NCBI RefSeq assembly: GCF_006345805.1 | Contig: NC_043012.1 | Location: 23,436,001 to 23,500,000 of the forward strand | Reading direction: 5' to 3' | Source: Octopus sinensis | Taxonomy: Eukaryota | Length of the DNA stretch: 64,000 nucleotides | Part shown: piece after piece, positions 1-64,000 of the stretch | How positions within the stretch are numbered: position 1 is the stretch's first letter | Layout: every line of letters starts with the position of its first letter | Translations under genes and position numbers: made by a program | The notes under the pieces: model-generated | The model's input: only the letters and a program-made list of their open reading frames with translations | Database searches by the model: none | What the model was told of the DNA's origin: nothing

Positions 1-989
1 CACACATACATTGAGAGATGTTTGCAAACACAACTGAAAAGTGATGTATTCATATACAAACTTTCTTAAACATATGAAGATGCGTATGTGCGTGTGTGTG
101 ATTATGTTTGTGTATGTGTGCAATTGTTTGTGCATGATTACAGGTATGTGTTTGTTTGTAAGTGTGTATGTGTCTGGAAGATTATTCTCAAAGACAGGAA
201 GCTAACAACAAGTACCCGGTTTGAAGCAATTTGAAAGAAATTTTGGAAGCAAAGAGAAGATAAAACTAAATAAAAGAATGAATTTAGTAATGCAATTAAT
301 TTTGTTAATTGAATTTTATTTCTCTTTTTATTTTTATTCATTCAGGTATGTTTCAAAAGTTGCTTTTAAACAACAAAAGAAATTTAATTAAGTGTTCAGA
401 ATTTATTATATTTAGCTTGCGTGATAATAAAGAAACAAAACAAAACAAAAACAAAAAAAAAAGACAACCGCAGTGTCATTGGCACTTGGGTAATAATAAT
501 ATCTTAGTATTTGATCAAGTACTGTGTAGGGAAAAAAAAAACAATCGTATTGCAAATAATACTAATGTATTAATTGGAGGCAAGACAAAAATACCAAATT
601 CTTTTATATTATTGCTTTATGTGTGTTGATCAGAAAAGATGAGCAAGCATTCTTTAGAGTAGAAAATAGACTCTTAAATTGCTGTGATTTTTACATATTA
701 TATCAGCTTCATATCGTAAAATATGAGTGAATTTCTTGTTAACCAATTTAAATGAAATTTTAATGAAACAGTTAAAAATTAACAGTTGTAATAATAATTC
801 TTTGATTGATTCATTTGAAAATCATGTTGGAAGAAAGTGAGAAGAATGAATAACTTGTCACACGACAATATTGGGGCCATATGTGTGTTACTGTCAGTCA
901 AGGAAAATTAAATATGGTCAAGAATTATTATTTTAATTTTCTATCTTTGAATTTTGTGGTACTTTACAACATAATAAAATTAATTGGTC

Positions 990-3528
990 CTTATTTTTTA
1001 CTTGTTCTGGTCATGGTGCAGTGGCTGATGGGTCTAGTTGAACATATAGATCTCAGTACATACTTCACTGGTATCTCCTGCCGAACCACAAAGGGGATGT
1101 GAACAAACCAACACTGGTTGTCAAGTGGTGGTAGGATACAAACACAATGACACACACACACACAGTCACTTACATATACATTTCAGTTTCTGTCTACTAT
1201 ATCCTCTCACTTTGTTGGACCCATGGCGATAGCGAAAGACACTCTTTGAGTGAGATAGAACCCAATACCTCAAAGTTGCAAAACACTTCTTACCACACAG
1301 CTACATCTGTCCTTAAACATTAATTTTTTTACATTTTAAAAAGAAATATGTATTTTAAATAAAAATAGTATTTTTTTAAAATGGTTCCATTTGTTGACTG
1401 AATGATATATAATGCCCTTCAGCAAGGCACTTTACTTCCCATTCCTCAATTCCATTAAGCTGAAATTAAGTAGCAGTAATTGCAGGGGTTTGGTGTTCCC
1501 TTCACTTGGGAGTCTTGTAATCTGACTCACTTCAATGTCTGAGAAACTAGGATAAGTTCCAGTGTGGTGGGCCTGTAGTGGCTTGCGCAGGTCAGATAGA
1601 ATGCGTCGATAAAGATTTTCTGTAGGTGGATGCTTTTTCTGCCTCCAGCTCTCACCTCTTTCCAAGCTAGGGAATATCTGCCTTGTGGCCAGACATGTTT
1701 TCATGGAAAATTGGAAACACAAGAGATTAAATGAGGATGATGCACACTTTACAACTATGACACAAGTAGACACGCACATAAATACTTGTATATATACATT
1801 GATATGGTGGGCTTCTTTCAGTTTCCATGTACCAAATTCATTCACAAGGTTTTGATTGATCTGATGCAATATATACAATACTGAGGCATCTTGGACAAGT
1901 GTTTTCTACTATGTGACTGTGAAACAAGCTTAAGACACACAATCATCCATGAAGAATGAAATTTATCAATTAAAACTAAAATATAATAAAATAAATTCCC
2001 CATTCATTTTTATTTGTTTCTTCATTTAATGTCCCTTTATTTGCAATAATTATATTATGAAAAACAATAATGTCGTTCAACTCTCAATTAATTATAGATC
2101 TAGCATGATATGATATTACCTATAACTGGCAGAACATTGTCATTCACAATCATGCAAATACCTCATTTGCATTTAGATTGTTGTGGATTGAAATGCGAAG
2201 CAAAAGAACTAAATAGGTGCAGCTGTAATCTAAACAGAACATTAAAAATATTTATTTTCAACAATCTGGAGCCTAACTTTGGAATGGTTAGGTATGACCA
2301 CTCATTCATCAATTAAAAATATTTTATCTAACTGTGAAATATGACAGATAAACATATTTTTTAATAGCTTTCAAACAAGCTTTTAATAACTTATTTTACA
2401 TGGAGCTGTATGTTATAAAATTACCATATTTTCCAGCAGACAAGTCAAATTTTTCAAATGAAAATTTACAGTGAAAACAAGATTAGGTCAACTTTGTGGA
2501 AGACTAAAAACTTCACATGAAGCAAAATTTGGGAAGATACTGATGATGTTTGAATGTTTACACTAAAAACATTATATTGACTTGTAATGCTAGAAAATAT
2601 CTTTTACCTTTTACTTGTTTCAGTCATTAAACTCTAAAGAAATGTTGCAACACCACCTTAAAGAATTTGGATCCGATGAATTGAGCCTAATATGTTTTTT
2701 TTAAGCTCGGCACTTCCTCTATCAGTCAGGGGACAAACACAGACACAAAGATACATACACACACAATGCAGTTCTTTCAGTTTCCATCGATCAAATACAC
2801 TTAGAAGGCTTTGTCTGGCCTGGGGCTATAATAGAAGATTTCTGCTCTCAAGATGCCACACAGTGGAACTGAACCCATAACCGTATGGTAGCGAAGCAAG
2901 CTTCTTACCACACAGCCACACTTGCACCTATATGATAAATTTGGTGTTGTTTTATAATAAAGAATCTTTATGCTTCTCAATTGAAAACTTAAGGAGATAT
3001 CACTTCAAAAATAGTAAGAGTTTACCTTGAAAAAACAGAGGCTTTTCTTAACAGTTTGTCATCTGATGATCTTTAGAAATGTATTTTCTTTGCCACTGTG
3101 GAATAACTGCCATTGTACAAATTCATTGCTTGACTAGCATTAAATTCTTGAAGGTAAAGTTCAATAGCATTTATCCGCAACATGTTACAGGCCATTCTGT
3201 TTATCTGGTAGGAAAAGTATTCAATTCAATATGACAGCATGGCAATCTTCTTCTGACCAATGATGTCATGAGAGACACATGTGTACAGGACATAACTGGA
3301 AAGTTGTATTTTATCTTTTACCTGTTTCAGTCATTTGCCTGTGGCCATACTGGGACACTGCCTTGAAGGGTCTTTGTGAACAAATTGACCACAGGACCTA
3401 CTTTTTTTGTAAGTCTAGCCTAGTACTTATTCTATTGGTCTCTTCTGCCAAATTATGAAGTTATATAAACAAACCAACACCACTCTTCAAGCAGTAGTGG
3501 GTGACAAACACAAAAACAAAGACACACA

Positions 3529-3564
<36 letters not shown>

Positions 3565-3760
3565 ACAATGGGCTCCTTTCATATTTCTGCCTACCAAATC
3601 CACTCACATGGCTTTGGTCAGCCCAGGGCTGTAGTAGAAAACACTCATCCAAGGTGCCATGCAGTGGGACTGATCCTGGGACCATGTGGTTGGGAAGCAA
3701 ACTCCTAACCACACAGCTAAACCTGTGCCTCCAGACAGCCATTCCTGCACCAAGTTAGAA
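990..3760 (-). mobile_element. Cluster of older, diverged family A-related SINEs (about 990-1310, 2600-2930, 3315-3760)
   Basis: Each carries TTTCAGTTTC...TACCAAATCCACTCAC...CTTACCACACAGC-like segments. Similar old copies lie at about 9400, 13030, 20790, 32380, 46350, 46700, 52940, 57075 and 61500. Confidence 0.75.
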
Positions 3761-3784
3761 TTTATAAGTGATGCTTTGCTATGG

Positions 3785-3920
3785 ATAACCTGATGTGGCT
3801 TTACATGGAGGGATCACCCGGCCAAAATCTTCATCAACAAGCTCTCAATGGACATGGAACATCACCCTGCTACCTCCTTCAATGTTCTGGAGTATGTTGA
3901 TGGCTGGGGTAATTGAATTG
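3785..3920 (+). mobile_element. Decayed RTE-type LINE C-terminal fragment
   Basis: RDHPAKIFINKLSMDMEHHPATSFNVLEYVDGW resembles the RTE terminus GRPAxTYIDQLxxDTG...MxDRxGW. Confidence 0.4.
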
Positions 3921-6084
3921 GACAAATTCAAGTGAGATTGACCATATGATGATCACAAAATAGTCCTTTACTAACAAAAATGACAAATACATCGAATAAA
4001 TGCCTTACAGGTGTGGATATCTATCTCTGTGATTTTAAGATTTACTGGAAATCAAATAAAAATTTATTGGCAAATCTCACACTGAAAGGTAAGAATAAAA
4101 ACTGTTTTGGAGTAAAGAATTTTTTTTAATGCAGAAAGACTATTACAGACAGACTATTACAGCATAAATATTTTGATCTGAGATTGTGAGCTGATATTTA
4201 AAATGACAACAAAAAGAAATATCTCAAGTGATATATGATGTAATATAATTGAAAATTTTAGAAGCAGAACATTTTTGTCACAGTTCCAGGCAATGAAAAT
4301 GTTGACACCATATTACAAATCCATGTCTAAGTAAACTGTTTTTGTGCATTTCACAAAAAAGTATTGTTTACCTTGTTTTACTATCACATAGGTGTAAGAC
4401 AAAATTATGAATAACACCTTTTTTCAAGATGTTCGAGCATTTACTAAGGTTTTCCATAAACCTTGAATTATTTTTTTGAAAACCTACAATGCACATAGAC
4501 ACACCCTGCAGCATGCTGAGAATCATAATCTTAAAGACTGCTTTGACAAAGTGTGACAAACACAGATATCTCTGCAAAAATAATTATAAAGAAGCGCATC
4601 CTGAAAGCTAAAAAGTGAATATTCCCAGTTTTAAGGCATAAAAGATTAATCATAAGATATAAAAGATTTACCATTGTATTTCATAATGATCTGCTGATTT
4701 ACATTACAAAATTTAGTGTAATATAGAAAATTTGTAGCTTAGTTTTATGTTATTATCTGGTGCTTTGGTGTCTTTAGCAGAATATACTTTGTTTCAAAGA
4801 TCCAGCTTAAGTCTAAGGTCTGTGGATTAATTTCTTCCAACTGTCTTGGAAGCTTTAAAAGGAATTTATACGCACTCCACTGACTAAGTTAAGTAAAATA
4901 AGAAAGAGAGAAAGTGCTTGATGTATGGAATAAAAGTAGAATGATTACTCTTATGACAGAATTGTAGCGAAAGTATATCTCTAAAGATACAGGCATTTGA
5001 AGTTGAACTTTTAACAAATGTTTTGGTGTTCTCCCACTCCATGTTTCTGCTGCCAGAGAAAAGTTTTTGGCACTTACATGCATTTTCAAATCTTTCCAAC
5101 ATAAAGTTCCATACTAATCGAAGATTTTTTTTTCCAGGCAAACAACAATTACTGATAAAAAAAGAAAAGAAAAAAAAAAAATCTAGGTTAACATCTTATT
5201 CCATCAAATGCAGTTCCGACACGGAACACTGCACAAAGATTCTTAATGGGTCTCGGAACCTATATTTCAGTCGACATATTTCTTAGAAGGTGAGTCAGTG
5301 CATGTGGGGACTAACGAAAGTCAGCATCAGAATTTTAGCTGTAATTTCCAAACATGTCTAGAACACTTGTTCCAATTTCTGTCACACTAATTCTACAAAC
5401 TACTGACATACTACAATTGAAATACCTTCATTACTGCCATAAATTCTCAACCTAAATATGACCATGAGCAATATTCGTTATATATCACAAAAATACCAAT
5501 TGCTAAAAAAAAACAAACGAGAAAAAAAAAAATGAAATTCCTACCATTATCAATAAAACCAATTCTATTACTTCCGTAATGACTATTATCATTAGTGACA
5601 ACATTGGTTCCTGTAAGTGAAGAACAATTATTAAACTAAAATGTTTTCCATACGAAGGTAATTATTTGACTAATGTATCGCATATGACACAACAAACATC
5701 ACCATTACCTCAATTACTCCCATTTGGACCATTATTTAGATCAACTTGTCCACTAATTAGCCAGTCAGCAAACCAGCCAGCCAGCCAGCCAGCCAATCAC
5801 CCAACGACAGCTACCAACTTGGCTTGCTGATATTAGTAGTACATTTTACCCAATTGCTGTCTACCACCTGCCTAGATCATATGGTTCTCTTTCACTGCAT
5901 ACATTTACTTTACTAAGAATGTCACGGTTTCCTCTGGCACTGTTAGTCACTTTAAGAAAGCCATCTAACATTTCTTTTACATTGAAATTATAGACAACTA
6001 AGCAGGCTTCTTATACTTCAGATATTTTACTTTTTTTTTTTTTTTTTGTTCTAAAAAAGCATATTTTAGTTCCATTCTCTTTCT

Positions 6085-6096
6085 GATATATATATA

Positions 6097-6129
<33 letters not shown>

Positions 6130-6226
6130 GTATACATATACATATATAATATAATATATACATATACATATATATATATATATGTAGATATATATATATA
6201 TATATATATATTATATAATATATATA

Positions 6227-6259
<33 letters not shown>

Positions 6260-6266
6260 TTATATC

Positions 6267-6314
<48 letters not shown>

Positions 6315-6332
6315 ATATATATATACATATAC

Positions 6333-6408
<76 letters not shown>

Positions 6409-6542
6409 TATATATACATATATATATATATATACATACATATATAATAATATTTACATACATATATATATATATATATACACATATATATAGATATATA
6501 TATATAATACCTATCTATATATATTATATATATATATTATAA

Positions 6543-6574
<32 letters not shown>

Positions 6575-6717
6575 TATGCATATTATATATATATATATGC
6601 ATATATATATATATATATATATATATGATCTATATATATATGTTATATATATATGTATATATATATATATATATGTATGTGTATATATATATATATACAT
6701 GTATGTGTCTATAATAT

Positions 6718-6748
<31 letters not shown>

Positions 6749-6910
6749 ATATATAATTATATATATATATATAGTATGTGTATATATATATAATATATTA
6801 TATATATATATATATTGTATTGGTATATATATATATATATATTATATAGGTTGGTGTATATATATAGATATAATATATATATATATACATATATTTGTTT
6901 GTATATATAT
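6085..6910. repeat. Long compound (TA)n microsatellite; similar tracts at 15920-16920, 20210-20450, 27420-28110, 28800-29300, 29660-30990, 47320-48072 and 52701-52920
   Basis: Direct inspection; these tracts are the source of all YIYI/MYMY-type ORFs. Confidence 0.98.
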
Positions 6911-7526
6911 GTACGTATATATATTTGTTTATTTATTTATTTATTTCCATTTTGCATTTAATCTGCAGAGCACTCTTTACACTTTCAGCACTTGCCTCTT
7001 CCAGTTCAGTCTCTGAATCATTCTCTCTCTCTCTCTCTCTCCTTCTCTCATTTTCTTTTATTTCCATTTTATAAATTCCCTTTTATCCATCTTACTGCTC
7101 AACATACTCCTCATCTTCATAGCTTTATTCAATGGCTCACTGCCCAGCTTTCCATCCATCTTGGTGAAAGTAGTGGTAATGAATAATGTTGTTGTTGATG
7201 ATGATGATGATTGATGATGATGATTGATCATCATCATCATCATCATCATCATCAAGGTGGTGCTAGTCGTGGTGATGGCAATGACGTAATTTCCTATATT
7301 GCAGAACTTGCATTTTATTCTAGAAGTTTCAAAAAAATATTTTGGTAGTGTACCAAACAGGCAGTAAACTTCTAAAATGACATAAAAGAGATTTTTATGC
7401 AAAAAAAAAAAAGTATGAAGATGAAAACCGCACAGTGTTTCAAAGTTGATACTTTAAGAAAATTAAGTATTTAACATCAGTTTATAAAAATATATAATAT
7501 ATAATAACATATAAGAATATATAATA

Positions 7527-7925
7527 GGCGCAGGAGTGGCTGTGTGGTAAGTAGCTTGCTTACCAACCACATGGTTCCGGGTTCAGTCACACTGCGTGAC
7601 ACTTTCGGCGAGTGTCTTCTACTATAGCCTCAGGCCGACCAAAGCCTTGTGAGTGGATTTGGTAGACAGAAACTGAAAGAAGCCTGTCGTATATACGTAT
7701 ATATGTGTGTGTATGTTTGTGTGTCTGTGTTTGTCCCTCTAGCATTGCTTGACAACTGATGCTGGTGTGTTTACGTCCCCGTAACTTAGCAGTTCGGCAA
7801 AAGAGACTGATAGAATAAGTACTGGGCTTACAAAGAATAAGTCCCGGGGTCGAGTTGCTCGACTAAAGGCGGTGCTCCAGCATAGCCGCAGTCAACTGAC
7901 TGAAACAAGTAAAAGAGTAAAAGAG
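7527..7925 (+). mobile_element. tRNA-derived SINE family A (CORE-like octopus SINE), full-length young copy
   Basis: Head GGCGCAGGAGTGGCTGTGTGGTAAG...GGTTCCGGGTTCAGTC (A/B-box-like), internal TA/TG tract, tail GAAACAAGTAAAAGAGTAAAAGAG; near-identical to the 21911, 33273, 35797 and 45915 copies. Confidence 0.9.
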
Positions 7926-8304
7926 CAATAGTCCAACCCATTCTAGCATGGGAAGTGGACATTAAATGATGATGATGAATAGTATATAACCCAATAAATT
8001 GCTTGCCATAGTTGACCAGGAAACTGAACAATTATATGATAATAACCAAACTATTAAGTCTACAGAGGATTGATTACAATGGACTTATTTATGGCACCAA
8101 AACCTTATCATCACCACCACCACCACCACCACCATCATCATAATCATTTAATGCTGGCATGAGTTGGATTGGCAAGATCTGATGGGTCCAAGGAATGCAT
8201 TGCACTTTAGAATCTGTGTTGGTTTGGTTTGGTTTGTTTTCTGTAGCTGGATGCCTTTCCTAATGCCAACCGTTTTACACCATGTACCAGATGATTTCTT
8301 CATA

Positions 8305-8721
8305 CCTATTTCTTTACTACCCACAAGGGGCTAAACACAAAGAGGACAAACAAGGACAGACAAAGGAATTAAGTCGATTACATCGATCCTAGTGTGTCAC
8401 TGGTACTTATTTAATCAACTCCGAAAGGATGAAAAGCAAAGTCGACCTCGACGGAATTTGAACTCAGAACGTAATGGCAGACGAAATACCTATTTCTTTA
8501 CTACCCACAAGGGGCTAAACACAGAGAGGACAAACAAGGACAGACAACCGGATTAAGTCGATTATATCGACCCCAGTGCGTAACTGGTACTTAATTTATC
8601 GACCCCGAAAGGATGAAAGGCAAAGTCGACCTCAGCGGAATTTGAACTCAGAACGTAACGGCAGACGAAATACCGCAAAGCATTTCGCCTGGCGTGCCAA
8701 CATTTCTGCCAGCTTGTCGCC
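8305..8721 (-). mobile_element. tRNA-derived SINE family C, tandem dimer, 11-bp TSD
   Basis: Head (minus) GGCGACAAGCTGGCAGAAATGTTGG...GAGTTCAAATTCC; core GCCTTTCATCCTTTCGGGGTCGATAAATTAAGTACCAG; ATTTCTTCATA duplicated at 8294-8304 and 8726-8736. Confidence 0.85.
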
Positions 8722-9020
8722 TTATATTTCTTCATATCATCACAAGTAGTGAAATTGTCATGCAGTTTTCAAGACCATAGAATTTGGGTGGGATGGGGAC
8801 AGTATTTATGCATGGAGATGAGGGTGAGGGGAAAGCAGGTTTTTGTAGGGTGGCTGCAGGGTTACTCACCTTTAGGAGAGAGAGAGAGTGAAAATGACCA
8901 GTAGGAGTTGCAAATCTAAGAGTCTCCTCAAGGTATGAGGTGAGTGCTATGTAGACACACCTGTGCCAGTGGCATGTGCAAAACACCCAGCACACTCTGT
9001 AAAGTGGTTGGTATTAGGAT

Positions 9021-9252
9021 GGGCGGCGAGCTGGCAGAAATGTTAGCACGCCGGGCAAAATGCTTAGCGGTATTTCACCTGCGTTACGTTGTGAGTTCAA
9101 ATTCCGCCGAGGTCGACTTTGCCTTTCATCCTTTCGGGGTTGATAAATTAAGTACCAGTTACGCACTGGGGTCGATGTAATCGACTTAATACCTATGTCT
9201 GTCCTTGTTTGTCCCCTCTGTGTTTAGCCCCTTGTAGGTAATAAAGAAATAA
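9021..9252 (+). mobile_element. SINE family C monomer inserted into a family B element
   Basis: TSD GTATTAGGA at 9011-9019 and 9253-9261 interrupts the family B motif GGTTGGTATTAGGAAGGGC. Confidence 0.85.
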
Positions 9253-10886
9253 GTATTAGGAAGGGCGTCCAGCTGTAGAAACCATGCCAAAACAACCCGG
9301 ATAGCTCTCCTGACTAGCTCTGTCAAACTGACCAGCCCATGCCAGCCTGGAAAACGGATGTCAAACAATGGTGATGATAATGATATATATATGTCGTTTA
9401 TCTTTTACTTGTTTCAGTCACTTGACTGCAGCCATGCTGGAGCACCACCTTCATGTGTTTAATCAAACATATCAAGCAAGAACTTATTTATTTTCTTTTG
9501 AAGCCTGGTACATTTTTTTCTATCAGTCTTTTTTCCAGAACCACTAAGTAAAAGGAATGTAAATAAACCAACACTGGTTGCAAAAATACAACACAACGAT
9601 ACATGCACAGAGATACATACAAACATATACATACGTGTGTGTGTATATACAGTCATGTTAGGTGTAATTGCCTCCATGCATTGTCTCATGCGAGCAGGGA
9701 TTGGATCAGTTTATAAGTGATAGAAGGATGTAGGGAGGGGTGGGGAGAAGATAAAGAAAACAAAAGAAAAAACACAAAAAAGTGCAGTGTCCAAATTATT
9801 TTTTTTCTTCTTTTTTTTCTTGTACTAAGCGAAGCCCAATACCCTAACATCGTGGGTCAACCATAATGTAAGACACCAATCACTTCCAATTTTTAATCAG
9901 TTTAGTGCAGTATGAAGACATTCTGTTGTCTGTCTTACCTGATAATGCAGTATCAGTGATAAAAACAAACAAACAATCAAACTGTAATCCTCTCAGAAGC
10001 AGATTGATTCCTTACCAACTCAGCCATTTCATACATCAAAAGACGGCGATGCTGTTACGTGAAGAAAAAGGTTTAACATAAAGATACAGAACTTAATGGC
10101 ACTAAAAATAAGTCAAACATCCATTCATATCATAGTAGAGCAAGAATTAAATTTTGTAGATAAGACTGCAGTTTAAAGAAACAAAAAAAAGAAAAAGAAA
10201 TCTATTATTATTATTATCATTATTACTATTATTATTGTTAGTATTATCATTATTATTATTATTATTATTATAATACCTCTTAGTAGAAGAGAATGTGTTG
10301 AAAATATGCTGCATGAAAACGAAAGATATTTCTAAATTGGCAAAACAATTTTTTTTATTGTACACTGTATAACTTTGAAGAATTACAACTAACAGAACTT
10401 ATGTATGTATACATGCATGTGTGTGTGTGTGTATACACACACACGCATATATATATATATACACACTCACATGTATATGTATATATATTTGTATGTATGT
10501 ATGTATGTATATGTGCATGTGCTAATGTTAGTGTATGTATATGTGTGTGTGTGTATATACATGTATGCATGTATGTATATAAAATGAACAGATCTGTAAC
10601 ATGTATATATCTCTTCTTCTGCCTGCATGAGCGAATATAAAGAAGATAGAAAGAGAGAGAGAAAGAAATAAAGGAAAAAAAAAGAAATAAATGAAAGTTG
10701 AGTGTTAATATTTTCTTAGACACACATTGTTAATATTATTATAGTTTTGATGTTTGATTTTCATAGCGACAAAAAAAAAATCTCTGAAGCAACTGGAGGG
10801 GGAGAGAAAAGATAACATTTAATCTCCCAAAGTATGAGTAGCTGAAAGAAAGATACCCATCCTATTGCCAACTAATACTAACAATG

Positions 10887-10922
<36 letters not shown>

Positions 10923-13900
10923 TGTGGATATATAGGTATGTATTTATAGATGATAGCAAAGAAGAAATACTTAACTAGATGAAGATTATTCAGTGTTAAT
11001 TAACTTACTTACAATGATTAACACTAAACAGATACATGAATTACAGTGATATTATGGATAAATATATAAAAAAAAGCATACTGGATATTCAAACTCTTCC
11101 AATCAATCTAATTCTACACCCTTAGATTCCAACACCAAAAAGGAAAAAAAAAATCTTTTGAATGAAGTCTCAATCATCTCTTTCTGTGGAAGGAGTGTCA
11201 GCTCTTGGATAGGAATTATTATAAGAGGAAAAAAATAAATAACTAAAACGGAGGGAATACAAGAAAAATATTTAAAAAAATAAAACAATTTCCAGTAGAT
11301 CTGTTTGCCAAGAATCTTCTCATAAAAATAGAGAACCGAGTCTTCAAATGTTGTCAACTAGTAATTTAGACAGCATCAATGTTACTTTTTAGATTAATCC
11401 TACCTTCAATAAGTCGATCTTTTCATCAATAATTTACATAAGTTGAGTGAGTCAATATTGATTGAACAAGCCTTGTGATATGTCAACCTGGAATAAAGCA
11501 AGAACTTCCAAAAGAGCAAAGATGTTTTTCTTTTCACTTTGTTTTGTTTAGTTTTCTGTCTTCATTTTATATACTTTTTTTCAATTTTTTTATTCCCCAC
11601 CACCCTTTATTTTCTTGGTTTTGTCCAGTTTACTTCAAAAGTTATGCGATGCAAAGGCTGAGAAAACTAACTTTGAAATAGAGTAAGAAATAAAATAATC
11701 ATAACTAATAAAAAATGATAATCACTTTCATAAAACAGAACAATACACACACACACACAAACACACACACACATATGAAAGCCATGTCCATAACTTTTGA
11801 AGATTCGAAAAAGTGAATCTAAAACCAAAAACACAGGGTGCCCTGGGTTCCAATAATCAGTAATCAGAGGGCAGAAATTGGCAAAATGAGAGGAGATCGG
11901 GGGGGGGAAAAAATGACAAAAAATACATATAAAGCCAAAATCCAAATAAAATAAAATACATTATATAATATCTGACTCTAACTTACATTTTAATACACTG
12001 CTGCGCCCACCATCACCGTGTGACAACTAATGTTTACTATAAAGCATTGTTATTTTTCTCTCTTCCCTTAAAATTACAAGAACATTATTTTATTTTATAT
12101 TTTCCCTCCCTCCAAGAGAAGATTTGAAGGTTTTTTTTTTAAGCAATATTTCTTTCATCATTCACTGCTCCTTTTCTTTCTAACTTTTCTTTTCTTTTTT
12201 TTTTTTTTTTACAATTTTTATTCATATATTATTTTCTAAAGTTCATAAACATCAGTAATGAAATATGTTATAAGAGAAACACTTGCAATCTTTGAGTTTG
12301 ACTTTTTTTTTGTTTTCATTTTTTTTTTTTTTATGCTGCACTGCAGTTAAGAAAATGATAGACTGGCTTATAGAACATCATAGATATAAGTTCCAGATAA
12401 AGTTTTTAGAACTTGTTCAAGAGTAAATGTAATACATGTAAAAGGAGAGAATTGGAAAGCTAAGGGCATATTCAAACATATTTTTTTTTTCCTTTAGCAC
12501 AGCATGAGTAAGGCAGGTTAAGTGTCAGCCCATAGATAAACCAATACAATTTAGTTGTTAACACGTTTGAGTCTAAAAAAAAACCCCAAAAAAAACCTCC
12601 TAACTCAGTCCACAACCCAAATCACAGAAAGTTACCCTATGAAAATCATTGTTTTTATAAGAATTTTTTTGGAAAAACGATCCAAGTTCCATTTTATAGC
12701 TGTAAGTGGAATATTTCATAACTGATATGCCATTTTGCCTTTCTAAAATTACATATCGTTCCACAAGTGTGCGCAGTAAGCTACATTTAGCTCTTCCAGT
12801 TGTCATAAATATATCGTTCAAGATAAGAATATCCTGTTTCCGAAATTTTAAGAGTATGAATGAAAAATCAGTAGAATACAAAAGAAAAAAGAAAATATAT
12901 AAATTAAATTTTAAAAATGTAAACAGTATTCATCCCTCATTAAATCAGAGGGTTGAAGTTATTGTTTAAGCCTATACATTGCATCAAGCTGTTAAAAATA
13001 TATAAGCAGTAAAATAAGCTTTTTTAAAAATTTTCTCTGTGTTTCAGTCATTGGACTGCAGCCATGCTGGTGCACCACCTTGGAGGGTCAAACAAATTGC
13101 TAGCAGTACTTAGTTTTTAAGTCTGGTACTTATCAGTTCTTTTACTAATCTGCTAGGTTACAAATCAAAACCAGTTGTCAAACAGTGAGAAGGGGCACAA
13201 AGACATCCATACACACACATGTGGGTGGGACTGAACTCAAAACCAGTTGGTTGCAAAATAAGCTTCTTAACCACACAACCACTCCCGCACCTATAGAAGA
13301 GGTTATTATAAAAAATAATAATATTAAAACAATATTCATTGGTGCCACTTAAAAAGCATCTGTGATCTAAAAAGCACCCAGTATACTCCATAGAGAGGTT
13401 AGCATTAGGAAGAGCATCCAGCTGTAGGAACCATGTCAAAACAGACAACCAGAACTTGGTGTGGGCCCTGGCCTCACCAGTTCCTGTTGAGCTGTCCAAC
13501 CCATGCCAGTGTGGAAAACGGATATTAAATGATGATGATGATCTGTCTGTCTGTCTGTCTCATGTAAAAAGCACCATCCGATCAAGGCCGTTGCCAGCCT
13601 CGCCTGGCCCCCGTGCCAGTGGCACGTAAAAAGCACCATCCGATCATGACCGGTTGCCAACCTCGTCTGGCAACTGTGCTCGTGGCACATAAAAAGCACA
13701 CACTACACACACGGAGTGGTTGGCATTAGGAAGGGCATCCAGCCGTAGAAACATTGCCAGATCAGACTGGGCCTGGTGCAGCCCTCTGGCTTCACAGACC
13801 CCAGTTGAACCATCAAACCCATGCTAGCATGGAAAGCGGATGCTAAATGATGATGATGATGATATATATATATATATATATGTATACATAGATCATTGAT

Positions 13901-15052
13901 TAGAGAACAAACATCAAACTTGGGCCAACAAATTGTCTCTGCCTCAGCTTCACTTGAACACTTCGTTTTGCAGTCCTACATGTCTGTGTCTTTTACTTTC
14001 TTTCCATACAGAGAAAGGAAAATTATTTCTTGGTATATGTATATATATATATATATAGATATATATATATATATAGCTGTGTGTATTTTTCCCATGTTTA
14101 CAATTAACATGGAAAAAATAGATAAATAGTTATAAGGGGAGCAAAAAATCACACAAGAAAAAGGGCATAACTCCTTGTTTTTTAAAGGTAGAAACTCCAG
14201 GTTTACATGAAATATTTTGCATAATATATATTAATAAATAAATGGAGTTAAACGTTATTCAGATTCTTTTACTTTCGATACATCTCGAAGATATCATTGG
14301 TATTATTCCAAAGGAATAGAATGGTGTAAAACAATGTAATCTTCTCTTCAGGGAAATGAAGAAATTAAACTCATCAATATGACATTTTAACAGAATATGA
14401 TGGATATGTATAGTGATGAAGAAAACGCTAGTAAATTTAAAAAAAAAAAACGTTAGAGGATATAACGGCAAAGGTAGCCTATAGAAAGAGGAGAGGTAAA
14501 GAAAATATCAGAAACCAAATAAATAAGAAGTATATAATGATATGTAAATTAAACAAAAAACCCTAAAGTCTTGGAAAAAGATATATTTAGTGAATGTAAG
14601 AAGAAAATTAATGCTTAAATTATATATAATGAAAGATATAACTTATATGAACTAGAGGTGTGTTTCTGCCAATGTTTACATCATATGCATGCTCTATAAC
14701 CATGTTTACAAGAGGATTTTTTGAAAAAATAATAAAAAATAGTTCAGAATTACAGAGAAGACAGAATTCCTTGCCTTTATCATAAGGGATCGAAATTAAG
14801 AGAATCAACCAAGCTAAATTAAATTGTTTATTATGATCTTTTAGATACCAAATTAATTTACTAAGCCCTGTACTGTTACATTTATTCCTATCCCTAAATG
14901 TAGAGTAATGATTAGAAATTCTTTTAGATAACTAAGAGGAACTGCTTATATAAAAAAAAAGAAGTAATTTTACACTGGTATATAGAATTTTTAATTTAAG
15001 ACTTACTTGACATAAACTTCATTCTGTTGTAATTGACTTCAGATACAATAAC

Positions 15053-15917
15053 CAGGGTGTGAAAGGTAAATTGCCAACATTTTATACTTTTAATTTTGCG
15101 CATGTGCATTGTTTGTTTTTGATTTTGTTGACTACACAGTAGAGTAGGGTCAGCTGTGCACCGTCTCCGACAAAAACAGCATCATGAGGCATTTGACTCT
15201 GCCAGAAATTTGGAAACGGCATGCTGTACTGCTTGGTATTCACATCAGAAGCTCTAACACAACAGATGGTGAACACACAGAACAACCATTGGCTTGTCAT
15301 GTCCCCAAAACATGTACCAAAAGTGATAAAAATCAAACAGCCAGTCAACATCATGCTGTTTGGAGTGATCACTAGTGATGGTGCATTATGCTTCCATTCA
15401 TCTTCTCACATGGCCTCAGACTCAACATGGAGGTCTACATCAAGTGCCTGGAGGAGGCAGTGCTGGCCTGGATCAGAGGGTGGCTGCTGGAAGACCCTAT
15501 GTTTGGCAACAAGACTCTGCACCATGCCACACAAACAGGAGAATCGAGTCATGGCACACAAACAGGAGAACCATATCACTCCTAATATCTGGCCACCTAA
15601 CACCCCAGACTGCAAACCTTAATTATGTGTGGGTCACAGTTGAATGAGAGACCAACAAAACTCCTTGTAGCACCAAAGATGAACAGAAGGCAAGAATTTA
15701 TGGCAGCATTCACCAATTTAAACAAGGAGCCCATTCAGAAGAGTTGGAGGAGATTTCAAAGTTGTCTGGAGGTGATGATTGAAGCTGATGGCAATTTTAA
15801 TGAATACATTTACTCTTTAGTATTTCAAGATATTTTTATGTAATTTTGGTAAATATAGCTGTTTAAATGAGATGTCAGTGGTATTTTCATTTAGACAGCA
15901 GTTTATTCACTGCACCC

Positions 15918-15919
<2 letters not shown>
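15053..15919 (+). mobile_element. Decayed, internally deleted Tc1/mariner transposon (maT/DD37D-like)
   Basis: Across three frames: PVNIMLFGVITSDG / MLPFIFSHGLRLNMEVYIKCLEEAVLAWI / VAAGRPYVWQQDSAPCHT / NIWPPNTPDCKP / AAFTNLNKEPIQKSWRRFQSCLEVMIEADG. Ends CAGGGTG...CACCCTG followed by TA. Confidence 0.85.
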
Positions 15920-15948
<29 letters not shown>

Positions 15949-16668
15949 TATAAATATATATACTTATATATACATATATATACATATTTATACATATATA
16001 TATATATATACATGTATACATACATACATACAAATATACATACATATTATATATATATATATACATACATATATTCATACATATATATATATATACATAC
16101 ATATATACATACATATACATACATATATATATATATACATATATATACATGCATATATATACATACATATATATATACATATATATACACATATATATAC
16201 ATACATCATCATCATCATCATCATCATATATATACATACCCATATATATATATACACCCATATATATATACACATATATATATATATACATACATATATA
16301 TATACACATATAATACATACATATATATATATACACACACATATATATACACACATATATACATACATATATATATATACACATATATACATACATATAT
16401 ATATATATATACATATATACATACATATATATATATATACATATATACATACATATATATATATATAGATATACACACATATATATACATACATATATAT
16501 ATACACATATATACATACATATATATATATATAGATATACACACATATATTACATACATATATATATATATAGATATACACACATATATATACATACATA
16601 TATATATATATATGTAATATATACACACATATATACGTACATATATATATACACACACATATATATAC

Positions 16669-16726
<58 letters not shown>

Positions 16727-16778
16727 ATATATATTATATTATATATATATACACACACACATATATATATATATATAG

Positions 16779-16809
<31 letters not shown>

Positions 16810-16848
16810 TATATATTATATATATATATATATAACACACACACACAT

Positions 16849-16909
<61 letters not shown>

Positions 16910-17119
16910 AATATCATATTGATTTTGTATCTGTATTGTAAGATTCTTTACGTGAATTTGAGTGTTGAAACAAATCTTGTTGAGTCTAGGGAAAGTCATT
17001 ATACCAATATGGCTTCCCCTAGACAACACACGCACTGTTTCTTTCAATGTGTCTGATTCTATGAAATAGTGATTGTGTTAATATTGGCATAATGACTCCC
17101 TCTAGACATAGTAGCACAA

Positions 17120-17187
<68 letters not shown>

Positions 17188-19669
17188 TTTTATTAAACTG
17201 TATTATAGTGTTTATTATTATAATGAAAGCATATTTGTTATGGATATGAAAAGAAAATTTAGAAAAAAAATATTTAGAAATGTTTGTTTCTTCTTTTAAT
17301 TTGGGTTGCATTAGATGATATATAATGAAGCTAACTAATAAAGCTGTAAAAAAAGAAAAATGGAAAAGAAAATATTTGTAATCTTAAATGTATTAAGTTA
17401 GTGAAGAAATTGTCTTAACAGGGGATACATATCATGAAGAATTAAAAAAATACACGTATATCCATTATCTTCAGTAGTAAAGAAGTGAATCTGATTGTTT
17501 TCTCAAAGTTTTCCCTTTAGAGAATTGTATAAAAGTATAAAGAGGAAATATATTGGTAGAATCCAGGTGGTTTTAAAAAGAGCTTCTTGGTAGAGTGGCT
17601 GAATGAATGAGGAGAAAAAAAAGAAAAAGAAAAATTAGAAAAAGAAATTATACCAAAAACCTTGAACATAAGTGAAAAATCTTTTAAAGAATTCCAGTGC
17701 TGTAAATAAGTAGTTCTTTGATCAACTTTGCTACAAGGTATGCAAAACCAAAACCAAGATGGTTAGCTCAAGGAAATCATCCTAGGATAACTTTAATAGA
17801 AATAGAATTGCAAATGTCATTATAACAAGACAGCTGTCTTCAACAAGACAAAAGAATGTTTTATAGAATCAGACGCACTGAAAGAAACTGGTGAATATTA
17901 AGTGAAATGGTTCATGGGTCAGCAGCCATGTTAGGTAATGTAGACTCATGTCCGCCCAGGACCTTCCCAACTGCTAAAACATTATGCCTGCTAGCAACTT
18001 GGATTTCTTTTGATCATTTGCAAACACTTGGCAGAAGAGAATGGCATTCAACTTGATTTGAGAGTTGAGCTCAATTAAAAGAACTCAATTGTCTTTTAGG
18101 AGACAAAAAACCTAGACAGACTGTAGGAAAGTAAAGAATGAAAAGAGATGTGGAATCAAAAGTTGGCTACTTGAACTAATACAATTCCAAAAGGTGTCTT
18201 ACGAATAAAATAAAAAATCAAATTGAAACTGAAGAACAAAATGAATAACAGTAGTTAAGACAAAACTTATCACAGAACAGCTCCAATCTTAGATTTTACA
18301 CATTCAAACTTTAAACTAATTCATAGAAATATACGTTAGCCATAATATTCAGCTACATAATATTAAAGAATACTCTATTCTTATGAAGATACAGTTATAG
18401 TTTTTGTTTTCTTTAATTTTTCATTTTAAAATTAACATATTCTAAACTTTTATTTTCCTTTTAATAGATTAGAATTTTTTTTATTTTTAGTTTTTATTTC
18501 AGAAATTACAATCTTGTATCATAATAAAAAAACTACAGGTATATTGAATTGAAAACTAAAACTGAGAAGGGATAAAAAGAAGTGAATATATTAAAAGGAA
18601 ACCCCTGGAGATTAAGAAGAGCCCAACAAACTAGTTTTGTTGTTGATCAAAGTATGTTGAAGCTGGTCAAATCAAGGACCTACAAAATAAAGCTTTATCT
18701 TATTGTGGTGGCCCTTCTATATTTATTTGTGGATAAAAAAAATACAGACAAGAAAATAAAATAGATTTATAAATAATACTAGCTGCAAACAAGATTGACC
18801 AATATCCAAAAAGTCTAAAGTTGGCAAAGCAGGTCATGGTTTAATATGGAGTCAACCTAATTGGATTTGTCAAATAGTTCAGTGGGTGATTGACAGGTCA
18901 ATCAATTAAGGTTAAATTGAAAAAGCAAAGAAATATAGTCAAAGGAAACTATATTCAGAGACTTGTAATTAATGATGATGATGATGAAAGACCAGGAAGA
19001 TTATGATGATGATGATGGCAAGAACAACGATGATGAAATCATTTAGAAGATGTAGTTAGGATGATTGCTAGGCAACAAAGAAAAATAATGCCTGATGGTC
19101 TTGTTTTGTTTGGTTTGGCTTTGTTTCAACTGGAAATTATTAGGGGGTGGGTAAAAAAAAAAGAGCATACATGATCACCGGTTTTTACATTGATAGCAGA
19201 GAAAAAAGAATTGAAGTATTTGTTTTGAAATAATGTTGAATATTTCTTGATAGAAGAAAACAAGAAAAACAACCCCAAAATTACAGAAAAATAAATATTT
19301 TAAACTAACTGAAATTCAAATTATTCCTCGATTTATTAATAAATTTGCTAAAAATTAATATTGACTGAGCAATAAAAGTGCTGGACTACCGACCTAGAGG
19401 TCATGAGTTCAAGTCCAACATGGTTGAGTTGCTAATGTTAGAAAATCTATCAATTCATTGAAAATACCTGCACATATAACTCATTTTTAATGTTAGCATT
19501 TGTAGCAGACTGCAACACATGCTAACATGGAAAAAGGTTTGTAAAAGGGATAAAAATAAATAAAACAAACAAATGAAACAGAAAACCAAAATTAAACTTG
19601 TTTTCTTTTTTGGTTCTACAGCATTTCTGATTAGGTTGAATATGGTTTATGAATAACGCATGCACACAT

Positions 19670-19709
<40 letters not shown>

Positions 19710-20357
19710 GCACATTTTGTCTTAGAAAAATAATTACATAAAATATTGATTAAATTTTTATCTATAGGTGAGTGAAAGCATATTTCTTGTTCAAATTAAT
19801 TTGTTACTGATGCTAGCCAAGAAGTACAAATCTAAAGCTGATTAAATCACTCGTTAAGTTTATTATAGTCTAATTTTCTGTAAGTTCACAACATTCCCTT
19901 GACATAAACCAAATTCAGATATAGTAGATTTGAAGTTTCATCTTTGGAATATATTTACTCATTTGCACCAAAATTATGAAACACAAAACAAGAAGAAAAA
20001 AAAAAGTTTTTTTTTTTTTCCACATATCCTTTTCAATTTATTTTGTAAAGATAAAATTCTTAGAGTTAAGAAAGTTGTTGAGATTTTAATTGAAAATGAA
20101 ATATCCTTCCATTATTTTAGCAAAAAAAAAAGTAAAAACAAATTAAAACAAAGAACAAACAAAAACAAAACAAATTAGTGATATAAGTTCAAAAAATATT
20201 AGATATATATGCACATGCATATAAAGACATGTACATAGGCACACACACATATATATGGGTGTGTATATATACATACACACACACATATATATATATATGT
20301 ATATATTTATATATATATTTATATATATATGTATATATACACACACATATATATACT

Positions 20358-20392
<35 letters not shown>

Positions 20393-20395
20393 GTA

Positions 20396-20442
<47 letters not shown>

Positions 20443-21910
20443 TGGGTACATATGTTTAAAGTGTGGATTTTAAATAATACTTGAAAGTGAAACTAGAGAG
20501 GGTAATCAACAGACACTCACCTCCCAGGCAGTGACACATTCAATACAGCCACACTATAGTTACTACTCAGATACTATTCAAAGAAGCCTAGTTTTGGGCC
20601 TATACCAGATATTAATTTATATTTTGATTCTTTTTTTTGTTTTGTTTTTTTTGTTTTCCCAATATGGCTTTTGTATAGGGAAGGGTATTTGCAGGTTATG
20701 TTTGCTGGCTTTTACTTTACTATTCCTCCCTTTGGACAGAAGTGACCATCATTGAATTTGCTTTGGCTATTTAAGAAATTTTGCTTTTAGACAAAGATGT
20801 GGCTACATGGTAAGAAGTTTCCTTCCCAATCACATAGTTCTGGGTTCACTCGCACCGTGTGGCACCTTGGATTAGTGTCTTGTAATATAGCCCCAGGCTG
20901 ACTAAAGCCTTCCAAGTGGATTTGGTGAATGAAAGCTGTATAGAAGCTTGTCATGTGTGAGTGTGTGTGCATATATATATATAGGTGTGTGTGTGGGTAT
21001 ATATATATATACATACATATATGTGTGTGTGTGTGTGTGTGTGCAATTTTGGTTTGTTTATGTCTTATTAACTTGGTGGTTCATAAAAAAAGCCTTACAG
21101 AATAAGAAACAAGCTTTAAAATAAAAACAAAAAAATATGGAGTCTGTATGCTACAGTCCATAGAGTGAAACATGTAAAAATATACAAAATTAATTCAGAC
21201 AAAAACACACACACAAATATATTTTGGGTTCAATTCCAACGTGCTGTGTGTTGAGCATCTTCTACAACTCTAAATTGACCGATGCTTTGTGGTAAATTGG
21301 GACATAGAATTTTTAACCCAATGAATCGATCCTCATATTTACCACTTTTTTTAAAACCGGGTACATAAATAGTGCCGCCTTGACTGGCTTCCATGCCAGT
21401 GGCATGTAAAAAGCACCATCCGATAGTGGCAGATGCCAACTCCTCTGGCCCCTGTGCCGGCGGCATGTAAAAAGCACCCACTACACTCTCGGAGTGGTTG
21501 GCATTAGGAAGGGCATCCAGCTGTAGAAACACTGCTAGATCAGACAGGAGCCTGGTGCAGCTTCTTGGCTTCCCAGACCCCAGTCAAACTGTTCAACACA
21601 TGCCAGCATGGAAAACGGAAATTAAATGATGATGATGATGATATATATATATACACACACACATACATACGATGGGTTCTTTCTGTTTCTACCTACCAAA
21701 TCCACTCACAAGACTTTGGTTGAGTGAAGGCTATAGTAGAAGATACCTACCCAATATGCCACAAAGCAATTTAAGAAACAATAATCAAAAATGGTGTATC
21801 AGTTCAAATATGAGAAAAATCCAGCATCTTTAAACTTTGTAAAGAATCAACAACTTAAGCCTGAAAATATGGTGGGATACAAAAAAGAAAAAAAAAGTAT
21901 ATACAACATA

Positions 21911-22308
21911 GGCGCAGGAGTGGCTGTGTGGTAAGTAGCTTGCTTATGAACTACATGGTTCCGGGTTCAGTCCCACTGCGTGGCATCTTGGGCAAGTGTC
22001 TTCTACTATAGCCTCGGGCCGACCAAAGCCTTGTGAGTGGATTTGGTAGACAGAAACTGAAAGAAGCCTGTCGTATGTATATATATATATGTATGTTTGT
22101 GTGTCTGTGTTTGTCCCCCTAGCATTGCTTGACAACCGATGCTGGTGTGTTTACGTCCCCGTCACTTAGCGGTTCGGCAAAAAGAGACTGATAGAATAAG
22201 TACTGGGCTTACAAAGAATAAGTCCCGGGGTCGATTTCCTCGACTAAAGGCGGTGCTCCAGCATGGCCGCAGTCAAATGACTGAAACAAGTAAAAGTAAA
22301 GTAAAGTA
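21911..22308 (+). mobile_element. SINE family A, full-length
   Basis: Same head, body and tail as the 7527 copy. Confidence 0.9.
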
Positions 22309-22542
22309 ACTCTTGTAATGATAAGTAAAATTCTATTCAGGCAAATTAATAAATTTGATAGAAAAAAGAAAAAAACTTCATATTAACAATAATAAATAAG
22401 TGAGGACCAAACATTTATTGGTTTAAAAAACCTGGGAAAATTTCTGATACTAGGAGGTAGCTAGCTTAATTTTGTACAAAGGTGGAGAGAGAAATTAGAA
22501 GGAAAATAACATATAGTTCATAGTGTAGAATTTATTCTGTAA

Positions 22543-22584
<42 letters not shown>

Positions 22585-24360
22585 CCTGGTCAGTCACAGT
22601 GATATATATATATATATATATAGATATATATATATATATACTGGATAATACTGCTTATCTAACTTCAATACAAAATGGCTTAATAAACTCAACTGAATAG
22701 GGGTTTTTAGAGGACTCAGGCACAAAAATCAAAGCAAAAATGATTGACTCAGTTATGTACGTGATGTTCATTTAATAAGCACTGAGTAATTGATAGATAG
22801 AATATAAAAAAAAAAGCTAAAAAAAGCTGCATAAAATAATTGAACCTGCTTTCAATTTTTCATATTCTCACAACTTAACAACGAGAACTCATGTTTGATA
22901 TAGAGATCAAAACTGCATATCAATGATATTACAAGCAAGACGGACACACAGCAGTAATTATAGGATGTTTAGCATTTGAATAACAGATGATTTTAACACC
23001 AACTTGTTATTGGTGTAAAATTCATCTTTGTTATTCCTCTTTTAAAGTAACTTTTTCTTTGATTAACAGAGGAGAAAAAAAAGAACAATAACATTTTTTT
23101 TTTTTTTAATTATTAAAAGAAATTCCAATATAATCAATTATAACATTTTTGAAATCAAATAAAAAAAAAAAAATATTTCAAAAAAATACTTTTTGGCATT
23201 CTTTAATGACATGCTTTGAGAGGAAATGAAAAAAAAGCAACAATCATATAAATATGGTTTTGTTTTCAGGTACATTTACATAAATACCGAGTACTGGAAC
23301 AATTATTCGTAATTCTCTGTATTTACAGCTATATATTTATTTATACCAGATTTCATAGCCATTTAGATAGAAAATGTTACCAATACTAGCTGAAATATGT
23401 TAGGTCTTACTTCAAAGTGCATTAAAATATATAATTAAATAAATGTGCACAAGAAATAACTCTAAAACAATCAAAACAATAGAAAAAATATTTCTGTTGC
23501 TTATTACATCTGGTTTAGCTGTGTTGATGGAGTTCCTACAACAAGATTATTATAGTTGCTACTTTAGCTATTTGAAAAGGATAACCATTGGAGAAGATTG
23601 TTTATAGTATAGGATAGCTATGTGCAGTAAGCAATGATTGGCTAAGATCATTGTGTCTCCTAATATAGTTATATTTGATATGAAATGCAGCCAGATATAT
23701 GAAGAAGATAGCCATTAGTACATTTTCAACTAAAATTATTCAAAGGAAGACACTGGTTTAAATTGGTATCTTGTAATAAGTTCAAATAAAATGACATGTT
23801 GTGGCCATTAGGTTAACAAGGTAAGTCTTTGGCTGACAGAAATTTGGCAAATCATATCTAAGAAATGGAGGTAACTACAAGCAAAGCAGACAAGGTGAAA
23901 TGAGTCAAATGAATCATTTCAAAATACTAGTAGTCTCACTAGGAAGCTTGAAAGATTTTACCAAATTCATTTTCAGATTTAAATGGACAAAAAAGAAGCC
24001 ATTAAAAAAATAGGGATAAAAATAGCCAATGTAAATAGCCTAAAGGTTAAATTATCAGTTGAGTTGCATAAAGAAGCAGTTTGTACTCTGTCCTAACAAC
24101 AACCTCACAAGAAATTGGTCATCTTCCAAAAGAAGTTTATCTAAGAATTAGTCAGTTCACCATTAGCATTTCTCCTTTAATCTTTTGAACTTGAGACTGT
24201 TTTGTATTACCTCATGAGCTCTAGCTTAGCATTTCTTCAATACCATTTAGTTGTGTCATCTGTTCAAAAATCCTTCACAGATTCTTCTTTTTAAATATTA
24301 CCTGTCACATCAAAACATAGCATCAGCATGTCTACTATTCTGTTTATTATTCCAGTTTTC

Positions 24361-24778
24361 GGATCTTTTCGGTTTGAACGGCAGATTTTTCTAGCGGTGT
24401 CAAATAAAATTGTCACCCATAATTATGACCCTAGTATCGATCTATTGCATTTCAATCTGTTTTAGGGTTAGGGTTAGGGGTGGGGGGAAGGGTATCTTTT
24501 TTTTCTTCAGAAATGTAAATAAACCCAATCTGTTTCTTAAACGAGGGACATATTCATACAGCAAGAATGTTTTTTACCTCAATAGACGTAATTGATTGGT
24601 TGAAATTGCAGAAGTTGAAGAAAAAACAACAACACATATCTTACAAACTATAGAATTTTTTCAATAAAGCCAAGAGAAAAAGATGTTTTATAAACACATT
24701 CTACCAGTATACGAAGTTTAAAGATTTTTAGTTACCTACAAATTATGTTAAAAACTGCTGTTCAAACCGAAAAGATCC
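24361..24778. mobile_element. 418-bp MITE with about 28-bp TIRs, 7-bp TSD and internal (TTAGGG)3
   Basis: Left GGATCTTTTCGGTTTGAACGGCAG; right end is its reverse complement (CTGCTGTTCAAACCGAAAAGATCC, one mismatch). AGTTTTC is duplicated at 24354-24360 and 24779-24785. Confidence 0.9.
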
Positions 24779-27439
24779 AGTTTTCTTTGTCAGCCATTTT
24801 ATTAGACATGAACAAGTAATGGCTTTTGAAAATCAATGGAGCAAGAAATGGAATTTAATTGTCCTATAAAATGAAATTGTAGGTCCATATTTACATTACT
24901 CATAATCATTTATGCAGCATTAGTAGAAATAAAAAGTATATTAGTAACAGAGATTTATTTTTTTTTAACAAAGCTTGAAATTATGTAGTGAGGGTGTTAG
25001 TTAATTACATCGACCCCAGTGCACAACTGGTACTTATTTTTATTGACCCCCAAAAGGGTAAAGAACAAAATCAACTTTGGCAGAATTTGAAGTCAGGATG
25101 TAAAGATGTAGAAGAAAGACCACTAAATATTTTGGCCGAAGTGTTTTTGTCAGCTTGCCGCCTCGTTAAAGGGACTAATTATAAAATGATGCTGTTAAGT
25201 GACAGAGTTATTCTCAGCTGTAGAACTTCTGTGTGCATTTATCATCTCTCTCTGCAGATAATATTTTCTAAGATGTTGTATCAGGAAAATGCCTTACGAA
25301 ATTGGTTCAAATAAAGTGTTGTTATATTCATTATGTAAGACATGAAGAAAAAAAAGTCAAAGAGGTTAACTTTATTTTCACAGGAGAGAATTAAAATGCT
25401 AAGAAAAAAAAAAAGACATAATAAACAGCCACAGCAGTGTATTGGGAATGAGACCGGAATTTCACCAATCTGTAAACTTTTAAGGAATTTAATTAATCTA
25501 TCTTTGGGAATCAATGTCATTATATTGAATATTGAACTAGACGTAAAGAGGTGTTTATGTGAACGAGATAATTTAGGGAAAATAATTCTTCTGAAGAAAT
25601 GATAATTATAACTAATAACAGAAATGCGTATTTATATAGCTTCTTCAGAACATATGGTTTTAAAGATTGTTGAAAAAAACATTTCTTTTTTTAAGCTATG
25701 ATTGTTTTTGTTTGCACATCACCAAATGCACCCACATTTTGCAAATATAAGAAGTAACAATAGATAGAGACAGAGGAAAGAGTAGTGAAGTAATAAAAAA
25801 GAAGCAAAGAAAAATACAGAAGATAAAAAGGAATGGTAAAAAAGAGGGGAGAGGATCGGAAGAGTGAAAGAAAGTATGAAAGAGTGTTTAACGAATGAAA
25901 TAAACAACCAACAATCCTTCCATGATTTGGAGTCAAATGACCTCTGACTTGCTGCCAACATGGACCAGTACATTACCAAGTGACGGATGTGTTTTAAATA
26001 TACACTTGGCACAGAACTGGATAAAAATGTGATATAAAGTGAGAATCAGGATACAGGACTCTTGACAGATGAAGGATTAATAGAATTATCAATATTTTCA
26101 AATAATGAATCCAATTTTAGAAAGTCTGATTTGAACAGCCTTTAAGTTAAAAAAAAAAGTTTAACTGAAAGCCAATCTTTGTGCAATAATTTTAAGGAGT
26201 TTCCATGAAGGAAAAAGAAATTGTAACTATAGCGGGTTTGTTTTGTCTAAACAACATCATATAATTAATAGAGTTGTGAACAGAGTACCACACATATATA
26301 TATATAGATAAATGTGTGCGTGCGTGTGAGTGTCTGTATGCACATATTACACATGCAAATATTTCATCAATGCACTCAAAACTATATTACACTAAAAGAG
26401 AAAGTGAAAGTTGATCCTCAATTTCAGGATGCAATCCAAAATTCCTTGGTAACATGTCTGTTTCTGAAAACTACTTCATCTTAATCACAGTTACACTAAC
26501 AACAACAAAATTTAAAATTCGCTTTAATCCCATGCATCGTTTGGGTTCTAACTCTATGCCTCTCAAAATAAGCTGCAGGATTATTGCTGGTTGTACCAGC
26601 ATTGGGTGGAGACAGCAATATCTTTTTTTACGGATCCCTCTACCTCATTTTAGTCCACATGATGTTCTCTTGAACTCCTTTCATGCAGCAGCTTTTGGTG
26701 GTCTTATCCATACCAGGACCAAGCTGGTATTTGTATTTGACTCAAAAAGTCCAACGATGACTGCTTTTGATGGGACCTTATGGAAGAGGTGCCTGAGGAC
26801 TCTACTTCCACAACCCTTAGAGAAATAGTGGGTAGAGAAGATGGGTGGATCCGAATCACAACTGCACTAGCAACAACAAAAATTAAGATTCATCTTAATC
26901 ATAACTCTACTAACAACAACATTGAAAATACAGCCGATCATATCAAATTTTTATTGGTTTCTATAAAAAAAGAGTAAAAGAATGTCTCTCAACTAAAAAA
27001 ATCAACAAAAAAACCCCACTGAATTCAAAAATTTTCAATAAAAAATTTGAAGTCTTTATTACTTAATAGTTAATTTCTCTGTTTCACATGACCACCATGA
27101 CCACAACAAAATGGATTTCACTGAAGAGAACCAAATGAGAAAGAATGATGTAAAAAAACTAGAACCAACAACGAGAATTAAAATTGAAGTTCCTTACAAT
27201 AGGATTCAGTAATTACATAACGAGGTATTAATGAAATTTAATGGAGTAAATAAGATGATTAGTTTCCCTATAGATTCTAAGATTATGCATAAGAATAGTT
27301 TTTGTATCATGAATTTATCAATAAAATGTTTCTGTTAAGTTGCAGGGATGTAAACAAACCAGCCCTGATTGTCATGTGGTGATGAGACAGACAGACAGAA
27401 ACACAAAAAACCACACATGCAAATACACACACACACCAC

Positions 27440-27485
<46 letters not shown>

Positions 27486-27592
27486 AATACACATATATTT
27501 AAGCCACAATATATGGATCCAACTAATCCAGTGGTCCTCATTAAAAAAGGTCGTTATGTATCATTCTACAAAACATAAATGTGATATTAGAA

Positions 27593-27649
<57 letters not shown>

Positions 27650-27767
27650 CAACACATACAAACATATATAAATATATATATACATACATATATATACACA
27701 TATATACACATATATATACAAATATATATACACACACATATATATATACACATATATATATACATAT

Positions 27768-27799
<32 letters not shown>

Positions 27800-27872
27800 T
27801 ACACACACCCACACACACATATATATACATACATATACACACACACACATATATACATACATATACACACAG

Positions 27873-27907
<35 letters not shown>

Positions 27908-27969
27908 ACTATATAATATACATATATATATATATGGAATACCATATATACATATATATATATATGCAT

Positions 27970-28068
<99 letters not shown>

Positions 28069-28215
28069 TATATACACATATATACATATATATATACATA
28101 TACATACCTGTGACTGAAAGCAAAACCAGGAGGTTGGGAAGCAAGCTTTTTAAAAGCTCTGATTAACAAGAGGATTAATTAATAATATAATATTGCATTA
28201 AAATGATATGTAACA

Positions 28216-28253
<38 letters not shown>

Positions 28254-28801
28254 TATATATTAAATGGTAAGTAGTCTTGAACCAATCTGCTAACTATTGA
28301 AACTGGATCCTGAATTAACAGCACCATACTAATCTTACAAACTGACCTTCATTTGAAAAAGAGGTGGTGATTTATTCAACATGCTTTGAACTTACTTACA
28401 AACTAAAAGAAAACAAATCGATTAGTTTTCACATTAAAAAAATCAATTAAACCAATAGCATTGATTATTGACAAAGTTTATGAGACTAATTCTTCAAAAT
28501 CTTTTATATATCAAAATTCCTTTTCACAGATGTCGGGCACATGCTAGAGAAAATTAAATACAAATCACACCACACAGCAATCTTAATGTGTGAAGGAAAG
28601 TATAGAATTATAGCAATTTCACTCCGCTTTTTATCAATACAACTCTAACAGAAAGAGATAAGATATAAAGATAAAACAACTGTAGTATTGTGTTCTGCAA
28701 GTGGTTATACATACGAAATACGTAAATGTACACAGTTATATATGATTAGGTGCAAATGTGTATGAGAAAAAAAAGAATAATAGTGATAGCAGGTGTGTGT
28801 T

Positions 28802-28850
<49 letters not shown>

Positions 28851-29727
28851 ATGTGTGTGTGTATAAGTGCATGTGGGTATGTACATGTGAGTATATATAT
28901 ATACACATATATATATAAATATGTGTGTATTTATATGTACATATATACATAAGCACACACAAGAAAACATACTGATATATGTAAACTTATACACCCATAC
29001 ACAGACATATTTGTACATATATAAATATATGTACATATATGCATTTGTTGTGAATATATGTAAATATGTATGTGTGTTGTGTGTGTATACATATATACAC
29101 ACACACACATGTATGTATTAGAATTATGGAGACAAACACAGAGACTATACACCACACACCACACACACACATATATATATATATATATACACACACATGT
29201 ATATATTAGAATTAAAGAGACAGACACAGAGTGTATATATATATATATATACACACATACACATATATATATGTATATACACATAGATCGATAGATAGAT
29301 ATGTAGACATAGACACACAAATCTGGCATAAATACAAAAACTAGAGAAAAATAAAAACAAAAGAAAAATAAAAATAAACACTTGGCAAATAAATACAAAT
29401 AAATACATGCAGTAAATGTTCTGGCTAAGTATAATTCAGATAAAAGCATTTCATACATTATACACCCTCTCTGCAATCCTCTGTACAAACTAATGTTTTG
29501 ATAAATTAACTTATAGGACAAAATCGGACAATGATATATTACCTTCTATGTAATTAAGTATAGTTGTTTACATTCTGTACTGTTTAGGAATATCTCACTA
29601 ATATATTATGCGATATCAAAATATTATCTGATGCATTCAGTTGTATAAGGACACACACAAATTCATATATATATATATATACACAGCACATGCAACATAT
29701 GTATATAAAAAATACATATGTAACATG

Positions 29728-29773
<46 letters not shown>

Positions 29774-30362
29774 GTACAACAAATGTATGCATACATCAAA
29801 TATATGCAGTAATATATATATATATATATAATATATGTACAAACAAATGTATGGCATAGACAAATATATGCAGTATAATATATATATATATATATAAATA
29901 TATATATATCTATATATAATATATATCTTTACATTTATACAATATATCTTTCTTTCTATCTATCTAATCTATTATTTATCTATCTATCTATCTATATCTA
30001 TATATATATATATATTACACACACACCCACACGTTATTAACAATATATTTACACATCTGTAAATTTATAAAGTATGCATGCGTGATATATATAACATATG
30101 CACATGTGGGAAAAACTACACACATGTCTATTTACAATGAATTATAATTTCTTCACTGTGTACAAAGCTCATGAAAAAGAAAATTAGTCATATAATAAAA
30201 GTACTATGTCTTAGTATATAAATAAATATATATATTTATATATATATAATATATATGCCTGTATTAATATACATACATGTTACATATATACAATATATAT
30301 ATAATATAATATACAGATATATGTATTTCATATATATATATATGAACACATATGTTCGACCT

Positions 30363-30396
<34 letters not shown>

Positions 30397-30526
30397 ATAT
30401 ATGTGTGTGTGTGTGTGATGTGTGCATGTATACACTCACAGATACACATACATACAAAAAGACAGACAGTATTTGAATTTTCCTGAGGAATGAAATAGTT
30501 TTCTTATTTCCTTCAGATATTATGAA

Positions 30527-30579
<53 letters not shown>

Positions 30580-30784
30580 TCATATGCAAATGCATGTTTG
30601 TATCTATGTATGTATCATGTACATACATCTCTATATATAATATATATATATATATATATACATATATATATACATATGGTGTATATATTTGAATTATATG
30701 GATGATACCATACTAAATTTCGGGGCCTTATCTTAAGTACCATATTCAACTGAATCAAATTTTACTTACATAAAAATATATAAC

Positions 30785-30819
<35 letters not shown>

Positions 30820-30983
30820 CACCTACATACACACACACACACACACACATATATAGATAGATAATATATATAGATATATATTATATATAATACATAAATA
30901 TATACATATATATATATATGTATATATATATACATATACATAGATATATATATAACCTACATACATACATATATATATATATA

Positions 30984-31170
30984 TAGGGAGAGTTTACGAA
31001 AAAAAAAAAGACGAAGACAGGTGGTTTACAAAACAAATAGATGTATTAGTATAATGCTCAGGTGCAGAAAAAGTTTTTTACATTTCGAGCCTACGCTCTT
31101 CCACAGAAAGGGACACAGAAAAAAACAAGGAGAGAAGAAAATGTGTATAGTGGCTAACGTACTTCATACC
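30984..31170 (-). mobile_element. Penelope-like element terminal fragment (related copies 31433-31580 and 33770-33962)
   Basis: Shared motif CTTTCTGTRGAAGAGCGTAGGCTCGAAA(C)GTAAAAG resembles PLE pseudo-LTR ends; three copies in 3 kb, each abutting (TA)n. Confidence 0.55.
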
Positions 31171-31206
31171 AAAACTGACACAAGCCTTGTAAAGGAATTT
31201 ACGTAT

Positions 31207-31240
<34 letters not shown>

Positions 31241-31637
31241 GTAAAAGATCTTAGGCCAACAGGTTTTGGGGTCTGATGGTATGTCATAAAGCTAAACCCT
31301 TTATGGACGGGAAACCTAAGGTAATCTCATAAACCAGCCTTCCCCACTTTTTATATATACTGCTCTACATCTTAGAGTGTGCTTCTTCTCCAGATTTATG
31401 TTTTCTACAAATGATATATATATATATATATATAGGAAGCATTCACAAAAAACAAAAGAGGATAACAAACAAGTAGACAACAAATAGGTGTTAGTTTAAC
31501 GCTTGGGAAGTGAAGAAGTCTTTAACATTTTGAGCCTATGCTCTTCCACAGAAATGAATGCAAGAAACAGGGAGAAAAAAAATATATTATATATATAATA
31601 TACGCATACACACACATACAAACACACCAACATATAC

Positions 31638-31668
<31 letters not shown>

Positions 31669-33272
31669 ATATATATACATATGTATGTGTGTGTATTCTT
31701 TTACCTGTTTGAGCCCTAAGGATGTGGCCATGGTGGAGTACCATTGTGTGCATGAGCATACGTATCATCATGTCGTGAGAATTCTTGCGAGTTGTAAATA
31801 ATTGTCACAGGCATTCAAGGTGTGACATTTATTTTCAATGTTCCGTGGAAACATGTCAACCGATTATGCAGTTCGCATTCAAAGGATGAAGGAAATATTA
31901 GCTTAGTTGAGAAAAGGCGGCAGCATGCAACAGAAAGAACATCATAGGAACTGGCACAATACAAGAAAAACATGCCCTTCATACACGGACACTATGAGAA
32001 CAAACTGTTTTAATTTCCAATTTTCCATATTCCTCAATTTTTTTTTTATTTCTTAATGTTTTCTTATTTCCTAATCCTTGATTTTGAATTTTTAATATTT
32101 TATAAGACAAACATTCACACTGCAACTGATAATAAAGAAAAATCTTTAAACACATATCTGTCATGTTTCCATTTTTACTTTTTGCCTATAACCTTTGATT
32201 TCTATGGATTGTTAACCCCTTTTTAACAACACATACACACACACACTCACACATACAAAAGAATATTCAATTCTTTTTTAGTAAAAGTGCGTCTTTATCA
32301 ATTTTAAAAGGAAGAATTTGACAGTGACTTCGTAGTATCTTGCCATGTTTGTGTATGTATATGTGTATATATCTTTGATCTTTTACTTGTTTCATTTATC
32401 AGACTTGCAGTGATGCTGCAGCCTTGAAGAATGTTCCATTGCAGGAACCGTTTGTTTTTTGAAGCCTGCTACTTATTCTGCTGGTCTCTTTTTGCAACCA
32501 TTATGGGGAAGTAAATAAACCAACACCAGTTGTTAAGCAGTGGTGGTGGAGGGGAAAAAATGCAGACACAAACACACACTTTCACAAATATATATACATA
32601 TATATTTATATACATACACACATGGCGGGCTTCTTTCAGTTTCTGTCTACCAAATCTATTGACAAGGCTTTGATCAGCCTAAGACTACAGTAGAATCCAT
32701 TTGCCCAGTGGACATATGTAAAGGAGACATTCCTCACAAGTGGCTACAAACTTGAACAAATTTACAATTTGAAAATTTCAAAGATTTAACTTCTTTTATA
32801 ATAATATTAGTCATTTTCAGCTTTTCTTATCTGTTTGCACATGCATGCACTGACACCCCCCCCACACACACGTGTGTGTGTGTAGGTGTACATATAATGC
32901 CACTTTACTGCTAGTCTTATACAAGATGCCACTAAACCATATTATCCTACACAAACCAACTGATGAAAGAAATAGCTGTCAAACTAAGATTGCTCTGTAC
33001 ACAAAATGTTTATAGGGGCTTAGCTTGCACATACCCGCTTTAAGCTGTGGGTTAGAAATGTGTTCCCTTTTCCGTTTAAACTCACATTCTACAGATTTAA
33101 CATCACAACATGAAATTATTTGTAATTTGTATGAACTTTGTTAAACATGTTTCATGGAAAATACAATGACATGATAGATTCAGTGAGCTATAAACACGTC
33201 TTGTCAGTAAGTGTACACATACGCACTCATAAACACAAACATATATACACACACTCACATATATCCATATAT

Positions 33273-33636
33273 ATTTGACTGCGGCCATGCTGGAGCACCG
33301 CCTGTAGTCGAGCAACTCGACCCCGGGACTTATTCTTTTTGTAAGCCCAGTACTTATTCTATCGGTCTCTTTTTGCCGAACTGCTAAGTGACGGGGACGT
33401 AAATACACCAGCATCGGTTGTCAAACACAGACACACAAACACACACACATACATATATATATATATACATATATACGACAGGCTTCTTTCAGTTTCCGTC
33501 TACCAAATCCACTCACAAGGCATTGGTCGGCCCGGGGCTGTAGCAGAAGACACTTGCCCAAGATTCCACGCAGTGGGACTGAACCTGGAACCATGTGGTT
33601 GGTTAGCAAGCTACTTACCACACAGCCACTCCTGCG

Positions 33637-33638
<2 letters not shown>
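33273..33638 (-). mobile_element. SINE family A
   Basis: Reverse complement of the 7527 copy; 3' tail missing. Confidence 0.9.
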
Positions 33639-33669
<31 letters not shown>

Positions 33670-33960
33670 ATAGTAAAACTATTATTATTATCATTACTAT
33701 TATTTTTATACTTTCTAAACTTTCCTGTATTTTCTGGCCTTTCCTTTAACTCCTGTGTGACCCTTATGTCCAGCAGTCGCCATGATAGATCAGTAGCCAC
33801 TAAATGCATTTTTTTTCTCTCCTTGTTTTTTTCTGTGTCCCTTTCTGTAGAAGAGTGTAAGCTCGAAACATAAAAGACTTTTTCTATCCCTGAGTGTTAT
33901 ACTAAAACATGTTTGTTTTATACACAACTTGTCTTCGTCTTTTTTAATTTTGTGAACTCT

Positions 33961-34002
<42 letters not shown>

Positions 34003-34054
34003 ATATATTATATATATTCATAGAAACACATGCACACACATATATATACACATA

Positions 34055-35220
34055 CGGGGTGTGTCCCCCCAAAAAAACTTATACAAACTTTATTTCATTT
34101 TAGATTTAAACTACTGGAAATAATAAAACAAACCAGACTAAACTTTGAACTGGAAGTTTGGAAACGCACACGGAGATTTAAATATTTTAGGATGGAATTT
34201 TAAACAGGTTCACTTCTGCAGTTTACCATCACTTGAATTGGAGATAAGTTTGAAGCAGTTTGGAGACGTTCATAATGTTCACAAGGAATATTTTAGAAAC
34301 TGCAGACATCAATGAGTCCCACATACAAAGAAAGGCACTTGAACTGTGCTAGTAATGTTCAAGGAAATCTGTGCAGCAAAAGATAGGAATTTCATGACCA
34401 AAATGTCCTTGGATTTTGAAGTGCCACCATTGGAAATGCTACATTCCATGAATAGTCAATGCTTTCCATGAAGTTTATCTGAAGCAGAGAGTGGAATTTT
34501 GTGAGTGGTACTTGCCAAGATGTGTAGAATACATCAAAGATTGTTTGGAGTGATGAGGCTAATTTGAATTAACGGGCTCAATTAACCATTTCAACTGCAC
34601 TTACTGGGCACCTGAGAATCTGCATATTATTGAAAAGCATCATGTTAATTACACTATGGTGTTGCTTACCCTCAAATATTTTAATTAGATCATTTGTTTT
34701 TTAGGGTACTGTAACTGGTCCCATTCACTTGAATTACCTAACGCAATCTGTTCTTCTGAGCGTTCAAGACTAGTCTCAATTCATTTCTATCAGGATGGAG
34801 TGCCCCCCACCCCACACTACCATAGGTATATAAGGGTCAACTTTGATAAGGTTTTGTCAAACTGGTGGATTGGACAAAGTGGGTCAGTAGAATATATTCT
34901 GTATTCACTGGACTGCACACCACAAGACATTTCCTTATAGGAATACTTAAAGAATAAAGTTTACAGTAGAAAACTAGCAATGAAATGTGGATAGCCATTG
35001 ACCAAGAATATGCGCAAATATTGAATAAAATGTTTCTTAATGTTTGTAATTCCAGAGGTATATATTATCAGAAATGCCAGGATCAGAATGGTCATCAGTT
35101 TGAAAACAGGCATTCATAAACAGGCATTCATAAAATAATTAAACTCTAAGTATAGATTCTATTAAATTTTGAAAATGAAATGTATCTTAATAAACACTAA
35201 CTTTATAATTATACACACGG
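34055..35220 (+). mobile_element. Decayed Tc1/mariner transposon (DD41D/rosa-like)
   Basis: Remnant motifs RVEFCEWYL, IVWSDEA, YWAPEN, FYQDGVPP..HY, WWIGQSGSVEY..SLDCTPQD...EYLKNKVYSRK. Second-to-third Asp spacing is 43 with an apparent 6-nt insertion; stops and frameshifts present. Right end approximate. Confidence 0.8.
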
Positions 35221-35636
35221 AGACATTTAATGGTATGCTCCTCTTTACTATAACCCAACCCAGTTGTAAGGGGCCTCTTGCAAGTTGCATGGAAACCTCA
35301 CTAGTGCTGGTGCTATGCAGAGCTCCCAGTACGTGACGTAAGTGGGTTAGGAAGGGCATCCAGCCATAGGACTCATGACAATACATTCCTTGGATCTATC
35401 ATATCCTGTCAAACTGTCCAACCCATGCCAGCATGGAGGACAGACATTAAAGGTGGAGCTGGAAAAAAGGTGTGTGTAGAAAGGAAACAAAAGAGTACTC
35501 AATGAATTAAAGTTTATATTTGTGGCTAAACGGTTGGCAATCCAAATGGTGCTGTTACTTCGAGTTTCATAGGCACAAAAGCAGATGTAGAATTGATCAA
35601 ATGTGTGCCATGCTTCAGATATCTGAATCTGGTTGC

Positions 35637-36250
35637 TTAATGTTTAAGAGTTCAGATTAATCTATCAAACGTAATGCTTTATGTATTCATGTTGTTTTGA
35701 ATTACTCGTACTTTACTTTGTAGCTTTCAGATTTCCAAGATGTGACTGTTTATTTTTAGAATGACATTGTAATGTAGTAACGAGAGACCAGATATACTCT
35801 CTCTTTTACTCTTTTACTTGTTTCAGTCATTTGACTGTGGCCATGCTGGAGCACCGCCTTTAATCGACCCTGGGACTTATTCTTTGTAAGCCCAGTACTT
35901 ATTCTATCGGTCTCTTTTTGCCGAACCGCTAAGTGACGGGGACATAAGCACACCAGCATTGGTTGTCAAGCAATGCTAGGGGGACAAACACAGACACACA
36001 AACACACATATATATATACATATATACGACAGGCTTCTTTCAGTTTCCGTCTACCAAATCCACTCACAAGGCATCGGTCGGCCCGGGGCTATAGCAGAAG
36101 ACACTTACCCAAAGTGCCACGCAGTGGGACTGAACCCGGGACCATGTGGCTGGTTAGCAAGCTACTTACCACACAGCCACTCCTGCGCCAGTTTGAACAT
36201 AAAACAGGTAGAATACTTAGGCTGAATATGGTTAGTCTAAATGCTAAAGA
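35637..36250 (+). mobile_element. piggyBac-like MITE split by a SINE insertion
   Basis: The left part ends GAGAGACCAGATA at about 35795; the sequence resumes AGTTTGAACATAAAACAGGTAG...TAAATGCTAAAG after 36189. Confidence 0.7.
35797..36189 (-). mobile_element. SINE family A nested in a MITE
   Basis: Reverse complement of the 7527 copy with intact (CTCTTTTA) tail. Confidence 0.9.
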
Positions 36251-37592
36251 TCTAGAGAGATGTTTTTGCACCTATGAAACTCTGAGTAGTGCTTTTTGAA
36301 TCACCAACTTCCCAAACAAACACAGAGAAAGAAATAAGGGGCACACAAACAGAAATGGACCACATACATAGATCAATAGAGTTATGGTTATAATTATACT
36401 ATGCATAATGCAATAGTTACTAAAGTAATAATAAACATTAGCAGAAATGTATGTTTAAATATATACACTCATACAAATGCAAGCCATGAGCTTAGAAGTA
36501 GATTGTATGTAATAGCTTTGCTAAGCTAAGTACTATGTAGGATGGGTTGGGCTTTCGGCTTCTTCATTAGATACAATCATAATGAGGTGGTTTACAGTGC
36601 CATGTTAGTGAATTAGTTCTGGTTGGATGGGCATTCATTTAATGGACATGATGCTGAAGTCTGTTGATTGACAAAAACACCAGATGCTGATTTTGTTCTA
36701 ATTAACAATTTTTCTTTTGTCTACTCTAAAGCAATTTTTGAGTTATACAGACTCCAGTGAATATGCACGTCTGATGCCTAATGATCTAAGTTTGAAATTA
36801 TATATACACATATATACATATATATATATTAAGAAAAAAGAGGTAGTCAGGATTTGAATAACTCTCTCTTTAGCACTTTTGTCCCCTTTAGGGAGTCATA
36901 ATGAAAAGGGATGAAAGTGCTAAATAAATAGTTTTTATCCAAATCCTGACAACCTCCTTTTTCTTTATATATAAAATTTGTACACCACTTTAAACAATCT
37001 ACACACACACACACAGTATTTATATGATGCAAGTTGCACTATCTTATATTTGATTTTACCTGAAAAAACTGAAATGCAACTTATACACAAGTAAATACAG
37101 TATGTAAATACTGTACACACATAAATACATCTATCGGTAGATATCACCTGGCTAATTAGATTTGACAATTAATTTGTATATGAGTTAATACTTTACAAGA
37201 ATATATTTTTAGCTTTGGTCTAAAATAATGTTTGAGATCAAACTTAAAAATATATTCTTATAAATATTTTTTATAATATCCCTATATAACATTCATATAC
37301 ATATATAAAATATATGTATATAATGATGTGCTTTAGTAAATTTTTCCTCATAACTGAGAGTGATATAGAGAAAGAAATGGTAGTGTCTACTTCTTTATTC
37401 AGACCCAAATTTCTTCACCCATTTAAGTACAAAGATATCAACAATGTCTTACATAATCTGTAATTTTTTACAGTTAATCTATTCACTTTCATTCAGAACG
37501 GATTCTTGAAATTTACTTAACCCATATCACCTAACACAATGATATTTACATGTCTCAAATAATCTAATCTTGTTAAAGGAAAAAGAAACCTT

Positions 37593-37821
37593 TTAACTCT
37601 TTAGTGTTCAGATTACTCTTTCAAATGTAATGCTTAGTTTTTGGTATTCTTTGGAATTGGTCATGCTCTACTTCGCAGCCTTGACATTTTGAATGATTTG
37701 ATGGTTTACTTTTAATATGATGCTGTTGAGTAGATACGAGAGTACGGATTACTGAGGTTTGAACAGAAAACAGGTAGACTATTTTGGCTGGATATGGCCC
37801 GTTTAAATAGTAAAAGGCTAA
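37593..37821 (+). mobile_element. piggyBac-like MITE, diverged copy
   Basis: TTAACTCTTTAGTGTTCAGATTACTC...GTTTAAATAGTAAAAGGCTAA; same internal sequence as the 55598 and 62548 copies. Confidence 0.7.
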
Positions 37822-39377
37822 TGCCTAAAGGTAACAAGTTTCTGAAGTGTCCCCCCTCTCTCTCCACTGATATTAAAACTTTAGCCACAACATTATTGCT
37901 TGTTCTACCTCCAGTTCAATTCATGTCACTCCTTACTTAGAGCGAACCAGCTAAGTAGTTTGTAGTTCATACAATTAGTTTATACATCTAACGGTATAGT
38001 TTTTTTCTTGTTGTGCCAAAACAGTCTGTTTTTGTTTTACTAAATTGTGAAAATATTTGGTTTATGTTCCACTAACAGATTATGAGCTTAATCTTTAAAA
38101 AAGCTTTAATTCACACAAAGTTTAAGGATTTGTGAACAGATGATTTTGAAACTGGATAATATAAGGCTTCGCCAGCAGCAACCTTCTGTATAAAATACCC
38201 ATATTTAGAAGATCCCATAATGCAATGCATTATTAGTATTAAAAGAAATGTATTCAAAAATTTATGTCCATGAAATTTGATAAAAAATCATTCATTTCTC
38301 AAAGTTTGTGTGTGATATTAAGAGAAGTATAATTGTGATATTTTCAGTTGTGAATGCTATTTTAGTTGTTATCACATTAAACATCATATTATTTAAATAA
38401 AACCATTAGACATTCAAGGTGAAGGGGAAAATCATGCAAATATATTTATAACCTACAGATATACTAACACATACACACACACACACACACACATATACAA
38501 ACATAGACATGATGTAGAACTGAAATTATTGACTTTCATAAAGCAAGGGGAAAGCAAAAGAAACCAAAGAAATTATAAAAATTTTGGATTGCATCATTTA
38601 ATATTTCTGATGTAGTTTAGAGCTGGATAATTATTTACCAGCTTATTATAGACATGATAGCGTCGTAGAGGACAAACATTAAAAATTTGAAAGGTTTTAA
38701 TGTAACGAGATGGAATGTGGTTGGGAAGCAGCTTGTCACATGGCAGTACAATTCAAAGCCATGCTCAATTCACCCATAAAAGTATTTACTTTCAGTTTGT
38801 GCATAGTTTACCATATTTGGAATTTAGGAATGGACAAGTTCTACTTTTTATCTGTTCATGCATGACACTATATAAAGATATAAATTATTTAAATATGAAT
38901 GCACAGATATATTGTGCACAATATAGTGATATTCTTGCAAATACAATAGTAAACGCATGATTCCACAAATACTTTAATTGGTGGCATGGTTCTATGGCTA
39001 TTATTTCATGCATTATCCTCAAATAGAAATGGAAACACCCGAAATTCATCTAAAAGTTTTGATTAGAGTGATTAGTCAAATAGTTTTGGTAGAAATACAC
39101 AGACCAGGTTAAAAGTTGCAGCAAACTTCTCCAAATGAAATAACATGGTTCTTCTAATGGCATTGGTAAAATTGCAATTGAGAGCAATAACATTGTATTT
39201 TGAACTATAGAGTGTGAAGCAAAAACCAAATTCTTCAAACTGAAATACTAGGCAATATAATTTCTAATTAATTAAATTTATTGACTATGAATTGAAGTAA
39301 ATTCCACATAAGCTAACCACGGCACTGGATTTAGTGAATAGAAGGAAACTAAAGGAAGCCCACTGTATGTGTGTGTG

Positions 39378-39418
<41 letters not shown>

Positions 39419-39799
39419 ACACAAACACACACATTTATATACATATATACAAAAACACATACATACATATATGTATCTACATGCGTCTATATATTTTAGT
39501 ATGTGTGTGTGTGTGTGTGTGTGCACACGCACACATGCATGTGTATACTCATGTCTACACATCATGTGATAGTAAATGAACATCTTCACCATAAAGCACT
39601 TCTATACATGGCTTGTATGGCTCTCACACCAAAGAGAGAGAAGGAGAGAGAGAGAAAGAGGGGATATAAGAGATACATGGATATAACACAGATGATAGCA
39701 GAAATGCATACATACATACATACATACTTATACATATACACATTACAATGTACACACTCACACATTCGTATAAATGTTAAGTTTTAATTATGTCTGAAG

Positions 39800-40030
39800 A
39801 TCCATCTTGTAAATGCTCCCGGGGTCTCACAGGGCTTCAAATCAACATCAGCCTCCCATCTTTGCCCAGTATATCCAGCCAGGGTTGATCAAGTCCCACC
39901 TTGCATTCCAACGGCAGCAAGCCACTGGTCTGTCCCCTTTATCTAAAGCCCCCTTGTGACCTTCTCTGCTGATTCAATGATGGAATTTATAGTCACCACC
40001 CACCCTGCCTCTTTGCTGCACCAGTAACTC
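39800..40030 (-). mobile_element. 3' fragment of an R2-group (HERO/NeSL-like, RLE-type) non-LTR retrotransposon
   Basis: Minus strand across a frameshift: LTRLGVTGAAKR...INSIIESAEKVTRGL*IKGTDQW, resembling the LGITG...AAEKASRWLWIKR..W C-terminus as I recall it, followed by a similar 3' UTR. Confidence 0.55.
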
Positions 40031-41789
40031 CAAGTCTTGTCAGGACTTCATAGAATTGAAATTTGTATACATGTTTCCACCAGTGTTGTAACATCAAAAG
40101 TACTTTCCTGAGAACAATAAAATATCTGATATCTAATCTGCATTTCTATCATTTTAAACTATTTTAATAATGGTTTCTTACAAAAGATTAAGATTCCTGG
40201 AAGGAGAATTATTCTGTGATGGTCCTGCTTATTTTGAGAGAATTAGTAATGTGAAAGTTAAATTTAAACAACTATGGGCTCATGACAATTTAGGGGCTTT
40301 TGGTGTGGCCAGTCAACCTATTACAAGTGTAGTTCAAATCTTCCTCAAATCACACTTACTACAAGACATGGTTGCCCAGAGGAGCAACGTGTCTAGGAAA
40401 ATGATGAAATGGTCATCACTGAAATATGTAATCGGGGCTGACCGGCAGTAGACAATACCAACAACAGATGATGATTATGATTATAATGGTGATAAGCAAT
40501 TGAATTTCAAAAAGATATAAATAAATTTATATATGAATATCTAATGTAGGATAAAATTTTTTTCGAAAAAAATTATTTTCCTAAAAAAATTTCATCAGCA
40601 TATTGAAAAATACCCTTAAAGGTTAAATTTGTAAATAATTCGTAAATAAGGGCAAAGGAAAAAATTTCTAATGCCCTTATTTACGAATTGTTTATATATA
40701 AATATATATCTCAAGGTGGTTGGTGCTCCAGCATGGCCGCCATCAAATGACTAAAATAATTGACAGAATATTTTTTCAAAGTTTGAATGGATCACCATCT
40801 TTCCTACAAATGTCCTTTGCACAACATATCTTATTGCTGCTGCACAGTAGCAAGACATCCTATGGATACAAATACCTCTTTGTGTTGTCTGTTATTTTCT
40901 TTTACAGTCCTTACTGCTTGTTTTGTTTTATACATTTTTCCTCCTAACTCAGTTTTTTTTTACTATTCAGTCTAGAAACCTCACCTTCTGCTGTACTAGT
41001 CTTATTTTTTCCGTTTCATGTTCATCAATTATATCTCTTTACACCCAAGCAACTTATGTTGCTGTCACAACCAAATTGAACAATATTATCAGAAGTTGTC
41101 GAAACTGTGGTGATATTTGGCTAACAACTGATGAAGGGTTCAGCATGTCTGTCTCCATTGTATATGTTCTTTTGTTGTGCCACATTATTATCATGTAATA
41201 GAAAGAATGATAATAACGACAGCACTAATGAAGTTATAGTATTAGTTACTACTAACAATAGTTAAAAATAACTATTATGTGGTAGTAATAACCCTGCTAA
41301 CGACAACAACAACAAGTAAAAAGTAAATGTCAAATGCTTACTTGTCTATTACAATATAACAAAAATAATTCATTCTGGGTCACAGTTTGGGAAATAGACT
41401 GTGAACCCTTGGGGACCTCAGACAATTGAATAAATCCTAATATCCCACTTCTTTATTACTTTTTTCTGTATTCTTTTTCTTTATATTTGTTTGCTCTGGT
41501 ACAAAGAGTTGTACAGTCACAGACTTTCAAAGACGAATGAGAGCGACAAGGATAATGTTCTCTGTGAACATTTGCAAGTTGAAAGCAGTGAGAACAACAT
41601 GAACGAAGTGGTCTGTGCAAGTGAGTGGGAGATCTGGGGGTCTCAACCCCAGTACATGACTGGTATTTTATTCCATAGGCTTTGGAATAATAAATGACAA
41701 GGTGAACTTTAATGAAATTTGAACCCAGAATGCAAAGAGCTGGAATACATACTGCAAGGCATTTTTTCTAACACTTCAATGATTTTACC

Positions 41790-41796
41790 AATCCAC

Positions 41797-41844
<48 letters not shown>

Positions 41845-42557
41845 AATAATAATAATGATCATAATCATGGTTTCAAATATTGCCACAAGGCCAGCAATTA
41901 TGGGGGAGAGCATGAGTCGATTACATCAACCGCAATGTTCAACTGGTCCTTATTTCATCAACCCTAAAAGGATGAAAGGTAAAGTTGATCTTGGTGGAAT
42001 TTGAACTCAGAACTCAAAGAAGGACGAAATGCTACCAAACATTTTGTCCGGCATGGTCAAAAGGTCGAAAGGTTAAGTTGACCTCCGTGGGAGGACTTGA
42101 ACTAAGAACATAAAGAACTAGAAGAAAGACTGCAAGGCATTTTGACCAGAACTGATGTTACCTGAGCAGGTATAGATGGTGAGCCATGTGTCAGGTGTCC
42201 AAGTGATCGTAGAGCAATGTGAGATGAAGTGGTTTGCTCAAGAACACAATGCATCCCCCAGTCTAGGAACTGAAACCACGATCTTGTGATTGCAAGTGCA
42301 ACACCCTAACCACTAGGCCAATAATAATAATAATCCTTTCTATTATAGGCACAAAGCCTGAAATTTGGGGGTAGTGAGTAGTTGACTACAGTACTCAACT
42401 GGTACCTATTTCATCAATCTGGAGAGGATGAAAGGATGGAAGGCAGAGTTGACCTCAGTGGAATTTGAACTCAGAATGTAAGGGCAAACAAAATACATCT
42501 AAGCATCTTGCCTGGTGTGGTAATAAGTCTGCCAGCTTGATGCCTCATATAATAATA

Positions 42558-42588
<31 letters not shown>

Positions 42589-43305
42589 AATAATAATGAT
42601 CATAATCATGGTTTCAAATATTGCCACAAGGCCAGCAATTATGGGGGAGAGCATGAGTCGATTACATCAACCGCAATGTTCAACTGGTCCTTATTTCATC
42701 AACCCTAAAAGGATGAAAGGTAAAGTTGATCTTGGTGGAATTTGAACTCAGAACTCAAAGAAGGACGAATGCTACCAAACATTTTGTCCGGCATGGTCAA
42801 AAGGTCGAAAGTTAAGTTGACCTCCGTGGGAGGACTTGAACTAAGAACATAAAGAACTAGAAGAAAGACTGCAAGGCATTTTGACCAGAACTGATGTTAC
42901 CTGAGCAGGTATAGATGGTGAGCCATGTGTCAGGTGTCCAAGTGATCGTAGAGCAATGTGAGATGAAGTGGTTTGCTCAAGAACACAATGCATCCCCCAG
43001 TCTAGGACTGAAACCACGATCTTGTGATTGCGAGTGCAACACCCTAACCACTAGGCCAATAATAATAATAATCCTTTCTATTATAGGCACAAGCCTGAAA
43101 TTTGGGGGTAGTGAGTAGTTGACTACAGTACTCAACTGGTACCTATTTCATCAATCTGGAGAGGATGAAAGGATGGAAGGCAGAATTGACCTCAGTGGAA
43201 TTTGAACTCAGAATGTAAGGGCAAACAAAATACATCTAAGCATCTTGCCTGGTGTGGTAATAAGTCTGCCAGCTTGATGCCTCATATAATAATAATAATA
43301 ATAAG
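41790..43305. repeat. Direct tandem duplication of about 740 bp bounded by (AAT)n tracts
   Basis: ATAATCATGGTTTCAAATATTGCC at 41861 and 42602; GCCAGCTTGATGCCTCAT at 42531 and 43268. The copies differ by about 2 substitutions and about 4 single-base indels. Confidence 0.95.
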
Positions 43306-44895
43306 AAGAAGAAGAAGGAGAAGAAGAAGAAGAAGAAGAAGAAAAAGAAGGAGGAGGAGGAAGAGAAGAAGAAAGAAAGAAAGAAAGAAGGAGCAGGTGT
43401 TGGATAAGAATAGAAAAAAAAGGATTTTTTGTAAAGCTAAAATGTTGAAAAGGAAAAAAAAAATGAACCAATTTTCAGAGAAAAGGGGTTTGTTGGAAAT
43501 AATTTTAGAAAACTATAATTCTATGAGGCCCAGATGTGTGTTAAAATTTAAACCCAGGTAGAAAGCCAATATATATTTATATGCGTGCAGTTTACGATGC
43601 ATTACTGTAATATGGGGTATTTACAATATGATAATATATTAGAAAATATAAGTACACAGATCGTGTCATATAGCCAGCTGGGAACAATGTCTCCTGCGGC
43701 TAAATTACAGCAACATTTGTCCTAAACCAGGACTGCCATGTTATGTTGGCGAAATCTTTACTCCATGATAATATATTATTCAGAAAGATATGAAAAATTG
43801 CAAAAATTTAAAACTTGCAGCTTGTGAAACAAACTATTATGAGTAATAGACTAAGCTCAAATTACAAAAATCCTGGATCTGGCCTCACTCACCAAAATAG
43901 TAATACTAATCATTTCAAACTGAAATAAAAAAAAAAAAGGTTTCAAGTGTGATAATGCAGTCAGCTGACTCAACTGCAGAACATGTGGGGGTAGTTATTT
44001 ATGCAATCCCAGAGGGGTGAATCATAAAGTCTACCACATAAGGATTTGATCCTGAAATGTAAGGAAACTAAAATAAAGTCAGAGATTGAGTGTGTTTGAT
44101 GCTGTGACATTTCTGACTCAATAATGATGTTGCTGTTGGTGTTGTTGTTATTAGAAGCAGTGTGGAGACAAATGTAACAAAAATAAAACAAATATCTTGA
44201 AAGAGAAATAAACTTCAGAGAACAGTAAAAAAAAAACCTTTGCATCATTTAGAAATATTAAGAAAAAAAAAAAGGTATGTTTTGTGAAAAAGTAAGTTTC
44301 TGAATTTTAAACTCTAAGTTTAGAGTTTAAAGATGAAAATTATAGCAATGACATAATAAGAGGTACAATGGTTTTGGTTACAATTTGACCTCACTTTCCC
44401 AAAATAAATGCATCACATGTATGATATTATACTTCATCTCCAAAGCTCAAGTGATATTAAGGCAGTGTTGTACCTTCAGTATCTCCTTATTCCGAATAAA
44501 GAGAAGACAGCGTTGCAAGAAGCTGGGGGAAATATTCACCGAGATAAACCATTCATCATGAGAATCAAGTGATGTGCAACTAATTCTTGTGTTGATCCAC
44601 AGCAAAAAAAAAAAAACAAAACCAAAAATAAACCCCAGAAAAATCTGTATAAGTCGTGCGTCAGCTGGAAGAGAACGGTACAGAGCAATGTGTTGAATTA
44701 TTTGACTGACATTTCTAGTGGCTCGTTGTAAGCAGGAATAACTAAGAGAGATTTAGTATGCAAGAGAAAAGAAAGGATTAAATACAAAGATCAGCTGAAG
44801 ATATTTTCAATATTCGCTATCCAATAATCCTTTTGCTGAAATCAAATATGTATCTTGGTGAAAGTAAATAGTGTTTTCAAAACTAAAGCACTCAC

Positions 44896-45042
44896 CTTGA
44901 AGTCTTCAAAGTCCATCCAGTATTGTTGGCCTCCAAAACATACAAATGGAGTTGCTTGAAGTCATCCAACACAGCTAAACGGCAGCCAGAGGCTGAGAAA
45001 GCAGCAGCCAGGGTACGATTCTGTCCACATTCTGGTTCCTTC
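44896..45042 (-). CDS. WDR4: Internal coding exon of WDR4/Trm82/wuho (WD40 non-catalytic subunit of tRNA guanine-N7 methyltransferase), equivalent to human exon 3
   Basis: Minus strand ttctgtcttgtag|G AAG GAA ... ACT TCA AG|gtgagt. 147 nt, phase 2 at both ends, open: KEPECGQNRTLAAAFSASGCRLAVLDDFKQLHLYVLEANNTGWTLKTS(R/S). Aligns to human WDR4 [40 protein letters not shown], with the same intron positions and phases as I recall them. Confidence 0.82.
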
Positions 45043-45238
45043 CTACAAGACAGAATTTTGTAAACTGAAAGCTTGTAATAAAGGCAAGTGACTGTATCTA
45101 ATTCCTATTAATCAAAGACGGCAGCTAAATATAACTATAAAAAGTGAATAGGATAAAATGAGAGAGAGAGAGAGAGAGAGAGAAACAAAGAGGGAGAGAT
45201 AGAGAGGAAGTGAGGAAGAAATGGAAAAACCAGTGAAC

Positions 45239-45340
45239 CTTTGCCTTGCAAGTATTGATAGCTTAAAATACAATATGAGACCTAAAAGATCGACAAAGAG
45301 ATTTCCCATGTATTCTGAACAATTGATAACCTCGATTGGG
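45239..45340 (-). CDS. WDR4: Candidate upstream WDR4 exon (exon 2 equivalent); boundaries uncertain
   Basis: tgtttctag|C CCA ATC GAG GTT ATC AAT TGT TCA GAA ... CAA AG|gttcac is phase 2/2 and open. PIEVINCSE weakly resembles PFVFDCSK/LFIYDCSA of vertebrate WDR4. The donor is weak; an alternative phase-2 donor (att|gtattt) gives 69 nt. CpG dinucleotides are more frequent at 45300-45800, as expected near a promoter. Confidence 0.25.
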
Positions 45341-45914
45341 CTAGAAACAGCAATCAATCAGTTGTGGTAAGTATTGAACGGTATGCAGCTAAATGTACTG
45401 TACTATCGCAGCATTGACTCAATATATAAGATCAACCGTCTTCGCCTGACACAACACCTCAGCAATTTGGCTCGATTGACAAAAAAAACTGCCAATATAT
45501 ATAAATACATTATATATATATACATATAAATATATATATGTATGTATATGTGTATGTATTGTAGTATTGTTCTCTTCTAGACACACATCGACCTGTACAA
45601 AAGTGAGATATCAACAATTCTGTCTTTCTCTATTAGATACATCAACAGCTGCAAAACTTTTAATACACTTCTAATTATGCTAACATGAGACTATATATTC
45701 ATCATATGGAACCAACCAAGCTAGCAGACAAACACTTCAATAACAAAATAGTTAATATCACTTTATTTCATTGAAAAATTTTCAGCTTCGGCTCCGTTTG
45801 TTAGTTTATCAATCTTCAATCCATTGATCTTCTGGGCTTTCTTTTACTATTTATTTTTGTTGTTTTTTTTTTATGTATATAATAACCTGTGTTTCAGTGC
45901 AGTCACTATGAGTA

Positions 45915-46118
45915 CTCTTTTTACTTGTTTCAGTCATTTGACTGTGGCCATGCTGGAGCACCGCCTTTAGTCGAGCAAATCGACCCCCCGGGACTTATTC
46001 TTTGTAAGCCCAGTACTTATTCTATCAGTGTCTGTTGCCGAACCACTAAGTGATAGGGACGTAAACACACCAGCACCGGTTGTCAAGCAATGCTAGGGGG
46101 ACAAACACAGACACACAA

Positions 46119-46153
<35 letters not shown>

Positions 46154-46307
46154 CAACAGGCTTCTTTCAGTTTCTGTCTACCAAATCCACTCACAAGGCA
46201 TTGGTCGGCCCGGGGCTATAGCAGAAGACACTTGCCCAAGATGCCACGCAGTGGGACTGAACCCAGCACCATGTGGTTGGTTAGCAAGCTACTTACCACA
46301 CAGTCAC
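45915..46307 (-). mobile_element. SINE family A just upstream of the WDR4 5' region
   Basis: Reverse complement of the 7527 copy. Confidence 0.9.
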
Positions 46308-46907
46308 GAACTTTTTTGGGGGGGAATGTTTTTCTTTTTACTTTTCTTTTAGTTATTTCAGAGACTGGACTTCAACCATGCTGGAGCACCACCTTGAATG
46401 AATGGTGTAGTGGAACAAAGTGACCCAGTACGCATTTTTTTTTTTAAATCAGATATTTACTGTCAGTCTTATATGCTGAACCATCAAGTTACAGGAACAT
46501 TAACAAACCAACACTGGTTATCACGCAGTCGGTGGCAAACACACACACAATATATGTCAGTTGCTAAAAAGGTAAAAGTGATGCCTTAGAGAGAAATAAT
46601 TACAGAAGTATATAACAGTTGGATCAGGTGAAGAAAGTTTGGTTGCAAAACAAGCTTCTTGCGCTGAGCTGTGTGTGTATCTTTTCATTTTTTAAATGTT
46701 TTGGTTATTAGATTGTGGCCATGATGGGGCACTGGCCTGAAGAATTTAAAGTCAACGTATCAACCCCAGAACATCTATTGTTTTAAAGTCTAGTACTTGT
46801 TTTATCAGTCTCTTTTGCTGAACCACTAGGCTTTGAGGATGAGAACATCCCAGCACTAGTTGTCAAGCAGTGGTGGAAGAGAAACACAAACATAGGTGTG
46901 TGTGAGT

Positions 46908-47320
46908 GCCGCTGTGCTTGAGGAGACCTGTTGAGTCAAGTACATGAACACTCCGAACACCCCTCCCCACTGGTGCTCCACTATATTTCTGCACCCTCCC
47001 CCCCTACATAAAAAGCACCATCCGAACGTGGCCGATGCCAGCACCGCCCCGACTGGCTTCTGTGCAGGTGGCACATAAAAAGCACCAACCGACCGTGGCC
47101 GATGCCAGACCCCTCTGGCACCTGTGCAGGTGGCACGTAAAAAGCACCCACTACACTCGCGGAGTGGTTGGCATTAGGAAGGGCATCCAGCTGTAGAGAC
47201 ACTGCCAGACCAGACTGGAGCCTGGGGCAGCCCCTGGCTCCCCAGACCCCGGTCGAAACCGTCCAACCCGTGCTAGCGCGGAAAACGGACGTTAAACGAT
47301 GATGATGATGATGATGATGA
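46908..47320 (+). mobile_element. SINE-like family B with internal about 60-bp tandem units and (GAT)n tail
   Basis: GGCACRTAAAAAGCACC units x3, then TTGGCATTAGGAAGGGCATCCAGCTGTAG...GGAAAACGGACGTTAAACGATGATG. Other copies at about 8940-9385, 13360-13865, 21372-21642, 35280-35460 and 56565-56900 (-). Confidence 0.8.
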
Positions 47321-47567
47321 TATATATATATTAATAAATGAAATAAAACATATGCATATATATAAGCATATATGTACGTACCTACCTCTACATGTACATA
47401 TACACGCATATATTATATATATATTATATATATATATATATACATATATATATACATATACATATATATATATATACATATATATACATATACATATATA
47501 TATACATATATATACATTTATATACATATCACACACATTTATATATATATATACATATATATACCAC

Positions 47568-47603
<36 letters not shown>

Positions 47604-47632
47604 TATATATATATATATACATACACACATTC

Positions 47633-47667
<35 letters not shown>

Positions 47668-47909
47668 TTTATATATATATAATATATAATACCCACATTT
47701 ATATAATTATATATATATATATACATTTATATATATATACATACATTCATATATATATATATATTATAATACACATTTACATATATATATATATTATATA
47801 TATATATTATAATATACACATTTACATATATATATATATATATATATAATATATAATATACACATACATATATATATATTATATATTATATATATATATA
47901 CACATTTAC

Positions 47910-47941
<32 letters not shown>

Positions 47942-48396
47942 TTACATATATATATATATATATATACGCATTTACATATATATACACATTTTATAATATA
48001 TAACATATTTACATATACAATATATACATATACATATATATACTATACATATATATACATATATATACATATAGTGGATTAACTGTTGAAGTGGATGGAC
48101 GTCTATTTGTTTCTCTCCCAGTCAGTAGCAAGCTACACAGCTTCAAAACTAACTGACCTTAAATATATATATATTTGTAACCACGTGTTTGCCTACAAAC
48201 CCGTAAGTACGTTTTCATTTAACTACAAACTGTTATATACACCTGTTTTTCTTTTAATATCCTCAAACAACCAAATAATCAAAAACTCACACCCTTAAGA
48301 GAGAACATTTATATATATATACACTTCTTTAACTCCCAAAAAAATATATATATATTTTCAAAAATCAAAAGGAAAACAAACAAAAGAAAAACAAAC

Positions 48397-49674
48397 ATGA
48401 CTAACTTGCAGGCCTGCAACAGACGAAATTGGTCTGATAACGAAATTGATGTTTTAATAAACACATGGTTCTCTCTTTCCCAAACAGAAAATCTAAATGT
48501 CTTGTGTTTGAATGAGATTGCCGAAAAAACATCACAAGTGGTCAACACACGATCCGTCAAACAGATTCGTAGCAAGCTGAAACATATCGAAGTATCTTTC
48601 AAACTGATAAAAGGCCATTATGAAAAGCTTCTTCATATTTTCACAGTTAAAGAACAGCAACAGCTAGAAAATCAGCAGCCACAACAACAACAACAACAGA
48701 ATGAGCCACTCCTGGTTCCCAGCACAATGGCTGACCCTAACATCGGTCAAGCACAACAACAACAACAACAGCCACAGCAACAAGAACAACACAGCCACTC
48801 CTCAACTCTAGCTTACTAGACGATTCACTAAATGCCAGTATCTTTTCACACCGCTCTCACAGCAACCACCACAATTATCATCATCATCATCACCACCGCT
48901 GCCACCATCGTCTTCTATCACCAAAAATACCAACAGAAAACCAAATAAGAAACCATTGCCCTCTTCCCCCACATCACCACCTCAATACTACTGCAGTAAC
49001 AAAAACTTAAAGAAACATAGGAAGCAGAATGCGCCCCCCACGGCACAAACAAGAAATCCCCAAATATGCGCTATTCACTGCGCCCAGAGACTCTGCACAA
49101 ATAGTGCTGCATCTTCACGCATCTACCCGGCACTAGACGCACTACCGGCCAAGGCCAAAGCACGCATCCCACAATAACATCAACACCACCAAATAGTAAA
49201 TCGAAATTCAAACACACACAACTTGGAGTCCCAAAATCTGCCGGTATTCCCAACGTGAGAGAACATGTCTACTGAGTGACTGTCCCTTCACTCATCTTCC
49301 AGGGACCCGACGCACAAACAGAACGGGGCTTCAAGCCAACACACAAACCTGAATAAAAATAAAAATAAAACACACCATGCTGCAGTAATGCTGGTCCAGT
49401 CTTTTCAGGAAGACACAAAAACAACAACAACAAAATGGAAACTACAACCCTATCAACAGTGCAACCACACCTCCAGCCAAAAACTGCTCCCTAAGCAGGA
49501 AATTCTTTTTTAGCCATGTTGAACATGGCAAAAGAGATACACAAAAACATTCTAGCCATCACTCAACACCATCCTATGCTATTACCCCCAGTGCACCAAT
49601 TCCCCACATTGCTGCCACTAACACACACAAAAAATCCAAGCCCCCTGCAACACAGTCAAACACCACTACACTAA
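48397..49674 (+). CDS. LINE ORF1 (frameshifted as given): Myb/SANT-like trihelix domain + polyQ + Pro/Ser-rich linker + two CCCH zinc fingers + C-terminal helix
   Basis: N-term RRNWSDNEIDVLINTW...LNEIAEKTSQVVNTRSVKQIRSKLKHIEVSFKLIK. Finger 2 is intact in one frame at 49230-49316 (PKICRYSQRERTCLLSDCPFTHLPGTRRT, C-x8-C-x4-C-x3-H); a frameshifted paralogous finger at about 49058-49143 ends CIFTHLPGTRRT. C-term GNSFLAMLNMAKEIHKNILAITQHHP... stops at TAA 49672-49674. Confidence 0.7.
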
Positions 49675-52618
49675 CCTCCACATTCCTACTCAATGCACAA
49701 GGTGTCAGCCCTTCCATCAATGCACAAAAAAATGGAAGGTCCAATCATTGAAGACTGGGTTGGTAACCATTCCACACCACATCCCTTTCTTCATTCTCAC
49801 TGAGACCCACTTGACAACTCCCACTTGGAAGCCGAAGTGAGAGTGAAGAATTTCACAACCATCCGCGCGGATCGTATCGGCAGGAGGAAGGGTGGAACTG
49901 CCATTTTCCTGCATGATTCATTTACGGCAGATGGAAATAGTATATTCTCCAACGGCTACTGTGAATCAGTCACCGTGCACAACAAAGCCAATGACCTGAC
50001 AGTAATGGGCTCTATAGGCCGCCCCAAACACCCATACTGTGCTTTAAAGAATGCCTCAACAGCATTAAGTGCTTTATTCAACAGTGCCATTCTAGCAACA
50101 TACTCATGATGGGAGACTTCAATCTACCCTGTGTTGACTGGACTACAAACTGTTTGAAACCAAGCACTCCCGCCTCAACCGCTGACAAAGAAGCAGCAGA
50201 GTCACTTTTCGACTTTACGAATGAGTTTTTCTTGTCCCAACTTGTCCTTGCACCAACAAGACATCAGAACATTTTGGACCTAGTGTTTAGTAACCACACT
50301 AACACTATACATAACGTTACAGTGGAAAAAACCCTTCTTTCAGACCATGACATGGTTCTCTGTAACATGAAATTCCACCAGCTGAAAGCTAATCCTAGTG
50401 ACCTTCCTCCAGCCCACCCATTTGACAACACGGATCTCCATAAAGCCAACTGGGATGCAATCAGGAACGAGCTATCAAATGTTGACTGGTCCTTTACACA
50501 TACACACATCTCCACCAACCATAAAACATCTTGGCAGATCTTTGTAGACACCGTCACAGACATATGTGCAAAACACTCCCCACCAAGACCTGTGAACAAA
50601 AAGTGCAGAATCCCCCAAAACAGAAAAACCATTATCAGAAAAATAAAAAGAACAAACAAAAAAATTAACAAACTAAAGTACTGCCAACAGCAACACCACA
50701 TTCGACGGCTATCGCACTGCTTGAATCCAAAAAATATAACCTCCAACAATGCATGAAGACCCTCATCATAACCAAAGATCAGTTGAGGAGAAGTGGGCCA
50801 TTGAAAAAATCAAACTCAACCCCAAAGTGTTCTTTTCATTTGCGAGGAAACGCAGGGTCACTGTCTCCACTGTAGGCCCTCTAATTGACGAAACTGGCAC
50901 TCTCCAAGATAATGCCAAATCCATGGCCGAGATACTGCAGAAACAATACTGCTCTGTTTTCAGCAATCCTGATATGGCCGATCTGGGCTGTATCAGTGAT
51001 GTCAACCCCCAACACACTATATCGGACATAACGTTTAGTGCCCCTGATGTCTTAGCGGCGATAAACGAAATAAAACACAATTCAGCAGTAGGCCCCGATA
51101 GGTTCCCTGCTTGTGTCCTGAAGGTGTGTCGACACCAACTTGCATCTCCTTGCTAATCTGTGGAGAAACTCACTGGATGCTGGCTATATTCCAAAAAACC
51201 TTCTGTCCCAGTCTGTTGCCCCAGTTTTCAAAAAGGGAAACAAGTCCCTTGCAGTGAATTACCGTCCGATCTCACTCACCTCTCATATCATCAAGGTATT
51301 TGAGAGGGTGGTGAGATCTCGAATAACCCAATTTCTGGAAAGCAACAGACGGCTGATCTCCAACCAACATGGGTTCCGTAATGGAAGGGACTGCCTAACG
51401 CAGCTCCTGCATCACTTTGAGGACATTTTGAGAGCTTTGGGAGAGGGCTCCAACACCGATGTCATCTACCTTGATTTCAGTAAGGCCTTCGACAGGGTCG
51501 ATCACAAGATCCTATTGAAAAAACTATCCAACATTGGTGTCTCTGGAAAGTTACTGAAATGGATCAAGTGTTTCCTGACAGACAGATCTCAACATGTTGT
51601 AGTTGAAGGGGTAAAATCAAGCCCAGCCAAAGTCAGTAGTGGCGTTCCGCAAGGCACTGTGCTGGGCCCACTTCTTTTCATCATTTACATTAATGACATT
51701 AATGACATCATCAAGCACAGCAACATAAAAATCTTTGCAGATGACTCCAAGCTACAGAAGGTCATAAATGAGGTGAGTGACCAGACATGCCTTCAGTCAG
51801 ATCTACTGGCTGTTATCCAATGGGCAGAAAAAAACAATATGCTGCTGAACGAGGATAAATTTGAGCTAATCCACTTTGGAAAAGAGGATGCCCTGAAACT
51901 CCCATACTCCCTTCCTTCAGGTGAAACTCTCGCGGCGTCCAACAAATCAGAGACTTGGGAGTAATTGTGGACAACAACATAAGCTGGGCCACTCATATAA
52001 ACACCAAAGTTGACATGGCCCGCAGAATGTGTTCCTGGATTCTCAGAACTTTCCAGTCGAGAGATATCCACACCATTATCCTTCTCTTCTCCACTTTTGC
52101 CCGACCCCACCTTGAATACTGTTGTCCACTGTGGTCTCCCCACACAATACAAGGTATCATAAAAGTTGAAGCACCTCAAAGGGCAATCACAAAAAAGATA
52201 GATGCATGACAGGCCTCGACTATTGGGGTCGACTAGAAAAGCTAAAACTCTATTCTCTCCAACGTCGTCGTGAGCGCTACATCATCTGCATGATGTGGAA
52301 AATATTCCATCAGCATTGCCTAAATGATGTTGGCATCACCTTCAAGGTACATCCAAGGCTTGGGCCCCGTGCCATCCGCCCAAAACAAAAATCGCACTCT
52401 CATCTCATAACAACAATACGGCACAATTATTTCACCTCAATTGGCCCCGCTCTCTTTAACATTACACCAAAACCATTAAAACAGAAACTGACCCTATAGG
52501 GTTCAAGAAGTCTTTGGACAGATTCCTTCAAGAAATCCCGGATAAACCCCCTACACCTGGATATGTCTCTGTAAACAATAACTCTCTACTTGAGTGGGCC
52601 ATAGTGCCCAAATTCTGA
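49506..52618 (+). CDS. LINE ORF2: apurinic-like endonuclease + reverse transcriptase (several frameshifts in this sequence)
   Basis: APE motifs TFLLNAQG, ILTETHL, RADRIGRRKGGTAIF, LYRPP, MGDFNLP, NILDLVF, LSDHDMV. RT motifs NYRPISLTSHIIKVFE, QHGFR, YLDFSKAFDRVDH, GVPQGTVLGPLLF, FADD, DLGV. C-term LYSLQRRRERY...PTPGY...NSLLEW, stop TGA 52616-52618. Confidence 0.95.
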
Positions 52619-52865
52619 CTTGAAAGACTTCACCAGGTGGTGCTATTAAGTTAGACATGGCCTGGGCCAATAATGGCCGAAACCTATCAAAGTATCAAAG
52701 TACATACACATTTACATATATATATATACATATACATACACATTTACATATATATATATACATACACATTTACATATATATATATATACATACACATTTA
52801 TATATATATATACATACACATTTATATATATATAATATATATATACATACACATTTATATATATA

Positions 52866-52919
<54 letters not shown>

Positions 52920-53219
52920 TAGAGAGGGAGAGAGAAAGAGGAGGCTTCTTTCAGTTTCCATCTGTAAATTTCATTCGCAAAGCTTTATTTGGCCTGAGGC
53001 TATATGAAAGACACAAGCTCAAAGTACCACAAAGTGGGAGTAAACCCAGAAACAGGTGGTTGCCAAGCAATCTTCTTACCACACAGCTAAGCCTGCACCT
53101 AGTTTCCCCCATAGCTGCCTGCTGGCAACTTTTTTCTGTCTTCTAAGGGTAAATACTCAATCTTTCTCTGCTGTTTTCACAGCTATACTACATTCGAAAT
53201 TTATTTTTCTTATCTGTAT

Positions 53220-53254
<35 letters not shown>

Positions 53255-53774
53255 TGAATTTCTGAATTTACATTCAAATAAGTCTCCGATTTCTGTCATA
53301 ATATCAAGCTTTCTTCTGCTGGTGGCTCAAGTGACTTTGGAAGCGAAGATTGTCATATTTTAAGTCTATTACTTGTAAGATGATGTTCTTCAATTTAATA
53401 GAAAAAAAAAAAAAAAGAAGAAGCAGGCTTTTAGATGTAAATTGATCTATCTCAAAAAATAAATATTTATAGCATAAGTATAGAAATCACTCATAAAAAT
53501 TTATATCTTTTAAATTTTGTACTTTAACATTTTCTAAGTAATATATGTTAGTATACAGGATATATTTGCATGTGTTTATGTTTGTATTTATGAAATACAT
53601 TTAATATGGGTGGCAATCTCAGAAGGAAGAGCACCCAGTCGTAGAAACCTTGCTGAAGCAAACATAGCGGCTTAGAGCAGTCGTTTACTTGTTTGGTTCC
53701 TTTTAAACTGTCCAACCCATTCCAGCATAGAAAATGGAGGCAATAAATTCTGCTACTGCTGCTGCTGATAATGA

Positions 53775-54162
53775 TTTGTTTGTTTGTTTGTTTGTTTGTT
53801 GAGTGAAGCGGTCTTCATCCCGTCTGTAATGGGAGAATACCGAAATGTGGTCCTTTGCTATTTGTAACACCCGCAGAAGAGAAAGCAGGTCAACTCCCGA
53901 CACCGAGAGCATTGACAGATGGATGAATGCACATCCAGACTCAGTGGTTGCGTAGGAAATCGGGGACAAGAAACAGGAAAAAAGAGTGAGAGAAAGTTAG
54001 AGCGAAAGAGAACAACAGGGGTTGCCACCACCCCCTGCCGGAGCCTCGTGGAGCTTTAGGTGTTTTCGCTCAATAAACACACACAACACCCGGTCTGAGA
54101 ATCGAAACCGCGATCCTCCAACCGCGAGTCCACTGCCCTAACCATAGGGCCATTGCGCCTCC
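53775..54162 (-). mobile_element. tRNA-derived SINE family D with (CAAA)n tail
   Basis: Minus-strand head GGAGGCGCAATGGCCCTATGGTTAGGGCAGTGGACTCGCGGTTGGAGGATCGCGGTTTCGATTCTC (A and B boxes), CpGs retained, tail ACAAACAAAC. Confidence 0.8.
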
Positions 54163-54334
54163 TGCTGATGATGATGGATATGATGATGGGGAAGCATGGT
54201 GGTGATGATGATGCACCTGCGATAACAGAGCAATTAGGGAACATGTTCATACTGCAGAAAAGTGTGATAACAAATAGACAAAGTCTGTCATTTAGTCTTT
54301 TTGCCTGATTTCCACAACATATTAACAAATACTA

Positions 54335-54733
54335 AGATTCTTTTCTACTCAAGGTACAAGGCCCGAAAGTTTTGGGAAGGTGGGGGGGGGCAGTCAATTA
54401 GATTGACCCCAGTATGCAACTGGTACTTAATTTATCCACCCTGAAAGGATGAAAGACAAAATCGACCTCAGTGGAATTTGAACTCAGACAGATGTAATAC
54501 CTATTTCTTTACTACCCACAAGGGTAGATAAACACAGAGGGGACAAACAAAGACAGACAAATGGATTAAGTCGATTACATCGACCCCAGTGCGTAACTGG
54601 TACTTAATTTATCGACCCCCGAAAGGATGAAAGGCAAAGTTGACTTTGGTGGAATTTGAACTCAGAATGTAACAGCAGACGGAATACCGCTAAGCGTTTC
54701 ACCCGGCATGCTAACGTTTCTGCCAGCTTGCTA
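54335..54733 (-). mobile_element. SINE family C joined to a second unit with the same core and a different tail
   Basis: Two successive CGACCCCAG...TGGTACTTAATTTATC...GAAAGGATGAAAG cores. Confidence 0.8.
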
Positions 54734-55597
54734 CTTTTAACAAGTATCAATACTGAAAAATGATGGGTGGAACCAATAAAAAAGTCGAGTTGTAAGTAAA
54801 ATAGACAACAATATATGTTGGTAACTGAAAGTGAGCTGTTGAAATGTATTGGCCAAAGTGGTTTCCTGAAAAATCCTTCTTCTAGAATGGTTTATTACTG
54901 ATGTAATCTCCACAGTAAGTCTAATTGACATGCTAGAATGGAATATGACATCTGCTCAGTTGTTTATTTGAAAACAGATTTATAGTTAAATCCATAAATA
55001 ATAGCATGTGAATAACTGGCATTGGTTATGGTGAGGCAGTCAATGGAACAGTCTGCTTGTGAAATCAACATGCAAGTGGTCGAGTACTCCACAGACATGT
55101 GTACCCTTTAATGTAGTTCTCAAAGAGATTCAGTAGGACGCAAAACATGACAAGGCTGGTGCAACTCACTTTTGCCAGCTGAGTGCACCGGAGCAACACA
55201 GAATCAAGTTACTCAAGGACTCAATGCGCTATCAGACTCAAACTTGACCGTACAATTGTGAGTGAAATACCCAAACCACTAAGACACACACCTCCACAAA
55301 GCATGCAGATGTCGGGTTTAAAAAGCCACTTAGATGGGAAAAGTGAACATCTGTCGTATTTACAGATATGGGTACACACCTCACAACAACCTTCAACTTT
55401 TTCAATCCAAGTGGAGGTTTTTTTAACACCAAAATTCATATGGTACTTTTTTTTAGCTGTTTCTACTCAAAGTTCCATATTAAAAATGATTTATTTCTTA
55501 TCTTTCAAAGTTTCTGATACCAGATGATGTAAATTTATAGTAACTTCAATTTGCACACAAACTTTACAGACACAGCCAGCCAACAAGCTGAACAGTT

Positions 55598-55822
55598 TTA
55601 GTCCTTTAGCTTTCAAACTTCTCTATCAAATGTAATGCTTATTTATTCTACCTGTTTTTAATTGATCATGCATTATCTCAAAGCTTCAAGATTTTGAAGA
55701 TGTGTTGTTTATTTTTAGAATGATATTGTAAGACATTGTGAGAGAATGGATATTGTAAGTTTGAACAGAACCAGATAGAATACTTGGGCCAGATATGAGT
55801 GAATTAAATGCTAAAAGATTAA
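55598..55822 (+). mobile_element. piggyBac-like MITE, diverged copy
   Basis: TTAGTCCTTTAGCT...TTAAATGCTAAAAGATTAA; internal homology to the other copies. Confidence 0.7.
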
Positions 55823-57126
55823 GGAACCATAAGTTCAAATGTATAATTGTAGAAAGTGACTTTAATGGTTATCTCAGTAACGATAAAGGATAAACCCCTT
55901 TCCAAGTCACATTGACTCATAAGGCTGGTTTCCCAATTTCTGTAGTAAATACACCCCCACCCCAAACAGAACACAGGTCCATTGCTAGGTTATTCATTTT
56001 TGCCAGCTGAGTGGACTGGAGCAACATGAAGTGTTTTGCTGAGGAACACAACACATTGCCTGCTAACCACTAAGTCACATGTGCTCTACTGTTAGCGCAG
56101 AGAGCACTATGAAAGATACAGAAAGATATTTGCAATCTATGATCATAGAACTATAAAAGAAGTGTATGCAGGTCTCTTTGAATTATTTAATACAAATAGT
56201 TTCCCTCATATGACACAAACTGTTGGAAATATTTAACCAGAATAATCATCAACCAGTCTAAAAATGGTCATAAATTGCCTATTTATAGTTAAGAAATAAA
56301 AAGAAAGTCAACATAGACAAATGGTGAGATAGAAGTGAATAGAGAAACAATAAAAAAAACAATTAAGAAAATAAATAAATAAAAAAGGTCAAAGATGTTG
56401 CAGCAATGACAAGATATCACACAAAACTAGGAAATGTTTTGTATAAAGATGGCGAATGATTGTATGGAAGATAGCTGAGATTTTGTAAAAGATAACTTTC
56501 AAAGTAGATGGAGGGTAGGGGACAACAATTTAGTCAATCTGCTAACATAATAATTGAACATCATCATTTAACATACATTTTCCATGCTGGCATGGGTTGG
56601 ACAGTTTGACAGGAACTGGCTGGCTGGAGAGCTGCACCAGGCTCCAGTTGTCCATTATAGTATGGTTTCAACAGCTGGATGCCCTTCTTAATGCCAACCA
56701 CTTTACAGAGTGTACTGGGTGATTTTTACATGGTACTGGCAGGGGTCCTTTGTACAGGGCACTGGCATGGGTGCATTTAATGTGGCCACATCATAGGCAC
56801 TTCTTATGTGACACTTGTACAGGTACATGCGACTGGCACAGGTGCTTTCCATGTGTCACCAGCACATACTTTTTTTTTTTACGTGACGTGGCATGGAGGC
56901 TTTCATTGACAATGAAGCAAATACAGAATAAAACAGTTTTAACATTGTTTGTTGCTATATTTCTTTTAAAATAAATGGCCAACGTTTAAATGACTTGTGT
57001 GTGTGTGTGTGTGTGTAAACATAGATGTAGCAGAGAAGTATCAGTTTAGGTTTAAAATGAAGAACTTATATATTAGAGTGGATTCAATAGATGGAAACTA
57101 AAAGAAACCTGTTGTGTGTGTGTGTG

Positions 57127-57158
<32 letters not shown>

Positions 57159-57898
57159 ATGTTACTCCCACCACTACTTGACAACTAGTGTTGGTGGGTT
57201 TATGTCCTTGCAACCTAGCAGTTTGGCAAAAGGTACTGATAGAGCATAAGCATCAGGCTTTAAAGAAGTCTGGGGTTGATTCCTTAGACTAAAATTCTTT
57301 GAAGCAGTGATGATTTAGTGGCATTCCTGTTCTTGACTGTTAACACATTCTTTGTTTTTCAGTTTTTAAAATAACAACCTGAATACAAGAATGATTTGAT
57401 AATAAGAAACGATGATTCTAAAGTTCTTTATCATATCTTCAATGACTTTGACAAAGAATATTGAAATAAAGATGAATTTGTTTATGTTATAAAGGTACAA
57501 ATAGAAGCATTATGTAGAAACTTATTTTCTGAAGCATCCGTTTTTGTTTATTACAGACGTTTGGTTCCAAAATGCCACTGAGTTAAATAAATTAGTGGTA
57601 AGTGGATAACAGAACACACGGATAAAATAGGTTTTATTCCAAGACCTCAAGTTATTCCAAGCACTGTGGATGGTTGTTTGGGTGAGGATTGGTGCTCCAA
57701 GCAGAATCCTTGATTAATTGCCAACCCAAGTTATTACAGATCAATTTGGGGTAAGTGTAACATGGTTCACAATTCAGCGTGCTATGTGATTCTGGATGAG
57801 TGACAAACGATGATATTAGACTAATTATCCTTGCCATCTTAAACAGTGAAATGTGAATTGTCTTAAATGCAGGAATCTTATATCTGAGACATACTTTC

Positions 57899-58250
57899 AA
57901 GGAAAACCTTCATAATATCAAAGACATATATAAGAAAACCTTCATAATATCAAAGACATATCTAAGAAAACCTTCATAATATCAAAGACATATCTAAGAC
58001 ATATCTAAGAAAACCTTCATAATATCAAAGACATATCTAAGAAAACCTTCATAGTATCCAAGACATATCTAAGAAAATCTTCATAATATCAAAGACATAT
58101 CTAAGAAAACCTTCATAATATCAAAGACATATCTAAGAAAACCTTCATAATATCAAAGACATATCTAAGAAAACCTTCATAATATCAAAGACACATCTAA
58201 GAAAACCTTCATAATATCAAAGACATATCTAAGAAAACCTGCATAATACA
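57899..58250. repeat. 32-bp minisatellite, about 11 copies
   Basis: Unit AAGAAAACCTTCATAATATCAAAGACATATCT, nearly homogeneous, with one internal partial duplication. Confidence 0.97.
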
Positions 58251-59149
58251 AAACAGATCATTTGGGAAATTCATAATATTGCCCAGTTCAATCAAATGCA
58301 GTAATCTGGATTTAATAGCTTAGAGAATGGTACTAATCTAAGGAGTGTAACTAACAACGACCTGCACAAGAGTTAGGCATTTGAATTATCATTTCAGTAC
58401 GAATACTGAAATAAATAATAAAAAATTAATGCATGTTGGGCTAATAATGGGTCAACACAGAACATTACAATGGCTGGCTGCTTGCAGATCATTGATTGAT
58501 CAAACCTGACTGAGATTATTCAAGAACAATATTTCCATAAAATCAGATTTATTTTTAATGTCATCTCATCAATCTCTTCAACTTTACACTTAAATTGTCT
58601 AAACTTATGATAAGCTGAATCTGAAAAGATTAAATATGATTGTAAACATTAATAAAAAATAAAGTAAAATAAAATAAAATAAACTAAAACCTTAGTAAAG
58701 CAGCTTTTATTTATATATCTCAACATTGAATATTGTCTAAATACTCGAGTTTGACAAATTCTTCCGAAATCTTGTATTACTTTTTGCAAATAAAAACAGT
58801 TTATATTTTCATCAGAAAATCTCCTTCAGACATGACAAATAATTGATTGTCTGGATTATAAAAACGAGGATGATTAAACAAGAATGGAACACTTTCAGCA
58901 AACTTAACCCAAAGGAATAAACTATAATACTTATTCCGTTTTGCATTCCTTTATATTTCCAGATGTATTTCACTACTAATGTATCTCTTCCTTAATCCCT
59001 TTTTTTTTTTTTGTCTTTCTGATTTGCTAAACATTTTAGTCAACTTCTTATTCTTTAGGAATGGTAGTCTTTATGACATAATCACATCTCTGCTCAGTGT
59101 ATTCATAATCAGAGAAGGCATAGAAGAAGGTAAAAAAACAAATGATGAT

Positions 59150-59322
59150 TAGAAAGAAGAAGAAGAAGAAGGAGGAGGAGGAGAATGAGTAGGAGGAGAG
59201 AATGAGTAGGAGAGAATGAGGAGGGGTGGGGGAGAAGGCGAAGGAGGGGTAGAAGGGGGGAAGAAGAAGGAGAAGGAGAAGAAGAAGAAGAAGAAGAAGA
59301 AGAAGAAGAAGAAGAAGAAGAG
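59150..59322. repeat. (GAA/GGA)n purine tract; another at 43303-43392
   Basis: Direct inspection. Confidence 0.95.
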
Positions 59323-60594
59323 AAAGGTTTTGCAAAGCTCTCGCTAGTCTTCTTTTCCTTCCTTCTGATAAGCAAGCCAAGTCAAGCATTGAAATTAATT
59401 ACCCATGTCAGTTTAAACAGCTGAATGGTTACAATGTTGGTCGAGTCATTAATGTAAGAATTTGATTTCACATAAATATTTCAGCAAACTTTCCCATCTT
59501 GGCTATTATTGACTTTTATTAAGGATTCTTCCTTTCATTTTAATTAAATAGCAGTTTACTTGTGAATGAAAAATTGACTTTACACATTTCCCAAACTACA
59601 GTTGAGCTTCAAATGTTATTAGGGGGGAAATAAATTCAATGTTTCACTAATTATTTACACTCGTTTAAAGTGGTGTTAAAGAATAATTGACTTTTCTCAG
59701 GGAACAGACGGTGAGATGATGTAAAATTGTGTTATGTTGACTAGCAAAAATTAAATTGCACACAAAAAAAAAAGAAGGCCAAAACAGAAAAATCAAAATG
59801 AAACAATACAAAGATTAGAAGAAAATGATGTTCACAAACACACAAATATAACATTTCCAAAGTAAATTCTGTAGACATAACTGTCAGATTTTGTTTTCTT
59901 TTCTATTATGTATATTTTCTTTACAGAAATGCACTTCTAAATGAAAATGCACCAAAAAATAATCAACATTACAAACCAAATAAGGATACACACACACACA
60001 CACACACACACACAAACCCAATCCAAAAGAGAAAAGCAATAACAATAATGATGCAAAACCTGTTTAAGTGTTTTAGGAATGAACTCTAATTAGCAATGAG
60101 TAGAGCTATTTCATTAAAACTAAATATTTTTCAAGTTTGATAATTCATGGCTAGATTGTCGAAAATGTCTTAGATAAATACACATAACCCCCCCCAAAAA
60201 AAAAACACACATACACACACACACTCACACACCAATATTTGTTACATTTCTATGAAATAAACCCACATTAGCCATTTGATAAAATGCAAGCCCCTGGGCC
60301 GAAAAAGTGTTTTGCTTACAACCCATCAGTAATCCACCAGTGCAGTAATTTCCAAATTGGGGTCTTACAGACTCCAGGGGTTCCATGAACTGTGTTGTGA
60401 TGTCTTCTTTGTTCTATATCCAATCATCTGATTGTGTTTATTTTATATATTAATAAATGCAGGCAATGCCAGGTACAAAAGCTAATATGTATACACAGAC
60501 ACACACAACATATCTGTATATTACTCATACATACACACCCTTGAACCCGTGAACAGAAACACAAGGTCATCTTGGTGAGCTTCCATATGTGTGC

Positions 60595-60635
<41 letters not shown>

Positions 60636-62264
60636 CATATAAAGTTCTTGGGTTCTACCAGTAAATTAAATGTCTACCGAAATTTAATTTTTTTTATGAA
60701 TATTCATATGGTAGAAAACCATTCACAGGTTCTGTTAAATATGATGAAATTAGTTCAGAATTTTATGTTCCATGAACAAAACTATGACTGCAATATGTGG
60801 GAAGGTGAAGCGTTCACCCCGATCTGTAAACTGAAATTATTATTTCTTAAATTAGTAGAACTCAACTTTAAAAGGGAGCAGATGGAAGGCAGCTAAAATA
60901 GTTGAATGCTAACAGTAAATTGTATTTTATTTTGAGCAAATTTTCATTTAACTCTGACTAAATTTTCTTTCAAAACATCTGGGCTTCTCACAACTCCAGT
61001 TTTCTAAAAATACTACCATTACAATTAAATTTTTCTATGGAAAATTGATTTGTCTTTTCTTTATTTTTTTGATCACAAAATTTTAATTTCTCTGCAATTC
61101 ATGAAATTTCATATAAGACAAAATTTTAATTTTTACCATATTTTAACAATATAAATAAATGAATAAATACAACAGATGAAAAACATGAAAAAGAATGTCC
61201 AGTCACCATTCTTGTGTAAACTGCTCGTTTATGACAGATATATGCCACAAGAAAACAGTATTGTTAAGAAGTTTGACAACAAGTTAATCCTGCACAGAAT
61301 ATGTTAAGATTAATATATAAAAAAGGAAAACAGATTAAATAACAAATATTCAACCAAAATAGAACCTAACAGAAGAGTAATGAGAAACATTGCATGCATT
61401 TATTCATGTTTTACATGTGTCAAGATAGACTTTGGTAAGCAGTTTACAAGTTTACACAAACACCTGCTCTACTTCAAAGAAATACATTTTTGCAGTTACT
61501 ATGTATAAATATATGTGTATGTGTGTGTGTGTCTTTGCATTACCCCCCACCCCATTGATTGAACAACTGGTGTTGGTTTATTTACATCCCCATCACTGAG
61601 CAGTTCAGAAACAGAGACCAAGAGAAAAAAGTACCAGACTTGAAAAAAAAAACATAACTACTAGGGTTCCTTTTTAAATAAGTCAAGTTGCTGCTCCAGC
61701 ATGGCTGCAGTTCTAATGACAGAAAGAAGTAGAAGACGAAAGATAAAGCAGATAAAACTCAAAATACAAAAAAAAGACATGCCTCCCGTTATGCACGATT
61801 CTGTGCCTTTCTTCCATTTAAAAAACCAGGAAAACAATCAAAAAATCTATGAATTGAAGGCAAAACAAAATCACTAACATAAAAGTAGAACAGTTAAGAA
61901 GTGAAGGAATTATTGTAGTCATCAACGTCTGCGATTACTCAAACCAACACTTTCCAATCTCCAGAATATGAAACTGTGAGACGTTATTATAGTAATTAAA
62001 AAAAAAGCCAATGAAAGTAACAACTCCGATACACATCTTTCTCTGCACCCCCATAAAAAAAAATTTTTTTAAATAAAACAAAAAAATAGAAGGAAAAAAA
62101 AAAATAACCGAAGATACTTGTGGCTGACATTATCACTGATACATTCTGATGGCAATGTGAATGCAGATTGCAATCAATCACCATAATATATGCAAATCTT
62201 ACACAGTCAATACATGACAGTAAATAAATAATTTACAAAAAAATAAATAAAAAAATAAATAAAT

Positions 62265-62546
62265 ATATTTTTTTTTTTAATTTTAAAATCCTTTTGTCTG
62301 AATAAAGCTTGAGGCGACTATAGTGTAAAGGACTACAAAGAAATAAGAAAAGGTAGCAACCGATTCTAAAGATGTGACAAAATGCTTAAAGGACTAAATA
62401 GTATAGTCGAGAGGAAAACAAGATAACGGTAGCGGGTTCCAGAGAACAGCAGTTTGAGGAGAGGAGCTTTGGAAATAAAAAGATTTATGATTAACAGGAA
62501 GCTGAACAGAAAGACAATGCACCTGGGAAGAGAAACGAGTGACATG
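62265..62546 (-). mobile_element. 3' fragment of an old CR1/L2/Crack-type LINE with poly(A)
   Basis: Minus strand HVTRFSSQVHCLSVQLPVNHKSFYFQSSSPQTAVLWNPLPLSCFPLDYTI*SFKHFV, then an A-rich tail; truncated at the MITE insertion. Confidence 0.7.
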
Positions 62547-62547
62547 A

Positions 62548-63429
62548 TTAACCCTGTAGCATCCAGATTACTCTGTCAAATGCAGTGCTTATTTATCCAT
62601 GTGGTTTCCAATTAATCATGCCTCATCTCACAGCTTCAAGATTTTGATGATGTGACTGTTTATATTTCAAATGACATTGTAAGAGGCTGGATATGGCTGG
62701 TTTGAACACAAAGCAGATAGAATATTTGGGCCAGATGTGGTCAGTATATTTCAAATGACATTGTAGGGTAGGTGTAAGAGGCTGGATATGGCTGGTTTGA
62801 ACACAAAGCAGATAGAATATTTGGGCCAGATGTGGTCAGTATATTTCAAATGACATTGTAGGGTAGGTGTAAGAGGCTGGATATGGCTGGTTTGAACATA
62901 AAGCAGATAGAATATTTGGGCCAGATGTAGTCAGTATATTTCAAATGACATTGGAGGGTAGGTGTAAGAGGCTGGATATGGCTGGTTTGAACATAAAGCA
63001 GATAGAATATTTGGGCCAGGTGTGGTCAGTATATTTCAAATGACATTGTAGGGTAGGTGTAAGAGGCTGGATGTGGCTGGTTTGAACATAAAGCAGATAG
63101 AATATTTGGGCCAGATGTGGTCAGTATATTTCAAATGACATTGTAGGGTAGGTGTAAGAGGCTGGATATGGCTGGTTTGAACATAAAGCAGATAGACTAT
63201 TTGGGCCAGATGTGGTCAGTATATTTCAAATGACATTGTAGGGTAGGTGTAAGAGGCTGGATATGGCTGGTTTGAACATAAAGCAGATGGAATATTTGGG
63301 CCAGATGTGGTCAGTATATTTCAAATGACATTGTAGGGTAGGTGTAAGAGGCTGGATATGGCTGGTTTGAACACAAAGCAGATAGAATATTTGGGCCAGA
63401 TGTGGTCAGTTTAAATGATAAAAAGTCAA
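62548..63429 (+). mobile_element. piggyBac-like MITE (TTAA/CCCT-type end) with an internal segment tandemly amplified
   Basis: Starts TTAACCCTGTAGCATCCAGATTACTCTGTCAAATG and is homologous to the about 225-bp copies at 37593 and 55598; degenerate right end TTAAATGATAAAAAGTCAA. Confidence 0.8.
62661..63409 (+). repeat. 95-bp tandem array (one 84-bp unit plus seven 95-bp units)
   Basis: Units start at 62661, 62745, 62840, 62935, 63030, 63125, 63220 and 63315 and differ by only a few substitutions. Confidence 0.97.
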
Positions 63430-63769
63430 AGATCTTGACCGAGAGTACTAGACCAGAAAGTTTGTCAGAGCAATGAACATGGAAATACTTATAAAGAGAC
63501 ATCAAAGACACAAATTTGAGGATGAGTCAATGATTCCAACCCAGAAGAAAGGAGGAGACCCACCATGTTAACAATTTGCTTCTGAACTGGATCAAGTAAA
63601 TTAGGATATTCAGAGAACTTTACTGGGATGGTCACCGGCAAAGTGAAATTTGCTCAGTTTCTATGGATTTTCAATTATCCTACAGCAATCAAATGCAATC
63701 CTTTATTTCAAAACAAAGATGTACTTAATGCAGTGTGCAGATAAATACCAGCATTGACACAAACATATC

Positions 63770-63872
63770 TCTTTTTTTTCGGTCTCTTTTGCCGAACCGC
63801 TAAGTAATGGGGACATAAACACACCAGCATCGGTTGTCAAGCGACGTTGGGGAGACAAACACAGACACACAA

Positions 63873-63909
<37 letters not shown>

Positions 63910-64000
63910 CGACGGGCTTCTTTCAGTTTCTGTCTACCAAATCCACTCACAAGGCTTTGGTCGGCCCGAGGCTATAGTAGAAGACACTTGCCCAAGGTGC
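63770..64000 (-). mobile_element. SINE family A, cut by the window edge
   Basis: GCCGAACCGCTAAG...AGGCTTTGGTCGGCCCGAGGCTATAGTAGAAGACACTTGCCCAAGG. Confidence 0.9.

What the first reader, a model, noticed from the sequence alone, without database searches (positions are those of the whole stretch)
48397..49674. CR1-group LINE whose ORF1 starts with a trihelix Myb/SANT-like DNA-binding domain and carries two CCCH fingers
Seen: ORF1 begins R.NWSDNEIDVLINTW...LNEIAEK...TRSVKQIRSKLKHI, then polyQ and a Pro/Ser linker, then two paralogous C-x8-C-x4-C-x3-H-LPGTRRT fingers, running directly into ORF2. Known: W..EE...LI..W...W.EIAEKM......R...QC..K...L is the Myb/SANT-like (MADF/trihelix) signature typical of PIF/Harbinger accessory proteins. 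The ORF1 types I know for CR1/L2/Jockey elements are gag-like RRM/CCHC, L1-like, PHD and esterase; among non-LTR elements Myb-type domains are known mainly from R2-type N-termini and TRAS ORF2. Inference: this is an unusual, possibly undescribed ORF1 architecture. The domain may have been captured from a Harbinger element and may give the ORF1 RNP a DNA-binding or targeting role.
Basis: partly seen in the sequence, partly recalled or inferred. Interest (0 to 1): 0.82.

Follow-up and report, generated by a model that had tools for sequence, protein, structure and literature searches.

The report
LINE retrotransposon with Myb-plus-CCCH ORF1
This is a dead but full-length copy of a CR1-like jumping gene whose first protein carries a Myb/SANT-like DNA-binding-type domain and CCCH zinc fingers instead of the usual ORF1 domains. 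Related copies elsewhere share the layout, and I found no description of it in the searchable literature.

Summary
Window 48074-52702 (+) is a full-length, heavily frameshifted non-LTR retrotransposon.

**ORF1 (48397-49674), in order:**
- a Myb/SANT-like domain
- a polyQ tract
- a Ser/Pro/Thr linker
- two paralogous C-x8-C-x4-C-x3-H-LPGTRRT fingers
- a conserved helical tail overlapped by the start of ORF2 (APE endonuclease plus reverse transcriptase)

**Myb/SANT assignment: solid.**
- Pfam PF13837 passes its curated cut-off in three independent copies.
- A whole-library phmmer search reaches genuine PF13837 repeat proteins.
- Profile-profile comparison gives 96.6% probability (E 6.5e-10).

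**The layout is not a chance juxtaposition.** Three other loci carry Myb, then polyQ, then finger(s), then tail. One of them (L007) was found through the finger/tail alone. It is colinear with the window from just upstream of the ATG to the end of its contig in the RT. Non-synonymous differences in the Myb codons (0.26-0.42) are far below saturated synonymous ones (0.69-0.95).

**Weaker points.** The CCCH call rests on spacing and conservation only, because profile matches are sub-threshold. CR1-group membership is consistent but was not tested by phylogeny. Harbinger origin and DNA targeting are untested. No paper found describes this architecture. Repbase and Dfam could not be checked.

Verdict: a new variant of a known kind, of moderate interest.

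The parts
47408..48073 (.). Upstream flank: (AT)n/(ACACATTTACATATATAT)n microsatellite array into which the element is inserted
   Evidence: TRF. Direct reading. The same unit recurs downstream of the element.
48074..48396 (+). Putative 5' UTR of the LINE
   Evidence: Lies between the end of the microsatellite and the ORF1 ATG. DNA homology to L007 begins at 48375. The boundary is inferred.
48397..48660 (+). ORF1 N-terminal Myb/SANT-like (PF13837, trihelix-type) domain
   Evidence: Pfam E 3.5e-6. phmmer reaches PF13837 repeat proteins at E 1.8e-7 to 8e-4. hhalign 96.6%. AF2 predicts a three-helix model, pLDDT 76.8. pN is far below pS.
48661..48819 (+). Gln-rich low-complexity tract, ending at an in-frame stop in this dead copy
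   Evidence: Translation. A polyQ tract is also present after Myb in L004, L005, L006 and L007.
48820..49066 (+). Ser/Pro/Thr-rich linker (frameshifted)
   Evidence: Three-frame translation. A comparable linker lies in one frame with Myb in L007.
49067..49142 (+). CCCH-type finger 1 (needs one frame correction)
   Evidence: Orthologous 'CERLCTNLECIFTHFPETRRS' in L006.
49239..49316 (+). CCCH-type finger 2, C-x8-C-x4-C-x3-H-LPGTRRT
   Evidence: 79% identical to the L004 finger and 71% to the L007 finger. Weak Nab2-like zf-CCCH matches.
49369..49491 (+). Inter-finger/tail segment with the conserved 'NTPCC..AG' motif
   Evidence: Conserved in L004 ('NTTPCCGDAG') and P0130 ('TTPCHNSA').
49495..49674 (+). 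ORF1 C-terminal tail 'NSFLAMLNMAKEI..IL.I..HHP' and ORF1 stop
   Evidence: Conserved in L004, L006 and L007. Predicted as a helix with pLDDT about 80 in P0130.
49482..49748 (+). Start of the ORF2 frame, overlapping the ORF1 tail ('KFFFSHVEHGKR...LLNAQGVSPS')
   Evidence: Homologous to the first ~56 aa of the intact L004 ORF2 and to L007.
49690..50360 (+). APE-type endonuclease domain of ORF2 (frameshifted)
   Evidence: Pfam PF14529 E 3.9e-8 and PF03372. 58-66% identical to L007.
51140..51964 (+). Reverse transcriptase domain
   Evidence: Pfam RVT_1 E 3e-31. 7516 homologues. 83% identical to L007 and 63% to an Argonauta hians copy.
51925..52618 (+). ORF2 C-terminal region ('LEYCCPLWSP...QRAITKKI...RLEKLKLYSLQRRRERY', '...FKKSLDRFLQEIPD') and stop
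   Evidence: Conserved in L001-L003.
52619..52702 (+). 3' UTR with two conserved hairpins, ending in an 8-nt tandem repeat (TATCAAAG x2 + TA). No poly(A).
   Evidence: Direct reading and comparison with L001-L003. RNAalifold predicts 14 pairs, 4 of them with compensatory changes.
52703..52915 (.). Downstream flank: the same microsatellite unit as upstream

Best explanation
Window 48074-52702 is a full-length, long-dead copy of an APE-type non-LTR retrotransposon of the CR1 group (Jockey superfamily). The host is probably an octopod cephalopod.

Its ancestral ORF1 was a single protein of about 425 codons with a non-canonical architecture, in this order:
- one Myb/SANT-like (PF13837, trihelix-type) domain at the N-terminus
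- a polyQ tract and a Ser/Pro/Thr-rich disordered linker
- two tandemly duplicated CCCH-type zinc fingers, each followed by the invariant LPGTRRT
- a short helical tail whose codons overlap the start of ORF2

Shown here: the domain order is inherited, is shared by at least three other loci from diverged lineages, and the Myb codons evolved under purifying selection.

Inferred mechanism:
- The CCCH fingers take the RNA-binding and packaging role that RRM/CCHC modules play in type I ORF1 proteins.
- The Q-rich and disordered linker promotes multimerisation or condensate formation of the RNP.
- The Myb/SANT-like domain tethers the RNP to DNA or chromatin, for nuclear retention or target-site choice. 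This would be analogous to the Myb modules of R2 and TRAS1, but carried by ORF1p rather than by the RT protein.
For: Myb identity:
- PF13837 scores 27.8, 31.7 and 27.3 bits (cut-off 27) in the window, P0121/L004 and L007.
- phmmer over 1.84 billion proteins finds three LINE ORF1 N-termini (E 5.6e-8 to 1.6e-6). It then finds only proteins with 3-7 strong PF13837 repeats.
- hhalign gives 96.6%, E 6.5e-10 over 65 columns, with both Trp residues and the helix-3 'R..Q...K.K' aligned.
- AF2 predicts three helices, pLDDT 76.8.

Linkage:
- L004 carries Myb ORF, finger, tail, then an intact 1093-aa EN+RT ORF2.
- L006 carries Myb, two fingers and the tail.
- L007 was found via the finger/tail protein P0130. 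It has Myb 55% identical (E 1e-31), finger 71%, EN 58-66% and RT 83%, and is colinear at the DNA level from 48375 to 51769.
- In L007, Myb, polyQ, linker and the start of finger 1 lie in one frame with a single stop.
- In the window, Myb, the second half of finger 1, the NTPCC motif and the tail share one frame.

Selection: pN is 0.26-0.42 against pS 0.69-0.95 between lineages.

CR1-like traits:
- APE followed by RT.
- No Pfam hit in the C-terminal ORF2 pieces scanned (51955-52615), so no RNase H or CCHC was detected there.
- 3' hairpins plus an 8-nt repeat tail, and no poly(A).

No RRM, CCHC, PHD, esterase or Transposase_22 was detected in ORF1.
Against: - No copy with an uninterrupted ORF1 was found, so the single-ORF reading is a reconstruction.
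- In L004, the only copy with an intact ORF2, the Myb part is a stand-alone 157-aa ORF and the finger lies in another frame behind a stop.
- The CCCH fingers do not reach any Pfam threshold: best is Nab2-like zf-CCCH, 11-14.5 bits against 27. AF2 did not model them confidently, pLDDT below 50.
- Foldseek's top PDB match is a SANT domain (DNAJC2) but at E = 2.
- A profile search of PDB sequences returned only weak coiled-coil (GCN4-like) matches for helix 3.
- No RT phylogeny with reference clades could be made.
- DNA and RNA binding are untested.
- The hosts of L004-L007 are unknown.
Confidence: 0.78

Rival explanations
1. The Myb-like protein is a separate upstream ORF (an 'ORF0' or accessory protein) of the LINE. 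It is not fused to the finger-containing ORF1.
For: In the window the Myb ORF ends at a stop (48817-48819). In L004, which has an intact ORF2, it is a discrete 157-aa ORF with the finger in another frame.
Against: In L007, Myb, polyQ, linker and the start of finger 1 are in one frame with only one stop. In the window, Myb, half of finger 1, NTPCC and the tail share a frame. In L004 the finger-frame ORF has no ATG before the finger, so that copy's 5' part is simply damaged.
Confidence: 0.13
2. The N-terminal segment is not a real Myb/SANT domain. It is a generic helical or coiled-coil oligomerisation region, like the L1 ORF1p coiled coil, that happens to score against PF13837.
For: Pfam scores are only just above the cut-off. 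The Foldseek match to SANT is not significant. A PDB profile search gives GCN4-type coiled-coil matches for the long third helix.
Against: Three diverged copies each pass the curated cut-off. The phmmer hits outside LINEs are exclusively strong PF13837 proteins. hhalign gives 96.6% with the diagnostic W...E...L...W and helix-3 basic motif aligned.
Confidence: 0.06
3. Chance juxtaposition: a fragment of a Harbinger or host Myb gene lies by accident upstream of a 5'-truncated LINE.
For: Only one copy is in the window. Most relatives fetched through the RT are 5'-truncated, so they cannot speak to the question.
Against: Four independent loci share the same order. L007 was found without using Myb. 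DNA colinearity runs from 48375 onward. Purifying selection acted between LINE lineages. No DDE transposase is nearby.
Confidence: 0.02

Closest known systems
ORF1 types I-V of non-LTR retrotransposons (Khazina & Weichenrieder 2009), as extended to the Jockey superfamily (CR1, L2, Jockey) by Metcalfe & Casane 2014 (PMC4120745)
   Same: An upstream ORF of a CR1-group LINE, modular, with a zinc-binding nucleic-acid-binding module. It abuts or overlaps ORF2. ORF1 modules are known to be swapped between lineages.
   Different: The catalogued domains are RRM, CCHC knuckle, PHD, coiled-coil+RRM+CTD (Transposase_22), esterase and zf/leucine zipper. None is detectable here. Myb/SANT and CCCH are not mentioned in that paper or in the 2026 vertebrate CR1-group survey. 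It would fall in 'type V, unclassified'.
R2 elements: N-terminal zinc-finger + Myb DNA-binding module (own knowledge; review PMC12503042 listed)
   Same: A Myb-type helix-turn-helix module combined with zinc fingers in a non-LTR retrotransposon protein. In R2 it recognises the target DNA.
   Different: R2 is a single-ORF element with a restriction-like endonuclease. Its Myb is a classical c-Myb-type repeat fused to the RT protein, and its fingers are C2H2/CCHH. Here the domain is the PF13837 trihelix type and sits in ORF1 of an APE-type element with CCCH fingers.
TRAS1 (R1 clade): Myb-like domain in ORF2 that binds telomeric repeats (own knowledge)
   Same: An APE-type LINE that carries a Myb-like domain thought to guide it to a simple-repeat target.
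   Different: In TRAS1 the domain lies between EN and RT in ORF2, and ORF1 is the CCHC type. Here it is the N-terminus of ORF1, and no target specificity is shown.
PIF/Harbinger Myb-like accessory proteins and other Myb/SANT-like (PF13837/PF12776/PF13873, MADF) proteins
   Same: A single trihelix-type Myb/SANT-like domain encoded by a transposable element as a non-catalytic partner protein.
   Different: There is no DDE transposase or TIR context. Only PF13837 is hit, not PF12776, PF13873 or PF10545. The closest non-LINE relatives are multi-repeat PF13837 proteins, four of the six with a TINF2_N domain. Derivation from Harbinger is not shown.
Dictyostelium TRE5-A and Bombyx SART1/TRAS ORF1 proteins (own knowledge)
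   Same: Precedents for ORF1p, rather than ORF2p, contributing to nuclear localisation or target choice.
   Different: Those act through protein-protein contacts or CCHC-type ORF1p, not through a recognisable DNA-binding domain.

Membership tests
CR1-group (Jockey superfamily) non-LTR retrotransposon | ORF2 with an N-terminal APE-type endonuclease followed by an RT | tested here: met
   PF14529/PF03372 at 50106-50357 and RVT_1 (E 3e-31) at 51236-51874.
CR1-group (Jockey superfamily) non-LTR retrotransposon | No RNase H domain and no CCHC knuckle after the RT | tested here: met
   The C-terminal ORF2 pieces scanned (51925-52615) give no Pfam hit at all, so neither domain was detected there. The copy is degraded, so this is a weak negative.
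CR1-group (Jockey superfamily) non-LTR retrotransposon | 3' UTR hairpin followed by a short (about 8-nt) tandem repeat instead of poly(A) | tested here: met
   The window ends in TATCAAAG x2. There are related tails and conserved hairpins in L001-L003, with 4 pairs showing compensatory change. That this is a CR1 hallmark is my own knowledge.
CR1-group (Jockey superfamily) non-LTR retrotransposon | RT groups with reference CR1-clade elements in a phylogeny | not testable with these tools
   No Repbase/Dfam reference set was available. The homologues returned are unnamed. The 'LEYC..WSP ... QR..TK.I ... RL..L.L.SL..RR.R' C-terminal motif resembles chicken CR1 only from my memory.
Myb/SANT-like DNA-binding domain, Pfam PF13837 (Myb_DNA-bind_4) | Score at or above the curated gathering cut-off (27 bits) | tested here: met
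   27.8 bits (window), 31.7 (P0121/L004) and 27.3 (L007). P0123 is sub-threshold at 15.5 bits and P0124 has no PF13837 hit at all.
Myb/SANT-like DNA-binding domain, Pfam PF13837 (Myb_DNA-bind_4) | Profile-level homology to undisputed members, with conserved Trp residues and the helix-3 motif | tested here: met
   hhalign 96.6%, E 6.5e-10. phmmer E 1.8e-7 to 8e-4 to proteins with 3-7 PF13837 repeats.
Myb/SANT-like DNA-binding domain, Pfam PF13837 (Myb_DNA-bind_4) | Three-helix Myb/SANT fold | tested here: inconclusive
   The AF2 model has three helices, pLDDT 76.8. The top Foldseek PDB match is the DNAJC2 SANT domain but at E = 2, TM 0.50/0.60.
Myb/SANT-like DNA-binding domain, Pfam PF13837 (Myb_DNA-bind_4) | Binds DNA | not testable with these tools
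   Needs EMSA, SELEX or DAP-seq.
CCCH-type zinc finger | Conserved C-x(7-8)-C-x(4-5)-C-x3-H ligand spacing, with aromatic residues after C1 and C3 | tested here: met
   Finger 2 reads C-RY-x6-C-x4-C-xF-x-H in the window, L004 and L007, and (frame-corrected) in L006. Finger 1 is approximate.
CCCH-type zinc finger | Significant match to a CCCH profile | tested here: not met
   Best match is PF22683 (Nab2-like zf-CCCH), E 0.03-0.36, 11-14.5 bits against a cut-off of 27. It is consistent across all six fingers but below threshold. AF2 confidence is low.
Canonical ORF1 types I-IV | Presence of RRM+CCHC, coiled-coil+RRM+CTD (Transposase_22), PHD or esterase | tested here: not met
   No such Pfam hit in the window ORF1 pieces, P0121, P0130 or the L007 Myb segment. 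The linker segments are too short and too low in complexity to hold an RRM.
PIF/Harbinger Myb-like accessory gene | Paired with a DDE (Harbinger/PIF) transposase gene within TIRs | tested here: not met
   In all four loci the Myb segment is followed by LINE fingers, EN and RT. No DDE_Tnp_4-type ORF lies near it in the window.

The most novel reading that the evidence does not exclude
The ORF1 protein itself carries a sequence- or chromatin-specific DNA-binding domain that steers integration of a CR1-group LINE, for example into AT-rich microsatellite arrays like the one that flanks this copy on both sides. In addition, this Myb+CCCH ORF1 cassette has moved as a module between distantly related LINE lineages. 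In L004 the finger is 79% and Myb 40% identical to the window, while RT is only 36% and EN 24%.
Probability: 0.15. Interest if true: 0.75.

Novelty: new variant of a known kind. Interest (0 to 1): 0.55.

Why it matters
ORF1 proteins of LINEs are usually thought of as RNA chaperones built from RRM, CCHC, coiled-coil, PHD or esterase modules. Target choice is usually attributed to ORF2p.

An ORF1 built from a Myb/SANT-like domain plus CCCH fingers extends the known modular repertoire of the CR1 group. It also gives a concrete, testable case in which ORF1p could bind DNA or chromatin. Finally, it adds an invertebrate (cephalopod-type) example to a field where ORF1 diversity has been surveyed mostly in vertebrates and insects.

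The significance is limited in three ways:
- ORF1 modularity is already an accepted principle.
- Every copy found is damaged.
- No function has been shown.

Tried and rejected
- **Word-indexed homology search with the Myb segment alone:** nothing found.
- **Exact look-up of the 140-aa window ORF:** not on record.
- **Loci fetched through RT homologues** (L001 Argonauta hians, L002, L003): all 5'-truncated, so uninformative about ORF1.
- **Public collection scans:** the ORF1 profile against IMG/VR viral contigs and JGI metagenome contigs, and a degenerate FTHLPGTRRT DNA pattern against the JGI metagenome contigs, returned no relatives.
- **Foldseek of the Myb model against PDB:** no significant match.
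- **hmmsearch of the Myb profile against PDB sequences:** only weak coiled-coil matches.
- **AF2 of the finger/tail protein P0130:** low confidence except for the tail helix, so it was not used for fold search.
- **Rfam scan of the window:** no family.
- **Literature searches** for Myb/SANT/CCCH in LINE ORF1, for cephalopod CR1 ORF1, and for the sample accessions: nothing relevant.
- **Microsatellites as the element's own tail:** considered and rejected. The conserved 3' end stops at the 8-nt repeat (52702), and the same array unit also lies upstream of the 5' end. Such arrays are common throughout the window, so this alone does not demonstrate targeting.
Full report
**1. What is in the sequence**

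From the ATG at 48397 the + strand encodes 'MTNLQACNRRNWSDNEIDVLINTWFSLSQTENLNVLCLNEIAEKTSQVVNTRSVKQIRSKLKHIEVSFKLIKGHYEKLLHIFTVKE'. Gln-rich runs follow, up to a stop at 48817-48819. A Ser/Pro/Thr-rich stretch continues in the +1 frame.

- Finger 1 (49067-49142) reads 'CAIHCAQRLCTNSA|CIFTHLPGTRRT' after one frame correction.
- Finger 2 (49239-49316) reads 'CRYSQRERTCLLSDCPFTHLPGTRRT', exactly C-x8-C-x4-C-x3-H.
- The two fingers are paralogous at the DNA level: score 56, against 20.3 +/- 3.7 (maximum 33) for 500 shuffles.
- Downstream come a conserved 'NTPCC..AG' motif (from 49369) and a tail, 'NSFLAMLNMAKEIHKNILAITQHHP...', ending at the stop 49672-49674.
- The ORF2 frame already opens at 49482 ('KFFFSHVEHGKR...LLNAQGVSPS...'), overlapping the tail.
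- ORF2 runs through an APE endonuclease (Pfam PF14529 E 3.9e-8) and an RT (RVT_1 E 3e-31) to a stop at 52616-52618.
- ORF2 needs at least eight frame changes and ORF1 about four, so the copy is old and dead.
- There is no second copy in the window.

**2. Boundaries**

The 3' UTR (52619-52702) aligns with the 3' ends of three 5'-truncated relatives (L001-L003). It contains two predicted hairpins: 14 pairs, 4 with compensatory changes. It ends in an 8-nt tandem repeat (TATCAAAG x2), with no poly(A).

Directly beyond both ends lies the same microsatellite unit, ACACATTTACATATATAT-like (47408-48073 and 52703-52915). The element therefore spans about 48074-52702 (4.6 kb) and sits inside a pre-existing array. 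Such arrays are frequent throughout the window.

**3. Is the N-terminus a Myb/SANT-like domain?**

- Pfam PF13837 (Myb_DNA-bind_4) matches at E 3.5e-6, 27.8 bits against a curated cut-off of 27.
- Two diverged relatives pass the cut-off independently: P0121 at 31.7 bits and L007 at 27.3 bits.
- An exhaustive phmmer search of 1.84 billion representatives returned nine proteins. Three are short ORFs that are clearly the same LINE N-terminus (P0121, P0123, P0124; 31-43% identity). Six are long proteins at E 1.8e-7 to 8e-4.
- Those six long proteins each contain 3-7 strong PF13837 repeats (E 1e-45 to 1e-126), four of them with a TINF2_N domain.
- A profile of five LINE N-termini (A3) against a profile of 17 of those repeats (A5) gives hhalign probability 96.6%, E 6.5e-10 over 65 columns. 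Both Trp residues and the helix-3 'R..Q...K.K' motif are aligned.
- AlphaFold2 on a 4-sequence alignment predicts three helices with a long third helix (pLDDT 76.8, pTM 0.61).
- Structural search is only suggestive. The top PDB match is the DNAJC2 SANT domain, but at E = 2. A sequence-profile search of PDB gives only weak GCN4-type matches to helix 3.

I accept the Myb/SANT-like assignment on the sequence-profile evidence.

**4. Is the domain part of the element?**

- The RT search gave thousands of relatives. The best are 81% identical (P0001) and 63% (an Argonauta hians genome copy, P0015), which points to an octopod-type host.
- The three loci fetched through RT hits were all 5'-truncated.
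- L004 is a 4569-bp contig fetched through P0121. It carries the Myb ORF (354-827), one finger 'CRYSLRERICLQQDCTFTHLPGTRRT' (79% identical to window finger 2), 'NTTPCCGDAG', the tail 'NSFLDMLNLVKEIQRSIL', and an intact 1093-aa EN+RT ORF2 that overlaps the tail.
- L006 carries Myb, two fingers (types 1 and 2) and the tail.
- L005 carries Myb and polyQ, then a piggyBac-type transposase fragment (PF13843).
- The least biased test used a profile of the concatenated ORF1 parts. It retrieved P0130 through its finger and tail only.
- P0130's contig, L007, has the Myb domain upstream (55% identity over 83 aa, E 1e-31). Its EN is 58-66% and its RT 83% identical to the window. It is colinear at the DNA level from 48375 to 51769.
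- In L007, Myb, polyQ, linker and the beginning of finger 1 are in a single frame with one stop. In the window, Myb, the second half of finger 1, NTPCC and the tail share one frame. The ancestral ORF1 was therefore most likely one protein of about 425 codons.
- Between lineages the Myb codons show pN 0.26-0.42 against saturated pS 0.69-0.95. Only the closely related dead pair L005/L006 looks near-neutral, at 0.30 against 0.37. The domain was therefore maintained by selection while these elements were active.

**5. The fingers and the rest of ORF1**

- All six finger sequences give the same best Pfam match, Nab2-like zf-CCCH (PF22683). All are far below threshold: E 0.03-0.36, 11-14.5 bits against 27.
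- AF2 of P0130 was poor (mean pLDDT 49.6), apart from a confident helix over the tail at residues 180-198.
- The CCCH call therefore rests on three things: the conserved ligand spacing, the aromatic residues after C1 and C3, and conservation across paralogues and lineages.
- No RRM, CCHC, PHD, esterase or Transposase_22 was detected anywhere in ORF1.

**6. Clade**

- APE+RT order, no Pfam domain detected in the scanned region after the RT, and the hairpin plus octamer-repeat 3' end all fit the CR1 group.
- The C-terminal 'LEYC..WSP...QR..TK.I...RL..L.L.SL..RR.R' pattern resembles chicken CR1 from my own knowledge.
- No reference set was available for an RT tree, so clade membership is consistent but untested.
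- L004's ORF2 is colinear with the window's but distant (RT 36%, EN 24%), while its finger and Myb are better conserved. This suggests strong constraint, exchange of the ORF1 module between lineages, or a chimeric short-read contig.

**7. Comparison with what is known**

- Metcalfe & Casane (PMC4120745) catalogue CCHC, RRM, PHD, Transposase_22, esterase and zf/leucine-zipper in Jockey-superfamily ORF1s. They do not mention Myb, SANT or CCCH.
- A 2026 survey of vertebrate CR1-group elements (PMC13343379) found esterase to be the only identifiable ORF1 type in CR1 and L2.
- The L1 survey PMC5203782 mentions none of these terms. Further full-text searches found nothing.
- Myb modules in non-LTR elements are known from R2 N-termini and TRAS1 ORF2 (own knowledge), not from ORF1.
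- The Harbinger-capture idea has no support. Only PF13837 is hit, no DDE transposase is linked, and the nearest non-LINE relatives are multi-repeat PF13837 proteins.

**8. Mechanism (inferred, not shown)**

- The CCCH fingers would bind the element's RNA, replacing RRM/CCHC.
- The Q-rich and disordered linker, and possibly the long helix 3, would promote multimerisation.
- The Myb/SANT-like domain would tether the RNP to DNA or chromatin, for nuclear retention or site choice.
- The helical tail, encoded in the ORF1/ORF2 overlap, may couple ORF1 and ORF2 translation or interaction.

**9. Verdict**

This is a new variant of a known kind, a LINE with a non-canonical ORF1. Interest is moderate, pending a check of Repbase/Dfam and any functional test.

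Noticed in passing
window 47408-48073 and 52703-52915: The LINE is flanked on both sides by the same microsatellite unit (ACACATTTACATATATAT-like), so it inserted into a pre-existing array. L005 and L006 also have TA/TGTA repeats just upstream of their Myb segment. Such arrays are common in this window (6561-7016, 15872-16718, 27556-28144, 28931-30628), so targeting is not shown.
   Followed up: partly
window 52619-52702; L001 7548-7632; L002 7440-7530; L003 7300-7392: Conserved 3' UTR with two predicted hairpins (4 of 14 pairs with compensatory changes), followed by lineage-specific 8-nt tandem repeats (TATCAAAG, CCAAAGTA, CCCAAGTA) and no poly(A). This is a CR1-type 3' end.
   Followed up: partly
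L004 1-4569 (Logan SRR29346471): ORF2 is intact (1093 aa) while ORF1 is broken by two frame changes. The ORF1 parts are more similar to the window (finger 79%, Myb 40%) than ORF2 is (RT 36%, EN 24%). Possible explanations are ORF1-module exchange between LINE lineages, strong constraint, or a chimeric contig.
   Followed up: partly
window 49482-49674; L004 1282-1444; L007 about 1400-1573: The ORF1 tail and the ORF2 N-terminus are encoded in overlapping frames, and both readings are conserved between copies. By hand count the ORF1 frame is somewhat better conserved (window against L007: 16/25 against 12/25 identical).
   Followed up: partly
L005 about 500-960 (Logan SRR11869391): In this copy the Myb/polyQ segment is followed by a piggyBac-type transposase fragment (PF13843, E 1.3e-7) instead of the linker and fingers. 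This is a nested insertion or an assembly join.
   Followed up: partly
P0122, P0126, P0128 (representative-library hits): Among the closest non-LINE relatives of the Myb segment, three combine a TINF2_N (TERF1-interacting nuclear factor 2 N-terminus) domain with 3-6 tandem PF13837 repeats. This is an unusual architecture in its own right.
   Followed up: no
window 47006-47148 and 57902-58259: Unrelated tandem repeats: a 67-bp unit x2.2 and a 32/64-bp unit x8.5 (GAAAACCTTCATAATATCAAAGACATATCTAA).
   Followed up: no
window fingers 49122-49142 and 49296-49316; L004, L006, L007 fingers: The heptapeptide LPGTRRT directly after the zinc-ligand His is almost invariant in both paralogous fingers and in all lineages (LPGTSRT in L007, FPETRRS in L006 finger 1). 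It is a conserved motif of unknown role.
   Followed up: no
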